Part shown: positions 1-64,000 of the stretch, one piece after another | Numbering within the stretch: position 1 is the first letter of the stretch | Layout: each line of letters begins with the position of its first letter | DNA from: Escherichia coli | GTDB lineage: Bacteria > Pseudomonadota > Gammaproteobacteria > Enterobacterales > Enterobacteriaceae | Assembly: GCF_001677475.2 (NCBI RefSeq) | Contig: NZ_CP015229.1 | Length of the DNA: 64,000 nucleotides | Reading direction: 5' to 3' (one strand) | Notes under the pieces: generated by a model | The model's database searches: none | What the model saw: only the letters and a program-made list of their open reading frames with translations | Told to the model about the DNA's origin: nothing | Made by a program: the position numbers and the translations under genes

Positions 1-314
1 TTTTGAACATGTTCGGGCTCTCAGAGACTCTTAAGCGTGTTTGGTAAAAATTCCCGCCATCATAACATTGCCAACGGCGAGGGGAAGTGGGTAAGGCATG
101 TAAATTCATCATGTTGACGAAATAATCGCCCCTGGTAAAAGAAACGCTGATGCGAGGCCGGTGTTTCAATCTTTAAATCAGTAAACTTCATACGCTTGAC
201 GGAAAAACCAGGACGAAACCTAAATATTTGTTGTTAAGCTGCAATGGAAACGGTAAAAGCGGCTAGTATTTAAAGGGATGGATGACATCTCAGCGTTGTC
301 GGAGGAGATATTTC

Positions 315-632
315 ATGATGATACGTGAGCGGATAGAAGAAAAATTAAGGGCGGCGTTCCAACCCGTATTCCTCGAAGTAGTGGATGAAAGCTATCGTCA
401 CAATGTCCCAGCCGGCTCTGAAAGCCATTTTAAAGTTGTGCTGGTCAGCGATCGTTTTACGGGTGAACGTTTTCTGAATCGTCATCGAATGATTTACAGT
501 ACTTTAGCGGAGGAACTCTCTACTACCGTTCATGCGCTGGCTCTGCATACTTACACTATTAAGGAGTGGGAAGGGTTGCAGGACACCGTCTTTGCCTCTC
601 CTCCCTGTCGTGGAGCAGGAAGCATCGCGTAA
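315..632 (+). CDS. bolA: BolA stress-induced morphogene / transcriptional regulator (105 aa)
   Basis: ORF 282..632; from Met12 ([15 protein letters not shown]...) the translation matches E. coli BolA full length; start set to ATG at 315. Confidence 0.95.
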
Positions 633-687
633 AAACGCATTTGCAACTGTCGGCGCTTTTCCAGTATGTTGCTAAAGATTTTATGAA

Positions 688-716
688 AAACGGCCTGCGG
701 GCCGTTTTGTTTTGTC
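688..716 (+). terminator. putative rho-independent terminator downstream of bolA
   Basis: GC hairpin acggcc-tgcg-ggccgt followed by TTTTGTTTTG. Confidence 0.6.
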
Positions 717-966
717 TGGATTTTGCGCTTTTTGCCCAGCATTCAGACGAAAATTGCCCGGGAATTGTGAAAAAATACGCGACAGCGCGCAATAACCGTT
801 CTCGACTCATAAAAGTGATGCCGCTATAATGCCGCGTCCTATTTGAATGCTTTCGGGATGATTCTGGTAACAGGGAATGTGATTGATTATAAGAACATCC
901 CGGTTCCGCGAAGCCAACAACCTGTGCTTGCGGGGTAAGAGTTGACCGAGCACTGTGATTTTTTGA

Positions 967-2274
<1,308 letters not shown>

Positions 2275-2307
2275 TTTACGCAGCATAACGCGCTAAATTC
2301 GCACAAA

Positions 2308-2340
2308 GGCCCGTCACCGCCAGGTGGTGGGCTTTTTTTT
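2308..2340 (+). terminator. rho-independent terminator after tig
   Basis: GC-rich imperfect hairpin followed by run of 8 T. Confidence 0.7.
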
Positions 2341-2411
2341 GTCATGAATTTTGCATGGAACCGTGCGAAAAGCCTCTTTCGGTGTTAGCGTAACAACAAA
2401 AGATTGTTATG

Positions 2412-2440
2412 CTTGAAATATGGTGATGCCGTACCCATAA
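2412..2440 (+). promoter_or_regulatory. sigma32 (heat-shock) promoter of clpP-clpX
   Basis: CTTGAAA at 2412-2418, 15-nt spacer, CCCATAA at 2434-2440, about 80 nt upstream of clpP start. Confidence 0.7.
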
Positions 2441-2519
2441 CACAGGGACTAGCTGATAATCCGTCCATAAGGTTACAATCGGTACAGCAGGTTTTTTCAA
2501 TTTTATCCAGGAGACGGAA

Positions 2520-3143
2520 ATGTCATACAGCGGCGAACGAGATAACTTTGCACCCCATATGGCGCTGGTGCCGATGGTCATTGAACAGACCTCACGAGGT
2601 GAGCGCTCTTTTGATATCTATTCTCGTCTACTTAAGGAACGCGTCATTTTTCTGACTGGCCAGGTTGAAGACCACATGGCTAACCTGATTGTGGCGCAGA
2701 TGCTGTTCCTGGAAGCAGAAAACCCAGAAAAAGATATCTATCTGTACATTAACTCCCCTGGCGGGGTGATTACTGCCGGGATGTCTATCTATGACACCAT
2801 GCAGTTTATCAAGCCTGATGTCAGCACCATCTGTATGGGCCAGGCGGCCTCGATGGGCGCTTTCTTGCTGACTGCAGGGGCAAAAGGTAAACGTTTTTGC
2901 CTGCCGAATTCGCGCGTGATGATTCACCAACCGTTGGGCGGCTACCAGGGCCAGGCGACCGATATCGAAATTCATGCCCGTGAAATTCTGAAAGTTAAAG
3001 GGCGCATGAATGAACTTATGGCGCTTCATACGGGTCAATCATTAGAACAGATTGAACGTGATACCGAGCGCGATCGCTTCCTTTCTGCCCCTGAAGCGGT
3101 GGAATACGGTCTGGTCGATTCGATTCTGACCCATCGTAATTGA
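2520..3143 (+). CDS. clpP: ATP-dependent Clp protease proteolytic subunit (207 aa)
   Basis: [41 protein letters not shown]... with catalytic-site region GQAASMGAF; matches E. coli ClpP. Confidence 0.98.
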
Positions 3144-3268
3144 TGCCAGAGGCGCAACTGTGCCGCTATACTTATCCAGGGCGGCACAACGCTGTAAGCG
3201 GCTTGCGCCTGAGAATGGCATTTGCGTCGTCGTGTGCGGCACAAAGAACAAAGAAGAGGTTTTGACCC

Positions 3269-4543
3269 ATGACAGATAAACGCAAAGATGGCTCAGGCAA
3301 ATTGCTGTATTGCTCTTTTTGCGGCAAAAGCCAGCATGAAGTGCGCAAGCTGATTGCCGGTCCATCCGTGTATATCTGCGACGAATGTGTTGATTTATGT
3401 AACGACATCATTCGCGAAGAGATTAAAGAAGTTGCACCGCATCGTGAACGCAGTGCGCTACCGACGCCGCATGAAATTCGCAACCACCTGGACGATTACG
3501 TTATCGGTCAGGAACAGGCGAAAAAAGTGCTGGCGGTCGCGGTATATAACCATTACAAACGTCTGCGCAACGGCGATACCAGCAATGGCGTCGAGTTGGG
3601 CAAAAGTAACATTCTGCTGATCGGTCCGACCGGTTCCGGTAAAACGCTGCTGGCCGAAACGCTGGCGCGCCTGCTGGACGTCCCGTTCACCATGGCCGAC
3701 GCAACCACGCTGACCGAAGCCGGTTATGTGGGCGAAGACGTTGAAAACATCATTCAGAAGCTGTTGCAAAAGTGCGATTACGACGTACAGAAAGCGCAGC
3801 GCGGGATTGTCTACATCGATGAAATCGACAAGATTTCTCGTAAGTCAGATAACCCGTCTATTACCCGTGACGTTTCCGGTGAAGGCGTACAGCAGGCACT
3901 GTTGAAACTGATCGAAGGTACGGTAGCTGCTGTTCCGCCGCAAGGTGGGCGTAAACATCCGCAGCAGGAATTCTTGCAGGTTGATACCTCTAAGATCCTG
4001 TTTATCTGTGGCGGTGCGTTTGCCGGTCTGGATAAAGTGATTTCCCATCGTGTAGAAACCGGCTCCGGCATTGGTTTTGGCGCGACGGTAAAAGCGAAAT
4101 CCGACAAAGCAAGCGAAGGCGAGCTGCTGGCGCAGGTTGAACCGGAAGATCTGATCAAGTTTGGTCTGATCCCTGAGTTCATTGGTCGTCTACCGGTTGT
4201 CGCAACGTTGAATGAACTGAGCGAAGAAGCTCTGATTCAGATCCTCAAAGAGCCGAAAAACGCCCTGACCAAGCAGTATCAGGCGCTGTTTAATCTGGAA
4301 GGTGTGGATCTGGAATTCCGTGACGAGGCGCTGGATGCTATCGCTAAGAAAGCGATGGCGCGTAAAACCGGTGCCCGTGGCCTGCGTTCCATCGTAGAAG
4401 CCGCACTGCTCGATACCATGTACGATCTGCCGTCCATGGAAGACGTCGAAAAAGTGGTTATCGACGAATCGGTAATTGATGGTCAAAGCAAGCCGTTGCT
4501 GATTTATGGCAAGCCGGAAGCGCAACAGGCATCTGGTGAATAA
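3269..4543 (+). CDS. clpX: ATP-dependent Clp protease ATP-binding subunit ClpX (424 aa)
   Basis: N-terminal zinc-binding CSFCGK...CDEC motif, Walker A GPTGSGKT; matches E. coli ClpX. Confidence 0.98.
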
Positions 4544-4572
4544 TTAACCATTCCCATACAATTAGTTAACCA

Positions 4573-4605
4573 AAAAGGGGGGATTTTATCTCCCCTTTAA
4601 TTTTT
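4573..4605 (+). terminator. rho-independent terminator after clpX
   Basis: hairpin aaagggggg-atttt-atc-tcccctttaa followed by T-run. Confidence 0.75.
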
Positions 4606-4612
4606 CCTCTAT

Positions 4613-4650
4613 TCTCGGCGTTGAATGTGGGGGAAACATCCCCATATACT
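4613..4650 (+). promoter_or_regulatory. sigma32 heat-shock promoter of lon
   Basis: TCTCGGCGTTGAA (-35) and CCCCATATA (-10) with 14-nt spacer; matches recalled lon heat-shock promoter. Confidence 0.8.
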
Positions 4651-4730
4651 GACGTACATGTTAATAGATGGCGTGAAGCACAGTCGTGTCATCTGATTAC
4701 CTGGCGGAAATTAAACTAAGAGAGAGCTCT

Positions 4731-7085
4731 ATGAATCCTGAGCGTTCTGAACGCATTGAAATCCCCGTATTGCCGCTGCGCGATGTGGTGGTTTATCCGC
4801 ACATGGTCATCCCCTTATTTGTCGGGCGGGAAAAATCTATCCGTTGTCTGGAAGCGGCGATGGACCATGATAAAAAAATTATGCTGGTCGCGCAGAAAGA
4901 AGCTTCAACGGATGAGCCGGGTGTAAACGATCTTTTCACCGTCGGGACCGTGGCCTCTATATTGCAGATGCTGAAACTGCCTGACGGCACCGTCAAAGTG
5001 CTGGTCGAGGGGTTACAGCGCGCGCGTATTTCTGCGCTCTCTGACAATGGCGAACACTTTTCTGCGAAGGCGGAGTATCTGGAGTCGCCGACCATTGATG
5101 AGCGGGAACAGGAAGTGCTGGTGCGTACTGCAATCAGCCAGTTCGAAGGCTACATCAAGCTGAACAAAAAAATCCCACCAGAAGTGCTGACGTCGCTGAA
5201 TAGCATCGACGATCCGGCGCGTCTGGCGGATACCATTGCTGCACATATGCCGCTGAAACTGGCTGACAAACAGTCCGTTCTGGAGATGTCCGACGTTAAC
5301 GAACGTCTGGAATATCTGATGGCAATGATGGAATCGGAAATCGATCTGCTGCAGGTTGAGAAACGCATTCGCAACCGTGTTAAAAAGCAGATGGAGAAAT
5401 CCCAGCGTGAGTACTATCTGAACGAGCAAATGAAAGCTATTCAGAAAGAACTCGGTGAAATGGACGACGCACCGGACGAAAACGAAGCCCTGAAGCGCAA
5501 AATCGACGCGGCGAAGATGCCGAAAGAGGCAAAAGAGAAAGCGGAAGCAGAGTTGCAGAAGCTGAAAATGATGTCTCCGATGTCGGCAGAAGCGACCGTA
5601 GTGCGTGGTTATATCGACTGGATGGTACAGGTGCCGTGGAATGCGCGTAGCAAGGTCAAAAAAGACCTGCGTCAGGCGCAGGAAATCCTTGATACCGACC
5701 ATTATGGTCTGGAGCGCGTGAAAGATCGTATCCTTGAGTATCTTGCGGTTCAAAGCCGTGTCAACAAAATCAAGGGACCGATCCTCTGTCTGGTAGGGCC
5801 GCCGGGGGTAGGTAAAACGTCCCTGGGTCAGTCCATTGCCAAAGCCACCGGGCGTAAATATGTCCGTATGGCGCTGGGCGGCGTGCGTGATGAAGCGGAA
5901 ATCCGTGGTCACCGCCGTACTTACATCGGTTCTATGCCGGGTAAACTGATCCAGAAAATGGCGAAAGTGGGCGTGAAAAACCCGCTGTTCCTGCTTGATG
6001 AGATCGACAAAATGTCTTCTGACATGCGTGGCGATCCGGCCTCCGCACTGCTTGAAGTGCTGGATCCAGAGCAGAACGTAGCGTTCAGCGACCACTACCT
6101 GGAAGTGGATTACGATCTCAGCGACGTGATGTTTGTCGCGACGTCGAACTCCATGAACATTCCGGCACCGCTGCTGGATCGTATGGAAGTGATTCGCCTC
6201 TCCGGTTATACCGAAGATGAAAAACTGAACATCGCCAAACGTCACCTGCTGCCGAAGCAGATTGAACGTAATGCACTGAAAAAAGGTGAGCTGACCGTCG
6301 ACGATAGCGCCATTATCGGCATTATTCGTTACTACACCCGTGAGGCGGGCGTGCGTGGTCTGGAGCGTGAAATCTCCAAACTGTGCCGCAAAGCGGTTAA
6401 GCAGTTGCTGCTCGATAAGTCATTAAAACATATCGAAATTAACGGCGATAACCTGCATGACTATCTCGGTGTTCAGCGTTTCGACTATGGACGCGCGGAT
6501 AACGAAAACCGTGTTGGTCAGGTAACTGGTCTGGCGTGGACGGAAGTGGGCGGTGACTTGCTGACCATTGAAACCGCGTGCGTTCCGGGTAAAGGCAAAC
6601 TGACCTATACCGGATCGCTTGGCGAAGTGATGCAGGAGTCCATTCAGGCGGCGTTAACGGTGGTTCGTGCGCGTGCGGAAAAACTGGGGATCAACCCTGA
6701 TTTTTACGAAAAACGCGACATCCACGTCCACGTACCGGAAGGTGCGACGCCGAAAGATGGTCCGAGTGCCGGTATTGCTATGTGCACCGCGCTGGTTTCT
6801 TGCCTGACCGGTAACCCGGTTCGTGCCGATGTGGCAATGACCGGTGAGATCACTCTGCGTGGTCAGGTACTGCCGATCGGTGGTTTGAAAGAAAAACTAC
6901 TGGCAGCGCATCGCGGCGGGATTAAAACAGTGCTAATTCCGTTCGAAAATAAACGCGATCTGGAAGAGATTCCTGACAACGTAATTGCCGATCTGGACAT
7001 TCATCCTGTGAAGCGCATTGAGGAAGTTCTGACTCTGGCGCTGCAAAATGAACCGTCTGGCATGCAGGTTGTGACTGCAAAATAG
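4731..7085 (+). CDS. lon: Lon ATP-dependent protease (784 aa)
   Basis: ORF 4686..7085; from ATG at 4731 ([18 protein letters not shown]...) matches E. coli Lon; Walker A GPPGVGKT, catalytic PKDGPSAG. Confidence 0.98.
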
Positions 7086-7116
7086 TGACCTCGCGCAAAA
7101 TGCACTAATAAAAACA

Positions 7117-7155
7117 GGGCTGGCAGGCTAATTCGGGCTTGCCAGCCTTTTTTTG
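7117..7155 (+). terminator. rho-independent terminator after lon
   Basis: hairpin gggctggcaggc...gcttgccagcc followed by TTTTTTT. Confidence 0.8.
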
Positions 7156-7293
7156 TCTCGCTAAGTTAGATGGCGGATCGGGCTTGCCCTTATTAAGGGG
7201 TGTTGTAAGGGGATGGCTGGCCTGATATAACTGCTGCGCGTTCGTACCTTGAAGGATTCAAGTGCGATATAAATTATAAAGAGGAAGAGAAGA

Positions 7294-7566
7294 GTGAATA
7301 AATCTCAATTGATCGACAAGATTGCTGCAGGGGCTGATATCTCTAAAGCTGCGGCTGGCCGTGCGTTAGATGCTATTATTGCTTCCGTAACTGAATCTCT
7401 GAAAGAAGGGGATGATGTAGCACTGGTAGGTTTTGGTACTTTTGCCGTTAAAGAGCGTGCTGCCCGTACTGGCCGCAACCCGCAGACCGGTAAAGAGATC
7501 ACCATCGCTGCCGCTAAAGTACCGAGCTTCCGTGCAGGTAAAGCACTGAAAGACGCGGTAAACTAA
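7294..7566 (+). CDS. hupB: DNA-binding protein HU-beta (90 aa)
   Basis: [29 protein letters not shown]... matches E. coli HupB. Confidence 0.98.
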
Positions 7567-7757
7567 GCGTTGTCCCCAGTGGGGATGTGACGAAGTTCAA
7601 GGGCGCATCTACTGATGTGCCTTTTTTATTTGTATTCGGTGACTTTCTGCGTCTTGTGGGCTGACAATTGCCCCCGTTTCTTGTCACAATAGGCCTTTGC
7701 GCGCATCGATACGTTGCGTGAGGTACACAGTCATCTACAGCGGAGTGTTGTTACACC

Positions 7758-10203
<2,446 letters not shown>

Positions 10204-10244
10204 TGACCTCTGTACTTATAACAACAACGTAAGGTTCTCGCGCT

Positions 10245-10643
10245 ATGCAAACACAAATCAAAGTTCGTGGATATCATCTCGATGTTTACCAGCACGTTAA
10301 TAACGCCCGCTATCTGGAGTTTCTCGAAGAAGCCCGCTGGGATGGGTTGGAAAATAGCGACAGTTTTCAGTGGATGACGGCCCATAACATCGCCTTCGTC
10401 GTGGTCAATATCAATATTAACTATCGTCGCCCGGCGGTATTAAGCGACCTGTTAACCATTACCAGTCAGTTGCAGCAATTAAACGGTAAAAGCGGCATCT
10501 TAAGCCAGGTCATTACACTGGAGCCGGAAGGGCAGGTGGTAGCGGATGCGCTTATTACGTTTGTTTGTATTGATCTTAAAACGCAGAAAGCATTAGCTCT
10601 GGAAGGGGAATTGCGCGAAAAGCTCGAGCAGATGGTTAAGTAA
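10245..10643 (+). CDS. fadM: long-chain acyl-CoA thioesterase III (132 aa)
   Basis: MQTQIKVRGYHLDVYQHVNNARYLEF... hotdog-fold thioesterase; matches E. coli FadM (YbaW). Confidence 0.97.
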   Translation: MQTQIKVRGYHLDVYQHVNNARYLEFLEEARWDGLENSDSFQWMTAHNIAFVVVNININYRRPAVLSDLLTITSQLQQLNGKSGILSQVITLEPEGQVVADALITFVCIDLKTQKALALEGELREKLEQMVK

Positions 10644-10655
10644 ACGTTTTGTGGT

Positions 10656-10680
10656 GCCGGATGCTCAAGCCGCATCCGGC
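10656..10680. terminator. bidirectional hairpin between convergent fadM and queC
   Basis: inverted repeat gccggatgc / gcatccggc (REP-like). Confidence 0.55.
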
Positions 10681-10694
10681 GACACCCGGAATAA

Positions 10695-11390
10695 TTACCT
10701 CAACCCGGTTTTCTGCTTCATCGCTGCCATCACCGTCGGTTTATCGGCCAGATAATGATTCAAACCGTTGGCGCGTAAATTACACGCCGCACAATGACCG
10801 CAACCGTCGCCTTTAATGCCGTTATAGCAGGTCAACGTTTCGTTACGGACTAAATCTAGTTTGCCGTAATAATCTGCCAGCGCCCAGGTTTCCGCTTTAT
10901 CAATCCACATCAGCGGCGTTTCAAAACGAATATCTTTCGCCATGCCCAAACTGACGGCATGATTTAGTGCTTTCACAAACTCATCGCGGCAATCCGGATA
11001 ACCGGAGAAATCCGTTTCGCAGACGCCGGTAATTACGGCTTCTGCTTTTACCTGATACGCATATATTGCCGCCAGTGTCAGGAACAAAATATTACGCCCA
11101 GGGACAAACGTATTCGGGATGCCATCAGCTTCAGGTTCATAATCAGGCACCGGAATGCTGTCACGCGTCAGGCTGCTGACCGCCAGCTCGTTGAGCAGCG
11201 TTACATCAAGAACCTTATGCGCGCGTGCTCCCAGTTTCAGCGCCAGTTCGCGTGCCACGTCGATTTCTGCGCGATGTCGCTGACCGTAATCGAACGTCAC
11301 GCAATGGACTTCATCATATTGTTGTAATGCCTGCACCAGACAGGTGGTGGAATCCTGGCCTCCACTGAACACAACGACAGCACGTTTCAT
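10695..11390 (-). CDS. queC: 7-cyano-7-deazaguanine synthase (231 aa)
   Basis: [18 protein letters not shown]... PP-loop ATPase, C-terminal Cys cluster CGHCAAC; matches E. coli QueC (YbaX). Confidence 0.97.
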
Positions 11391-11454
11391 AGATAATCCT
11401 GCTTGAACAATAAAAGCGTTATGGTAACGCCTGCGATTAACCCGGACCAGCTAT

Positions 11455-13155
11455 TCATTGCGACGGCGCGGGAAGCCAGGCTTCGGTAAATTCAAACCAG
11501 CCTCGCGGTGTCAGTCGCACACCGTTCACGCCGGGAGGGGCGCTAATGCGATAGTGATAGTTGAATAGCGGCGTCAGCGTCGCGTCTGCCATTAACTGGC
11601 TAAAAACCGCTTTCAGGGCATTAAATCGGTTTTCCTCATCAGGCATTACTTGCACCGCGTCCAGTGTCGATTGCAAATGTGCATATGCTGGAGCGTCGAA
11701 AACATGTGGCCACAGTGGATCGCAACGCAGCCATTGCTCCAGGGTATATTCCGGTGCTTCGCCAATTAATCTGTCGCCCATCATGAGGTCTGCGTGTGCC
11801 AGTAGGGTCGTGTCGTCCCAGTTTTTTGCGTTATGAAAAATAATTGTAAGTTCACAGCCTTCCGCTGCCAGTGTCGCCTGTAGGCGTTCTGCCATGGTAT
11901 GAAGTTCTATCGGTAGGTGATAAACCAGCGTCAAGGTTTTCGGTAGTTTGACTTCATCCGGTACTTGCCATTGTGGAATAGTCCAGTCTGGCAGTAATGC
12001 ATGACTGGCGGTGATCAGGTTTTCTCCGACTTCTAACGTTTGTAATAAACCGGATTGATGAATAATGGAGATCACTTTTCGCGCCTGCCAGAGGGACAGT
12101 CGGGGACTTTTGCGCAACGTTAAATAGCAAAAACCTAAACTGATGCCACTACTGACCTGGCTGACCCGTTGCAGCTCCTCCGGTTTGCCGATGGTGATTT
12201 GCACGGGATGCCGACAACTGGTTCCCAAATCTTTTTCGAAAAGCGGCGGAGTTATCCAGTACTCAACCGCTTTAAGCAGCGGATGACGTAAATGGTAATA
12301 ATCATGGCTTTCCAGGCGCACCAGCTCCGCTGTGAATTGTGTTAAGCGAAAAGGACCCGTGCCGATCAGTGGGAATTGCGGATGCGCCAGATGGCTGCAA
12401 TAGCTCGCCAGCCGGTGCGCAAGCCAGTAATCAGGGCGATGTAAAAAGAAGGTCAGACACTGCGGATGGGTGACTTCAATACGCTTCACGCTAATAAATA
12501 ATTGATCCAGTGCTGGCAGTTGTAACAGCATCAATAATCGCTGGTGTAAGTGTGAGGCTTTTACTGCATCGCCGTTATGCCAGTGTAGGGTTGAACGAAG
12601 ATAAAAGTCCCAGCGTAACCCGTCAGTAGAGGTTTCCCAGTGATGCGCTAAATCGCCAATCGGGCGCTGGGTATTATTATCGAAGCGGGTCAGGCCGGAA
12701 AATATCTGTCCGGCGAGATGCTGCTCGGCACGGCCGGGCAAAAAGCCCGGTTGTAGCGGTTCGAGCGGGCGATAGTAGGGAATACGCAACGTGGGTGTAT
12801 CGTTTTGCCATTGTCCGCCCATAAACGGCTGTAACAGAGTGCGCAGCTCACCTGGGGCCAGTTGCGCCAGCTCCAGCACATCTTGCTGCTTTCCGGTTTC
12901 CAGTGCCTTTTCCATCATCGCATTGCGTAGCGATTCTGGCGTGACCAGAAAGCGTAATTGTCCGCGCTTTCCGCGTCCTGACTGCGCCTGCCACTCCAGC
13001 CATCCCGCCTCCTGTGCCTGACGCAACAGCGTACGAACATGGCGTTCGCTGCAAAAACAGCGTTCGGCCAGTTCGCTGACGGTGACGGTTTGCGGCTTTC
13101 CGGCGGAAGGTTGCCACAGACGTTGATACTGGTTAAGACGGTTGAGCAGTCGCAT
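11455..13155 (-). CDS. ybaE: SgrR-family protein: N-terminal winged-helix plus solute-binding-protein-like domain (566 aa)
   Basis: ORF 11455..13170; matches E. coli YbaE; start placed at MRLLNRL (13155) to give 566 aa, alternative start 13170. Confidence 0.9.
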   Translation of the reverse strand: MRLLNRLNQYQRLWQPSAGKPQTVTVSELAERCFCSERHVRTLLRQAQEAGWLEWQAQSGRGKRGQLRFLVTPESLRNAMMEKALETGKQQDVLELAQLAPGELRTLLQPFMGGQWQNDTPTLRIPYYRPLEPLQPGFLPGRAEQHLAGQIFSGLTRFDNNTQRPIGDLAHHWETSTDGLRWDFYLRSTLHWHNGDAVKASHLHQRLLMLLQLPALDQLFISVKRIEVTHPQCLTFFLHRPDYWLAHRLASYCSHLAHPQFPLIGTGPFRLTQFTAELVRLESHDYYHLRHPLLKAVEYWITPPLFEKDLGTSCRHPVQITIGKPEELQRVSQVSSGISLGFCYLTLRKSPRLSLWQARKVISIIHQSGLLQTLEVGENLITASHALLPDWTIPQWQVPDEVKLPKTLTLVYHLPIELHTMAERLQATLAAEGCELTIIFHNAKNWDDTTLLAHADLMMGDRLIGEAPEYTLEQWLRCDPLWPHVFDAPAYAHLQSTLDAVQVMPDEENRFNALKAVFSQLMADATLTPLFNYHYRISAPPGVNGVRLTPRGWFEFTEAWLPAPSQ

Positions 13156-13254
13156 ATAAACCCGGAACAATATTATTTAACTATTCACTATTACTTCCGT
13201 ATATATCAGGTGATACTCAATCACCATTAACCGTGTCACAGAGTGGAGAAAGAA

Positions 13255-14073
13255 ATGGCTCGTCTGGCAGCATTTGATATGGATGGCACTTTATTGATGC
13301 CTGACCATCATTTAGGTGAGAAAACCCTCTCTACTTTGGCGCGGCTGCGTGAACGCGACATTACCCTCACTTTTGCCACGGGGCGTCATGCGCTGGAGAT
13401 GCAGCATATTCTCGGGGCGCTATCGCTGGATGCATATTTGATTACCGGCAACGGAACGCGCGTGCATTCTCTGGAAGGTGAACTTTTACATCGTGATGAT
13501 TTACCTGCGGATGTCGCGGAGCTGGTGCTGTATCAGCAATGGGATACCCGAGCCAGCATGCATATCTTCAATGACGATGGTTGGTTTACCGGGAAAGAGA
13601 ACCCTGCGTTGTTGCAGGCATTTGTCTATAGCGGTTTTCGTTATCAGATAATCGATGTCAAAAAAATGCCACTCGATCGCGTCACCAAGATCTGCTTCTG
13701 TGGCGATCACGACGATCTTACACGCTTGCAGATCCAGCTACACGAAGCATTAGGCGAGCGTGCACATTTATGTTTTTCCGCCACGGATTGCCTCGAAGTG
13801 CTGCCGGTGGGCTGCAATAAAGGCGCTGCATTGACGGTGCTGACCCAACATTTAGGTTTATCGTTGCGCGATTGCATGGCCTTTGGTGATGCGATGAACG
13901 ATCGCGAAATGTTAGGCAGCGTCGGTAGCGGATTTATTATGGGCAATGCGATGCCGCAATTGCGCGCGGAGCTCCCGCATTTACCGGTGATTGGACATTG
14001 CCGAAATCAGGCTGTCTCTCACTATTTGACGCACTGGCTGGACTATCCACATCTACCTTATTCCCCCGAATAA
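13255..14073 (+). CDS. cof: HMP-PP phosphatase, HAD superfamily Cof-type (272 aa)
   Basis: ORF 13243..14073; from ATG 13255 [14 protein letters not shown] (HAD motif I DxDGT); matches E. coli Cof. Confidence 0.95.
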
Positions 14074-14090
14074 CGAGATCCCTTCCAGCA

Positions 14091-14114
14091 CCGGGCAATT
14101 GCCCGGTTTTTTTT
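14091..14114 (+). terminator. rho-independent terminator after cof
   Basis: perfect palindrome ccgggcaattgcccgg followed by TTTTTTTT. Confidence 0.85.
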
Positions 14115-14225
14115 GCGTTGAATTTGTCATTTTGTGCCGTGGTGTTTAAACCGCACAGAATAAATTGTCGCGATTTCACCTTTAAAATAGAATTAAAAGA
14201 GAAAAAAATTCTCCGTGGAAGGGCT

Positions 14226-14684
14226 ATGTTAGATAAAATTGACCGTAAGCTGCTGGCCTTACTACAGCAGGATTGCACCCTCTCTTTGCAGGCACTGGCT
14301 GAAGCCGTTAATCTGACAACTACCCCCTGCTGGAAGCGTCTGAAACGGCTGGAGGACGACGGTATTCTTATCGGCAAAGTCGCCCTGCTGGATCCGGAAA
14401 AAATAGGCCTCGGCCTGACCGCCTTTGTGCTGATAAAAACGCAACATCACAGCAGCGAATGGTATTGCCGCTTTGTCACGGTGGTTACCGAAATGCCAGA
14501 AGTGCTGGGGTTCTGGCGCATGGCCGGTGAATACGATTATCTGATGCGCGTCCAGGTTGCCGACATGAAACGCTACGACGAGTTTTATAAGCGTCTGGTA
14601 AACAGCGTGCCGGGGCTGTCGGACGTCACTTCCAGCTTCGCGATGGAACAGATTAAATACACCACTTCTTTACCCATCGAATAA
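14226..14684 (+). CDS. decR: Lrp/AsnC-family transcriptional regulator DecR (152 aa)
   Basis: ORF 13998..14684 is 5'-extended across the cof terminator; true start ATG 14226 ([16 protein letters not shown]...) matches E. coli YbaO/DecR. Confidence 0.93.
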
Positions 14685-14713
14685 ATATCCAGAATCAGGT
14701 CAGGACACAACGC

Positions 14714-18260
<3,547 letters not shown>

Positions 18261-18372
18261 ATAGCGCAATATTTCATCGTTGGTGCAAAAATGTAACGCA
18301 CTGTGCACTGTCATAGTGCGTTTTCATTTTCAATCTTCTTAACTTCCTGCTCTCTTTCTCGTTTTTCATTTC

Positions 18373-18388
18373 TGGCACACCGCTTGCA
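18373..18388 (+). promoter_or_regulatory. sigma54 (-24/-12) promoter of glnK-amtB
   Basis: TGGCAC-N5-TTGCA exact consensus at 18373-18388, about 50 nt upstream of glnK. Confidence 0.8.
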
Positions 18389-18440
18389 ATACCTTCTTCG
18401 TGTAGCAGAACCATTACCGAATTCTGACCGGAGGGGATCT

Positions 18441-18779
18441 ATGAAGCTGGTGACCGTGATAATCAAACCATTCAAGCTGGAAGACGTTCGTGAAGCGTTA
18501 TCTTCCATTGGTATTCAGGGCCTGACCGTCACCGAAGTGAAAGGTTTCGGGCGTCAGAAAGGACATGCCGAGCTGTACCGGGGGGCGGAATACAGCGTCA
18601 ATTTCCTGCCAAAAGTAAAAATTGATGTGGCGATTGCTGATGACCAACTCGATGAAGTGATCGATATCGTCAGTAAGGCGGCTTACACCGGAAAAATTGG
18701 CGACGGCAAAATCTTCGTCGCTGAATTGCAACGCGTCATTCGTATTCGTACCGGCGAAGCCGACGAAGCGGCGCTGTAA
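18441..18779 (+). CDS. glnK: nitrogen regulatory protein PII-2 (112 aa)
   Basis: ORF 18303..18779; start ATG 18441 with RBS GGAGGGG; MKLVTVIIKPFKLEDVREAL... matches E. coli GlnK. Confidence 0.97.
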   Translation: MKLVTVIIKPFKLEDVREALSSIGIQGLTVTEVKGFGRQKGHAELYRGAEYSVNFLPKVKIDVAIADDQLDEVIDIVSKAAYTGKIGDGKIFVAELQRVIRIRTGEADEAAL

Positions 18780-18808
18780 TCTCTGGCACACAGCAACAGG
18801 AACGAAAA

Positions 18809-20095
18809 ATGAAGATAGCGACGATAAAAACTGGGCTTGCTTCACTGGCGATGCTGCCGGGACTGGTAATGGCTGCACCTGCGGTGGCCGATAAAGCCGA
18901 CAATGCGTTTATGATGATTTGTACTGCGCTGGTGCTGTTTATGACTATTCCGGGGATTGCCCTGTTTTACGGTGGGTTGATTCGCGGCAAAAACGTGCTG
19001 TCGATGCTGACGCAGGTGACGGTGACGTTTGCACTGGTCTGTATTCTCTGGGTGGTTTACGGTTACTCGCTGGCGTTTGGTGAGGGAAACAACTTCTTCG
19101 GCAACATTAACTGGTTGATGCTGAAAAACATCGAACTGACGGCGGTGATGGGCAGCATTTATCAGTATATCCACGTAGCGTTTCAGGGATCGTTTGCCTG
19201 CATTACCGTAGGCTTGATAGTTGGAGCACTGGCGGAACGAATCCGCTTCTCAGCTGTGTTGATTTTCGTGGTTGTATGGCTGACGCTCTCCTACATTCCG
19301 ATTGCGCATATGGTCTGGGGCGGCGGTTTGCTGGCTTCTCACGGTGCACTGGATTTCGCGGGTGGCACGGTGGTGCACATTAACGCCGCAATCGCCGGCC
19401 TGGTGGGCGCGTATCTGATAGGCAAACGCGTGGGCTTCGGCAAAGAGGCGTTTAAACCGCACAACCTGCCGATGGTCTTCACCGGGACTGCCATTCTCTA
19501 TATCGGTTGGTTTGGCTTTAACGCCGGGTCAGCGGGCACGGCGAATGAAATCGCAGCACTGGCATTTGTGAATACTGTGGTCGCAACGGCGGCGGCAATT
19601 CTTGGCTGGATCTTCGGTGAATGGGCGCTGCGTGGTAAGCCTTCACTGCTGGGAGCGTGTTCAGGCGCGATTGCCGGTCTGGTCGGCGTGACGCCAGCGT
19701 GTGGCTACATTGGTGTTGGCGGCGCGTTGATTATCGGCGTGGTAGCTGGTCTGGCGGGCTTGTGGGGCGTTACCATGCTCAAACGCTTGCTGCGGGTGGA
19801 TGATCCCTGCGATGTCTTCGGTGTGCACGGCGTTTGTGGCATTGTCGGCTGTATCATGACCGGGATTTTTGCTGCCAGCTCGCTGGGCGGCGTGGGCTTC
19901 GCTGAAGGTGTGACGATGGGCCATCAGTTGCTGGTACAGCTGGAAAGCATCGCCATTACGATCGTCTGGTCCGGTGTGGTGGCATTTATTGGCTACAAAC
20001 TGGCGGATCTGACGGTTGGTCTGCGTGTGCCGGAAGAACAAGAGCGAGAAGGGCTGGACGTCAACAGCCACGGCGAGAATGCCTATAACGCGTAA
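18809..20095 (+). CDS. amtB: ammonium transporter AmtB (428 aa)
   Basis: signal peptide and multiple TM segments; matches E. coli AmtB; 29 nt downstream of glnK. Confidence 0.97.
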   Translation: MKIATIKTGLASLAMLPGLVMAAPAVADKADNAFMMICTALVLFMTIPGIALFYGGLIRGKNVLSMLTQVTVTFALVCILWVVYGYSLAFGEGNNFFGNINWLMLKNIELTAVMGSIYQYIHVAFQGSFACITVGLIVGALAERIRFSAVLIFVVVWLTLSYIPIAHMVWGGGLLASHGALDFAGGTVVHINAAIAGLVGAYLIGKRVGFGKEAFKPHNLPMVFTGTAILYIGWFGFNAGSAGTANEIAALAFVNTVVATAAAILGWIFGEWALRGKPSLLGACSGAIAGLVGVTPACGYIGVGGALIIGVVAGLAGLWGVTMLKRLLRVDDPCDVFGVHGVCGIVGCIMTGIFAASSLGGVGFAEGVTMGHQLLVQLESIAITIVWSGVVAFIGYKLADLTVGLRVPEEQEREGLDVNSHGENAYNA

Positions 20096-20112
20096 CAAGC
20101 ACTGCAAAAAAC

Positions 20113-20145
20113 AGCCGGACGGTTTTCACCTCCGGCTATTTTTTT
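20113..20145. terminator. bidirectional terminator between convergent amtB and tesB
   Basis: inverted repeat agccgga...tccggct followed by TTTTTTT. Confidence 0.65.
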
Positions 20146-21004
20146 AATTGTGATTACGCATTACCCCTTCCTGAACGGTCGAGGCAACCAGCACGCCGTC
20201 CTGAGTATAAAACTCACCGCGCACAAAGCCGCGTGCGCTGGACGCCGAGGTGCTCTCCACGCTATACAGCAGCCATTCATTCAAATTAAACGGGCGATGG
20301 AACCACATGGAATGGTCGATGGTCGCTATCTGAATTCCTGGTTCGAGAAAACCGATGCCGTGCGGCTGTAGAGCTACCGGCAGGAAGTTAAGATCAGAAG
20401 CGTAACCGAGCAGATACTGATGAACGCGCAGATCATCCGGCACGCTACCATTAGCGCGGATCCACACCTGACGATGCGGTTCTGCGACGTGCCCTTTCAG
20501 TGGGTTATGAAACTCCACCGGACGGACTTCAAGCGGACGATCGCAGATGAATTTATCTTTCAGCACTGGCGGCAGCAGGTGCGCCAGCGACTGGGCGATT
20601 TGCGTTTCCGAAGGCAGGCCATCAGGCGCTGGCGCGGACGGCATTGTTTTTTGATGTTCGAAACCCGCTTCTGGTGCCTGGAAAGAGGCAGTCATATAAA
20701 AAATCGGTTTGCCGTTTTGAATAGCAGCAACCCGGCGGGCGCTGAAGCTGTTACCGTCACGCAGCGTTTCGACATCATAAATAATCGGCTTCTTACTATC
20801 GCCTGGGCGAAGAAAGTAGCTGTGAAACGAATGTACCAGCCGCTCTTCAGGGACGGTCTCTTTTGCAGCATACAAGGCCTGACCCACGACCTGGCCGCCA
20901 AACACCTGGCGTAAACCTAAATCTTCACTCTGGCCGCGAAAGAGTCCTTCCTCAATTTTTTCCAGATTTAACAATGTCAGTAAATTTTTTAGCGCCTGAC
21001 TCAT
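20144..21004 (-). CDS. tesB: acyl-CoA thioesterase II (286 aa)
   Basis: ORF 20144..21088; start set to ATG at 21004 ([24 protein letters not shown]) with RBS GGAGAG; matches E. coli TesB. Confidence 0.96.
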
Positions 21005-21221
21005 ATAACTCTCCAGTAACAAAGCTGCCGCAGCAAGCCAAAGTGAGTTGAGTATAACGCAAATTTGCCACTGGTCCGATGGGTGCAATGGTCTGAATTA
21101 CGGGCTAATTACAGGCAGAAATGCGTGATGTGTGCCACACTTGTTGACGTTACTATTTTGTTAACCACTCTTCCGGCGAGGAAAGTTAGCCCGCTGGTGC
21201 ATTGATAATAAGGAGAAGTGA

Positions 21222-21794
21222 ATGAAACTCGTGCACATGGCCAGTGGTTTAGCGGTTGCGATTGCGGTGGCGGCTTGCGCAGATAAAAGCGCGGATATTC
21301 AGACGCCAGCACCGGCTGCAAATACGTCTATTTCAGCAACACAACAACCTGCTATCCAGCAACCGAATGTCTCCGGTACCGTCTGGATCCGTCAGAAAGT
21401 CGCACTGCCGCCTGATGCCGTGCTGACCGTGACACTTTCTGACGCGTCGTTAGCCGATGCACCGTCAAAAGTGCTGGCGCAGAAAGCGGTGCGTACCGAA
21501 GGCAAACAGTCACCATTCAGCTTTGTTCTGCCATTTAACCCGGCAGATGTTCAGCCGAACGCGCGTATTCTGTTGAGTGCGGCGATTACCGTTAATGACA
21601 AACTGGTATTTATTACCGATACCGTTCAGCCGGTGATCAACCAGGGCGGAACGAAAGCCGACCTGACATTGGTGCCGGTACAGCAAACCGCCGTGCCGGT
21701 TCAGGCCAGCGGTGGCGCAACGACTACCGTACCTTCAACTTCACCAACCCAGGTGAATCCGTCTTCGGCAGTTCCAGCTCCTACGCAATATTAA
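21222..21794 (+). CDS. ybaY: outer-membrane lipoprotein YbaY (190 aa)
   Basis: lipoprotein signal with lipobox AACA; matches E. coli YbaY. Confidence 0.95.
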   Translation: MKLVHMASGLAVAIAVAACADKSADIQTPAPAANTSISATQQPAIQQPNVSGTVWIRQKVALPPDAVLTVTLSDASLADAPSKVLAQKAVRTEGKQSPFSFVLPFNPADVQPNARILLSAAITVNDKLVFITDTVQPVINQGGTKADLTLVPVQQTAVPVQASGGATTTVPSTSPTQVNPSSAVPAPTQY

Positions 21795-21824
21795 GCGCAG
21801 TTAACCCTCTCCGCCCGGAGAGGG

Positions 21825-22214
21825 TTAGTAGTTCCAGCGATAACGCTGCAAGTCGATTTGCCCGCTTCCCGATACCATCACACCTTCTGCCAGTAATGCC
21901 TGTCGTTGACGCTGTAAATCCGGTCCGGTTAGCGAAATTGTGCCGTGGCGATTAACCACCCGGTGCCAGGGCAAGGAGCTGCCTTCAGGGAGACGCTTTA
22001 ACACACCGCCCACCTGGCGCGCGGCGCGGGGCGATCCTGCCAGTTTCGCCACATCACCGTAAGTGGTGACATAGCCTTCGGGAATAGCGGCGACGATTTG
22101 CCAGACGCGTTGGGGAAATGAATCTTCTTTTTCCATCTTTTCTTCCTGAGGTAATTTTTCAGCATAATCTGGAAAAACGCCCGAGTGAAGTCGCATTGCG
22201 CAAGAAACCAGCAT
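21825..22214 (-). CDS. atl: alkyltransferase-like DNA base-flipping protein (129 aa)
   Basis: ORF 21825..22235; start at MLVSCAMRLH (22214); matches E. coli Atl (YbaZ). Confidence 0.93.
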   Translation of the reverse strand: MLVSCAMRLHSGVFPDYAEKLPQEEKMEKEDSFPQRVWQIVAAIPEGYVTTYGDVAKLAGSPRAARQVGGVLKRLPEGSSLPWHRVVNRHGTISLTGPDLQRQRQALLAEGVMVSGSGQIDLQRYRWNY

Positions 22215-22229
22215 CCGGCACGCAATGGG

Positions 22230-22258
22230 TTGCAATTAGCCGGGGCAGCAGTGATAAT
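22230..22258 (+). promoter_or_regulatory. putative sigma70 promoter of ffs precursor
   Basis: TTGCAA (22230-22235), 17-nt spacer, GATAAT (22253-22258); predicted start about 25 nt upstream of mature 4.5S 5' end. Confidence 0.6.
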
Positions 22259-22290
22259 GCGCCTGCGCGTTGGTTCTCAACGCTCTCAAT

Positions 22291-22404
22291 GGGGGCTCTG
22301 TTGGTTCTCCCGCAACGCTACTCTGTTTACCAGGTCAGGTCCGGAAGGAAGCAGCCAAGGCAGATGACGCGTGTGCCGGGATGTAGCTGGCAGGGCCCCC
22401 ACCC
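22291..22404 (+). ncRNA. ffs: 4.5S RNA (signal recognition particle RNA), 114 nt
   Basis: sequence GGGGGCTCTGTTGGTTCTCCCGCAACGC...CAGGGCCCCCACCC matches E. coli 4.5S RNA; between atl and ybaA as in K-12. Confidence 0.97.
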
Positions 22405-22514
22405 ATTTCTGCCTCCCCCCGTTTCGTCAAAAAATCCCAATATGGCTAAACTTTAACCACAACTGACGTCGCAAGAATTGTCTGGCTGCGCAGTACGCTT
22501 CGGAGGTATGTCTG

Positions 22515-22868
22515 ATGAAGTATGTTGATGGTTTTGTGGTTGCCGTTCCTGCCGATAAAAAGGATGCCTATCGGGAAATGGCTGCTAAGGCTGCGCCATT
22601 GTTTAAAGAGTTTGGCGCGCTTCGTATTGTCGAATGCTGGGCCAGCGATGTACCGGATGGCAAAGTGACCGATTTTCGTATGGCGGTGAAAGCGGAAGAA
22701 AATGAAGAGGTTGTCTTTAGCTGGATTGAATACCCTTCAAAAGAGGTCCGCGACGCAGCTAATCAAAAGATGATGTCGGACCCACGGATGAAAGAGTTCG
22801 GCGAGTCCATGCCGTTTGACGGCAAGCGAATGATCTATGGCGGATTCGAGTCAATCATCGACGAATAG
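22515..22868 (+). CDS. ybaA: DUF1428 family protein YbaA (117 aa)
   Basis: MKYVDGFVVAVPADKKDAYREMAAKAAPLFKEFGALRIVECW... matches E. coli YbaA. Confidence 0.95.
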   Translation: MKYVDGFVVAVPADKKDAYREMAAKAAPLFKEFGALRIVECWASDVPDGKVTDFRMAVKAEENEEVVFSWIEYPSKEVRDAANQKMMSDPRMKEFGESMPFDGKRMIYGGFESIIDE

Positions 22869-22909
22869 GTAGCGTGACGGGCTGTGCGGCGTGCCGTCAG
22901 CCCTACAAT

Positions 22910-24466
22910 TCACAAATGTTGCTCGGCCCAGCGTAAGAAATCTTCTTTCGGTAATGCCTTGCTGTAGAGCCAGCCCTGACCGTAGTGCACGCCATGCTGG
23001 CGTAACCACTCTTCTTGTTTACTGGTTTCGATTCCCTCCGCTACCATTTTCAGTTTCAGTGTTTTTGCCATTTCGATGATATGCGGCGTGACATTTTTAT
23101 ATTCCAGCGCATCAACGAAAGATTTATCGATCTTCAGAATGTCGACATCCAGATCCTGTAAATAACTTAAACTTGAATACCCCGTACCAAAATCATCAAG
23201 ATAAATTTCATGGCCCGCCTCCCGGTAGCGAGAAATTATCGGGGCGCTGGTTTTCGGATCGGCAAACTCGCGTTCAGTGAGTTCAAGCGCGATCTGTCTG
23301 GGATTAACCTGATAGTGATTGATCATTTCACGCAGCAATTGCGGGATTTTTTCCGAGGTGAGCACGGTGGATTCAAGATTGATCGAAATATGCTGCCGTG
23401 GATGCTGACGCAGCCAGTCGCCCATATCTTCAAAGACGCTTCTTATAATCAGTAGCGTCAATGGCTCAGAAAGGCCCGTTTGCTGTGCCAGCGGAATAAA
23501 ACTATCTGGTGACAACCAACTACCGTCTGTCTGCGGCCAGCGCGCCAGTGCCTCAGCACCGACAATTTTGCCATTGGCTAAGGAGACAATCGGCTGATAG
23601 TGTACGCAAATATCACGATTTTCGATAGCATCCTGCAGCCGATGATGCGGTGACTGGATACGGCGCAAAATACGCAGCACAAACATCGCTGCCAGCAGGC
23701 CAATCACCAACCCGAGCGGTAACCAAATAAAGACTTGCCGATGCCAGCCTTTCTGCAACATTTTCGTTGAAGCCCAGGTGATGATCGAAATATTCATTTC
23801 CGGGAAGGGCAGGATATCGTAAATGATTCCATTATTTTCGATATGCTCACCGGGTGTTTTTTGTAGTCTGGTAATAATTCCCTGAGCAATTTCATCGCTG
23901 CTGGTTATGACAACGTTATGGGCATTGCCAATAATGGCGGCATCAATTTGCCATGAGCTATAGGGAATGACATCAATAAAGGAAGCGGGGTCGATCATGA
24001 CGACATAATGTGCCGTTCCCATGGCAACCATGTAACGGATAATGCCTAAATCGTTATGCGATGTTAACCAGACACGATAACCATCTTTCGAAATTTTACC
24101 TGGCTCGGGGAAGGTATCGGGCGGGCTTTCATGCTCCAGAGACGAACACTGGGGAACGTTGTTATCGATATAAACCACTTCCTGAATATAGCGATAACTG
24201 TAAGATACCCGACGCATTTCCATGAGATGGGCTTCGCTACAGGCAGCGCCTTGCCATCTTTCCAGCTCTTGCAGCGCATCTTTCCCTTGTGTCGCCACCT
24301 TATTGGCCCGAATAGCGACGCGGGAGGAATAGGTATTTAGCTCTTCAATAAATGATGTTTCTACTTGCTGATGGGCCAGCCAGATGCTTAAGCCGACAGG
24401 CAGCAATACTGAAAGAATCAGTACTCCCGAAATCAGGCTGACCAGATGTCGTGTTCTCACCAGCAT
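22910..24466 (-). CDS. pdeB: c-di-GMP phosphodiesterase PdeB (CSS-motif periplasmic domain plus EAL domain)
   Basis: two TM segments, periplasmic domain, C-terminal EAL domain (EALARW, DDFGTGYSSLSYL); matches E. coli YlaB/PdeB; exact start uncertain by 2 codons. Confidence 0.92.
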   Translation of the reverse strand: MLVRTRHLVSLISGVLILSVLLPVGLSIWLAHQQVETSFIEELNTYSSRVAIRANKVATQGKDALQELERWQGAACSEAHLMEMRRVSYSYRYIQEVVYIDNNVPQCSSLEHESPPDTFPEPGKISKDGYRVWLTSHNDLGIIRYMVAMGTAHYVVMIDPASFIDVIPYSSWQIDAAIIGNAHNVVITSSDEIAQGIITRLQKTPGEHIENNGIIYDILPFPEMNISIITWASTKMLQKGWHRQVFIWLPLGLVIGLLAAMFVLRILRRIQSPHHRLQDAIENRDICVHYQPIVSLANGKIVGAEALARWPQTDGSWLSPDSFIPLAQQTGLSEPLTLLIIRSVFEDMGDWLRQHPRQHISINLESTVLTSEKIPQLLREMINHYQVNPRQIALELTEREFADPKTSAPIISRYREAGHEIYLDDFGTGYSSLSYLQDLDVDILKIDKSFVDALEYKNVTPHIIEMAKTLKLKMVAEGIETSKQEEWLRQHGVHYGQGWLYSKALPKEDFLRWAEQHL

Positions 24467-24623
24467 ATCCTTATTAACACAGTGTAGGGAAAGTATATCT
24501 GATTGTGGAAAAAGGCTGGCAGGAGATAAGGAGGTAGCGCTGGTATTTCATGAAGCGATGGGTGGAAACGATCGTTGTCATTTGACCAGGCGTAGAGCTT
24601 TACGCCTGGTATGTAACCCTAAC

Positions 24624-25094
24624 TTAAGATGTTGATTCGGCGCGAGCGAGGGTAAAAATATCGTAAAAAGACAGTTCACCTTTACGGACGATCATTTTTT
24701 GCAGTTGTTCTTTATGAACATCCGCGACACGCGGAGAGTTCAAGATGGCTTCAACCAGCGCGGCAGGTACAAAGCGCGTGTTGTACCATTCGCCGTTATA
24801 GCAAACGCGGAAATCCAGCACGTCGATATCTTCATAGCGGTAGCGTGGGTAGACATCGAAAAAGAAGAAACCATTAAGCAGGATAAATAATACAACCAGT
24901 AGCCAGACAGAGCCTGAAAGCGTTTCGGACTGCAACATCACCGCCAGGGTGGCAAAAAAAGCAACGTACATACCGATAAACAGCCCCGGATGTTTACGGA
25001 TAAAACTGATACTAAAGCGGGGTTTGTTGTCGCGTTTTTCGCGGGTATTCAGAGACTCAATCGTTTCGGTCAGCAGGCGTTGTATTTCGGTCAT
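24624..25094 (-). CDS. ylaC: inner membrane protein YlaC (156 aa)
   Basis: ORF 24624..25133; start at [10 protein letters not shown] (25094); matches E. coli YlaC. Confidence 0.93.
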
Positions 25095-25209
25095 CGTTTG
25101 CCTTCGTGGTATCTGCAACTTTCCAGGGAACACCCTATTTTAACGTGGGAACAGTAGAGGGAAAGTAACAGATTTACCACAATTTTGCATAACAGTTGCG
25201 AAAAACAGG

Positions 25210-25761
25210 TTACAATTTTTTAATGATTCTGGCTGGATTACCGCCCACGACAACATTGTCCGGGACATCTTTTGTGACAACTGCACCTGAGGCTACCACG
25301 ACGTTATCACCAATGGTCACACCAGGGTTAATGACCGCGCGTCCGCCAATCCAGACGTTATTACCGAGGGTGACGGGTTTCCCCAGTTCAACACCGCTAT
25401 TACGTGCTACAGGGTCGATGGGATGTGTTGCCGTGTAGATATGAACACCTGGCGCTAACATACAGTTATCACCGATGCGAATAGGGCAGACATCAAGCAT
25501 CACGCAATCGAAGTTGGCGAAAAAATTATTGCCGAGAAAAATGTTATAGCCATAGTCACAACGAAACGTTGGCTCAATATAAGCCTCTGTCACCTGACCG
25601 AATAATTCAGCGAGAATTTGCTGGCGTAATGTGTGCTCTTCCGCCAGGGAATGATTGTATCGGTGAATAAGCTGACGAGCGCGCAGGCGATCGCGAGATA
25701 ACGTCTCATCTGCCGAGCGATATAACTCACCAGCAATCATCTTTTCTTTTTCTGTGCTCAT
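25210..25761 (-). CDS. maa: maltose O-acetyltransferase (183 aa)
   Basis: hexapeptide-repeat acyltransferase; [21 protein letters not shown]... matches E. coli Maa. Confidence 0.97.
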
Positions 25762-25932
25762 TACTGACCTCCCGTTGCTGAAAATGCGGCAACACAGTAA
25801 GACGAAAAGTCAGTGAAGAGAACGTTCCCATGACATCTATGTGATAAAGATCACATAGGGTATGGCTTCATGGCGAAAAAGTATAAAATTCTTAATAAAC
25901 AGCCGGTTATAGCTCCGAAAGCGAATTATTTA

Positions 25933-26151
25933 TTAGCGAATAAATTTCCATACTGAGGAAGGGATCTTGTCGTACAGTTTATTCATGGTCAATTCGGCGA
26001 GGCGGTGATCTGCGGCTGAGTAAAATACCGCCAGTTCATTATCTGATAATTCGTATTTATTTTTCTCGATAACACGCTCCAGCGTGTCAATTGTCTGGCA
26101 ACGACGTAAACGCATTAAATAATCGGTTTTCGTTAAAGGTTTTTCGGACAT
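25933..26151 (-). CDS. hha: haemolysin expression-modulating protein Hha (72 aa)
   Basis: ORF 25933..26397 is 5'-extended; start ATG 26151 ([27 protein letters not shown]...) matches E. coli Hha. Confidence 0.96.
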
Positions 26152-26176
26152 ACTTCTACCCATGGTTGTAATAATT

Positions 26177-26551
26177 CTAACAAGATAAACTCGCAGGATT
26201 CTCTTTCGTCGTATTGACAAAACAACGGAATAGTCGATTACCTGACTTCCGCCATTTCTGAAGATCCTGCATATTAATACCATAACTACTGAACAACATA
26301 AAGGTGTCATCCAGATATTCGTCGATCTGCTCAATGAGCTTATTGTCTTCATTATACTTAATTTTGTAATTAAGTGCGAAGGTCGCAATATGCTCAATCA
26401 GTTCATTCAACTGGAGGTTGATCGCCGAGGTTGGGTCGTTAACCCAGCCATGATTGCTTTCTTCAAGGTTTGCAAGACAGTCATGATACAGGGTTTCACA
26501 GAGAAACTTAAGCTGTGCGATATCATGTCTTTTGGGTGAGTATTCATCCAT
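26177..26551 (-). CDS. tomB: Hha toxicity modulator TomB (124 aa)
   Basis: [26 protein letters not shown]... matches E. coli TomB (YbaJ); immediately upstream of hha. Confidence 0.96.
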
Positions 26552-27054
26552 AACGCGTCCCCTTCTTAGTGGTTGAACTAACGGACACCTTTCGGGATGG
26601 AAAAAACTTACTGACCTGGACTTGCCCTCTCGTTTGTTAGCTTAACTATAAGCCACTCTTTGCAGGTTTTCATCGCATTATTACGAAAAATTACAATTAG
26701 GAAGGAAGCGGGACAGGACTCACTTTTTCATACTAGCACTAACCCGCAGCAGGTAAAAGTAGTTTGCTCGAACTGTTCATAACATTTCAGGATTATCGCC
26801 AGATGAAATTGGTGACACTAATACCAGGATTGCTCTGAATATGACGTAATAACCGAGGAATGAATAAAGAATTACCGCAAATAATTAAGAATAGCCTCTA
26901 AATGATTATGGATTATTAAATCTATTAGCGCTACTTAATATAAATTTACTAACAATCAGTATTTTTTATGAATTTTATACGTGGTTAATACTGGTTTTCG
27001 TATGAGATCCTGAGTTGGTGGTTCAATTACTCCTTAATGTTCGTAGGTTATGCA

Positions 27055-27079
27055 TAAAAAAGGCCGCTTACGCGGCCTT
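27055..27079 (-). terminator. rho-independent terminator of acrAB
   Basis: hairpin aaggccgc-ttac-gcggcctt followed on minus strand by T-run. Confidence 0.8.
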
Positions 27080-27096
27080 AGTGATTACACGTTGTA

Positions 27097-30249
<3,153 letters not shown>

Positions 30250-30268
30250 TTAACGGCTCCTGTTTAAG

Positions 30269-31462
30269 TTAAGACTTGGACTGTTCAGGCTGAGCACCGC
30301 TTGCGGCTTGCTGGTTATTATCAGCGGTAACTTCTTGTGCTTTTACCTGGACACCAGGACGCACTTTCTGCAGCCCACTTATTACTACGCGATCGCCTGC
30401 TTTCAGACCTTCTGTCACCAGCCACTTATCGCCAATAGCCTGGCTTGCAACGATCGGACGGGTTTCCACTTTGTCATCCGCGCCAACCACCAGTACGGTG
30501 GCATCGCCACGCGGCGTACGGGTTACGCCCTGTTGCGGGACTAAAATAGCGTTTGGATTAAGCCCTTCTTCCAGACGTGCGCGCACGAACATACCCGGCA
30601 GCAGAGTGTGATCCGGGTTCGGGAAGATAGCGCGTAGGGTGATAGACCCAGTGGTCTGATCAACGGTAACGTCAGAGAATTCCAGCGTACCGTCCTGCGG
30701 GAACTTAATGCCGTCACTGGTGATCAGCGACACTTTGGCTTTGCCGTTCTCTTGTTTCAGCGTGCCATTTGCCAGTTCCTGTTTCAGGCGCAGGAAGTCG
30801 TTGCTGGACTGGGTCACATCAACGTAGATCGGATCAAGTTGCTGCACGGTTGCCAGCGCAGTCGCCTGACCGTTCTGTACCAATGCGCCTTCCGTCACGT
30901 TCGACTTACCAATGCGACCGCTAATCGGAGAGGTGACTTTGGTGTAAGCCAGATTGATCCGCGCAGTTTCAACGGCAGCTTTCGCCGCAGTGACCGCAGC
31001 ATTCGCCTGTTGCGCATCAGCCAGAGCCTGATCGTACTCTTGCTTACTGATGTACTGAGTACCGAGCAGTTTCTGATAACGATTCACCGTCAATTGCGCG
31101 ATATTGGCTGCAGCCTGGGCTTTCGCCAGATCACCTTTCGCACTGTCGTATGCCGCCTGATAGGTCGCAGGATCAATCTGATAGAGAGAGACACCTGCTT
31201 CGATGTCGCTACCTTCTTTGAAATTACGCTTCAGGATAATCCCGCTAACTTGAGGACGAACTTCTGCGATCCGGTAGGCACTGGTGCGACCCGGAAGCTC
31301 GGTTGTGATCTGCAGAGGTTCAGTTTTGACTGTTACTACGCCAACGGCGGGCATCTGCTGGCCACCTTGTTGGGCCTGTTTGTCGTCACATCCTGTTAGG
31401 GCTAAGCTGCCTGAGAGCATCAGAACGACCGCCAGAGGCGTAAACCCTCTGTTTTTGTTCAT
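30269..31462 (-). CDS. acrA: RND efflux periplasmic adaptor lipoprotein AcrA (397 aa)
   Basis: ORF 30269..31498; start at MNKNRGFTPLAVVLMLSGSLALTGC (31462); matches E. coli AcrA. Confidence 0.97.
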   Translation of the reverse strand: MNKNRGFTPLAVVLMLSGSLALTGCDDKQAQQGGQQMPAVGVVTVKTEPLQITTELPGRTSAYRIAEVRPQVSGIILKRNFKEGSDIEAGVSLYQIDPATYQAAYDSAKGDLAKAQAAANIAQLTVNRYQKLLGTQYISKQEYDQALADAQQANAAVTAAKAAVETARINLAYTKVTSPISGRIGKSNVTEGALVQNGQATALATVQQLDPIYVDVTQSSNDFLRLKQELANGTLKQENGKAKVSLITSDGIKFPQDGTLEFSDVTVDQTTGSITLRAIFPNPDHTLLPGMFVRARLEEGLNPNAILVPQQGVTRTPRGDATVLVVGADDKVETRPIVASQAIGDKWLVTEGLKAGDRVVISGLQKVRPGVQVKAQEVTADNNQQAASGAQPEQSKS

Positions 31463-31551
31463 ATGTAAACCTCGAGTGTCCGATTTCAAATTGGTCAATG
31501 GTCAAAAGTTAATAAACCCATTGCTGCGTTTATATTATCGTCGTGCTATGG

Positions 31552-31575
31552 TACATACATTCACAAATGTATGTA
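31552..31575. promoter_or_regulatory. AcrR operator, 24-bp inverted repeat in the acrR-acrA divergent promoter region
   Basis: palindrome TACATACATT-CACA-AATGTATGTA. Confidence 0.85.
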
Positions 31576-31603
31576 AATCTAACGCCTGTAAATTCACGAA
31601 CAT

Positions 31604-32251
31604 ATGGCACGAAAAACCAAACAAGAAGCGCAAGAAACGCGCCAACACATCCTCGATGTGGCTCTACGTCTTTTCTCACAGCAGGGGGTATCATCCACCT
31701 CGCTGGGCGAGATTGCAAAAGCAGCTGGCGTTACGCGCGGTGCAATCTACTGGCATTTTAAAGACAAGTCGGATTTGTTCAGTGAGATCTGGGAACTGTC
31801 AGAATCCAATATTGGTGAACTAGAGCTTGAGTATCAGGCAAAATTCCCTGGCGATCCACTCTCAGTATTAAGAGAGATATTAATTCATGTTCTTGAATCC
31901 ACGGTGACAGAAGAACGGCGTCGATTATTGATGGAGATTATATTCCACAAATGCGAATTTGTCGGAGAAATGGCTGTTGTGCAACAGGCACAACGTAATC
32001 TCTGTCTGGAAAGTTATGACCGTATAGAACAAACGTTAAAACATTGTATTGAAGCGAAAATGTTGCCTGCGGATTTAATGACGCGTCGCGCAGCAATTAT
32101 TATGCGCGGCTATATTTCCGGCCTGATGGAAAACTGGCTCTTTGCCCCGCAATCTTTTGATCTTAAAAAAGAAGCCCGCGATTACGTCGCCATCTTACTG
32201 GAGATGTATCTCCTGTGCCCCACGCTTCGTAATCCTGCCACTAACGAATAA
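31604..32251 (+). CDS. acrR: TetR-family repressor of acrAB (215 aa)
   Basis: [52 protein letters not shown] (TetR HTH); matches E. coli AcrR. Confidence 0.97.
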
Positions 32252-32378
32252 CCCTGAATCTGACTCCAGGATTTTTCCTGGACATTTTCGTCGTTGCTAT
32301 TCTGGTTCACTGCGTCGTGATATTCTTGCGGTTTGACTTTTTCAGGTCGTTCTTCAGGTTCAGAAACCTTCATTCATC

Positions 32379-35300
32379 ATGACTATGTTCCAGTATTACA
32401 AACGATCACGGCATTTTGTTTTTTCAGCATTTATTGCTTTTGTTTTTGTCTTGTTATGCCAGAACACGGCGTTTGCGCGGGCGTCATCGAATGGTGATTT
32501 ACCGACAAAAGCGGACCTGCAGGCGCAACTTGACTCACTAAATAAACAAAAAGATCTTTCTGCTCAGGACAAACTAGTGCAGCAGGATCTGACAGATACA
32601 TTAGCCACCCTCGATAAAATCGATCGCGTAAAAGAAGAGACAGTTCAGCTACGGCAAAAAGTCGCTGAAGCGCCGGAAAAAATGCGTCAGGCGACCGCAG
32701 CGTTAACAGCACTTAGCGATGTCGATAACGACGAAGAAACTCGCAAAATTCTGAGTACGCTTTCGTTGCGCCAGCTGGAAACTCGCGTTGCCCAAGCGCT
32801 GGACGATTTGCAGAACGCACAAAACGATCTGGCGTCTTATAACAGCCAGCTGGTTTCGTTACAGACGCAGCCCGAACGCGTGCAAAATGCGATGTATAAC
32901 GCTTCGCAGCAGCTGCAACAAATTCGCAGTCGTCTGGATGGGACTGATGTCGGCGAGACTGCCTTACGTCCCAGCCAGAAAGTGTTAATGCAGGCCCAGC
33001 AGGCGTTGCTGAATGCGGAGATTGACCAGCAGCGTAAAAGCCTGGAAGGGAATACCGTCTTGCAGGATACCTTGCAAAAGCAACGTGATTACGTGACGGC
33101 GAACAGCGCCCGTCTGGAGCACCAGTTACAACTGTTGCAAGAAGCGGTAAACAGCAAGCGCCTGACTTTAACCGAAAAAACGGCGCAGGAGGCCGTCTCC
33201 CCGGATGAAGCCGCGCGTATTCAGGCTAATCCGCTGGTGAAGCAGGAACTGGAAATTAACCAGCAGTTAAGTCAGCGTCTGATTACCGCGACTGAAAACG
33301 GTAATCAGTTGATGCAGCAAAACATTAAAGTCAAAAACTGGCTGGAGCGGGCGCTTCAATCGGAACGCAATATTAAAGAGCAGATTGCCGTCCTGAAGGG
33401 CAGCCTGCTGTTGTCTCGTATCCTTTACCAGCAACAACAAACGCTGCCCTCGGCGGATGAACTGGAAAACATGACCAACCGCATCGCGGATTTGCGTCTC
33501 GAACAGTTTGAAGTTAACCAGCAGCGTGATGCACTCTTCCAGAGCGATGCGTTCGTCAACAAACTGGAAGAAGGTCACACCAACGAAGTCAACAGCGAAG
33601 TTCACGATGCGTTATTGCAAGTAGTTGATATGCGTCGCGAATTGCTGGATCAGCTTAACAAACAGTTGGGTAACCAATTGATGATGGCCATTAACCTGCA
33701 AATCAACCAGCAGCAGTTAATGAGTGTGTCGAAAAACCTGAAATCCATCCTGACTCAGCAAATCTTTTGGGTGAACAGTAACCGTCCAATGGACTGGGAC
33801 TGGATCAAAGCGTTCCCGCAAAGCCTGAAAGATGAATTTAAGTCGATGAAAATCACGGTGAACTGGGAAAAAGCCTGGCCTGCCGTTTTTATCGCTTTCC
33901 TCGCCGGTTTGCCGCTGCTGTTGATTGCCGGGCTGATCCACTGGCGTCTGGGCTGGCTGAAAGCGTATCAACAAAAACTGGCTTCCGCTGTGGGTTCCCT
34001 GCGTAACGACAGCCAGCTCAACACACCAAAAGCGATCCTTATCGACCTGATCCGTGCGCTGCCGGTGTGCCTGATTATTCTCGCGGTTGGCCTGATTCTG
34101 TTGACCATGCAGCTCAACATCAGCGAACTGCTATGGTCGTTCAGTAAAAAACTGGCGATTTTCTGGCTGGTGTTTGGCCTGTGCTGGAAAGTGTTGGAGA
34201 AAAACGGCGTTGCCGTGCGTCACTTTGGTATGCCTGAACAGCAGACCAGCCACTGGCGTCGGCAAATTGTCCGCATCAGTCTCGCATTGCTGCCTATCCA
34301 TTTCTGGTCTGTGGTGGCAGAACTTTCCCCGCTGCATCTGATGGATGATGTGTTGGGGCAGGCGATGATTTTCTTCAACCTGCTGCTGATTGCCTTCCTG
34401 GTATGGCCGATGTGCCGCGAAAGCTGGCGTGATAAAGAGTCGCATACCATGCGACTGGTCACCATTACCGTGCTGTCGATTATCCCGATTGCGTTGATGG
34501 TGCTGACCGCCACGGGTTATTTCTACACCACGCTGCGCCTCTCAGGGCGTTGGATTGAAACCGTTTATTTGGTGATCATCTGGAACCTGCTGTACCAGAC
34601 GGTATTGCGCGGCTTAAGCGTAGCGGCGCGGCGTATCGCCTGGCGTCGTGCGCTGGCGCGTCGGCAGAATCTGGTGAAAGAGGGCGCAGAAGGTGCTGAA
34701 CCGCCGGAAGAACCCACCATTGCACTGGAGCAGGTTAACCAGCAGACGCTGCGTATTACCATGTTGCTGATGTTTGCGCTGTTCGGTGTCATGTTCTGGG
34801 CGATTTGGTCCGATTTGATCACCGTGTTCAGCTATCTCGACAGCATTACGCTCTGGCATTACAACGGCACTGAAGCTGGCGCTGCGGTGGTGAAAAACGT
34901 CACCATGGGCAGTCTGTTGTTTGCGATTATCGCCTCAATGGTAGCCTGGGCGTTAATTCGCAACCTGCCTGGTTTGCTGGAAGTGTTGGTGCTCTCGCGC
35001 CTGAACATGCGCCAGGGCGCGTCGTATGCCATTACTACCATCCTTAACTACATCATTATTGCCGTTGGTGCGATGACGGTGTTCGGATCGCTGGGCGTCT
35101 CTTGGGATAAACTCCAGTGGCTGGCAGCAGCATTATCCGTAGGTCTTGGTTTTGGTTTACAAGAGATCTTCGGTAACTTCGTCTCCGGTTTGATCATTCT
35201 GTTCGAACGTCCGGTACGCATTGGCGATACGGTAACCATTGGTAGCTTCTCGGGGACGGTAAGTAAGATTCGTATTCGTGCGACAACGATTACCGATTTC

Positions 35301-35741
35301 GATCGCAAAGAAGTGATCATCCCGAACAAAGCGTTTGTTACCGAGCGTCTGATCAACTGGTCGTTGACTGACACTACTACGCGTCTGGTGATCCGTCTCG
35401 GCGTGGCCTATGGCTCCGATCTGGAAAAAGTGCGTAAAGTATTACTGAAGGCGGCGACTGAGCACCCAAGGGTGATGCACGAACCAATGCCGGAAGTCTT
35501 CTTTACGGCGTTTGGTGCCAGCACGTTGGATCATGAGCTGCGTCTGTATGTGCGTGAACTGCGTGACCGTAGCCGTACTGTCGATGAGCTGAACCGTACT
35601 ATCGATCAGCTGTGCCGTGAAAACGACATCAATATTGCCTTTAACCAGCTTGAAGTGCATCTGCACAACGAGAAGGGCGATGAGGTGACGGAAGTCAAAC
35701 GCGACTACAAAGGCGACGATCCGACGCCAGCGGTAGGGTAA
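32379..35741 (+). CDS. mscK: potassium-dependent mechanosensitive channel MscK (1120 aa)
   Basis: signal peptide, long periplasmic coiled-coil region, TM domain and MscS-like C-terminus; matches E. coli MscK/KefA. Confidence 0.97.
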   Translation: MTMFQYYKRSRHFVFSAFIAFVFVLLCQNTAFARASSNGDLPTKADLQAQLDSLNKQKDLSAQDKLVQQDLTDTLATLDKIDRVKEETVQLRQKVAEAPEKMRQATAALTALSDVDNDEETRKILSTLSLRQLETRVAQALDDLQNAQNDLASYNSQLVSLQTQPERVQNAMYNASQQLQQIRSRLDGTDVGETALRPSQKVLMQAQQALLNAEIDQQRKSLEGNTVLQDTLQKQRDYVTANSARLEHQLQLLQEAVNSKRLTLTEKTAQEAVSPDEAARIQANPLVKQELEINQQLSQRLITATENGNQLMQQNIKVKNWLERALQSERNIKEQIAVLKGSLLLSRILYQQQQTLPSADELENMTNRIADLRLEQFEVNQQRDALFQSDAFVNKLEEGHTNEVNSEVHDALLQVVDMRRELLDQLNKQLGNQLMMAINLQINQQQLMSVSKNLKSILTQQIFWVNSNRPMDWDWIKAFPQSLKDEFKSMKITVNWEKAWPAVFIAFLAGLPLLLIAGLIHWRLGWLKAYQQKLASAVGSLRNDSQLNTPKAILIDLIRALPVCLIILAVGLILLTMQLNISELLWSFSKKLAIFWLVFGLCWKVLEKNGVAVRHFGMPEQQTSHWRRQIVRISLALLPIHFWSVVAELSPLHLMDDVLGQAMIFFNLLLIAFLVWPMCRESWRDKESHTMRLVTITVLSIIPIALMVLTATGYFYTTLRLSGRWIETVYLVIIWNLLYQTVLRGLSVAARRIAWRRALARRQNLVKEGAEGAEPPEEPTIALEQVNQQTLRITMLLMFALFGVMFWAIWSDLITVFSYLDSITLWHYNGTEAGAAVVKNVTMGSLLFAIIASMVAWALIRNLPGLLEVLVLSRLNMRQGASYAITTILNYIIIAVGAMTVFGSLGVSWDKLQWLAAALSVGLGFGLQEIFGNFVSGLIILFERPVRIGDTVTIGSFSGTVSKIRIRATTITDFDRKEVIIPNKAFVTERLINWSLTDTTTRLVIRLGVAYGSDLEKVRKVLLKAATEHPRVMHEPMPEVFFTAFGASTLDHELRLYVRELRDRSRTVDELNRTIDQLCRENDINIAFNQLEVHLHNEKGDEVTEVKRDYKGDDPTPAVG

Positions 35742-35800
35742 AAACGAAAGGGGCGACATTTAGTTGCCCCGAGATTACTGACAAAGTGCGCGTTGTTCAT

Positions 35801-35898
35801 GCCGGATGCGGCGTGACCGCCTTATCCGGCCTACGAAACGGCAAGAATTCAATATATTGCAGGAGCGGTGTAGGCCTGATAAGCGTAGCGCATCAGGC
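35801..35898. repeat. REP/BIME cluster (two inverted REP units) between mscK and ybaM
   Basis: GCCGGATGCGGCGTGACCGCCTTATCCGGCCTAC and GTAGGCCTGATAAGCGTAGCGCATCAGGC. Confidence 0.85.
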
Positions 35899-35951
35899 AG
35901 TTTTGCGTTTGCCCGCAACCTTAGGGGACATTTAGCGACCCCATTTATTTC

Positions 35952-36113
35952 TCACTTTTCCGCCTCATCATCGCGCGTTAATTTCTTTTCATAATCGCGT
36001 TTTACAATATCCAGCGCGCGCAGCACGGTGCGCGCTGGGATCTGATTTTCTTCCAGCAGCACAATCAAATCGACAGCCAGTTTGACATCGTCAGGGGCAT
36101 TTTCCAGTGACAT
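35952..36113 (-). CDS. ybaM: small protein YbaM, DUF2496 (53 aa)
   Basis: not in the supplied ORF track (under 60 aa); hand translation of minus strand gives [53 protein letters not shown] with RBS GGAGAAAG. Confidence 0.85.
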
Positions 36114-36126
36114 ACTTTCTCCATTG

Positions 36127-36654
36127 CTAGCGGGTTAAACGCGCTAGCCTGTTTTCGATTTTATCCAGCGCATGGCGGCAGCGTGCCAGGCGCGCTTCAT
36201 AGGCTTCCACTTCACGATGCAGCGTTTGCTGTTCCACGAGATCGGTCACCCGCGCCAGGCGGGCTCGACGTTCGGCTACCATCTCACGTAGCCGCCGCTC
36301 AAAATCCTGATGCTGAATACGTTTACGCTGCCAGCGGGCAATTTTCGGTGGCGCACTGTCCCACTCGCGTAGCGACCAGGCTGTGGCTTCACGCGCTATA
36401 GCCTCCAGTTGCGCCGCCAGATGTTCTGCCAGCCAGGCGACTTGCGGCAGTTGCTGTTGCTCAACGGCATGACGAAGCGCAGCCAGATTATCGCCCGCCT
36501 CATCGAGACAAGCCTGCAGTGTTGTCGCACGAGTCTGAAAAAGGTGCCTGTCAAAACGGGCACTTAGCGTGGCAAATTGCGCTACCGGGGCACAACGCTG
36601 ACGCAGCGTGGCGAGCTGTCCTTCCAGTTTTTCCAGCAGCAGGGCGGTTTTCAC
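36127..36654 (-). CDS. priC: primosomal replication protein N'' PriC (175 aa)
   Basis: [30 protein letters not shown]... matches E. coli PriC. Confidence 0.96.
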
Positions 36655-36723
36655 GATAAGACCTCAATGAAAATGATAATTGTTATGCTAAAGTAGCAAC
36701 TCTGTAAGCTGACAACACTCAAT

Positions 36724-37101
36724 ATGCAACGAATCATTTTAATCATCATTGGCTGGCTGGCGGTAGTGCTGGGTACGCTGGGCGTGGTATTACCGGTATT
36801 ACCGACGACGCCGTTTATCCTGCTGGCGGCCTGGTGCTTTGCCCGTTCTTCCCCGCGCTTTCACGCCTGGTTGCTGTACCGCTCATGGTTTGGCAGCTAT
36901 CTACGTTTCTGGCAGAAACATCATGCGATGCCGCGCGGCGTCAAACCGCGGGCGATTTTGCTTATTTTGCTCACGTTTGCCATTTCTCTGTGGTTCGTCC
37001 AGATGCCATGGGTGCGCATCATGTTGCTGGTAATTCTCGCCTGTTTGCTTTTCTATATGTGGCGAATTCCGGTGATTGATGAAAAGCAAGAAAAGCACTG
37101 A
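36724..37101 (+). CDS. ybaN: inner membrane protein YbaN, DUF454 (125 aa)
   Basis: [51 protein letters not shown]... matches E. coli YbaN. Confidence 0.95.
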
Positions 37102-37253
37102 AGCACAACAATCGCAGTTGCAATTATTGCGTACAGCCAGTACATTCTGGCGTTTTCGAGCACAGGCGCAGGCGGTCAAAGGTTAAACAACTGTTACTTT
37201 TGATACGTTTAAAACGCGCCGTGAGTACCACCGTAACAAGCAGGCATACACTT

Positions 37254-37805
37254 ATGACCGCGACTGCACAGCAGCTTGAGTATCTCAAAAATAGCATCAA
37301 AAGCATTCAGGACTACCCAAAACCCGGCATTCTTTTCCGCGATGTCACCAGCTTACTGGAAGACCCGAAAGCTTACGCTCTCAGCATCGACTTGCTGGTT
37401 GAGCGTTACAAAAATGCGGGCATTACCAAAGTTGTCGGCACCGAAGCGCGTGGCTTCTTGTTTGGCGCTCCGGTAGCTCTGGGTCTGGGCGTTGGCTTTG
37501 TACCTGTCCGTAAACCGGGCAAACTGCCGCGTGAAACTATCAGTGAAACTTACGATCTGGAATACGGCACCGATCAGCTGGAGATCCACGTTGATGCCAT
37601 CAAACCGGGCGACAAAGTTCTGGTGGTGGACGATCTGCTGGCAACCGGCGGCACTATCGAAGCGACCGTTAAACTGATCCGTCGTCTGGGTGGTGAAGTG
37701 GCTGACGCTGCGTTCATTATCAATCTGTTCGATCTCGGCGGCGAACAGCGTCTCGAAAAACAGGGCATTACCAGCTACAGCCTTGTCCCGTTCCCGGGCC
37801 ATTAA
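37254..37805 (+). CDS. apt: adenine phosphoribosyltransferase (183 aa)
   Basis: ORF 37200..37805; start ATG 37254 ([30 protein letters not shown]); PRPP-binding [13 protein letters not shown]. Confidence 0.97.
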
Positions 37806-37933
37806 TTATCGCCAGTCTTGTGCTGCCCACGCTACGGACAGCACAAGATGTGCATTCAGCCTCGCCGTTCTGACGGGGCTGTGTTAGCATTACCCCTTCG
37901 TGAATCCACCTTCCAGCGTTTCAGAGCCTGCCA

Positions 37934-39865
37934 ATGAGTTATCAGGTCTTAGCCCGAAAATGGCGCCCACAAACCTTTGCTGACGTCGTCGGCCAGGAAC
38001 ATGTGCTGACCGCACTGGCGAACGGCTTGTCGTTAGGGCGTATTCATCATGCTTATCTTTTTTCCGGTACCCGTGGCGTCGGAAAAACCTCTATCGCCCG
38101 ACTGCTGGCGAAGGGGCTAAACTGCGAAACCGGCATTACCGCGACGCCGTGCGGCGTGTGCGATAACTGTCGTGAAATCGAGCAGGGGCGCTTTGTCGAT
38201 CTGATTGAAATCGACGCCGCCTCGCGCACTAAAGTTGAAGACACTCGCGACCTGCTGGATAACGTCCAGTACGCTCCGGCGCGTGGTCGTTTCAAAGTTT
38301 ATCTGATCGACGAAGTGCATATGCTGTCGCGCCACAGCTTTAACGCACTGTTAAAAACCCTTGAAGAGCCGCCGGAGCACGTTAAGTTTCTGCTGGCGAC
38401 GACCGATCCGCAGAAATTGCCGGTGACGATTTTGTCGCGCTGTCTGCAATTCCATCTCAAGGCGCTGGATGTCGAGCAAATTCGCCATCAGCTTGAGCAC
38501 ATCCTCAACGAAGAACATATCGCTCATGAGCCGCGGGCGCTGCAATTGCTGGCACGCGCCGCTGAAGGCAGCCTGCGAGATGCCTTAAGTCTGACCGACC
38601 AGGCGATTGCCAGCGGTGACGGCCAGGTTTCAACTCAGGCGGTCAGTGCGATGCTGGGTACGCTTGACGACGATCAGGCGCTGTCGCTGGTTGAAGCGAT
38701 GGTCGAGGCCAACGGCGAGCGCGTAATGGCACTGATTAATGAAGCCGCTGCCCGTGGTATCGAGTGGGAAGCGTTGCTGGTGGAAATGCTCAGCCTGTTG
38801 CATCGTATTGCGATGGTACAACTTTCGCCTGCTGCACTTGGCAACGACATGGCCGCCATCGAGCTGCGGATGCGTGAACTGGCGCGCACCATACCGCCGA
38901 CGGATATTCAGCTTTACTATCAGACGCTGTTGATTGGTCGCAAAGAATTACCGTATGCGCCGGACCGCCGTATGGGCGTTGAGATGACGCTGCTGCGCGC
39001 GCTGGCGTTCCATCCACGTATGCCTCTGCCTGAGCCAGAAGTGCCACGCCAGTCCTTTGCGCCCGTCGCGCCAACGGCAGTAATGACGCCAACCCAGGTG
39101 CCGCCGCAACCGCAATCAGCGCCGCAGCAGGCACCGACTGTACCGCTCCCGGAAACCACCAGCCAGGTGCTGGCGGCGCGCCAGCAGTTGCAGCGCGTGC
39201 AGGGAGCAACCAAAGCAAAAAAGAGTGAACCGGCAGCCGCTACCCGCGCGCGGCCGGTGAATAACGCTGCGCTGGAAAGACTGGCTTCGGTCACAGATCG
39301 CGTTCAGGCGCGTCCGGTGCCATCGGCGCTGGAAAAAGCGCCAGCCAAAAAAGAAGCGTATCGCTGGAAGGCTACCACTCCAGTGATGCAGCAAAAAGAA
39401 GTGGTCGCCACGCCGAAGGCGCTGAAAAAAGCGCTGGAACATGAAAAAACGCCGGAACTGGCGGCGAAGCTGGCGGCAGAAGCCATTGAGCGCGACCCGT
39501 GGGCGGCTCAGGTTAGCCAACTTTCGCTACCAAAACTGGTCGAACAGGTGGCCTTAAATGCCTGGAAAGAGGAGAGCGACAACGCAGTATGTCTGCATTT
39601 GCGCTCCTCTCAGCGGCATTTGAACAACCGCGGTGCACAGCAAAAACTGGCTGAAGCGTTGAGCACGTTAAAAGGTTCAACGGTTGAACTGACTATCGTT
39701 GAAGATGATAATCCCGCGGTGCGTACGCCGCTGGAGTGGCGTCAGGCGATATACGAAGAAAAACTTGCGCAGGCGCGCGAGTCCATTATTGCGGATAATA
39801 ATATTCAGACCCTGCGTCGATTCTTCGATGCGGAGCTGGATGAAGACAGTATCCGCCCCATTTGA
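37934..39865 (+). CDS. dnaX: DNA polymerase III subunits tau (full length, 643 aa) and gamma (by frameshift)
   Basis: MSYQVLARKWRPQTFADVVGQEHVLTAL... Walker A GTRGVGKTS; matches E. coli DnaX. Confidence 0.98.
   Translation: MSYQVLARKWRPQTFADVVGQEHVLTALANGLSLGRIHHAYLFSGTRGVGKTSIARLLAKGLNCETGITATPCGVCDNCREIEQGRFVDLIEIDAASRTKVEDTRDLLDNVQYAPARGRFKVYLIDEVHMLSRHSFNALLKTLEEPPEHVKFLLATTDPQKLPVTILSRCLQFHLKALDVEQIRHQLEHILNEEHIAHEPRALQLLARAAEGSLRDALSLTDQAIASGDGQVSTQAVSAMLGTLDDDQALSLVEAMVEANGERVMALINEAAARGIEWEALLVEMLSLLHRIAMVQLSPAALGNDMAAIELRMRELARTIPPTDIQLYYQTLLIGRKELPYAPDRRMGVEMTLLRALAFHPRMPLPEPEVPRQSFAPVAPTAVMTPTQVPPQPQSAPQQAPTVPLPETTSQVLAARQQLQRVQGATKAKKSEPAAATRARPVNNAALERLASVTDRVQARPVPSALEKAPAKKEAYRWKATTPVMQQKEVVATPKALKKALEHEKTPELAAKLAAEAIERDPWAAQVSQLSLPKLVEQVALNAWKEESDNAVCLHLRSSQRHLNNRGAQQKLAEALSTLKGSTVELTIVEDDNPAVRTPLEWRQAIYEEKLAQARESIIADNNIQTLRRFFDAELDEDSIRPI
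39217..39260 (+). other. dnaX: dnaX programmed -1 ribosomal frameshift site (slippery A AAA AAG plus downstream stem-loop) producing gamma
   Basis: heptamer AAAAAAG at 39217-39223 in frame (GCA AAA AAG); -1 shift reads GAG then TGA giving a 431-aa product; GC-rich stem-loop ccggcagccgc...gcgcgcggccgg follows. Confidence 0.9.
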
Positions 39866-39902
39866 TCGTAAGCACAGCTTACGTTCGTCATCCTTAACGT
39901 GA

Positions 39903-40246
<344 letters not shown>

Positions 40247-40247
<1 letters not shown>

Positions 40248-40852
40248 TGCAAACCAGCCCGCTGTTAACACAGCTTATGGAAGCACTGCGCTGTCTGCCG
40301 GGCGTTGGCCCGAAGTCGGCGCAGCGTATGGCGTTCACGCTGCTTCAGCGCGATCGTAGCGGCGGGATGCGTCTGGCGCAGGCGCTCACCCGGGCGATGT
40401 CGGAAATCGGCCACTGCGCCGATTGCCGCACTTTCACCGAACAGGAAGTCTGTAACATCTGTTCGAATCCGCGTCGTCAGGAAAACGGTCAAATCTGCGT
40501 GGTGGAGAGTCCGGCGGACATTTACGCCATTGAGCAGACGGGGCAGTTTTCAGGTCGTTATTTTGTGTTGATGGGGCATCTGTCACCGCTGGACGGCATC
40601 GGTCCGGATGATATCGGCCTTGATCGTCTGGAACAGCGTCTGGCAGAGGAAAAAATCACTGAAGTGATCCTCGCCACCAACCCCACGGTTGAAGGTGAAG
40701 CTACCGCTAACTACATTGCCGAGCTTTGCGCGCAATATGACGTGGAAGCCAGCCGAATCGCTCATGGCGTACCGGTTGGCGGCGAGCTGGAAATGGTCGA
40801 TGGCACCACGCTGTCACACTCCCTTGCCGGGCGTCATAAGATTCGTTTTTAA
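40247..40852 (+). CDS. recR: recombination protein RecR (201 aa)
   Basis: start ATG overlaps ybaB stop (ATGA); zinc finger C-x2-C...C-x2-C, Toprim domain; matches E. coli RecR. Confidence 0.97.
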
Positions 40853-40881
40853 GCAAACGAGAGCAGGATCACCTGCTCTCG

Positions 40882-40910
40882 CTTGAAATTATTCTCCCTT
40901 GTCCCCATCT
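40882..40910 (+). promoter_or_regulatory. sigma32 heat-shock promoter of htpG
   Basis: CTTGAAA (40882-40888), 14-nt spacer, CCCCATCT (40903-40910). Confidence 0.8.
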
Positions 40911-40961
40911 CTCCCACATCCTGTTTTTAACCTTAAAATGGCATTATTGAGGTAGACCTAC

Positions 40962-42836
40962 ATGAAAGGACAAGAAACTCGTGGTTTTCAGTCAGAAGTG
41001 AAACAGCTTCTGCACCTGATGATCCATTCTCTCTATTCCAATAAAGAAATCTTCCTGCGTGAGCTTATCTCTAACGCCTCCGATGCGGCGGACAAGCTGC
41101 GTTTCCGCGCGCTTTCTAACCCGGACCTGTATGAAGGTGATGGTGAACTACGCGTTCGTGTCTCTTTCGATAAAGACAAGCGCACGCTGACCATCTCCGA
41201 TAACGGCGTGGGGATGACCCGCGACGAAGTGATTGACCATCTGGGGACTATCGCTAAATCCGGTACCAAATCATTCCTCGAATCCCTGGGTTCTGACCAG
41301 GCGAAAGACAGCCAGCTGATCGGTCAGTTCGGTGTTGGTTTCTACTCTGCGTTTATCGTGGCCGACAAAGTGACCGTGCGTACTCGCGCGGCAGGCGAAA
41401 AACCAGAAAACGGTGTTTTCTGGGAATCGGCTGGTGAAGGTGAATACACCGTTGCCGACATCACCAAAGAAGATCGTGGTACTGAAATCACCCTGCATCT
41501 GCGTGAAGGCGAAGACGAGTTCCTCGATGACTGGCGCGTGCGTTCCATCATCAGCAAATACTCCGACCATATCGCGCTGCCGGTAGAGATCGAAAAACGC
41601 GAAGAGAAAGACGGCGAAACCGTTATCTCCTGGGAGAAAATCAACAAAGCGCAGGCGCTGTGGACTCGTAACAAGTCGGAAATCACCGATGAAGAGTACA
41701 AAGAGTTCTACAAACACATCGCCCACGACTTTAACGATCCGCTGACCTGGAGCCACAACCGTGTTGAAGGTAAGCAGGAGTACACCAGCCTGCTGTACAT
41801 TCCGTCCCAGGCTCCGTGGGATATGTGGAACCGCGATCATAAACATGGCCTGAAACTGTACGTCCAGCGTGTGTTCATCATGGACGACGCAGAACAGTTC
41901 ATGCCGAACTATCTGCGCTTCGTGCGTGGCCTGATTGACTCCAGCGATCTGCCGCTGAACGTTTCCCGTGAAATCCTCCAGGACAGCACGGTAACGCGTA
42001 ACCTGCGCAATGCGCTGACCAAGCGTGTGCTGCAAATGCTGGAAAAACTGGCGAAAGACGACGCGGAAAAATACCAGACCTTCTGGCAACAGTTTGGCCT
42101 GGTACTGAAAGAAGGTCCGGCGGAAGATTTCGCTAACCAGGAAGCGATCGCCAAATTGCTGCGTTTTGCTTCTACCCATACCGATTCTTCTGCGCAGACC
42201 GTGTCTCTGGAAGACTACGTTTCCCGCATGAAAGAAGGGCAGGAGAAAATCTACTACATCACCGCAGACAGCTATGCGGCAGCGAAGAGCAGCCCGCACC
42301 TGGAACTGCTGCGTAAGAAAGGCATCGAAGTTCTGCTGCTTTCCGACCGCATCGATGAGTGGATGATGAACTATCTGACTGAGTTCGACGGTAAACCGTT
42401 CCAGTCGGTGTCTAAAGTTGACGAGTCGCTGGAAAAACTGGCTGACGAAGTTGATGAGAGCGCGAAAGAAGCGGAGAAAGCACTGACTCCGTTCATTGAC
42501 CGTGTGAAAGCTCTGCTCGGCGAGCGCGTGAAAGATGTCCGTCTGACTCACCGTCTGACCGATACGCCAGCGATCGTTTCGACCGACGCGGACGAAATGA
42601 GCACTCAGATGGCGAAACTGTTCGCTGCGGCGGGCCAGAAAGTGCCAGAAGTGAAATATATCTTCGAACTGAACCCGGATCACGTACTGGTGAAACGTGC
42701 GGCAGATACTGAAGATGAAGCCAAGTTCAGCGAGTGGGTAGAACTGCTGCTGGATCAGGCGCTGCTGGCAGAGCGCGGTACGCTGGAAGATCCGAACCTG
42801 TTTATTCGCCGTATGAACCAGCTGCTGGTTTCCTGA
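40962..42836 (+). CDS. htpG: chaperone HtpG (Hsp90 family, 624 aa)
   Basis: [42 protein letters not shown]... matches E. coli HtpG. Confidence 0.98.
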
Positions 42837-42842
42837 TGTAAT

Positions 42843-42879
42843 GCCGGATGACCCTCGTGTCATCCGGCATTTTTCTTTT
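42843..42879 (+). terminator. rho-independent terminator after htpG
   Basis: hairpin gccggatgac-cctcgt-gtcatccggc followed by ATTTTTCTTTT. Confidence 0.85.
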
Positions 42880-42944
42880 CATCATCTGTACTTTCCGCAA
42901 ATTATCTCGCCATTAACCGTTTCAGCCCCAGGTGCCTTTCTTGA

Positions 42945-43661
<717 letters not shown>

Positions 43662-43890
43662 TTCGAAAGCGCGCACGGACAGTCCCCTCGCCCCCTCGGG
43701 GAGAGGGTGAGGGGAACAGGCCCGCACAAGCAAACTTATCAGCAATCTCAGGCCGGATATTCATTCGGCCTTTTACAAAAACCTCAATCTGCGCTATTCC
43801 TTTTTCTGATTTGACCTCTCACAGCAATTAGTTCTTCTTCCTCACTTTTCCGCTACAATTATCAACAAGTTGAATCGATAAGAGGCGGTA

Positions 43891-44853
43891 ATGCGTCAGA
43901 CTAAAACCGGTATCCTGCTAGCAAACCTGGGTACGCCCGATGCCCCCACACCTGAAGCGGTAAAACGCTATCTGAAACAATTTTTAAGCGACAGACGTGT
44001 GGTTGGTACCTCACGGTTGTTATGGTGGCCGTTGCTGCGCGGCGTGATTTTGCCGCTGCGCTCGCCGCGTGTGGCGAAGCTGTATGCCTCTGTCTGGATG
44101 GAAGGTGGCTCGCCGCTGATGGTTTACAGCCGCCAGCAACAGCAGGCGCTGGCACAACGTTTACCGGAGACGCCCGTAGCGCTGGGAATGAGCTACGGCT
44201 CGCCATCACTGGAAAGCGCCGTAGATGAACTCCTGGCAGAGCATGTAGATCATATTGTGGTGCTGCCGCTTTATCCGCAATACTCCTGTTCAACGGTCGG
44301 TGCGGTATGGGATGAACTGGCACGCATTCTGGCGCGCAAACGTAGCATTCCGGGGATATCGTTTATTCGTGATTACGCCGATAACCACGATTACATTAAT
44401 GCACTGGCGAACAGCGTACGCGCTTCTTTCGCTAAACATGGCGAACCGGATCTGCTGCTGCTCTCTTATCATGGCATTCCCCAGCGTTATGCAGATGAAG
44501 GCGATGATTATCCGCAACGTTGCCGCACAACGACTCGCGAACTGGCTTCCGCACTGGGGATGGCACCGGAAAAAGTGATGATGACCTTTCAGTCGCGCTT
44601 TGGGCGGGAACCCTGGCTGATGCCTTATACCGACGAAACGCTGAAAATGCTCGGAGAAAAAGGCGTAGGTCATATTCAGGTGATGTGCCCGGGCTTTGCT
44701 GCGGATTGTCTGGAGACGCTGGAAGAGATTGCCGAGCAAAACCGTGAGGTCTTCCTCGGTGCGGGCGGGAAAAAATACGAATATATTCCGGCGCTTAATG
44801 CCACGCCGGAACATATTGAAATGATGGCTAATCTTGTTGCCGCGTATCGCTAA
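43891..44853 (+). CDS. hemH: ferrochelatase (320 aa)
   Basis: [38 protein letters not shown]... matches E. coli HemH. Confidence 0.97.
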
Positions 44854-45809
44854 AGCTGAGCGGTAAAGAATTGAGCGCCGTCGCGAAGAGCCTCGTCGGC
44901 GGTTTTCATCATCCGTGAATAATGCAAAAAGGCGTGCAGCGTGCCTGGGTAGAGTTTGAACTCACAGGGCTGCTGATGCGCCGCTAACGTCTGGTAAAGC
45001 AGACGGCTGTCATCCAGCAGCGGATCGAACTCCGCCCCGGCAATAAAACAGGGCGGAACTTCGCGAGTGAGATCATTATTAAACAGGCAGTAATACGGCG
45101 ACTCGCGGTCCGCGTCGTTGCTTAAATACGCCTCTTCATACATCTGTAAATCCTGTTGCGTTAAGCCATCCCAGACACCGCCCAACAGACGACGAGTCAC
45201 GGAATCCCGTAATCCGTAAAGCCCATACCACAGCAAAACGCCCGCAACTTTACCGCAATCGATCTGTTTATCACGCAACCACAACGCACTGGCGAGCGCC
45301 AGCATGGCACCTGCGGAATCACCGGCAAAGCCAATGCGGGACATATTGATTTGATAATCCTCCGCCTGCTGGTGGAAATAACAACAAGCAGCCACAATTT
45401 CCTCTATCGCTTGCGGAAAACGCGCTTCAGGTGAAAGGGTGTAATCAATACCAATCACCGTACATTGGCTGTAGCTTGCCAGCAGGCGCATGATGCGATC
45501 GTGGGTATCGAGATTGCCGAGAATAAAACCGCCTCCATGCAAATAAAATAGCGTCGCTGGGCTATCTGGCTGCGGACAAAAGAGACGTGTTTCCACCTGC
45601 CCATATTTTGTTGGAACCATGTAAGCTCTGGTTGCCATTTCTGGAGCGCCCGCATTCCAGAATCGGCGCTCAAGCGTGTAATACTGTCGTTGCTCAGCAA
45701 TCGTTCCCGTTGCGGGCCAGGGCGGTAAATCCGGCTGAAGAGTATTCACAACGGTCTTCATTTCAGCAGAAATAAGGTCCAGAACGGGTAATTTGTTTTC
45801 CGGCTTCAT
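44850..45809 (-). CDS. aes: acetyl esterase (319 aa)
   Basis: alpha/beta hydrolase motifs HGGGF and GDSAG; matches E. coli Aes; convergent 4-nt overlap with hemH stop. Confidence 0.97.
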
Positions 45810-45960
45810 ACAAAAACTCCTTTCAAATTACGTCATTGTAAGGAACCACTGCCATGAAAATGCGATCCCGCCTGCTGATATTGAAACTGGCTGCGTCTCG
45901 CGCGCTCCCGTCAGATTGTGTTAACATTCGCCGCTCAGTTAACCACCCGTAAAAACAACC

Positions 45961-47265
45961 ATGAAATTTCCCGGTAAACGTAAATCCAAACATTACTTCC
46001 CTGTAAATGCACGCGATCCGCTGCTTCAGCAATTCCAGCCAGAAAACGAAACCAGCGCCGCCTGGGTCGTAGGTATTGACCAGACGCTGGTCGATATTGA
46101 AGCGAAAGTGGATGATGAATTCATTGAGCGTTATGGATTAAGCGCCGGGCATTCACTGGTGATTGAGGATGACGTAGCCGAAGCGCTTTATCAGGAACTA
46201 AAACAGAAAAACCTGATTACCCATCAGTTTGCGGGTGGCACCATTGGTAACACCATGCACAACTACTCGGTGCTCGCGGACGACCGTTCGGTGCTGCTGG
46301 GCGTCATGTGCAGCAATATTGAAATTGGCAGCTATGCCTATCGTTACCTGTGTAACACCTCCAGCCGTACCGATCTTAACTATCTACAAGGCGTGGATGG
46401 CCCGATTGGTCGTTGCTTTACACTGATTGGCGAGTCCGGGGAACGTACCTTTGCTATCAGCCCTGGCCACATGAACCAGCTGCGGGCTGAAAGCATTCCG
46501 GAAGATGTGATTGCCGGAGCCTCGGCTCTGGTTCTCACCTCTTATCTGGTGCGTTGCAAGCCGGGTGAACCCATGCCGGAAGCAACCATGAAAGCCATTG
46601 AGTACGCGAAGAAATATAACGTACCGGTGGTGCTGACGCTGGGCACCAAGTTTGTTATTGCCGAGAATCCGCAGTGGTGGCAGCAATTCCTCAAAGATCA
46701 CGTCTCTATCCTTGCGATGAACGAAGATGAAGCCGAAGCGTTGACCGGAGAAAGCGATCCGTTGTTGGCATCTGACAAGGCGCTGGACTGGGTAGATCTG
46801 GTGCTGTGCACCGCCGGGCCAATCGGCTTGTATATGGCGGGCTTTACTGAAGACGAAGCGAAACGTAAAACCCAGCATCCGCTGCTGCCGGGCGCTATAG
46901 CGGAATTTAACCAGTATGAGTTTAGCCGCGCCATGCGCCACAAGGATTGCCAGAATCCGCTGCGTGTCTATTCGCACATTGCGCCGTATATGGGCGGGCC
47001 GGAAAAAATCATGAACACTAATGGAGCGGGGGATGGCGCACTGGCAGCGTTGCTGCATGACATTACCGCCAACAGCTACCACCGTAGCAACGTACCAAAC
47101 TCCAGCAAACATAAATTCACCTGGTTGACGTATTCGTCATTAGCGCAGGTGTGTAAATATGCTAACCGTGTGAGCTATCAGGTACTGAACCAGCATTCAC
47201 CTCGTTTAACGCGCGGCTTGCCGGAGCGTGAAGACAGCCTGGAAGAGTCTTACTGGGATCGTTAA
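45961..47265 (+). CDS. gsk: inosine-guanosine kinase (434 aa)
   Basis: MKFPGKRKSKHYFPVNARDPLLQQFQPENETSAAWVVGIDQTLVDIEA... matches E. coli Gsk. Confidence 0.97.
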   Translation: MKFPGKRKSKHYFPVNARDPLLQQFQPENETSAAWVVGIDQTLVDIEAKVDDEFIERYGLSAGHSLVIEDDVAEALYQELKQKNLITHQFAGGTIGNTMHNYSVLADDRSVLLGVMCSNIEIGSYAYRYLCNTSSRTDLNYLQGVDGPIGRCFTLIGESGERTFAISPGHMNQLRAESIPEDVIAGASALVLTSYLVRCKPGEPMPEATMKAIEYAKKYNVPVVLTLGTKFVIAENPQWWQQFLKDHVSILAMNEDEAEALTGESDPLLASDKALDWVDLVLCTAGPIGLYMAGFTEDEAKRKTQHPLLPGAIAEFNQYEFSRAMRHKDCQNPLRVYSHIAPYMGGPEKIMNTNGAGDGALAALLHDITANSYHRSNVPNSSKHKFTWLTYSSLAQVCKYANRVSYQVLNQHSPRLTRGLPEREDSLEESYWDR

Positions 47266-47279
47266 GTTATCGTCGGTTC

Positions 47280-47363
47280 GTAGGCCAGATAAGGCGTTCA
47301 CGCCGCATCTGGCATTTGGCTCTCGATGCCTGATGCGACGCTGGCGCGTCTTATCAGGCCTAC
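47280..47363. repeat. REP/BIME cluster (two inverted REP units) between gsk and ybaL
   Basis: GTAGGCCAGATAAGGCGTTCACGCCGCATCTGGCA and GCCTGATGCGACGCTGGCGCGTCTTATCAGGCCTAC. Confidence 0.85.
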
Positions 47364-47394
47364 ATATCCGCGCCTATTATCCGGCAACCACCGT

Positions 47395-49071
47395 TTACCC
47401 CGTCACCACCTCACCCGCCGGTGGCGTTTCCAGCAGTTCCAGCATAGTACGGGCAATTTCACGCTCACCCATCACTACCTGATTTGCACCACGTTCGGTG
47501 ATATACGCCACTTCATCGTCATAATGGGCGCGGGCAATAATCTCAATATCCGGATTTTTCGCGCGGGCAGATGCCACAATCTCACCCGCTTCATAACCGT
47601 TGGGAATCGTCAGGATCAGCCATTTTGCACATTCCAGATGCGCCAGTTGCATAATTTCTTCGTTCGCCGCATTGCCCAATACTGCGCGGACCCCGCGCTC
47701 TCGCAGTTCATCAACACGGGTTCGTGACGTCTCAATCACCACTAAAGGAATATCAGAGGCGAGCAATTTCTCCCCCAGCAGGCTGCCTACACGACCGTAA
47801 CCCACCAGTAGCGCATGGTTGCAAATATCCACTGGGATCTGCTTCTCTTCTTCGATAGCCTCTTCCAGCGTCTGCTCTTCCAGCGTTTCGGTCTTCGCCA
47901 GATATTTCTCCAGCAGCGCAAACAGGACCGGGTTGAGCATAATCGACAAAATCGCCCCTGCCAGTACCAGGTTCTGCCCGGCTTGCGGCAACAGATCCAG
48001 CGCCATGCCTAGTCCCGCCAGGATAAACGCGAACTCACCAATTTGCGCCAGGCTGGCGGCGATAGTTAATGCCGTACGTTGGGAGTGACCAAACAGTCGC
48101 ACCAGGAAAAACGCGGCTAACGACTTACCAAACAGAATAATCGCCAGCGTCGCCAGCACTGCCAGCGGTTGCTGAATCAGAATTAACGGATCAAACAACA
48201 TCCCGACGGAGACAAAAAACAGCACCGCAAACGCGTCGCGCAATGGCAGCGTATCGTGGGCGGCACGGTGACTCAGTTCAGACTCGTTCAGTACCATCCC
48301 GGCAAAGAACGCACCGAGTGCAAAGGAGACATCAAACAGCTCCACCGCACCAAAGGCAATCCCTAACGCCAGCGCCAGCACCGACAGGGTAAACAGCTCA
48401 CGGGAACCGGTTGCTGCGCTACGTGCCATAATCCACGGCACCAGACGGCGACCTACCAGCATCATAATGGCGATAAATGCGATCACCTTGCCGATGGTGA
48501 TCCCCATATCGACAGCAAGAGTGGCAAAGCCCACATCGCCTTGTTCCATCATTCCTGCCACTGCGGGCAGCAACACCAGCGTCAGAACCATTACCAGGTC
48601 TTCCACAATCAACCAACCGATGGCGATTTGCCCACGCTGACTGTCAATTAATTGCCGTTCTTCAAGTGCGCGCAGTAACACCACGGTACTGGCAGTGGAA
48701 AGGCATAAGCCGAACACGATACCGGTCATTAACGACCAGCCCAGCACGGCGGAGAGCGCCATACCCAGCAGCGTCGCCACGGCTATCTGGGCGATCGCAC
48801 CGGGAATGGCGATGGCCTTTACCGCCATCAAATCCTTCAGCGAAAAGTGCAGACCCACGCCAAACATCAACAGAATGACGCCCAGTTCAGCCAGTTCCGG
48901 CGCAAGCTTGGTATCGGCAACAAAGCCCGGAGTGAATGGTCCTGCCAGCACACCCGCTAACAGATATCCCACCAGAGGAGAAATACGTAGTTTATTGGCC
49001 AGCATGCCGAGGATAAAGGCGAGCACAAGGCCGCCAACAATGGTGGTGATAAGCGGGGTGGCGTGATGCAT
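47395..49071 (-). CDS. ybaL: CPA2-family monovalent cation:proton antiporter with C-terminal TrkA-N/RCK domain (558 aa)
   Basis: MHHATPLITTIVGGLVLAFILGMLANKLRISPLVGYLLAGVLAGPF... matches E. coli YbaL. Confidence 0.96.
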   Translation of the reverse strand: MHHATPLITTIVGGLVLAFILGMLANKLRISPLVGYLLAGVLAGPFTPGFVADTKLAPELAELGVILLMFGVGLHFSLKDLMAVKAIAIPGAIAQIAVATLLGMALSAVLGWSLMTGIVFGLCLSTASTVVLLRALEERQLIDSQRGQIAIGWLIVEDLVMVLTLVLLPAVAGMMEQGDVGFATLAVDMGITIGKVIAFIAIMMLVGRRLVPWIMARSAATGSRELFTLSVLALALGIAFGAVELFDVSFALGAFFAGMVLNESELSHRAAHDTLPLRDAFAVLFFVSVGMLFDPLILIQQPLAVLATLAIILFGKSLAAFFLVRLFGHSQRTALTIAASLAQIGEFAFILAGLGMALDLLPQAGQNLVLAGAILSIMLNPVLFALLEKYLAKTETLEEQTLEEAIEEEKQIPVDICNHALLVGYGRVGSLLGEKLLASDIPLVVIETSRTRVDELRERGVRAVLGNAANEEIMQLAHLECAKWLILTIPNGYEAGEIVASARAKNPDIEIIARAHYDDEVAYITERGANQVVMGEREIARTMLELLETPPAGEVVTG

Positions 49072-49308
49072 TCCGTCTCCTTTTCCTGGTGGTTATTGTC
49101 CATTTTTGGCCGGGAAAACCAAAATTACAGGTAATAGTTTATGACAATTTCATTGATGATGTTTATGAATAATTGTTGAATTTTGCAGAAAAATGGAATT
49201 AGCTGCAAAAAAAGCACGGATCGGAAAACTGAAGGCGGTTTAACAGAGGAAAGGCTTATGGCGACTGTAAAACGATGCAGCCAAAGTTTGCCTTTGGCTG
49301 CAATGAAA

Positions 49309-50529
49309 TCAGTCTTTATGCCGGTTATCAGGCAGGAATATGGTCAACATCCCCAATAGTGGCAGGAAAGCACAGATTTTATAGACTAACTCGATGCTGG
49401 TGTGATCGGCGATAAGCCCCAGAACTGCCGCTCCCAGACCTCCCATGCCAAAAGCAAAACCGAAAAAGAGTCCAGAAACCATACCGATACGTCCCGGAAG
49501 CAGCTCCTGAGCGTAGACCAGAATGGCAGAGAATGCCGAAGCGAGGATAAATCCAATTATCACTGTTAAAACCCCCGTCCAGTGCAGACTGGCGTAGGGT
49601 AAAATCAGCGTAAACGGCGCAACGCCGAGGATAGAGCCCCAAATCACATATTTCCGTCCAATTTTATCCCCTACAGGCCCGCCGATCACCGTACCTGCCG
49701 CAACGGCAAACAGGAAGGCAAACAGATGAAGCTGGGCATTCTGGATAGATAATCCGAATTTTTGCATCAGATAAAAGGTGTAATAGCTGCTGATGCTCGC
49801 CATATAGAAATATTTCGAGAAAATGAGGATTAACAGAATGCTGACCGCCAGTACCACTTTGTTGCGCGGCAGCGGATTGATAATCGTCGCTTTGGGTTTT
49901 CCTTTATTCATTCGGTGCTGTGCCGAGTACCAACGGCTGATTTGCGCCAACACCACGATCGCCAGCAGTGCCGCAAGCACAAACCAGGCAACGTTGCCTT
50001 TGCCATAAGGCGCGATAATCACCGCCGCCAGCAAGGGTCCCAGGGAACTGCCAAAGTTGCCGCCGACCTGAAAGATAGATTGTGCCAGGCCATGCCGCCC
50101 GCCGGACGCCATACGGGCCACGCGAGAAGATTCCGGATGAAAGACCGATGAACCGGTACCGACCAGCGCCGCCGCCAGCAGAACTGCGCCAAAACTGCCC
50201 GCCAGCGCCAGCAGCACCAGACCACTTAAGGTAAAGCACATGCCAATTGGCAACGACCACGGCATCGGATATTTATCGGTCCAGTAGCCGACCACTGGTT
50301 GCAGTAGCGAAGAGGCGAGCTGGAAGGTGAGGGTTATCATGCCAATCTGCATAAATGTCAGAGAAAATTCTGACTGAAGCAGAGGATAAATCGCCAGAAT
50401 CAGCGATTGGATCATGTCGTTCAGCAGATGTGAGAGGCTGATAGCACCTAAAATACCAAACGATGTTCGGGCCTTGGTCGTTGACGCAGCCGCGCCCGCC
50501 ACAGGCTGGGTTTGTTCACTTATTGCCAT
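49309..50529 (-). CDS. fsr: fosmidomycin resistance MFS efflux protein (406 aa)
   Basis: 12-TM MFS protein; matches E. coli Fsr. Confidence 0.95.
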   Translation of the reverse strand: MAISEQTQPVAGAAASTTKARTSFGILGAISLSHLLNDMIQSLILAIYPLLQSEFSLTFMQIGMITLTFQLASSLLQPVVGYWTDKYPMPWSLPIGMCFTLSGLVLLALAGSFGAVLLAAALVGTGSSVFHPESSRVARMASGGRHGLAQSIFQVGGNFGSSLGPLLAAVIIAPYGKGNVAWFVLAALLAIVVLAQISRWYSAQHRMNKGKPKATIINPLPRNKVVLAVSILLILIFSKYFYMASISSYYTFYLMQKFGLSIQNAQLHLFAFLFAVAAGTVIGGPVGDKIGRKYVIWGSILGVAPFTLILPYASLHWTGVLTVIIGFILASAFSAILVYAQELLPGRIGMVSGLFFGFAFGMGGLGAAVLGLIADHTSIELVYKICAFLPLLGMLTIFLPDNRHKD

Positions 50530-50746
50530 AGGAAAGTCACTTTTTCAGGGTTGCGATGTAAAGAATGATCTTATTTGTGATTATTACCCGACTAACATAC
50601 CTGTATGCGCCCCCTGAAGGAAGTCTCAACGCTGAATACAGAATTTCTAATCTGGATACAGATTTATCTTCACCGGACGCAGACTTGTCTATGATGTCGC
50701 GTCATACTATTTTTCAACACGTTGAAATCAGGTCAGGGAGAGAAGT

Positions 50747-52399
50747 ATGAAATTATTGCAGCGGGGCGTGGCGTTAGCACTGTTAACCACATTTACACTG
50801 GCGAGTGAAACTGCTCTGGCGTATGAGCAGGATAAAACCTACAAAATTACAGTTCTGCACACCAATGATCATCATGGGCATTTTTGGCGCAATGAATATG
50901 GCGAATATGGTCTGGCGGCGCAAAAAACGCTGGTGGATGGTATCCGCAAAGAGGTTGTGGCTGAAGGCGGTAGCGTGCTGCTACTTTCCGGTGGCGACAT
51001 TAATACTGGCGTGCCCGAGTCCGACTTACAGGATGCCGAACCTGATTTTCGCGGCATGAATCTGGTGGGCTATGACGCGATGGCAATCGGTAATCATGAA
51101 TTTGATAACCCGCTCACCGTATTACGCCAGCAGGAAAAGTGGGCAAAGTTCCCGTTGCTTTCTGCCAATATCTACCAGAAAAGTACCGGCGAGCGCCTGT
51201 TTAAACCGTGGGCGCTGTTTAAGCGTCAGGATCTGAAAATTGCCGTTATTGGCCTGACGACGGATGACACAGCGAAGTTAGGCAACCCAGAAAACTTTAC
51301 CGATATTGAGTTCCGTAAGCCCGCCGATGAAGCGAAGCTGGTGATTCAGGAGCTGCAACAGACAGAAAAGCCAGACATTATTATCGCGGCGACCCATATG
51401 GGGCATTACGACAACGGTGAGCACGGCTCTAACGCAGCGGGCGATGTAGAGATGGCGCGCAGCCTGCCTGCCGGATCGTTGGCGATGATTGTCGGCGGTC
51501 ACTCGCAAGATCCGGTCTGCATGGCGGCAGAAAACAAAAAACAGGTCGATTACGTGCCGGGTACGCCATGCAAACCAGATCAACAAAACGGCATCTGGAT
51601 TGTGCAGGCGCATGAGTGGGGCAAATACGTGGGACGGGCTGATTTTGAGTTTCGTAATGGCGAAATGAAAATGGTTAACTACCAGCTGATTCCGGTGAAC
51701 CTGAAGAAGAAAGTGACCTGGGAAGACGGGAAAAGCGAGCGTGTGCTTTACACCCCTGAAATCGCTGAAAACCAGCAAATGATCTCGCTGTTATCGCCGT
51801 TCCAGAACAAAGGCAAAGCGCAGCTGGAAGTGAAAATAGGCGAAACCAATGGTCGTCTGGAAGGCGATCGTGACAAAGTGCGTTTTGTACAGACCAATAT
51901 GGGGCGATTAATTCTGGCAGCCCAAATGGATCGTACTGGTGCTGACTTTGCGGTGATGAGTGGAGGCGGAATTCGTGATTCTATCGAAGCAGGCGATATC
52001 AGCTATAAAAACGTGCTGAAAGTGCAGCCATTCGGCAATGTGGTGGTGTATGCCGACATGACCGGTAAAGAGGTGATTGATTACCTGACCGCCGTCGCAC
52101 AAATGAAGCCAGATTCAGGTGCCTACCCGCAATTTGCCAACGTTAGCTTTGTGGCGAAAGACGGCAAACTGAACGACCTGAAAATCAACGGCGAACCGGT
52201 CGATCCGGCGAAAACTTACCGCATGGCGACATTAAACTTCAATGCCACCGGCGGTGATGGCTATCCGCGCCTTGATAACAAACCGGGCTATGTGAATACC
52301 GGCTTTATTGATGCCGAAGTGCTGAAAGCGTATATCCAGAAGAGCTCGCCGCTGGATGTGAGTGTCTATGAACCGAAAGGTGAGGTGAGCTGGCAGTAA
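50747..52399 (+). CDS. ushA: periplasmic UDP-sugar hydrolase / 5'-nucleotidase (550 aa)
   Basis: signal peptide, metallophosphatase motifs (VLHTNDHHG, GNHEFD); matches E. coli UshA. Confidence 0.97.
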   Translation: MKLLQRGVALALLTTFTLASETALAYEQDKTYKITVLHTNDHHGHFWRNEYGEYGLAAQKTLVDGIRKEVVAEGGSVLLLSGGDINTGVPESDLQDAEPDFRGMNLVGYDAMAIGNHEFDNPLTVLRQQEKWAKFPLLSANIYQKSTGERLFKPWALFKRQDLKIAVIGLTTDDTAKLGNPENFTDIEFRKPADEAKLVIQELQQTEKPDIIIAATHMGHYDNGEHGSNAAGDVEMARSLPAGSLAMIVGGHSQDPVCMAAENKKQVDYVPGTPCKPDQQNGIWIVQAHEWGKYVGRADFEFRNGEMKMVNYQLIPVNLKKKVTWEDGKSERVLYTPEIAENQQMISLLSPFQNKGKAQLEVKIGETNGRLEGDRDKVRFVQTNMGRLILAAQMDRTGADFAVMSGGGIRDSIEAGDISYKNVLKVQPFGNVVVYADMTGKEVIDYLTAVAQMKPDSGAYPQFANVSFVAKDGKLNDLKINGEPVDPAKTYRMATLNFNATGGDGYPRLDNKPGYVNTGFIDAEVLKAYIQKSSPLDVSVYEPKGEVSWQ

Positions 52400-52407
52400 T
52401 CCGAAAG

Positions 52408-52430
52408 TGCCGGATATTTGCATCCGGCAC
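52408..52430. terminator. bidirectional hairpin between convergent ushA and ybaK
   Basis: inverted repeat gtgccggat-atttgc-atccggcac. Confidence 0.6.
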
Positions 52431-52435
52431 AATGC

Positions 52436-52915
52436 TTAATCGCGGCGGGCGATATCAACAAATTTGGCATCGAGGATCTTTGCCAGATCGCCTGCCGCCA
52501 GTTCGATATCCAGCCCGCGCTTGCCGCCGGAAACATAAATAGTGGCAAATTCTTGTGCGGGGGCGTCGATAATCGTTGGCAGACGTTTTTTCTGCCCCAG
52601 TGGGCTAATCCCCCCTACCAGATACCCCGTCGAACGCTGCGCGACCATCGGATCGGCCATCTCAACTTTCTTGGCACCCAGCGCTTTTGCTACTTTTTTA
52701 AGATCCAGTTGACCTGCGACCGGCGTAACAGCCACGGCAAGGTGTTTCATATCACCGTTCACTGCGACCAGCAGCGTTTTGTAGACCTGATCCGGATTCA
52801 AACCTAATTTTTTGACGACTTCATCGCCAAAATTGGTTTCAGCCGGATCGTGCTCGTAGGTATGGATTTGAAACGAAATCTTGTTTTTTTCGAGTAATTT
52901 AACTGCCGGTGTCAT
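52436..52915 (-). CDS. ybaK: Cys-tRNA(Pro)/Cys-tRNA(Cys) deacylase (159 aa)
   Basis: [39 protein letters not shown]... matches E. coli YbaK. Confidence 0.96.
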
Positions 52916-53036
52916 GGTAATTTTCCTGCCTTAAACAAAAAAACGAAGCAAGCATACGCCTGATGGCGGTCCAAAAAAAAGAGTCATCTTGCCTAAGAGT
53001 ATTGGCAGGATGGTGAGATTGAGCGACAATCGAGTT

Positions 53037-53120
53037 ACACCGTCGCTTAAAGTGACGGCATAATAATAAAAAAATGAAATTCCTCTTTGACGGGCCAATA
53101 GCGATATTGGCCATTTTTTT
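53037..53120 (+). ncRNA. chiX: ChiX (MicM/SroB) Hfq-dependent small RNA, about 84 nt
   Basis: ACACCGTCGCTTAAAGTGACGGCATAATAATAAAAAAATGAAATTCCTCTTTGACGGGCCAATAGCGATATTGGCCATTTTTTT matches recalled ChiX sequence including intrinsic terminator; ybaK-ybaP intergenic as in K-12. Confidence 0.88.
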
Positions 53121-53913
53121 AGCGCAACATCTGCGGCAAATTCCCTTCTCCATACAGATGTAGTGCACCGACCGCGACCACATAGCGCCCCGGCGGCATG
53201 TTGCGTAATTTGTCCCGCCAGGCGAGATTTCGCTGGTGCATCAGTACATCGTACAGCGACTGGCTGAACGTATTCGGCAGCGTTATTTCATTATTTTGCG
53301 GCGGTGTATTCAGCCACCAGCTCATCATTTGTTGCAGCAACCGTGCGTTGGTATGCCAGTGGGTCAGCGTATCGTCCAGCAGCGTCAGTCCTTTGTCAGG
53401 GAGCTGGAGCAACATGGCAATCTGGTTTTCAGCCCCTTCCAGTTCAATCACGGGTTTATGTTGTTGCTTCGCCGCCTGCAATAGCTGGTAATCGATACCG
53501 TATTCTGCCCGCAGCCCCAGTTTTTGTGCCTGCGTTGCCTGAAGAACCATCGCGATTTGCCACAGCGGTTGGGTAGAAAAGAGTGACGGAGAAATGCCCA
53601 TCTCCTGGCTAATGTGCTGCAGATTTTGTAATTGCTCCTCGCTAATACGCTCTTCCAGCGCCTCGCAGGCAGGCAAATTAGCAAAAGGCGTATCGCTGGT
53701 GGAAACATCAGCCTCGACGATCAGCGCATCGGCGTTTTTGAGCTTTTTGAGCAAACGGGTGGGCAGGGGAGCCATATCGTGACTCCCCATATGAATACTG
53801 CCAATCAGATGAAAATGGCGATTGCCGGGAAGAGAGATATCGATGGCAGGCCAGGTGTAATGATTACCGCGCAGCGCGGCCCAAAGCGTTTTTACCCGGT
53901 ACAACAGATCCAT
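53119..53913 (-). CDS. ybaP: TraB/GumN-family protein YbaP (264 aa)
   Basis: MDLLYRVKTLWAALRGNHYTWPAIDISLPGNRHFHLIGSIHMGSHDMAPLP... matches E. coli YbaP; stop codon overlaps ChiX terminator T-run. Confidence 0.95.
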   Translation of the reverse strand: MDLLYRVKTLWAALRGNHYTWPAIDISLPGNRHFHLIGSIHMGSHDMAPLPTRLLKKLKNADALIVEADVSTSDTPFANLPACEALEERISEEQLQNLQHISQEMGISPSLFSTQPLWQIAMVLQATQAQKLGLRAEYGIDYQLLQAAKQQHKPVIELEGAENQIAMLLQLPDKGLTLLDDTLTHWHTNARLLQQMMSWWLNTPPQNNEITLPNTFSQSLYDVLMHQRNLAWRDKLRNMPPGRYVVAVGALHLYGEGNLPQMLR

Positions 53914-54021
53914 ACGGCCTCCCTTTGTGAAATATCATGCTAGCGCGCGGGGAGGGATGGCGCAAATGGAGTTGATTGTTGCACTTGTGCACAGTGCGTC
54001 ATCCGGCAACTGAGTACCATT

Positions 54022-54103
54022 GCCTGATGCGACGCTGGCGCGTCTTATCATGCCTACAAACCTGTGCCGTAGGCTGGATAAGGCGTTCACGCCGCATCCG
54101 GCA
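54022..54103. repeat. REP/BIME cluster between ybaP and copA
   Basis: GCCTGATGCGACGCTGGCGCGTCTTATCATGCCTAC and GTAGGCTGGATAAGGCGTTCACGCCGCATCCGGCA; same two REP types as the gsk-ybaL cluster in swapped order. Confidence 0.85.
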
Positions 54104-54158
54104 GTCTGCGTCGATGCCAAATGCGCCACCCTAAAGCAGCGCATCCGCAATGACATAC

Positions 54159-64000: not shown

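Follow-up and report, generated by a model that had tools for sequence, protein, structure and literature searches.

The spacer between mdlB and glnK in Escherichia coli raises the question of which promoter and which activator drive the glnK-amtB operon, and which bases of this short stretch carry these functions. In this study, we analyzed a DNA stretch of 64,000 nucleotides from E. coli (contig NZ_CP015229.1 of assembly GCF_001677475.2), hereafter called the window. An initial annotation, made from the letters of this DNA, had proposed a sigma54 promoter with exact consensus upstream of glnK-amtB, preceded by half-sites compatible with NtrC binding. With a probability of about 0.97, the feature is glnKp, the sigma54/NtrC-dependent promoter of the E. 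coli glnK-amtB operon. This promoter is already characterised and the result is an annotation, not a discovery; added by the present analysis are the exact coordinates of two NtrC dyads and a comparison across 120 species.

The mdlB stop codon is located at 18258–18260 and is separated by a spacer of 180 bp from glnK (18441–18779, plus strand), which encodes a PII-type nitrogen regulator and for which the ATG at 18441 was taken from the RefSeq annotation of matching E. coli records. The ammonium transporter gene amtB (18809–20095, plus strand) is co-transcribed with glnK. Out of 5,426 complete E. coli genomes, 5,423 were matched by a 401-bp query around the promoter, always at mdlB and glnK; the identity was at least 99% in 5,157 genomes. 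For comparison with K-12 MG1655, the whole mdlB-glnK spacer and its flanks were aligned (203 bp; window position = NC_000913.3 coordinate minus 454157), and one mismatch was found, at 18334 (T here, A in K-12), which lies in the looping spacer described below and outside every identified element. It is thus the same locus as K-12 glnKp with no functional difference, and since the spacer is identical but for this one base, published K-12 data on glnKp apply directly. Rfam families were not detected in 18200–18900, which covers spacer and leader. Elsewhere in the window, five matches reached the Rfam gathering score, i.e. sraA (4564–4659, minus strand), the small SRP RNA ffs (22299–22395, plus), the dnaX frameshift element (39198–39262, plus), naRNA4 (47283–47360, plus) and sroB (53037–53120, plus), all of them known E. 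coli features.

The sigma54 promoter core

The promoter core TGGCAC-N5-TTGCA (TGGCACACCGCTTGCA) is located at 18373–18388 on the plus strand, with GG at 18374–18375 as -25/-24 and GC at 18386–18387 as -13/-12, so that both dinucleotides are exactly 10 bp apart, as the sigma54 class demands. All 11 core positions match the -24/-12 consensus, as the initial annotation had stated; its word "perfect" holds for this 11-position core and not for the extended consensus, as TGGCAC is followed by A instead of G. The core is intergenic, has the same orientation as glnK and lies 68 bp before the ATG, implying a leader of about 42 nt. When both strands of the 64-kb window were scanned, this was the only exact match, at a chance expectation of 0.05 (mean of dinucleotide shuffles of the window, 5 of 100 shuffles containing a match). 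Allowing one mismatch added two sites only, and the resulting total of 3 against 3.5 expected in the window is no excess over chance. At 17932–17953 inside mdlB, a tandem TGGCAC TGGCAC includes a one-mismatch sigma54-like match (TGGCACGCGTGTTGGT) lacking the GC of -12; because one-mismatch sites are no more frequent in the window than expected, this match is probably due to chance. TGGCAC also occurs at 18783–18788 in the 29-bp spacer between glnK and amtB, where it has no TTGC at -12 and by consensus is no sigma54 promoter. A scan of 18100–18900 with the sigma70 consensus gave no sigma70-like promoter.

For the comparison between species, 120 glnK loci from species-representative genomes, nearly all of them Enterobacterales, were collected by matching a degenerate nucleotide pattern that encodes the N-terminus of GlnK. 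In the 300 bp preceding glnK, 114 of the 120 loci have a match to TGGCAY-N5-(T/C)TGCW (chance about 0.005 per locus), mostly 64–71 bp before the ATG and with variable N5 spacer; most core positions are already set by this anchoring pattern. The pattern was unmatched within this distance in Candidatus Pantoea persica (L021), Kluyvera genomosp. 3 (L116) and two Sutterella genomes assembled from metagenomes (L032, L052). Conservation extends past the core into its 5′ flank (18363–18372): upstream of the -24 element, positions -37 to -28 form a conserved T-rich stretch (TTTTCATTTC), and 104 of 113 regions have A at -31.

Published data on this promoter are extensive. Zhao et al. (2010) listed glnK among 18 known sigma54-dependent genes, with an 18.8-fold fall of expression in an rpoN deletion, and placed the promoter sequence tttcTGGCACACCGCTTGCAATacct between -68 and -51 relative to the ATG; this sequence equals window positions 18369–18394. 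In the sigma54 ChIP-seq study of Bonocora et al. (2015), peak OS03 has the motif CTGGCACACCGCTTGCA with its centre at 471761 (older K-12 numbering), 42 nt from glnK; after applying the 776-bp offset between the K-12 versions, this centre corresponds to window position 18380 in the middle of the core. By gSELEX, Shimada et al. (2021) obtained peaks in the mdlB/glnK spacer with RpoN holoenzyme alone, with NtrC alone and with both together. For NtrC, glnK-amtB was ChIP-seq peak 1 (39.7-fold) in the study of Brown et al. (2014), in which nitrogen run-out induced glnK mRNA; deletion of glnG left this mRNA not readily detectable, and complementation restored it. Schumacher et al. (2013) described glnKp as exclusively dependent on activated NtrC, the specific activity of which was about 400-fold higher under ammonium starvation, and a Salmonella glnKamtB promoter-lacZ fusion rose from 1.1 to 1778 Miller units upon nitrogen limitation. 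The assignment of a sigma54 promoter to glnK-amtB is therefore supported by the same published sequence, by sigma54 ChIP-seq and gSELEX peaks and by rpoN dependence. The rpoN and ntrC mutant tests suggested in the initial annotation can already be found in the literature (18.8-fold fall; glnK mRNA lost without glnG), and the outcomes named there as refuting it, expression independent of rpoN or a transcription start elsewhere, are contradicted by published data.

NtrC dyads and their helical phasing

The region around 18281–18330, where the initial annotation had noticed NtrC-compatible half-sites that it could not delimit, contains GGTGCA (18282–18287), ACGCAC (18296–18301), GTGCAC (18303–18308) and AGTGCG (18315–18320). 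These half-sites resolve into two 17-bp dyads, which were scored at the 12 core positions of TGCACC-N5-GGTGCA. The promoter-proximal site TGCACTGTCATAGTGCG (18304–18320, centre 18312, about -87) scores 9/12, and the promoter-distal site TGCAAAAATGTAACGCA (18284–18300, centre 18292, about -107) scores 7/12 at the core and 9/14 against the NtrC consensus given in the literature, TGCACCAnnnTGGTGCA. The two sites lie upstream of -24 on one face of the helix, with 20 bp between their centres. Both are only moderate matches to the consensus, whereas orthologous proximal dyads score 10–12 of 12. A consensus scan of the window as a single genome sequence with up to three mismatches gave 31 NtrC-like matches against 36 expected; since this is no enrichment, the NtrC sites were judged by their position and by conservation across species.

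The dyad search was done in 113 distinct upstream regions anchored on the -24/-12 element. A dyad of at least 9/12 was found in 108 of these orthologous regions, compared with 4% of shuffles, and 97 of 107 regions have their best second site at an offset of exactly 20 bp on the upstream side of the proximal one. When eleven Enterobacteriaceae spacers were aligned, conserved islands appeared at both dyads, the promoter and the Shine-Dalgarno sequence, while the rest has diverged; the proximal site is nearly invariant in this alignment, and TGCAAAAnnGnAACGCA of the distal site is conserved across Enterobacteriaceae. From what is established for bacterial enhancer-binding proteins, we infer that the bases contacted by NtrC are the two dyads at 18284–18300 and 18304–18320. 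Beyond the footprinting work of Atkinson et al. (2002), a literature search brought up no paper that states site positions at glnK. The NtrC ChIP-seq interval of Brown et al. (2014) corresponds to approximately 18360–18440 and thus covers the promoter and not the dyads, an offset which is probably an effect of resolution or looping.

A third, weak NtrC-like dyad (AGCGCCTGAATAGCGCA, 18252–18268, centre about -139) overlaps the mdlB stop codon and may be an additional weak NtrC site. This candidate is an uncertain lead, since its score of 8/12 is common in shuffles. Several other Enterobacteriaceae genera carry TGA-TGCACCAnnAnCAGGCA, which scores 9/12, right at the mdlB stop (L054, L074, L090, L026, L113 of our locus set).

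Between the proximal dyad and the promoter lies a T/C-rich looping spacer of about 50 bp (18321–18372), in which the alignment shows indels and whose length varies between species by roughly one helical turn. Over all regions, the distances from the proximal dyad to the promoter fall into the classes 87, 97–98, 106–109, 117–119, 128–133 and 137–144 bp, and the gaps between these classes are empty. The shortest of these arrangements (-87) occurs in Escherichia and Leclercia. The best period of the enhancer-promoter distances was 10.9 bp (R = 0.58), and only 1 of 5000 random sets was equally periodic; each distinct distance was counted once for this calculation, which lessens the effect of relatedness. 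Steps of about 10.9 bp are what looping-dependent activation predicts, and the glnK spacing is an instance of a known rule. The same "evolutionary fingerprint" of looping sigma54 enhancers, i.e. indels of one helical repeat, was described for Vibrio qrr (Brunwasser-Meirom 2016, PMC4740811), which differs from glnK in gene, clade and activator (LuxO there, NtrC here).

A candidate mdlAB terminator and alternative explanations

The proximal NtrC site and the bases following it also resemble an intrinsic terminator. A terminator-like match at 18295–18333 (plus strand), a candidate for the terminator of mdlAB, consists of a hairpin (18295–18322) and a T-rich tail. The hairpin has 11 pairs and is built from the right halves of both NtrC sites; its first base lies 35 nt downstream of the mdlB stop, and UUUUCAUUUUCA comes directly after it. 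As RNA, the 46-nt segment 18290–18335 folds with -16.4 kcal/mol (z = -4.9), and none of 200 shuffles was as stable. In the transcript, the pairing partner of the proximal site's right half would be either the corresponding right half of the distal dyad or the left half of the proximal dyad itself, with the T-run directly thereafter. Including the window, mdlB was found upstream of glnK in the same orientation in 110 of 121 regions. The combination of proximal dyad, hairpin and T-run is present in 63 of 108 species, essentially Enterobacteriaceae, and in 57 of these 63 the spacer has no terminator-like site besides the dyad hairpin. Of the other 45 species, which lack this combination, 12 carry a distinct hairpin immediately downstream of the mdlB stop. 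In supplements of one E. coli 3′-end study, no entry for mdlB or glnK was found, and a literature search for mdlB, glnK and terminator returned nothing relevant.

These features lead to the question whether 18295–18333 could be nothing but the mdlAB terminator, its likeness to NtrC sites being incidental. The stable hairpin with its T-run, the co-oriented mdlB upstream and the 57 species with no other terminator-like site in the spacer would all agree with this. However, TGCACY-N5-GGTGCR is kept without a T-run in Yersinia, Serratia, Pantoea and other genera, a terminator needs neither a second site 20 bp upstream nor a helical phase to -24, and published work has located NtrC at the mdlB/glnK spacer in vivo and in vitro. 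Since NtrC binding and termination are compatible functions, a terminator is unlikely as the exclusive explanation, and we regard it as very improbable.

Even less probable are two explanations concerning the promoter and its activator. That the -24/-12 match is an inert sigma54 site or a chance occurrence, with another promoter driving glnK, could be argued from the many E. coli sigma54 sites that are intragenic or inactive (Bonocora et al. 2015) and from the exact matches in 5 of 100 window shuffles, yet this match is intergenic, oriented towards glnK at 68 bp from its ATG and retained in 114 of 120 loci while N5 varies; moreover, there is no sigma70-like promoter in the scanned vicinity, and dependence on rpoN, glnG and nitrogen has been published. 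A sigma54 enhancer-binding protein other than NtrC as activator is hardly conceivable either: E. coli possesses several such proteins and its dyads are imperfect when compared with the NtrC consensus, but the orthologous dyads reach 10–12 of 12 positions of that very consensus, glnK mRNA is lost upon glnG deletion and restored by complementation, and NtrC itself gives gSELEX and ChIP-seq peaks here. On the basis of conservation and published data, all three explanations were rejected in favour of a sigma54 promoter activated by NtrC.

For this NtrC-activated promoter, the conservation of the NtrC site together with the T-run suggests that the site may double as the mdlAB terminator. We propose only tentatively, at somewhat less than even odds, that in Escherichia and most Enterobacteriaceae the proximal NtrC site has this second role as an intrinsic terminator and, together with the CT-rich block described below, forms two layers of insulation. 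The T-run after the dyad could serve DNA bending instead of termination.

Transcription start, leader and activation of glnKp

Counting from GG as -24 and GC as -12, the transcription start is predicted at 18399–18400 (plus strand). This position fits the 42-nt distance to glnK (Bonocora et al. 2015) and a CT block "centred at -4" (Levy et al.), and CGT at +1 to +3 is conserved. The resulting glnK 5′-UTR comprises 18400–18440 (plus strand) with the Shine-Dalgarno sequence GGAGGGG at 18430–18436. Within the 5′-UTR, a block at 18411–18428 (CCATTACCGAATTCTGAC) is almost invariant in Enterobacteriaceae while the remaining leader diverges, and 36 of 111 distinct leaders contain AATTCTGA.

Just upstream of the start, the CT-rich block CCTTCTTC (18392–18399, plus strand) represents the anti-Shine-Dalgarno "insulator" published by Levy et al. 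(bioRxiv 10.1101/086108), whose base pairing to the ribosome-binding site silences read-through transcripts only. It is the same CT block that was mutated in that study, in which the assay used a synthetic ribosome-binding site and a reporter. In the native RNA, pairing of the CT block with the glnK Shine-Dalgarno sequence was present in the fold of 18340–18470 and absent in that of 18385–18470, and neither of these two folds was more stable than shuffles. As this result is not robust, we make no claim for the pairing in the native glnK leader.

Activation of glnKp would proceed as follows. RNA polymerase with sigma54 would bind at 18373–18388 as a closed complex that is unable to initiate alone. 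Under nitrogen limitation, NtrB would phosphorylate NtrC, and NtrC-P bound to both dyads (18304–18320 and 18284–18300) on one face of the helix would oligomerise, reach the polymerase by looping of the T/C-rich spacer of about 50 bp and open the promoter by ATP hydrolysis. Initiation at about 18399–18400 would then yield the glnK-amtB mRNA. The looping and ATPase steps at glnKp are those that we infer from established knowledge of bacterial enhancer-binding proteins.

With glnAp2, the archetypal NtrC/sigma54 promoter, glnKp shares the -24/-12 core, a pair of upstream NtrC dyads on one face of the helix and looping-mediated activation by NtrC-P. The NtrC sites of glnAp2 are centred at -108 and -140, whereas glnKp has its sites nearer the promoter, at about -87 and -107, and spaced by 20 instead of 32 bp; unlike glnAp2, glnKp has no evident overlapping sigma70 promoter or low-affinity "governor" sites. 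From work of Atkinson and colleagues in 2002, glnKp is said to require more NtrC-P than glnAp2. Schumacher et al. (2013) called glnKp a "simpler" promoter whose activity depends on activated NtrC alone.

As a textbook reporter of NtrC activity, glnKp governs the GlnK-AmtB pair of ammonium sensor and transporter. The spacing of its enhancer provides a further natural example of the rule published for Vibrio qrr. If the proximal NtrC site indeed doubles as the mdlAB terminator, glnK-amtB would be insulated twice from read-through, by this terminator and by the published CT-rich anti-Shine-Dalgarno block.

Follow-up and report, generated by a model that had tools for sequence, protein, structure and literature searches.

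Background

The interval 22230-22404 of a 64,000-nucleotide stretch of Escherichia coli DNA (assembly GCF_001677475.2, contig NZ_CP015229.1; the whole stretch is hereafter referred to as the window and provides the coordinates) raises the question of where the primary transcript of the ffs gene starts and ends, how it is converted into the mature 4.5S RNA, and whether the leader removed on the way could have a function of its own. The locus is almost certainly E. coli ffs, with a sigma70 promoter, a 26-nt leader cut by RNase P and a 3' end trimmed by RNase T. This locus is already known, its promoter, its start at -26, its processing by RNase P and its leader hairpin with the conservation of the latter having all been published. 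The value of the present analysis therefore lies mostly in a correct annotation, in which ffs is a 114-nt mature RNA preceded by a 26-nt leader and a promoter at 22230-22258, and from which an overlapping 112-aa open reading frame (ORF) is dropped. Automated annotation (Rfam, PGAP), at 97 nt, falls short of the mature ends of ffs as well as of its primary transcript. Some value for research attaches solely to the leader hairpin, which is strictly conserved and resembles the 5' region in which a folding intermediate forms.

Results and discussion

Identity of the locus and the mature 4.5S RNA

The features of the mature RNA are as follows.

22291-22404, + strand: mature 4.5S (SRP) RNA, gene ffs, 114 nt, identical to K-12 b0455 at 114/114 positions
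22299-22395, + strand: core aligned to the whole Rfam RF00169 model (Bacteria_small_SRP, positions 1-97 of 97), bit score 68.1 (gathering score 40), E = 5.5e-13
22343-22346, + strand: GGAA tetraloop capping domain IV (Ffh-binding end), loop of the minimum-energy fold
22401-22404, + strand: single-stranded 3' ACCC overhang, unpaired in the predicted fold

Read in order, the interval 22230-22404 consists of TTGCAA, 17 nt, GATAAT, GCGCCT, GCGCGTTGGTTCTCAACGCTCTCAAT and then GGGGGCTCTG...GGGCCCCCACCC, this last part corresponding to 22291-22404; the mature RNA starts with GGGGGCUCUG and ends with GCCCCCACCC. The reference gene in MG1655 (NC_000913.3) is b0455, located at 476448-476561 and annotated as 'signal recognition particle 4.5S RNA'. 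Alignment to this genome revealed complete identity of the 114-nt RNA, the leader and the promoter, and just four SNPs over 421 nt, all of them flanking (window 22216, 22224, 22418 and 22441). The gene order, ybaY, atl/ybaZ, ffs, ybaA and pdeB, is also that of K-12. The window itself comes from a non-K-12 E. coli, the 421 nt being 100% identical to those of strain 135 and others.

The original prediction of an exact 114-nt 4.5S RNA is borne out at 22291-22404 by this identity to K-12 ffs, and the Rfam scan that it proposed as a check, carried out with covariance models on the whole window against Rfam 15, returned RF00169 over the full length of the model and well above the gathering score. 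Both the Rfam model and the PGAP annotation are limited to a 97-nt core, to which the curated 114-nt RNA adds 8 nt on the 5' side and 9 nt on the 3' side. The predicted minimum-energy fold of the 114-nt RNA is one long hairpin (-57 kcal/mol, z = -3.15 relative to shuffles). The features of a small SRP RNA are found together here, namely a score exceeding the gathering score, a single hairpin carrying GGAA and orthology to the characterised ffs. The GGAA-capped domain IV is the known Ffh-binding end of the 4.5S RNA, and the binding of Ffh as well as a role in co-translational targeting would follow from the identity to the characterised RNA. The mature RNA also contains the motif ACCAGGTCAGGTCCGGAAGGAAGCAGC, cited as an Ffh-binding motif (PMC7967276).

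The locus is nearly universal in the species. A 421-nt query around the site was matched in 5424 of the 5426 complete E. coli genomes, several of the matches being 100% identical, and among the matches listed all were annotated ffs and flanked by the gene of an MGMT-family protein and by ybaA. Promoter and leader together are single-copy in the same proportion of genomes (5424/5426), with at least 99% identity in 5038 of them. Two of the 5424 matches to the ffs region lie on plasmid-labelled records, and two complete E. coli genomes were without a match; as the gene is essential, both findings are surprising, and errors of assembly or labelling may lie behind them. A seemingly disrupted ffs in the E. 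coli genome H18, where the match stopped at query base 73, was rejected, the gene being intact and the alignment merely trimmed.

Conservation outside the species was assessed on relatives retrieved with an exact 35-nt core pattern, one genome per species, giving 29 ffs loci with 27 distinct sequences from Escherichia, Citrobacter, Salmonella, Kluyvera, Pluralibacter, Pseudenterobacter and Intestinirhabdus. Because an exact match to the 35-nt core was used, this sample represents close Enterobacteriaceae only, Klebsiella, Enterobacter, Yersinia and others being outside its reach.

Promoter and transcription start

Upstream of the mature RNA, the following elements were delineated.

22230-22235, + strand: -35 hexamer TTGCAA of the ffs promoter, from the promoter scan, 5/6 positions invariant in the 27 distinct relatives
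22253-22258, + strand: -10 hexamer GATAAT, 17 nt past the -35 hexamer, from the promoter scan, 5/6 positions invariant in the relatives
22259-22264, + strand: G+C-rich discriminator GCGCCT, separating the -10 hexamer from the start, from sequence reading, 4/6 positions invariant in the relatives
22265 (K-12 476422), + strand: transcription start G at position -26, 7 nt past the -10 hexamer and in agreement with the published -26 ends

The two hexamers match 9 of the 12 consensus positions and constitute the lone sigma70-like site revealed by a consensus scan of 21900-22800. One site against a mean of 0.4 in shuffled sequences (sd 0.5) means that the match alone is not statistically compelling, and the promoter call is persuasive because of the conservation in relatives and the published mapping of the start. 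Among the 27 distinct sequences, the mean frequency of the majority base reaches 0.99 in the hexamers versus 0.82 in the spacer and 0.82 in the upstream DNA; the spacer is invariant at just 4 of its 17 positions, and the DNA upstream of the -35 hexamer is variable.

Since the -10 hexamer ends at 22258, transcription is expected to start at G22265, i.e. at -26. RNA-seq of RNase P-depleted cells located the 5' ends of pre-4.5S RNA mainly at -26 and in some cases around -153 and -127 (Gößringer et al., PMC5499578), and in a re-analysis of the dRNA-seq data of Thomason et al. the primary start of ffs preceded the annotated 5' end by 26 bp (PMC7967276). The sigma70 promoter TTGCAA-17-GATAAT of the original prediction, along with the start that it placed about 25 nt upstream of the mature end, agrees with the single site of the scan, the conservation of its hexamers, the -26 position predicted here and published elsewhere, and the published leaders of 22-26 nt.

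The minor 5' ends near -127 and -153, as well as primer-extension products longer than expected (PMC5499578), imply that some transcripts may start further upstream. Most of the transcription of ffs could even be supposed to originate there (window ~22164/22138), inside the atl 5' region, with a leader of more than 100 nt processed stepwise, a scheme that also fits with promoter predictions at -160 and -130 (PMC5499578). We regard this as very improbable, given that the same study describes the 5' ends as 'primarily at -26', that the dRNA-seq primary start is at -26 as well (PMC7967276), that a second promoter-like site is missing from 21900-22800 in the consensus scan, and that conservation peaks on the proximal hexamers, the region from -100 to -62 being less conserved. 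Initiation at G22265 from the proximal promoter is thus the reading retained below.

This promoter shares with the sigma70 promoters of stable RNAs (rRNA and tRNA) a near-consensus -10 hexamer, a 17-nt spacing and a GCGCC sequence right after the -10 hexamer; it differs from them in showing no evident A+T-rich, UP-element-like sequence upstream of the -35 hexamer on reading the sequence. G+C-rich discriminators are tied to the stringent and growth-rate control of stable-RNA promoters. By analogy with this general knowledge, the GCGCC discriminator of ffs suggests a control of the stable-RNA type, either stringent or related to growth rate.

The leader and its removal by RNase P

Two features are located between the start and the mature 5' end.

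22265-22290, + strand: 5' leader of pre-4.5S RNA, 26 nt, GCGCGUUGGUUCUCAACGCUCUCAAU, 21/26 positions invariant in the relatives; its removal by RNase P is known from the literature
22267-22283, + strand: leader hairpin with stem GCGUUG/CAACGC and a 5-nt loop, from folding and conservation

The leader has a predicted fold energy of -8.2 kcal/mol, and its hairpin is kept in the predicted fold of the full precursor and at most nascent lengths. In the precursor, the leader hairpin and the main helix are predicted to coexist, separated by 6-7 unpaired nt, these being the last nucleotides of the leader; the base of the main helix is formed by GGGGGC/GCCCCC and is followed by ACCC. The precursor accordingly presents the features of an RNase P substrate, with a transcript extending 5' of the mature end, a helix resembling an acceptor stem, an RCC overhang on the 3' side and unpaired leader nucleotides adjoining the cleavage site.

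The processing itself is well established. Pre-4.5S RNA accumulates when the bacterial RNase P is replaced by PRORP, the E. coli RNase P cleaves the precursor in vitro (PMC5499578), and the leader is cleaved off pre-4.5S RNA during processing (10.1101/379222; PMC7049720). The RNase P-processed 5' leader put forward in the original prediction is therefore in line with these three studies. With pre-4.5S RNA (p4.5S) as a classical substrate of RNase P, the transcript deduced here shares a leader whose last base is U(-1), a long terminal helix and a cleavage 5' of G+1, as well as a 3' ACCC resembling the RCCA end of tRNAs, and the window displays no sequence difference in this respect. The difference lies in the length of the leader: published values range from 22 to 26 nt, the biochemical papers giving 22, 23 or 24 nt against the 26 nt derived from the promoter and RNA-seq (PMC5499578; 10.1101/379222; PMC7967276). 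A more distant parallel is offered by the scRNA of Bacillus subtilis, a large SRP RNA likewise made as a precursor trimmed at both ends (PMC1935012); a 354-nt precursor is cut there by RNase III (Bs-RNase III), whereas the 26-nt leader of E. coli ffs is removed by RNase P.

Conservation of the leader and its possible function

Across the 27 distinct relatives the leader displays contrasted constraints, the stem being invariant at 12/12 positions and the 7-nt tail at 7/7, as opposed to 0/5 in the loop, which is reduced to 4 nt in some Kluyvera. Among these close relatives the stem is characterised by invariance, with no covariation. An extra 5' stem-loop of the ffs transcript has previously been described and found to be conserved among Enterobacteriaceae, including several genera beyond the present sample (PMC7967276).

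The leader also resembles a part of the mature RNA. Positions 22269-22288 align with mature nt 10-33 (22300-22323), as GTTGGTTCT----CAACGCT-CTC versus GTTGGTTCTCCCGCAACGCTACTC, with a score of 27, 19 matched positions and two gaps; in 5000 shuffles of the leader this score was never attained. Other genera show a weaker similarity, their observed scores being equalled or exceeded in 2 to 130 of 2000 shuffles. This repeat is absent from the papers on ffs examined here, the leader hairpin itself being already published (PMC7967276). Mature nt 10-33 are located in the 5' region where H1 forms, a non-native 5' hairpin reported to be an obligatory co-transcriptional folding intermediate of the SRP RNA (10.1101/379222).

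These observations raise the possibility that the leader is a conserved functional module, whose hairpin would have a function of its own, instead of a disposable extension. Conceivable functions are to insulate or guide the co-transcriptional folding of the SRP RNA, to tune the recognition by RNase P, or to give rise to a stable leader fragment. Such a function would be consistent with the invariance of stem and tail over seven genera next to a variable spacer and loop, with a hairpin predicted to be stable and to persist at most nascent lengths, with the alignment of the leader to a segment of the H1 region, and with a leader-containing fragment reported in cells (PMC7967276). The published studies of SRP RNA folding all used AUC in place of the native leader (10.1101/379222), and a function in folding, if true, would have been missed by them for this reason. 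We nevertheless consider a function of the leader unlikely. Cells in which the 4.5S RNA keeps an unprocessed 5' extension are viable, as are cells supplied with a plasmid-borne 4.5S RNA that needs no processing (PMC5499578; PMC7049720); in other genera the repeat is far less pronounced; and the invariance of the stem, observed without covariation and in close relatives only, may reflect constraints linked to RNase P or to promoter escape, or short divergence times. The reading that we favour remains that of a leader whose fate is removal by RNase P.

The 3' end and a proposed path to the signal recognition particle

The 3' side of the gene is marked by one further feature.

22405-22412, + strand: conserved 3' flank ATTTCTGC, a probable 3' trailer and termination zone with a putative role in termination

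These 8 nt are the sole conserved sequence downstream of ffs: the mean frequency of the majority base over the 27 distinct sequences is 0.89 at 22405-22412 versus 0.58 in the next 17 nt, where the genera diverge completely. A search for a canonical intrinsic terminator (G+C-rich hairpin followed by a U run) downstream of 22404 was negative, the 4.5S helix being followed only by ACCC-AUUUCU. Trimming by RNase T is known to halt at CC, leaving the 4-nt ACCC overhang on the 4.5S RNA (PMC3439924). A terminator-like match at 22282-22296 was rejected, as it straddles the junction between leader and mature RNA and represents one occurrence against 1.2 expected by chance. In Citrobacter sp. Res13 (L022), a tandem array of about 4 copies of CTCTTTCACTTCCT is present past the ffs 3' flank and is absent from the other Citrobacter loci.

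Taken in order, the steps leading to the signal recognition particle are very probably the following. The sigma70 promoter, made of TTGCAA, 17 nt, GATAAT and the G+C-rich discriminator, would start the ffs transcript at G22265, and transcription would end shortly after the helix, inside the conserved AUUUCUGC. The primary transcript would carry the 26-nt leader as a small hairpin and a single-stranded tail, UCUCAAU, ahead of the 4.5S body, which would fold into the long hairpin, its paired 5' and 3' ends together with the ACCC overhang mimicking the acceptor stem of a tRNA. RNase P would then cleave the bond joining U(-1) (22290) to G(+1) (22291), and 3' exonucleases, chiefly RNase T, would trim the short trailer down to ...ACCC at 22404, both activities being drawn from the literature. 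The signal recognition particle would finally arise by binding of Ffh to domain IV of the mature 114-nt RNA, capped by GGAA. In this scheme, the identity of the RNA, the match to the model, the hexamers and their conservation, the conservation of the leader and the folds were computed here, and the -26 start, the RNase P cleavage and the RNase T trimming come from published work.

The overlapping open reading frame and the neighbouring genes

Three reading frames surround or overlap the locus.

22118-22456, + strand: spurious 112-aa ORF overlapping ffs, from the ORF list; no Pfam family, frame broken in relatives
21825-22136, - strand: atl/ybaZ, divergent neighbour, MGMT-family DNA base-flipping protein; Pfam PF01035, 2.5e-27, annotated in related records
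22515-22868, + strand: ybaA (DUF1428), downstream neighbour; Pfam PF07237, 2.3e-48, annotated in related records

No stop interrupts the 112-aa ORF in the window or in the majority of E. coli and Citrobacter sequences, as would be expected of a protein-coding gene overlapping ffs. There is practically no chance that it is one. The ORF gave no Pfam match, unlike its two neighbours, and it is unannotated both in K-12 and by PGAP. Stop codons or indel shifts affect its frame in E. albertii, Kluyvera, C. amalonaticus, Pseudenterobacter, S. diarizonae and Intestinirhabdus, the frame-shifting indels of the relatives being located in the promoter spacer and the leader loop. Moreover, the part of the ORF that is conserved is precisely the RNA gene, and its conservation is explained by the constraints acting on the RNA. 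The absence of a Pfam match and the interruption of the frame in relatives are the grounds on which we agree with the earlier view of this ORF as spurious, and the RNA gene is the only one of the two that should be annotated.

The start of atl/ybaZ differs between records, the protein having 129 aa from 22214 in K-12 and 103 aa from 22136 in the PGAP annotation. The K-12 start lies just 16 nt from the -35 hexamer of ffs, and in the 103-aa form the Pfam domain starts at residue 7. The minor upstream 5' ends of ffs at -127 and -153 (PMC5499578) would fall within this disputed stretch.

An attachment site at the 3' end of ffs

The 29-nt sequence TAGCTGGCAGGGCCCCCACCCATTTCTGC at 22384-22412 of the window, composed of the last 21 nt of ffs and the 8-nt conserved flank, corresponds to the attachment site of a genomic island. 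In the window this site is empty, as indicated by the single copy of the 29-nt repeat. In E. coli NZ_CP180604.1, an island of about 10.8 kb is inserted between ffs and ybaA and is bounded by a direct repeat of this 29-nt sequence; it encodes a tyrosine integrase, ImmA/IrrE, HigB, a recombinase and hypothetical proteins. Besides 22384-22412 of the window, the coordinates belonging to this observation are 20005-20033 and 30792-30820 in L033, and 1649-2737 in L008. A related integrase was found beside ffs in two of the 5426 complete E. coli genomes.

Related integrases also adjoin ffs in Pluralibacter, S. arizonae and C. werkmanii. Pluralibacter and S. arizonae have common foreign DNA right after ...ACCCATTTCTGC, and C. 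werkmanii harbours a related foreign sequence with a slightly different junction (ATTTCAGG). The foreign DNA of Pluralibacter opens with the gene of a 362-aa tyrosine integrase (PF00589, 3.5e-12). In Enterococcus, ffs was presented in 2025 as a 'novel' attachment site for phage (PMC12540744).

Other structured RNAs in the window

The scan against Rfam gave four further matches above the gathering score in the window.

4564-4659, - strand: sraA, 106.7 bits
39198-39262, + strand: dnaX ribosomal frameshift element, 96.8 bits
47283-47360, + strand: naRNA4/CssrE, 80.7 bits
53037-53120, + strand: sroB/ChiX, 82.1 bits

Follow-up and report, generated by a model that had tools for sequence, protein, structure and literature searches.

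Does the palindrome lying between the divergent genes acrR and acrA in this Escherichia coli genome serve as the operator of the acrAB efflux operon, and what does its intact state imply for drug resistance in the strain? We considered these questions in a window of 64,000 nucleotides (the whole stretch of DNA analysed, from contig NZ_CP015229.1 of assembly GCF_001677475.2). Our overall explanation, to which we assign a probability of roughly 95%, is that the palindrome is the operator of acrAB, with arms read by AcrR and by EnvR/AcrS, and that it would act through promoter occlusion and also place acrR under autoregulation. What was established here is the identity of the sequence, where it lies, how far it is conserved and that it is intact; binding and ligand release are taken from the literature.

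The palindrome and its genomic setting

Positions 31552-31575 of the window read TACATACATTCACAAATGTATGTA, which a repeat finder resolves into a perfect 10+4+10 inverted repeat, with arms that are 100% complementary and lie 4 nt apart (Table 1), so that the perfect inverted repeat with a CACA spacer described in the original prediction is recovered exactly. Six of the 20 arm bases are G or C. A search for the arm pattern gives a single hit in the 64-kb window, even when up to three mismatches are tolerated, and 100 dinucleotide-preserving shuffles of the window gave no match to it. More generally, a search for perfect palindromes with arms of at least 10 bp and spacers of 0-10 bp returned 15 overlapping calls, corresponding to approximately nine distinct sites, against a shuffle mean of 1.2 (0.13 for spacers of exactly 4). 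Among these sites, the AT-rich palindrome at 31552-31575 is the one situated in the acrR-acrA divergent promoter region. Given its uniqueness in the window, its absence from the shuffles and the excess of palindromes over the shuffles, we reject the possibility that it is a chance palindrome.

Eight further perfect palindromes with arms of at least 10 bp and short spacers are present in the window (10187-10211, 21802-21827, 24585-24610, 33279-33308, 40858-40881, 42841-42870, 49276-49302 and 62703-62732). These are mostly GC-rich and terminator-like, and are probably intrinsic terminators; one of them lies within mscK.

Table 1 Positions in the window of the palindrome, neighbouring genes and predicted regulatory features
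Feature	Position	Strand	Description
Left arm	31552-31561		TACATACATT, 10 nt
Spacer	31562-31565		CACA, 4 nt
Right arm	31566-31575		AATGTATGTA, 10 nt
acrR	31604-32251	+	TetR-family repressor, 215 aa, intact; NCBIfam equivalog NF007949, 419 bits (cut-off 271)
acrA	30269-31462	-	Periplasmic adaptor, 397 aa; NCBIfam equivalog NF011604; T104A relative to K-12
acrB	27097-30246	-	RND permease, 1049 aa; NCBIfam equivalog NF011706; S1043N relative to K-12
MscK	32379-35741	+	Above NCBIfam equivalog cut-off
lon	4731-7085		Protein identical to K-12; 22 nucleotide differences
Predicted acrAB -35	31572-31577	-	TTTACA, consensus scan; overlaps 4 nt of right arm
Predicted acrAB -10	31548-31553	-	TACCAT, consensus scan; 18-nt spacer; overlaps 2 nt of left arm
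Candidate acrR promoter	31509-31538	+	Consensus scan; TTAATA, 16-18 nt, TATATT or TATTAT
mar/sox/rob box (MarA/SoxS/Rob activator site)	31604-31622	+	Sole exact match in the window to consensus AYNGCACNNWNNRYYAAAY; 0.11 expected from shuffles

The window is collinear with positions 454158-508141 of K-12 MG1655, with 98.4% identity over 54 kb. Both genes flanking the palindrome are NCBIfam equivalogs, and their starts (acrA at 31462 on the minus strand, acrR at 31604 on the plus strand) bear out its proposed position between divergent acrR and acrAB. The 141-bp intergenic region between them is identical to K-12 485620-485760 without a single difference, in agreement with the suggestion that the strain is wild type at the level of the operator. 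The AcrR protein, including residue R45, is also identical to that of K-12; a mutation of R45 is linked to acrB expression in the title of a work cited as ref. 77 in PMC7355843. The acrR gene carries one synonymous change, at nt 585, and the comparison of its coding sequence with the reference that was proposed as a check thus reveals no inactivating mutation. In a sequence search, full-length AcrR matches PDB entries 2qop/3bcg. The ClpX and ClpP proteins are, like Lon, identical to those of K-12. No difference from K-12 is therefore present at the operator locus, and the host belongs to a non-K-12 E. coli lineage, in which AcrA T104A and AcrB S1043N are probably lineage polymorphisms.

Two differences in gene content lie further along the window. 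Positions 59180-64000, which follow ybaT, have no match in the K-12 interval 452000-522000, and hold a gene for a TolC-family outer-membrane protein together with the start of a gene for a SiiEA BapA-related giant adhesin; among 5426 E. coli genomes, 957 carry this segment at a coverage of at least 80%, with a best full-length identity of only 97.2%. Additionally, the ybaQ region of K-12 (508142-508708, approximately 570 bp) is missing, with approximately 25 bp in its place at 53975-53999.

Identity with the published AcrR operator

The published 24-bp AcrR site in acrABp is 5'-TACATACATTTGTGAATGTATGTA-3', with its two 10-bp inverted repeats set 4 bp apart (PMC9769551, PMC10597343). The sequence at 31552-31575 is its exact reverse complement in all 24 bases, and where PMC10597343 prints the site in both orientations, the version 5'-TACATACATTCACAAATGTATGTA agrees with positions 31552-31575 in every letter. 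On the basis of this exact match, and of the location between divergent acrR and acrA, we identify the palindrome as the AcrR operator, as originally predicted. Judged by its sequence, it is the already-published AcrR/EnvR operator of acrAB, and there is nothing new at the operator itself. All 24 of its bases, read on the opposite strand, agree with the acrR-acrAB operator of K-12, and the surrounding 141-bp intergenic region and the AcrR protein are the same as in K-12.

Both PMC9769551 and PMC10597343 trace the site to Su, Rutherford & Yu 2007, a study reported to have used fluorescence polarization; the fluorescence polarization and EMSA experiments described in the literature were carried out with whole promoter fragments. 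Our literature search found no arm mutagenesis tested with AcrR itself in E. coli.

The acrAB operators of Salmonella and Klebsiella share the 10-bp arms and the position in a divergent intergenic region, and are bound by AcrR and EnvR; unlike in E. coli, RamA is the main activator in these two genera. The 4-bp spacer differs across genera (CATA, CGCG, CGCA and others, as opposed to CACA in the window). In the TetR/tetO and QacR/IR1 systems a palindrome likewise lies in the intergenic region between divergent regulator and pump genes, where it overlaps the promoter, and the repressor is released when its C-terminal domain binds a ligand (PMC8277102, PMC3511530), although the recognition sequences differ from that of the AcrR operator. 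AcrR has been proposed to bind as two dimers, as does QacR, in contrast to the single dimer of TetR (PMC10597343). In a PDB search, the nearest solved relatives of AcrR after Salmonella AcrR (3lhq) are TtgR of Pseudomonas putida (E of approximately 1e-44) and MtrR of Neisseria (approximately 1e-32), which, like AcrR, repress RND pumps locally, with the genes arranged divergently. Their operators are presumably related to the sequence at 31552-31575, yet not identical with it.

Predicted promoters, activator site and leader

The two hexamers predicted for acrAB by consensus scan lie on either side of the palindrome and overlap its outer bases (Table 1). Among the matches listed in our cross-species scan (see below), 91 Enterobacterales loci show that the two bases just outside the right arm (31576-31577) are nearly invariant, and that conservation is also strong over the block GTGCTATGG (31544-31552). 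We infer a start of acrAB transcription near 31541, in which case the palindrome would cover approximately -11 to -34. The palindrome would then fill the spacer of a sigma-70-like acrAB promoter and touch both predicted hexamers, an arrangement that fits promoter occlusion. A literature search for mapped start coordinates of acrAB or acrR transcription returned none that were usable.

On the acrR side two candidate promoters can be recognised. With the candidate given in Table 1, the -35 hexamer of which (TTAATA) is poorly conserved across genera, the operator would occupy approximately +8 to +31 of the acrR leader. The second emerges from the heptamer TATGGTA at 31547-31553, which is -10-like on both strands, reading as TATGGT on the plus strand, where it follows a TG at 31544-31545, and as TACCAT on the minus strand. 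This heptamer suggests a symmetric bidirectional acrAB/acrR promoter, with starts that would be approximately 18 bp apart. Both candidates are consistent with an operator at or just after the acrR start, a placement that agrees with the reported repression by AcrR of its own gene as well as of acrAB (PMC7355843).

These same features raise the possibility that the palindrome is kept mainly as part of a core promoter, either as the spacer and hexamer edges of the acrAB promoter or as a symmetric bidirectional promoter, with repressor binding secondary. The palindrome sits exactly between the predicted -35 and -10, the -10-like heptamer is shared by both strands, and neighbouring promoter bases are approximately as conserved as the arms. 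However, promoter spacers are normally unconstrained, and a promoter has no need of perfect two-fold symmetry; the distribution of the arms across species, considered below, also bears on this reading.

Farther upstream of acrAB, the mar/sox/rob box falls on the codons with which acrR begins (ATGGCACGAAAAACCAAAC), the same bases being both coding sequence and activator site, and it lies at approximately -63 to -82 from the putative acrAB start. We take it to be the acrAB marbox, in the class I arrangement known from the work of Martin and Rosner. Binding of MarA to the acrR-acrA intergenic region has been described (PMC7355843).

A separate observation concerns a 17-bp block, AAACCCATTGCTGCGTT (31515-31531), which is nearly invariant in the 91 Enterobacterales loci among the matches listed (approximately 1.6-2 bits per column), and which the search pattern did not constrain. 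The block would fall within the predicted acrA leader, at approximately +10 to +27, as well as within the spacer of the candidate acrR promoter, and can fold as an imperfect hairpin whose loop is GCAA. The predicted fold of the acrA leader was no better than that of shuffled sequences (z of -0.72), and an Rfam scan of 31300-31750 with E up to 1 gave no match to any family. The block and the TATGGTA heptamer might together form an undescribed control element, either a hairpin stabilising the 5' end of the acrA mRNA or a symmetric bidirectional promoter core shut in both directions by one repressor site, a proposal that we regard as speculative and rather unlikely.

Since the arms could pair perfectly over 10 bp around a loop of 4 nt, and may be transcribed within the acrR leader, the palindrome could alternatively function as a nucleic-acid hairpin, that is, as a terminator or as an RNA element of the leader. 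Yet the arms are AT-rich and no T-run follows them, a terminator scan makes no call, and the Rfam scan, which covers this site as well, gave no match. Moreover, the arms are invariant across genera without compensatory changes, a pattern that fits sequence-specific reading by a protein. We therefore reject an intrinsic terminator or structural RNA, for which a GC-rich stem with a T-run or a match to an RNA family would be expected, and consider a hairpin function scarcely credible.

Conservation across species

Taking one genome per species, we looked for both arms in exact form, separated by any 4-bp spacer, and obtained at least 120 loci; because exact arms were demanded, this number reflects the reach of the site and not the frequency of AcrR orthologues without it. 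Among the 120 matches listed, an AcrR homologue was detected by tblastn near the palindrome in at least 115. In at least 111 of the matches listed, all with full flanks, a divergent AcrR homologue begins no more than 200 bp from the palindrome, and in most of those listed an acrA homologue lies on the opposite side. The exact arms are thus found between acrR-like and acrA-like genes in more than 100 other species, with AcrR identities down to 35%, and the co-occurrence of a palindrome in the regulator-target intergenic region with a conserved helix-turn-helix domain, which is the mark of TetR-type operators, extends to the at least 111 loci mentioned. Spacing is also maintained: among the matches listed, 91 loci are of Enterobacterales type (AcrR at least 55% identical), and in 88 of them acrR starts 27-29 bp from the palindrome. 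The spacers themselves, read with acrR rightward, are CACA in 36 of the matches listed, CATA in 22, CGCG in 10 and CGCA in 7, with others making up the remainder.

The more distant loci are informative with regard to what the arms are kept for. At least 20 of the matches listed retain all 20 arm bases beside an AcrR homologue of only 35-45% identity, and these include Aeromonas, Acidovorax, Ottowia, Comamonas, Polaromonas, Silvimonas and Aquabacterium; the loci concerned (L004, L011, L013, L017-L019, L021, L031, L047, L061, L068, L076, L077 and L081, among others) belong to Aeromonas, several Betaproteobacteria and one Bacteroidota MAG. In the 18 distant loci with splittable alignments among the matches listed, residues 1-66, which make up the DNA-binding domain, are 62% identical to those of E. 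coli AcrR, as against 27% for the remainder (the ligand domain), and the motif TRGA[IV]YWHF is invariant in all 18. The flanking promoter sequence is not conserved in this low-identity group of Aeromonas and betaproteobacterial loci, despite their exact arms. That the arms persist there without a conserved flanking promoter, and track the DNA-binding domain of the repressor, argues against a mainly core-promoter role for the palindrome, which we consider very improbable.

Some matches depart from the general pattern. Two in AT-rich Firmicutes are unrelated, one lying in a coding ORF and the other being a terminator-like hairpin. In L073 (Parendozoicomonas, 8992-9015) and L110 (6063-6086) the palindrome adjoins an AcrA-like gene and no AcrR-like gene was detected nearby, and in L054 (Pseudidiomarina, 410-433) it lies beside an msrA-like ORF; in these three cases either the regulator is encoded elsewhere or the locus is cut short. 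In the Bacteroidota MAG, an AcrR-type regulator starts 11 bp from the palindrome.

The exact arms may represent a shared 'operator code' of AcrR-type regulators in the Gamma- and Betaproteobacteria, an idea which, like the control element discussed above and separately from it, we advance with little confidence. If true, cross-repression by paralogous or horizontally acquired repressors would be possible.

Repressor binding and proposed mechanism

Under our preferred explanation, namely that the palindrome is the operator of acrAB, the N-terminal helix-turn-helix of a TetR-family repressor, either the local AcrR or its paralogue EnvR/AcrS, would read each 10-bp arm, and the bound repressor, lying over the 18-bp spacer and the inner edges of the -35 and -10, would keep RNA polymerase off the promoter. 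As the site lies at or just downstream of the putative divergent acrR start, transcription of acrR would be damped too. Ethidium or polyamines in the C-terminal pocket would take AcrR off the DNA and allow acrAB to be expressed, and MarA, SoxS and Rob would activate independently through the marbox, approximately 30 bp farther upstream. Within this scheme, the geometry of occlusion, a dimer-of-dimers stoichiometry and the position of the acrR start are inferred.

Several published experiments are relevant to these steps. Purified AcrR shifts a fragment of the acrAB promoter of E. coli K-12 BW25113 by EMSA (PMC9769551), and the acrAB promoter region of the window is identical in sequence to that of K-12 MG1655. 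The AcrR-acrABp shift is prevented by ethidium bromide, putrescine, cadaverine and spermidine, and the induction of acrABp-lacZ by these ligands depends on acrR (PMC9769551). The palindrome is bound by EnvR/AcrS too, and in Salmonella the mutation of five positions in each arm abolishes EnvR binding (PMC9780535), a result that also speaks against a mainly core-promoter role. Furthermore, AcrAB is overproduced without ramA induction in a K. pneumoniae isolate of clinical origin, in which the first arm carries a T-to-C change at position 5 (bioRxiv 10.1101/138248). These results support the arms as the recognition elements, and show that derepression at the level of the operator does occur in nature.

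The binding of two repressor dimers per operator (a dimer of dimers) has been suggested in PMC10597343. Our PDB sequence search gave no AcrR-DNA complex, but only apo AcrR (2qop, 3bcg), and this mode consequently stays a proposal.

Given that EnvR reads the same arms, it could be argued that EnvR/AcrS, and not AcrR, is physiologically dominant at the site, and that 'AcrR operator' is a misnomer. EnvR is reported to have a higher affinity for acrABp than does AcrR and to repress more strongly when overexpressed, with overexpression of envR in Salmonella reducing acrAB transcription to 0.05-fold, and its binding requires this palindrome (PMC9780535). Against this, envR expression is negligible in laboratory conditions (PMC9780535), AcrR binds the promoter fragment and mediates induction by ligands in vivo (PMC9769551), and it is acrR that adjoins the site, at the near-fixed distance found throughout the Enterobacterales loci listed. 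We therefore hold dominance of EnvR to be more improbable still than a core-promoter role; in any case, that reading and the AcrR-operator reading are complementary and not exclusive. The physiological weight of the AcrR operator appears to be modest, as deletion of acrR in Salmonella barely alters MICs (PMC9780535).

Variation within E. coli and implications for resistance

The 901-bp acrR region was recovered from 5423 of 5426 complete E. coli genomes, and strains such as IAI39, SMS-3-5 and CE10 share it with 100% identity. Of these 5423 genomes, 5276 have a 58-bp core around the operator at 100% identity, and the operator with 3 bp on each side (a 30-mer) was matched by megablast in 5382 of the 5426 (approximately 99.2%), in a search requiring a 28-base word, such that almost any internal substitution abolishes the match. 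Approximately 41 genomes have the locus without the exact 30-mer. An intact operator is the norm for the species, its presence in this strain is uninformative, given the 5382 genomes that share it, and only a disruption would be worth flagging.

In E. coli Z1323CEC0008 (NZ_CP148461.1), an IS481-family element of approximately 1.08 kb lies between an intact operator and acrR (at approximately 3049-4120 of that locus, after the equivalent of window position 31582). As a result of the insertion, the acrAB promoter is separated from both the marbox and acrR.

When acrAB is up-regulated, the cause usually lies in marR, soxR, rob or lon. Loss of Lon stabilises MarA and SoxS. The genes marR, soxR, rob and envR all lie outside the 64-kb window. 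In E. coli selected with tetracycline or chloramphenicol, changes were found in marR and lon and none in acrR, and a parental E. coli with an IS1-disrupted acrR was still susceptible to several drugs (PMC11753663). The original prediction was consequently too narrow in expecting any resistance-associated change to lie in acrR itself: acrR is wild type here, the pump is also under the control of the marbox, EnvR acts at the same palindrome, and intactness of the operator carries little information.

The operator finding is thus correct, though ordinary, and adds no new biology. With the operator, promoter, marbox and AcrR identical to those of K-12, and Lon unchanged, local control of AcrAB, the main multidrug efflux pump of E. 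coli, should be wild type and equal to that of K-12, and efflux-based resistance, if there is any, would need to be sought in loci outside the window (marR, soxR, rob or envR), or in mechanisms other than AcrAB regulation.

Follow-up and report, generated by a model that had tools for sequence, protein, structure and literature searches.

The interval 53037-53120 on the plus strand of the window, the window being the whole 64,000-nt stretch of DNA analysed here, encodes with a probability of about 0.96 the small RNA ChiX, an Hfq-dependent sRNA that has its own promoter, an intrinsic terminator and a compact, passive junction with the neighboring gene ybaP. The family membership of this RNA, its sequence identity, anatomy, overlap with ybaP and conservation, and the complementarity between its seed and its targets, are established in this analysis. 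Both the sRNA and its arrangement are known, and the observation is a correct and ordinary one. ChiX is among the best-studied of the enterobacterial sRNAs, and its junction with ybaP is already found in the annotation of strain K-12 and in published maps of 3' ends. The importance of the locus beyond its correct annotation is slight.

Identity and location of ChiX

An Rfam scan with cmscan of positions 50000-56000 returns the family sroB (RF00368) at 53037-53120 on the plus strand, with a score of 82.1 bits, the gathering score being 44, and an E-value of 1.7e-11. The match covers positions 1-83 of the 83 in the model, is the single match at the gathering threshold within the scanned interval, and is recovered again when the whole window is scanned. 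The Rfam name sroB stands for the RNA that is also called ChiX, MicM or RybC. An earlier note on this DNA had placed an intact ChiX in the spacer between ybaK and ybaP and had named, beforehand, an Rfam scan of the interval as the deciding test; the score lies far above the threshold, and the RNA is intact in that its 84 nucleotides, ACACCGTCGCTTAAAGTGACGGCATAATAATAAAAAAATGAAATTCCTCTTTGACGGGCCAATAGCGATATTGGCCATTTTTTT, are 100% identical to those of K-12 chiX (b4585, NC_000913.3 507204-507287, plus strand). The fold of this sequence, with a minimum free energy (MFE) of -24.1 kcal/mol, is also more stable than that of its shuffled versions (z = -3.9), and the match as a whole greatly exceeds what chance would give.

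The gene order is ybaK (52436-52915, minus strand), ChiX (53037-53120, plus strand) and ybaP (53119-53913, minus strand), and is the same in K-12. ChiX is thus encoded on the strand opposite to both of its neighbors, divergent from ybaK and convergent with ybaP, the latter orientation having been proposed in the earlier note and now confirmed by the flanking open reading frames (ORFs). The same flanking genes are given for ChiX in a review table (PMC3384567). Among complete E. coli genomes the chiX locus is found in 5422 of 5426. It had also been pointed out that a list of ORFs cannot display this RNA, and the RefSeq/PGAP annotation of two other E. coli strains, SK1144 and GF131, indeed records ybaK and ybaP only. 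With chiX omitted by PGAP in these strains, an ORF-only view leaves a seemingly empty spacer of 203 bp.

Anatomy of the RNA and its promoter

The features of the locus, with the evidence on which each is drawn, are as follows.

53002-53030, plus strand: predicted sigma-70 promoter of chiX, with a -35 hexamer TTGGCA at 53002-53007, a 17-nt spacer and a -10 hexamer GACAAT at 53025-53030
53037-53120, plus strand: ChiX (SroB/MicM/RybC), 84 nt; Rfam, K-12 identity and the K-12 Term-seq 3' end
53040-53058, plus strand: 5' stem-loop, CCGUCGCU-UAA-AGUGACGG; MFE and centroid folds, and the first helix of the Rfam consensus
53059-53079, plus strand: A-rich single-stranded linker, CAUAAUAAUAAAAAAAUGAAA, with repeated AAN triplets; sequence reading
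53080-53094, plus strand: seed, UUCCUCUUUGACGGG; complementarity to K-12 targets, and invariant in the Rfam consensus
53093-53112, plus strand: terminator hairpin, GGCCAAUA-GCGA-UAUUGGCC, of 8 bp with 4 GC pairs; terminator scan and fold
53114-53120, plus strand: U7 tail of the intrinsic terminator, whose last two bases are both A of the ybaP stop on the other strand; sequence reading
53119-53121, minus strand: stop codon TAA of ybaP; end of the ORF 53119-53913
53119-53913, minus strand: ybaP, encoding a TraB/GumN family protein of 264 amino acids, the convergent neighbor; ORF and K-12 comparison

The first nucleotide of chiX is an A at 53037, which lies 7 nt past the -10 hexamer. The TTGGCA-17-GACAAT element is the sole promoter-like site within 52400-54200 and is identical in K-12, and the GACAAT hexamer is found 5' of the 5' stem-loop in many orthologous loci. 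From these sequence features we infer that the chiX promoter is used in this strain.

Downstream of the first helix, the AAN repeats AAUAAUAAAAAA are found at 53062-53073. The linker that contains them is presumed, from its sequence, to be the site that binds the distal face of Hfq and makes ChiX a class II sRNA. For the placing of ChiX in class II and for the need of AAN motifs, PMC7987339 cites Schu et al. 2015; the poly-U tail of the terminator is described as binding the proximal face of Hfq (PMC7987339). The linker is followed by the seed, the conserved core of which, UUCCUCUUUGAC, occupies 53080-53091. As for the T-run that completes the terminator, the run reported in the earlier note is present, and its coordinates need a correction of one base, there being seven T at 53114-53120 in place of the six given for 53115-53120.

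Targets and mechanism

Two stretches of the seed region are complementary to known targets. Positions 53081-53092 of ChiX are complementary to CGUCAAAGAGGA in the K-12 chiP 5' UTR, which is the Shine-Dalgarno region just upstream of the AUG, and positions 53083-53094 are complementary to the decoy CCCGUCAAAGAG in the K-12 chbB-chbC spacer. The pairing is read only from these contiguous 12-nt complementarities; RNAduplex with full-length ChiX returns unrealistically long interactions. The chiP and chbBC targets lie outside the 64-kb window, within which the sole match to the complement of the seed is the antisense strand of ChiX itself; in K-12 chb and chiP lie about 200 kb and 1.3 Mb from chiX. 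The K-12 chiP 5' UTR sequence is found in 5424 and the chbBC spacer in 5406 of the 5426 E. coli genomes.

Expression of ChiX, the position of its 3' end, its binding to Hfq and its regulation of targets are taken from the literature and would apply to this strain by analogy. ChiX represses the chitoporin mRNA chiP constitutively, and the chitobiose-induced chb transcript acts as a decoy that pairs with ChiX and triggers its decay (PMC4098024). The pairing of ChiX also promotes Rho-dependent termination inside chiP, and ChiZ, a fragment of the chiP 5' UTR, sponges ChiX (PMC7815308).

In the mechanism proposed for the locus, the sigma-70 promoter TTGGCA-17-GACAAT would drive transcription of ChiX alone, and an intrinsic terminator made up of the 8-bp hairpin and U7 would end it. 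The RNA is laid out as a 5' stem-loop, an AAN-rich linker that would bind the distal face of Hfq, the seed UUCCUCUUUGACGGG, and the terminator, the U-tail of which would contact the proximal face of Hfq. The seed would pair with the Shine-Dalgarno region of chiP and so silence this mRNA. On induction of the chb operon by chitobiose, the chbB-chbC spacer would pair with the same seed and lead to the decay of ChiX, and ChiZ would act likewise. At the 3' end of the gene, the final two bases of the T-run and the A that comes next are read as TAA on the other strand and form the stop codon of ybaP. The overlap between terminator and stop codon would represent a compact junction of old origin, maintained by strong purifying selection on the ChiX terminator, and a dedicated regulatory role would be unneeded.

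The junction between the ChiX terminator and the ybaP stop codon

The protein encoded on the far side of this junction is identical to K-12 YbaP at 260 of 265 positions, and the Pfam domain TraB_PrgY_gumN is recorded for a protein identical to the YbaP of the window. Base 53121 is an A, and exactly 2 bases, 53119-53120, are common to the T-run and the TAA of ybaP. The overlap of terminator and stop codon that had been described from the sequence is therefore real, is 2 bases long, and is also present in the K-12 annotation, where chiX ends at 507287 and ybaP occupies 507286-508080 on the minus strand.

In K-12, Term-seq maps a very strong 3' end of ChiX to 507287 on the plus strand, with scores of 445,279 and 552,306 in two conditions (PMC7815308, supplementary file 1), and every occurrence of this end in the table is classed as primary to chiX and antisense to ybaP (PMC7815308). 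With an offset of 454,167, K-12 position 507287 corresponds to 53120 in the window, the base at which the T-run comes to its end and which is also the second of the three in the ybaP stop codon. For the identical K-12 sequence, the overlap between the ChiX transcript and the ybaP ORF is thus experimentally documented.

A Rho termination region is also recorded antisense to ybaP at K-12 position 507468 on the plus strand, with a Rho score of 3.7 and p = 4e-10 (PMC7815308, supplementary file 2). Coverage upstream and downstream of this point is 1492 and 22 without bicyclomycin, and 2100 and 115 with it (PMC7815308). The position corresponds to about 53301 in the window. This region indicates that a low level of read-through from ChiX enters ybaP in the antisense direction, where Rho brings it to an end.

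A search of the literature for ChiX together with ybaP returned one annotation remark from a RIL-seq study (PMC10954441) and one table of flanking genes (PMC3384567). In the former it is stated that 'ybaP.EST3UTR was considered to be ChiX' (PMC10954441), and the overlap evidently makes the annotation ambiguous in interactome pipelines.

Does the hairpin also end the ybaP mRNA?

The earlier note had further held that ChiX termination and the formation of the ybaP 3' end share sequence. This stands only in a trivial sense, in that any ybaP mRNA must certainly extend past the stop codon into antisense ChiX; the idea that the hairpin serves as a terminator for ybaP did not find support. Such a bidirectional terminator, forming the 3' ends of both ChiX and the ybaP mRNA, would suit two genes that are convergent with zero spacer, and the junction is kept in most of the Enterobacterales among the matches listed. 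Bidirectional terminators at convergent genes are reportedly a recognized phenomenon in E. coli from SEnd-seq work, which also speaks for a shared terminator. On the minus strand, moreover, the A7 before the hairpin can pair with UUUCAUUUUUUUAUUAUUAU, a U-rich stretch lying 12 nt beyond the hairpin, which gives an extended stem in the MFE fold.

The centroid structure, however, lacks this extended stem, and the stability of the fold barely exceeds that of shuffled sequences (z = -2.1). The minus-strand transcript reads, in order, UAA-AAAAA-UGGCCAAUAUCGCUAUUGGCC-CGUCAAAGAGGAAUUUCAUUUUUUU. A minus-strand U-tract after the hairpin was looked for by terminator scan and folding and is absent, the hairpin being directly followed by CGUCAAAGAGG, and the terminator scan calls the site on the plus strand only. 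The K-12 Term-seq table likewise holds no minus-strand 3' end for ybaP (PMC7815308, supplementary file 1), an absence that low expression of ybaP could account for. A literature search for ChiX in connection with a bidirectional or convergent terminator found no papers. With a minus-strand scan and fold that lack the U-tract, and Term-seq tables that contain only the plus-strand ChiX end and the Rho region, the reading of the hairpin as a bidirectional terminator is unsupported, and we consider it unlikely.

A weak terminator-like site is observed elsewhere on the minus strand at 52940-52962, between the chiX promoter and the start of ybaK, and is composed of a 5-bp stem, CAGGC/GCTTG, followed by CTTCGTTTTTTT. 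From its sequence, this site could end ybaP-derived transcripts before they reach ybaK.

Comparison across the Enterobacterales

A scan for the exact pattern AAATTCCTCTTTGACNGGCC, with one genome per species, returns at least 120 loci. All but one belong to the Enterobacterales, the exception being a chance match in a Lindowbacteria metagenome-assembled genome (L060), and almost every locus lies between ybaK and a convergent ybaP. All 17 of the diverse loci that were tested score as sroB, with 54-86 bits; these include loci from Escherichia albertii, Salmonella, Klebsiella, Enterobacter, Serratia and Yersinia pestis, and further loci from Rahnella, Pantoea, Hafnia, Proteus and Phytobacter. Two other Rfam matches are observed near these loci: Ysr224, with 133.9 bits, in Yersinia pestis (L085 1343-1449), where it precedes ChiX by about 800 nt, and the cspA thermoregulator in Hafnia paralvei (L020 5733-6225, 236.9 bits).

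The structure of the RNA is conserved in different ways along its length. Alignment of 111 orthologues with MAFFT and analysis with RNAalifold recovers the terminator helix alone, in which two pairs change from A-U to G-C with both sides of the pair altered among the 111 aligned sequences. The 5' stem-loop is missed by RNAalifold because its sequence is too variable to align, and it was subsequently folded sequence by sequence; a stable 5' hairpin then occupies the equivalent position in 96 distinct 5' regions of orthologous loci, with stem sequences that are unrelated to one another. AUAA-rich linkers are conserved among the orthologues listed.

The junction with ybaP is similarly widespread. 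In a first count, the TAA of ybaP covers the final two bases of the T-run at no fewer than 87 of about 115 assessable loci, and in a stricter recount, restricted to loci with enough flanking sequence, the same 2-nt overlap is found in at least 85; the compared species are related, so these counts do not represent independent events, and shared ancestry inflates the raw number. Among those 85 loci, the tail of YbaP that follows the conserved LYGE motif has a length of between 12 and 16 amino acids and ends in 42 different C-terminal hexapeptides, and the T-run varies from 6 to 8 nt. What is new here, and minor, is that the stop codon of ybaP is supplied by the ChiX T-run and the A that follows it in most of the Enterobacterales examined, despite a varying YbaP tail. 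The junction neatly illustrates how the terminator of a neighboring RNA gene can pin the end of a coding sequence.

The remaining loci depart from this arrangement in several ways. Four Pantoea loci have a TGA that overlaps the T-run by one base. Where the T-run is followed by G instead of A, the ybaP ORF loses its usual stop: in four Phytobacter/Kosakonia-like loci (L041, L048, L066 and L094) the frame continues into the hairpin for six codons (…QKNGQ*), and in Phytobacter massiliensis (L026) it is open across the whole of antisense ChiX, with about 29 extra codons. In about twenty loci, from Pantoea, Erwinia, Buttiauxella, Rouxiella, Hafnia and others, the ybaP stop is located 3-230 nt from the T-run. 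Finally, in Proteus faecis and P. cibi (L065 and L091) the ChiX homologue lies away from ybaP; that of L065 scores 66.4 bits, and in L091 ybaP and ybaK are found about 2 kb from it. The overlap between terminator and stop codon is not obligatory.

These comparisons also bear on a second alternative, in which the overlap is regulatory, with read-through of ybaP providing a cis-encoded antisense sponge for ChiX, or with the collision of polymerases coupling the expression of chiX and ybaP. Were this so, ybaP transcripts that pass the stop codon would sponge ChiX through a perfect complement to its 3' half, or head-on polymerases would let strong transcription of chiX limit the expression of ybaP, or the reverse. 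A ybaP mRNA that extends more than about 40 nt past its stop codon would carry GUCAAAGAGGAA, a perfect complement of the seed and the sole such match in the window, and control of ChiX by sponges is already known from chbBC and ChiZ (PMC7815308). Read-through of ChiX into antisense ybaP also exists in K-12, where it is curtailed by Rho (PMC7815308), and the junction of terminator and stop is strongly conserved among the matches listed while the YbaP tail changes. Against this, ChiX is kept in about a quarter of the species with a ybaP stop 3-230 nt from the T-run or with an ORF that enters the hairpin, which makes the exact overlap dispensable. ChiX is, in addition, very abundant, with a Term-seq score of about 5e5, whereas no ybaP 3' end rises above the threshold, so that titration of ChiX by ybaP read-through seems implausible in quantity. 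A regulatory overlap is accordingly very improbable. The overlap appears instead, from the sequences compared, to be an ancestral compact junction that has been frozen by selection on the ChiX terminator, and to be passive rather than functional.

Conservation of the spacer within E. coli

The ybaK-ybaP spacer, 203 bp at 52916-53118, has 0 changes relative to K-12. Over the same comparison, 25 of 795 nt are changed in ybaP and 8 of 480 nt in ybaK, whose ORF in the window encodes 159 amino acids and is identical to K-12 YbaK at 159 of 160 positions. Had the spacer changed at the rate of the coding regions, it should differ at about five positions. The unchanged spacer, set against the diverged ybaP and ybaK, fits with selection on the spacer. 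When positions 52900-53140 of the window are aligned with K-12 and SK1144, the spacer and ChiX are identical in all three, and differences are found in the coding regions only. The non-coding spacer is the best-conserved part of the locus.

That the interval might be a silent relic, a ChiX-like sequence that is unexpressed or non-functional in this strain, is extremely improbable, given that promoter, RNA and terminator equal those of the expressed K-12 gene over the 203-bp spacer while the neighboring genes have diverged by 2-3%, and that more than 99.6% of the 5426 E. coli genomes contain the chiX locus, with the same holding for each of the two target sites.

The wider window

For positions 40000-64000 of the window, the closest of the 5426 complete RefSeq E. 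coli genomes reaches an identity of 97.6% across 24 kb; identity is lower, at 87-92%, with E. albertii, E. whittamii and two divergent species representatives named 'E. coli'. Positions 50119-56913, 6795 bp in all, match contig DACZAV010000007.1 of the draft assembly GCA_016118615.1 with 100% identity, which shows that the sequence is a natural one. From its sequence, the window looks like a member of an Escherichia lineage without a complete genome in the compared set.

Beyond ybaP, the gap to copA is about 245 bp (53914-54158), which indicates that ybaQ, found at 508218-508559 in K-12, is absent. Strain GF131 has the same short ybaP-copA junction as the window, and a RelE/ParE-family toxin gene that adjoins ybaP in SK1144 is absent from the window.

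At the end of the window, a gene for a TolC-family outer-membrane protein is found at 59489-60844, followed by the first part of a giant adhesin gene (Ig-like / SiiEA, BapA-related) that is cut off where the window ends, at 64000. At least 80% of the 24-kb query is covered in only 941 of the 5426 E. coli genomes, which indicates that the region 59489-64000 is accessory and repeat-rich.

The scan of the whole window at the gathering score returns four other Rfam matches: sraA (4564-4659, minus strand, 106.7 bits), the small SRP RNA ffs (22299-22395, plus strand, 68.1 bits), the dnaX ribosomal frameshift element (39198-39262, plus strand, 96.8 bits) and naRNA4/CssrE (47283-47360, plus strand, 80.7 bits).

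Comparison with known systems

The locus can be set beside three known systems. The bidirectional intrinsic terminators consist of a single hairpin placed exactly at a convergent junction, as is the case here. However, such terminators need a hairpin that is preceded by an A-tract and followed by a U-tract, so that a U-run comes after the hairpin in the transcript of either strand, whereas the hairpin in the window has a U-tract for one direction only.

The closest counterpart is K-12 chiX (b4585), with which the window shares an identical RNA, promoter region, set of neighbors, terminator and 2-nt overlap with ybaP. The flanking genes alone differ, with nucleotide identities of 96.9% for ybaP and 98.3% for ybaK, together with the absence of ybaQ beyond ybaP.

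Finally, the class II Hfq-dependent sRNAs, represented by ChiX and MgrR, are characterized by an AAN-rich stretch 5' of the seed and a Rho-independent terminator with a poly-U tail, and the RNA of the window appears from its sequence to be built alike. ChiX is the founding example of class II, and the RNA described here is therefore not a separate entity but the same sRNA.

Follow-up and report, generated by a model that had tools for sequence, protein, structure and literature searches.

In Escherichia coli K-12 the gene ybaQ lies between ybaP and copA. In the 64,000-nucleotide stretch of the E. coli contig NZ_CP015229.1 that was analysed here (the window), these two neighbours are separated by a spacer of 245 bp (53914-54158), which raises the question of what became of ybaQ. 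An earlier note on this DNA had given the K-12 gene order and proposed a strain-specific deletion, a replacement of ybaQ by a cluster of REP sequences, or a lineage that had never possessed the gene. This order is correct, as ybaP-ybaQ-copA is seen in W3110 and in most E. coli.

In RefSeq ybaQ is annotated as a HigA-family antitoxin, and its product matches Pfam PF01381. It is preceded in 1,267 of 5,426 complete E. coli genomes by a gene for a 100-aa RelE/ParE-family toxin, which is HigB-like by Pfam (PF05015, 3e-32) in the toxin-antitoxin (TA) allele. According to Rousset et al. (bioRxiv 10.1101/2020.05.25.114553), the only strains in which ybaQ is an essential gene are those of B2 and F that carry this toxin, higB-1; a YbaQ-binding motif sits in the higB-1 promoter, the knock-down of ybaQ de-represses higB-1, and strains with an intact higB-1 do not survive the loss of ybaQ by itself. 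The same authors report that most phylogroups, K-12 included, are without higB-1 and that phylogroup D has lost both genes. The YbaQ of K-12 has been named a solitary antitoxin (RASTA-Bacteria, PMC2374986). In Nissle 1917 higB-1 is annotated as a frameshifted pseudogene next to an intact ybaQ.

The limits of the spacer were set by gene assignments using NCBIfam, Pfam and E. coli records (Table 1), and they agree with the interval given in the earlier note. The homologue of the upstream gene is called ybaP in every E. coli record compared. On the other side, the CopA ORF extends over 54159-56732 on the minus strand, and residue 24 of this ORF is the first of the 834-aa protein. Searching all 64 kb by tblastn with YbaQ and the HigB-1 toxin gave no match better than E = 1.6. 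No HigB-like toxin ORF (PF05015) with E < 1 and no YbaQ match indicative of an HTH (XRE/HigA) antitoxin ORF were found in the window by this method, and ybaQ is missing here as had been claimed.

Table 1. Features of the window around the ybaP-copA spacer
Feature	Position	Strand	Basis
ushA	50747-52399	+	ORF list and homologous E. coli annotation
ybaK	52436-52915	-	NCBIfam names YbaK
ybaP, TraB/GumN family, 264 aa	53119-53913	-	Pfam PF01963, E = 4e-43
ybaP leader, ~60 bp common to every Escherichia allele	53914-53973		Alignments
Putative higB-1/ybaQ promoter-region remnant	53974-53999	+	Alignment/blastn to TA allele
Putative deletion junction (scar), TA-type sequence to REP1 tail	53997-54000		Alignments; same in E. 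whittamii
REP1 3' stump, 9 nt (CATCCGGCA)	54000-54008	+	Direct repeat with 3' end of REP3 (54095-54103)
REP2, complete, inverted relative to REP3	54021-54057	-	Inverted repeats I1 and I3
REP3, complete	54069-54103	+	REP consensus, 1 mismatch at 54073-54103
GC-rich hairpin, candidate copA terminator	54119-54146	-	Fold; directly after copA stop codon
copA, 834 aa	54159-56663	-	NCBIfam NF007952, 1745.7 bits
glsA	56924-57856	+	NCBIfam names GlsA
ybaT	57859-59151	+	ORF list and homologous E. coli annotation

The earlier note had also seen no plausible ORF in the spacer, and this holds. The longest one (73 aa, 53935-54156, minus strand) has no NCBIfam family match, and a 1-nt indel destroys its reading frame in E. 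whittamii. The small mechanical ORFs of the spacer sit in leader and REP sequence and are not genes; we infer that the spacer is non-coding. A promoter and terminator scan of the spacer yielded neither a promoter-like site nor a called terminator. An inverted repeat of 15 nt, 80% complementary, brackets the variable part of the spacer (53955-53969 and 54117-54131; GGATGGCGCAAATGG and CCAAATGCGCCACCC); it may be due to chance or be the relic of an ancestral copA-ybaP hairpin. Further out, past ybaT (59152-64000), the window contains a TolC-family outer-membrane gene (59489-60844, PF02321) and then a giant gene for a BapA-related adhesin (siiEA), of which only the first part lies inside the window. 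This island is present in 959 of the 5,426 complete E. coli genomes (best identity 97.2%); in K-12 cueR occupies this position.

The 5,426 complete E. coli genomes were also searched for ybaQ. The gene is present in 4,834 of them (median 1 copy, maximum 2) and went undetected at megablast sensitivity in 592 (10.9%). About 23% have higB-1 together with ybaQ, and about 66% have ybaQ alone. In the ybaQ-only alleles the gene is followed by a REP cluster of variable size, with 113 to 921 bp from ybaQ to copA, whereas in TA alleles the two genes are 57 bp apart without any REP (8 of 8 distinct higB-1 contexts read in public assemblies). Two other kinds of spacer are devoid of ybaQ. The first, of 171 bp (HR12-1, TUM20902), keeps the last ~20 nt of ybaQ and is an internal deletion of an allele with a K-12-like upstream part and no REP. 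The second, of 428 bp (RIVM_C039205, GF43), occurs in 347 of the 5,426 genomes. In total, at least six structurally different alleles were found at this site.

In the 428-bp allele a GC-rich element of ~270 bp takes the place of ybaQ (positions 1876-2242 of the RIVM_C039205 locus; also in GF43) and has no counterpart in the window. The element recurs within E. coli genomes (median of 3 sites in each, 91-95% identity), shows a weak, sub-threshold Rfam match to TwoAYGGAY RNA (31.5 bits; threshold 43), and has the appearance of a small repeat that is dispersed and possibly mobile. The idea that this filler is a decayed TA remnant was dropped (local alignment against shuffles, 5/300), and so was the same idea for the filler of E. 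albertii, whose alignment to the TA allele was no better than that of shuffles (267/300). For the upstream segment of K-12 the corresponding comparison with the TA allele gave 298/300. A damaged ybaQ was seen in Escherichia sp. E1V33, where only residues 1-93 align and an internal deletion lies near the 3' end.

Alignment to these alleles resolves the spacer of the window into two parts of different affinity. The left part resembles the TA locus of phylogroups B2 and F: positions 1-84 of the TA allele match 53914-53997 with 97.6% identity (blastn). The first ~55 bp of the ybaP leader are still recognisable in Citrobacter and Salmonella. Next to the leader, 53974-53997 (GATTGTTGCACTTGTGCACAGTGC) show no difference from the first bases of the promoter region in the Nissle-type (phylogroup B2-type) TA allele and are specific to it, as the K-12-like and E. 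albertii alleles differ there. The TA allele continues into a promoter-like sequence with -35 TGCACA and -10 AATAAT (positions 575-603 of our locus L016), and then into higB-1. In the window the predicted -35 hexamer TGCACA is kept (53988-53993), and everything from the -10 onward is gone. These 24 bp are thus predicted to be TA-module DNA rather than older backbone, on the basis of the promoter prediction and of the published statement on the higB-1 promoter; the promoter stump is probably inert.

The right part resembles the K-12-type allele with its solitary ybaQ. The sequence 54000-54153 matches the REP cluster located 3' of ybaQ in K-12-like alleles (90.7% over 161 aligned columns). It comprises the last 9 nt of REP1, the REP1-REP2 linker, REP2, REP3 and the 39 bp next to copA; the latter are also found in the TA allele, whose positions 832-870 match 54121-54159 with 100% identity (blastn). 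In K-12-like alleles (locus L003) a complete REP1 lies 22 bp past the ybaQ stop codon. The window differs from the TA locus by the absence of both genes and of the -10 and by the presence of the REP cluster, and it differs from the K-12-type allele by the absence of ybaQ, of a complete REP1 and of the upstream segment peculiar to that allele.

The two REP units that the earlier note had placed at 54022-54103 are present, with limits slightly refined here, and the 9-nt stump has to be added to them. REP2 and REP3 are GC-rich imperfect palindromes of ~35 nt that match the consensus and alternate in orientation between the stop codon of copA and the start codon of ybaP, and are therefore REP/BIME sequences by the usual definition. 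Together they form a BIME-type hairpin with a predicted fold of -81.4 kcal/mol (z = -3.93), and 0 of 200 shuffled sequences were as stable. The REP consensus is matched three times in the window against zero expected by chance, the other two copies being at 35800-35830 and 47284-47314. As with REP/BIME sequences of enterobacteria in general, the ~35-nt imperfect palindromes of the spacer are paired in inverted orientation where a gene ends, and the sole oddity is the 9-nt truncated copy at the deletion end point. For naRNA4, a REP-derived RNA family, only sub-threshold Rfam matches were obtained in the spacer.

The hairpin next to copA has a 12-bp stem followed by UUU only and was not called by a simple terminator consensus scan; it falls within the 39 bp common to nearly all alleles. 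BIMEs form the 3' ends of messages elsewhere, and the binding of gyrase, IHF or Pol I or a stabilising effect on mRNA is characteristic of REP/BIME repeats. By analogy, the copA message probably has this hairpin and the REP pair as its 3' end. The loops of REP/BIME sequences are also specific insertion sites for IS1397, and in JNE12-007, 10035776-3 and AST262 an IS3-like element of the IS1397 family was observed inside the homologues of 44000-53900. The REP copies of the window at 47284-47314 and 35800-35830 could be targets of IS1397.

What stands on either side of the junction is a truncated copy of a structure that normally flanks ybaQ, which argues for a deletion. In the other alleles the intact flanks adjoin ybaQ wherever either of them is intact, and the 9-nt REP fragment is best explained as a truncation. 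Most probably, then, the spacer was left behind when one old deletion removed the TA module composed of higB-1 and ybaQ. The ancestor would have had the order ybaP, leader, higB-1 promoter/operator, higB-1, ybaQ, REP1, REP2, REP3, copA terminator hairpin and copA. One illegitimate, non-homologous joining from just past the -35 region of higB-1 to 9 nt before the end of REP1 would have removed the -10, higB-1, ybaQ and 26 nt of REP1. Left over would be the ybaP leader, a dead promoter stump, the REP stump, the intact REP pair (BIME) and the hairpin next to copA; this pair and this hairpin presumably still function where the copA transcript ends, in its termination and in the stability of the mRNA. 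Both genes would have disappeared in one step, which would make the loss tolerable. Such a one-step loss fits the observation that a functional higB-1 does not allow ybaQ to be lost by itself (Rousset et al.). Neither microhomology nor a direct repeat was found at 53997-54000, and nothing at the junction supports a deletion mediated by RAYT, gyrase or an IS.

The proposed ancestor combines an upstream part of TA type with a downstream REP cluster. Three of the four possible combinations of upstream and downstream types were observed, namely TA without REP, K-12-like with REP and K-12-like without REP (locus L021). The fourth, TA with REP, would be the ancestor, and a crossover inside the shared ybaQ would generate it. 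A composite of higB-1, ybaQ and REP was found in 0 of the 5,426 complete E. coli genomes (at least 80% coverage), and a gapped exact pattern of the same composition had 0 matches in one metagenome contig scan. While the absence of the two genes, the make-up of the junction and the distribution of the allele are observed, we infer that the ancestor was composite, that the loss took one step and that the REPs retain a role.

The origin may have been less direct, toxin and ybaQ having been lost separately, or a patchwork of a TA donor and a K-12-type recipient having formed before the deletion. The locus is indeed a mosaic hot spot with its six or more alleles, and both a toxin-only loss (K-12-like) and a toxin frameshift (Nissle) exist. 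In addition, copA beside the site is unusually divergent, with 92-96% identity to complete E. coli genomes against 97.4-97.9% on the ybaK-ybaP side (52100-53913). This raised divergence next to a polymorphic spacer suggests old recombination or long-lived allelic lineages. However, the window has one junction and no leftover of the toxin, the intercistronic region or ybaQ, whereas the 171-bp allele keeps its trace of ybaQ, and we regard a stepwise or recombinational origin as very unlikely.

The REP cluster did not replace ybaQ, as the same cluster stands 3' of an intact ybaQ in K-12-like alleles. The deletion proposed in the earlier note can be retained, but not its strain-specific character. 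The window junction occurs in 0 of the 5,426 complete E. coli genomes, and the nearest of these to the window is 98.5% identical over 9.9 kb (44000-53900 tested); the window comes from a divergent E. coli-like lineage without a representative among the complete genomes. A look-up of the exact YbaP protein led to at least 24 public draft contigs, and all five distinct places listed have the 245-bp spacer. Over 6,795 bp GCA_016118615.1 does not differ from the window, and other matching drafts are ~99% identical, their spacers carrying 1-2 changes. E. whittamii (GTDB representative) has the same junction, ...AGTGCTT followed by CATCCGGCA, with identities to the window of 92.1% in the spacer, 94.6% in ybaP and 91.3% in copA. 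Because the allele is shared by several drafts and by E. whittamii at ~92%, it is old and lineage-wide.

These shared copies also bear on a trivial explanation, by which ybaQ would reside elsewhere in the genome or the spacer would have been mis-assembled across the REP repeats. Only 64 kb could be inspected, and REP repeats can collapse in assemblies. Nevertheless, the interval recurs in five independently assembled genomes, the E. whittamii junction is the same, and the ybaQ-bearing complete genomes have a median of one copy and at most two; relocation or an artefact is therefore scarcely credible.

A more serious alternative is that this lineage, like E. whittamii, never had higB-1 and ybaQ, and that the window represents an empty site, the TA module having been inserted in other lineages to the right of ...AGTGCTT. 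In 40 non-Escherichia representatives, which include Citrobacter, Salmonella, Klebsiella, Enterobacter and Trabulsiella, neither YbaQ nor the toxin was found in the loci read, four intervals of 1.5-3.3 kb being left out. These four are the exceptions among the 37 non-Escherichia loci with copA located; in all others ybaP and copA are 50-270 bp apart. The absence of YbaQ and toxin from the loci read indicates that the TA module is an Escherichia-specific acquisition. E. albertii likewise has no ybaQ. As the ybaQ-free state is ancestral at this deeper level, a lineage that never had ybaQ cannot be dismissed on parsimony alone, and the age of the window allele and the failure to find the TA-REP ancestor are in line with such a history. 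Within Escherichia, E. coli E69 (CP089930.1; ~91% identical to the window, 135 bp read upstream of ybaP) has a promoter of TA type followed by the first part of higB-1, and ybaQ alone is present in Escherichia sp. MOD1-EC7003 and E. coli SCPM-O-B-8794.

An empty site, however, would have had to contain the 9-nt REP fragment from the start, and the right end of the insert would have had to bring precisely the 26 nt by which REP1 is short. Moreover, the predicted -35 of higB-1 lies in the retained 24 bp, and a module inserted beside it would have come without a -35. The ybaQ-less interval of E. albertii has a different filler and differs in sequence at this place, and it is therefore not the same empty state. 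For these reasons, and with both sides of the junction being truncated, an original absence of ybaQ is disfavoured and in our opinion improbable, and we retain the deletion of an existing TA module as the preferred reading.

The 171-bp and 428-bp alleles share with the window the absence of ybaQ and toxin at the same site but have different junctions, and the three losses are therefore independent events. The loss described for phylogroup D likewise leaves the site without higB-1 and ybaQ. The variable presence of the locus, including the phylogroup D loss, has been published (Rousset et al.); what is new is the loss allele described here. The window allele is ordinary gene-content variation, in which a known, variably present TA locus has been lost.

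One could go further and regard the spacer as a long-lived polymorphic hot spot of Escherichia, with alleles that persist or cross species and with a deletion that predates the split between the E. coli-like lineage and E. whittamii. The alleles in question, at least six, are the TA module, the orphan antitoxin, three kinds of loss and the replacement by a repeat element. We consider this broader view rather unlikely. If it were true, it would suggest that a chromosomal HigB/HigA module has long been under balancing or frequency-dependent selection, for example through phage defence or addiction, and it would make REP/BIME sequences recurrent break points.

On the preferred reading, the K-12 gene missing here is explained by the loss of a known, dispensable TA module, which has little import beyond annotation and corrects the idea that REPs displaced ybaQ. 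The allele adds one more independent loss to a textbook locus of strain-dependent essentiality, at which ybaQ is essential only with an intact higB-1. The series of alleles could serve for the typing of Escherichia lineages, or as a case study of TA decay in which the toxin is lost first or both genes are lost at once.
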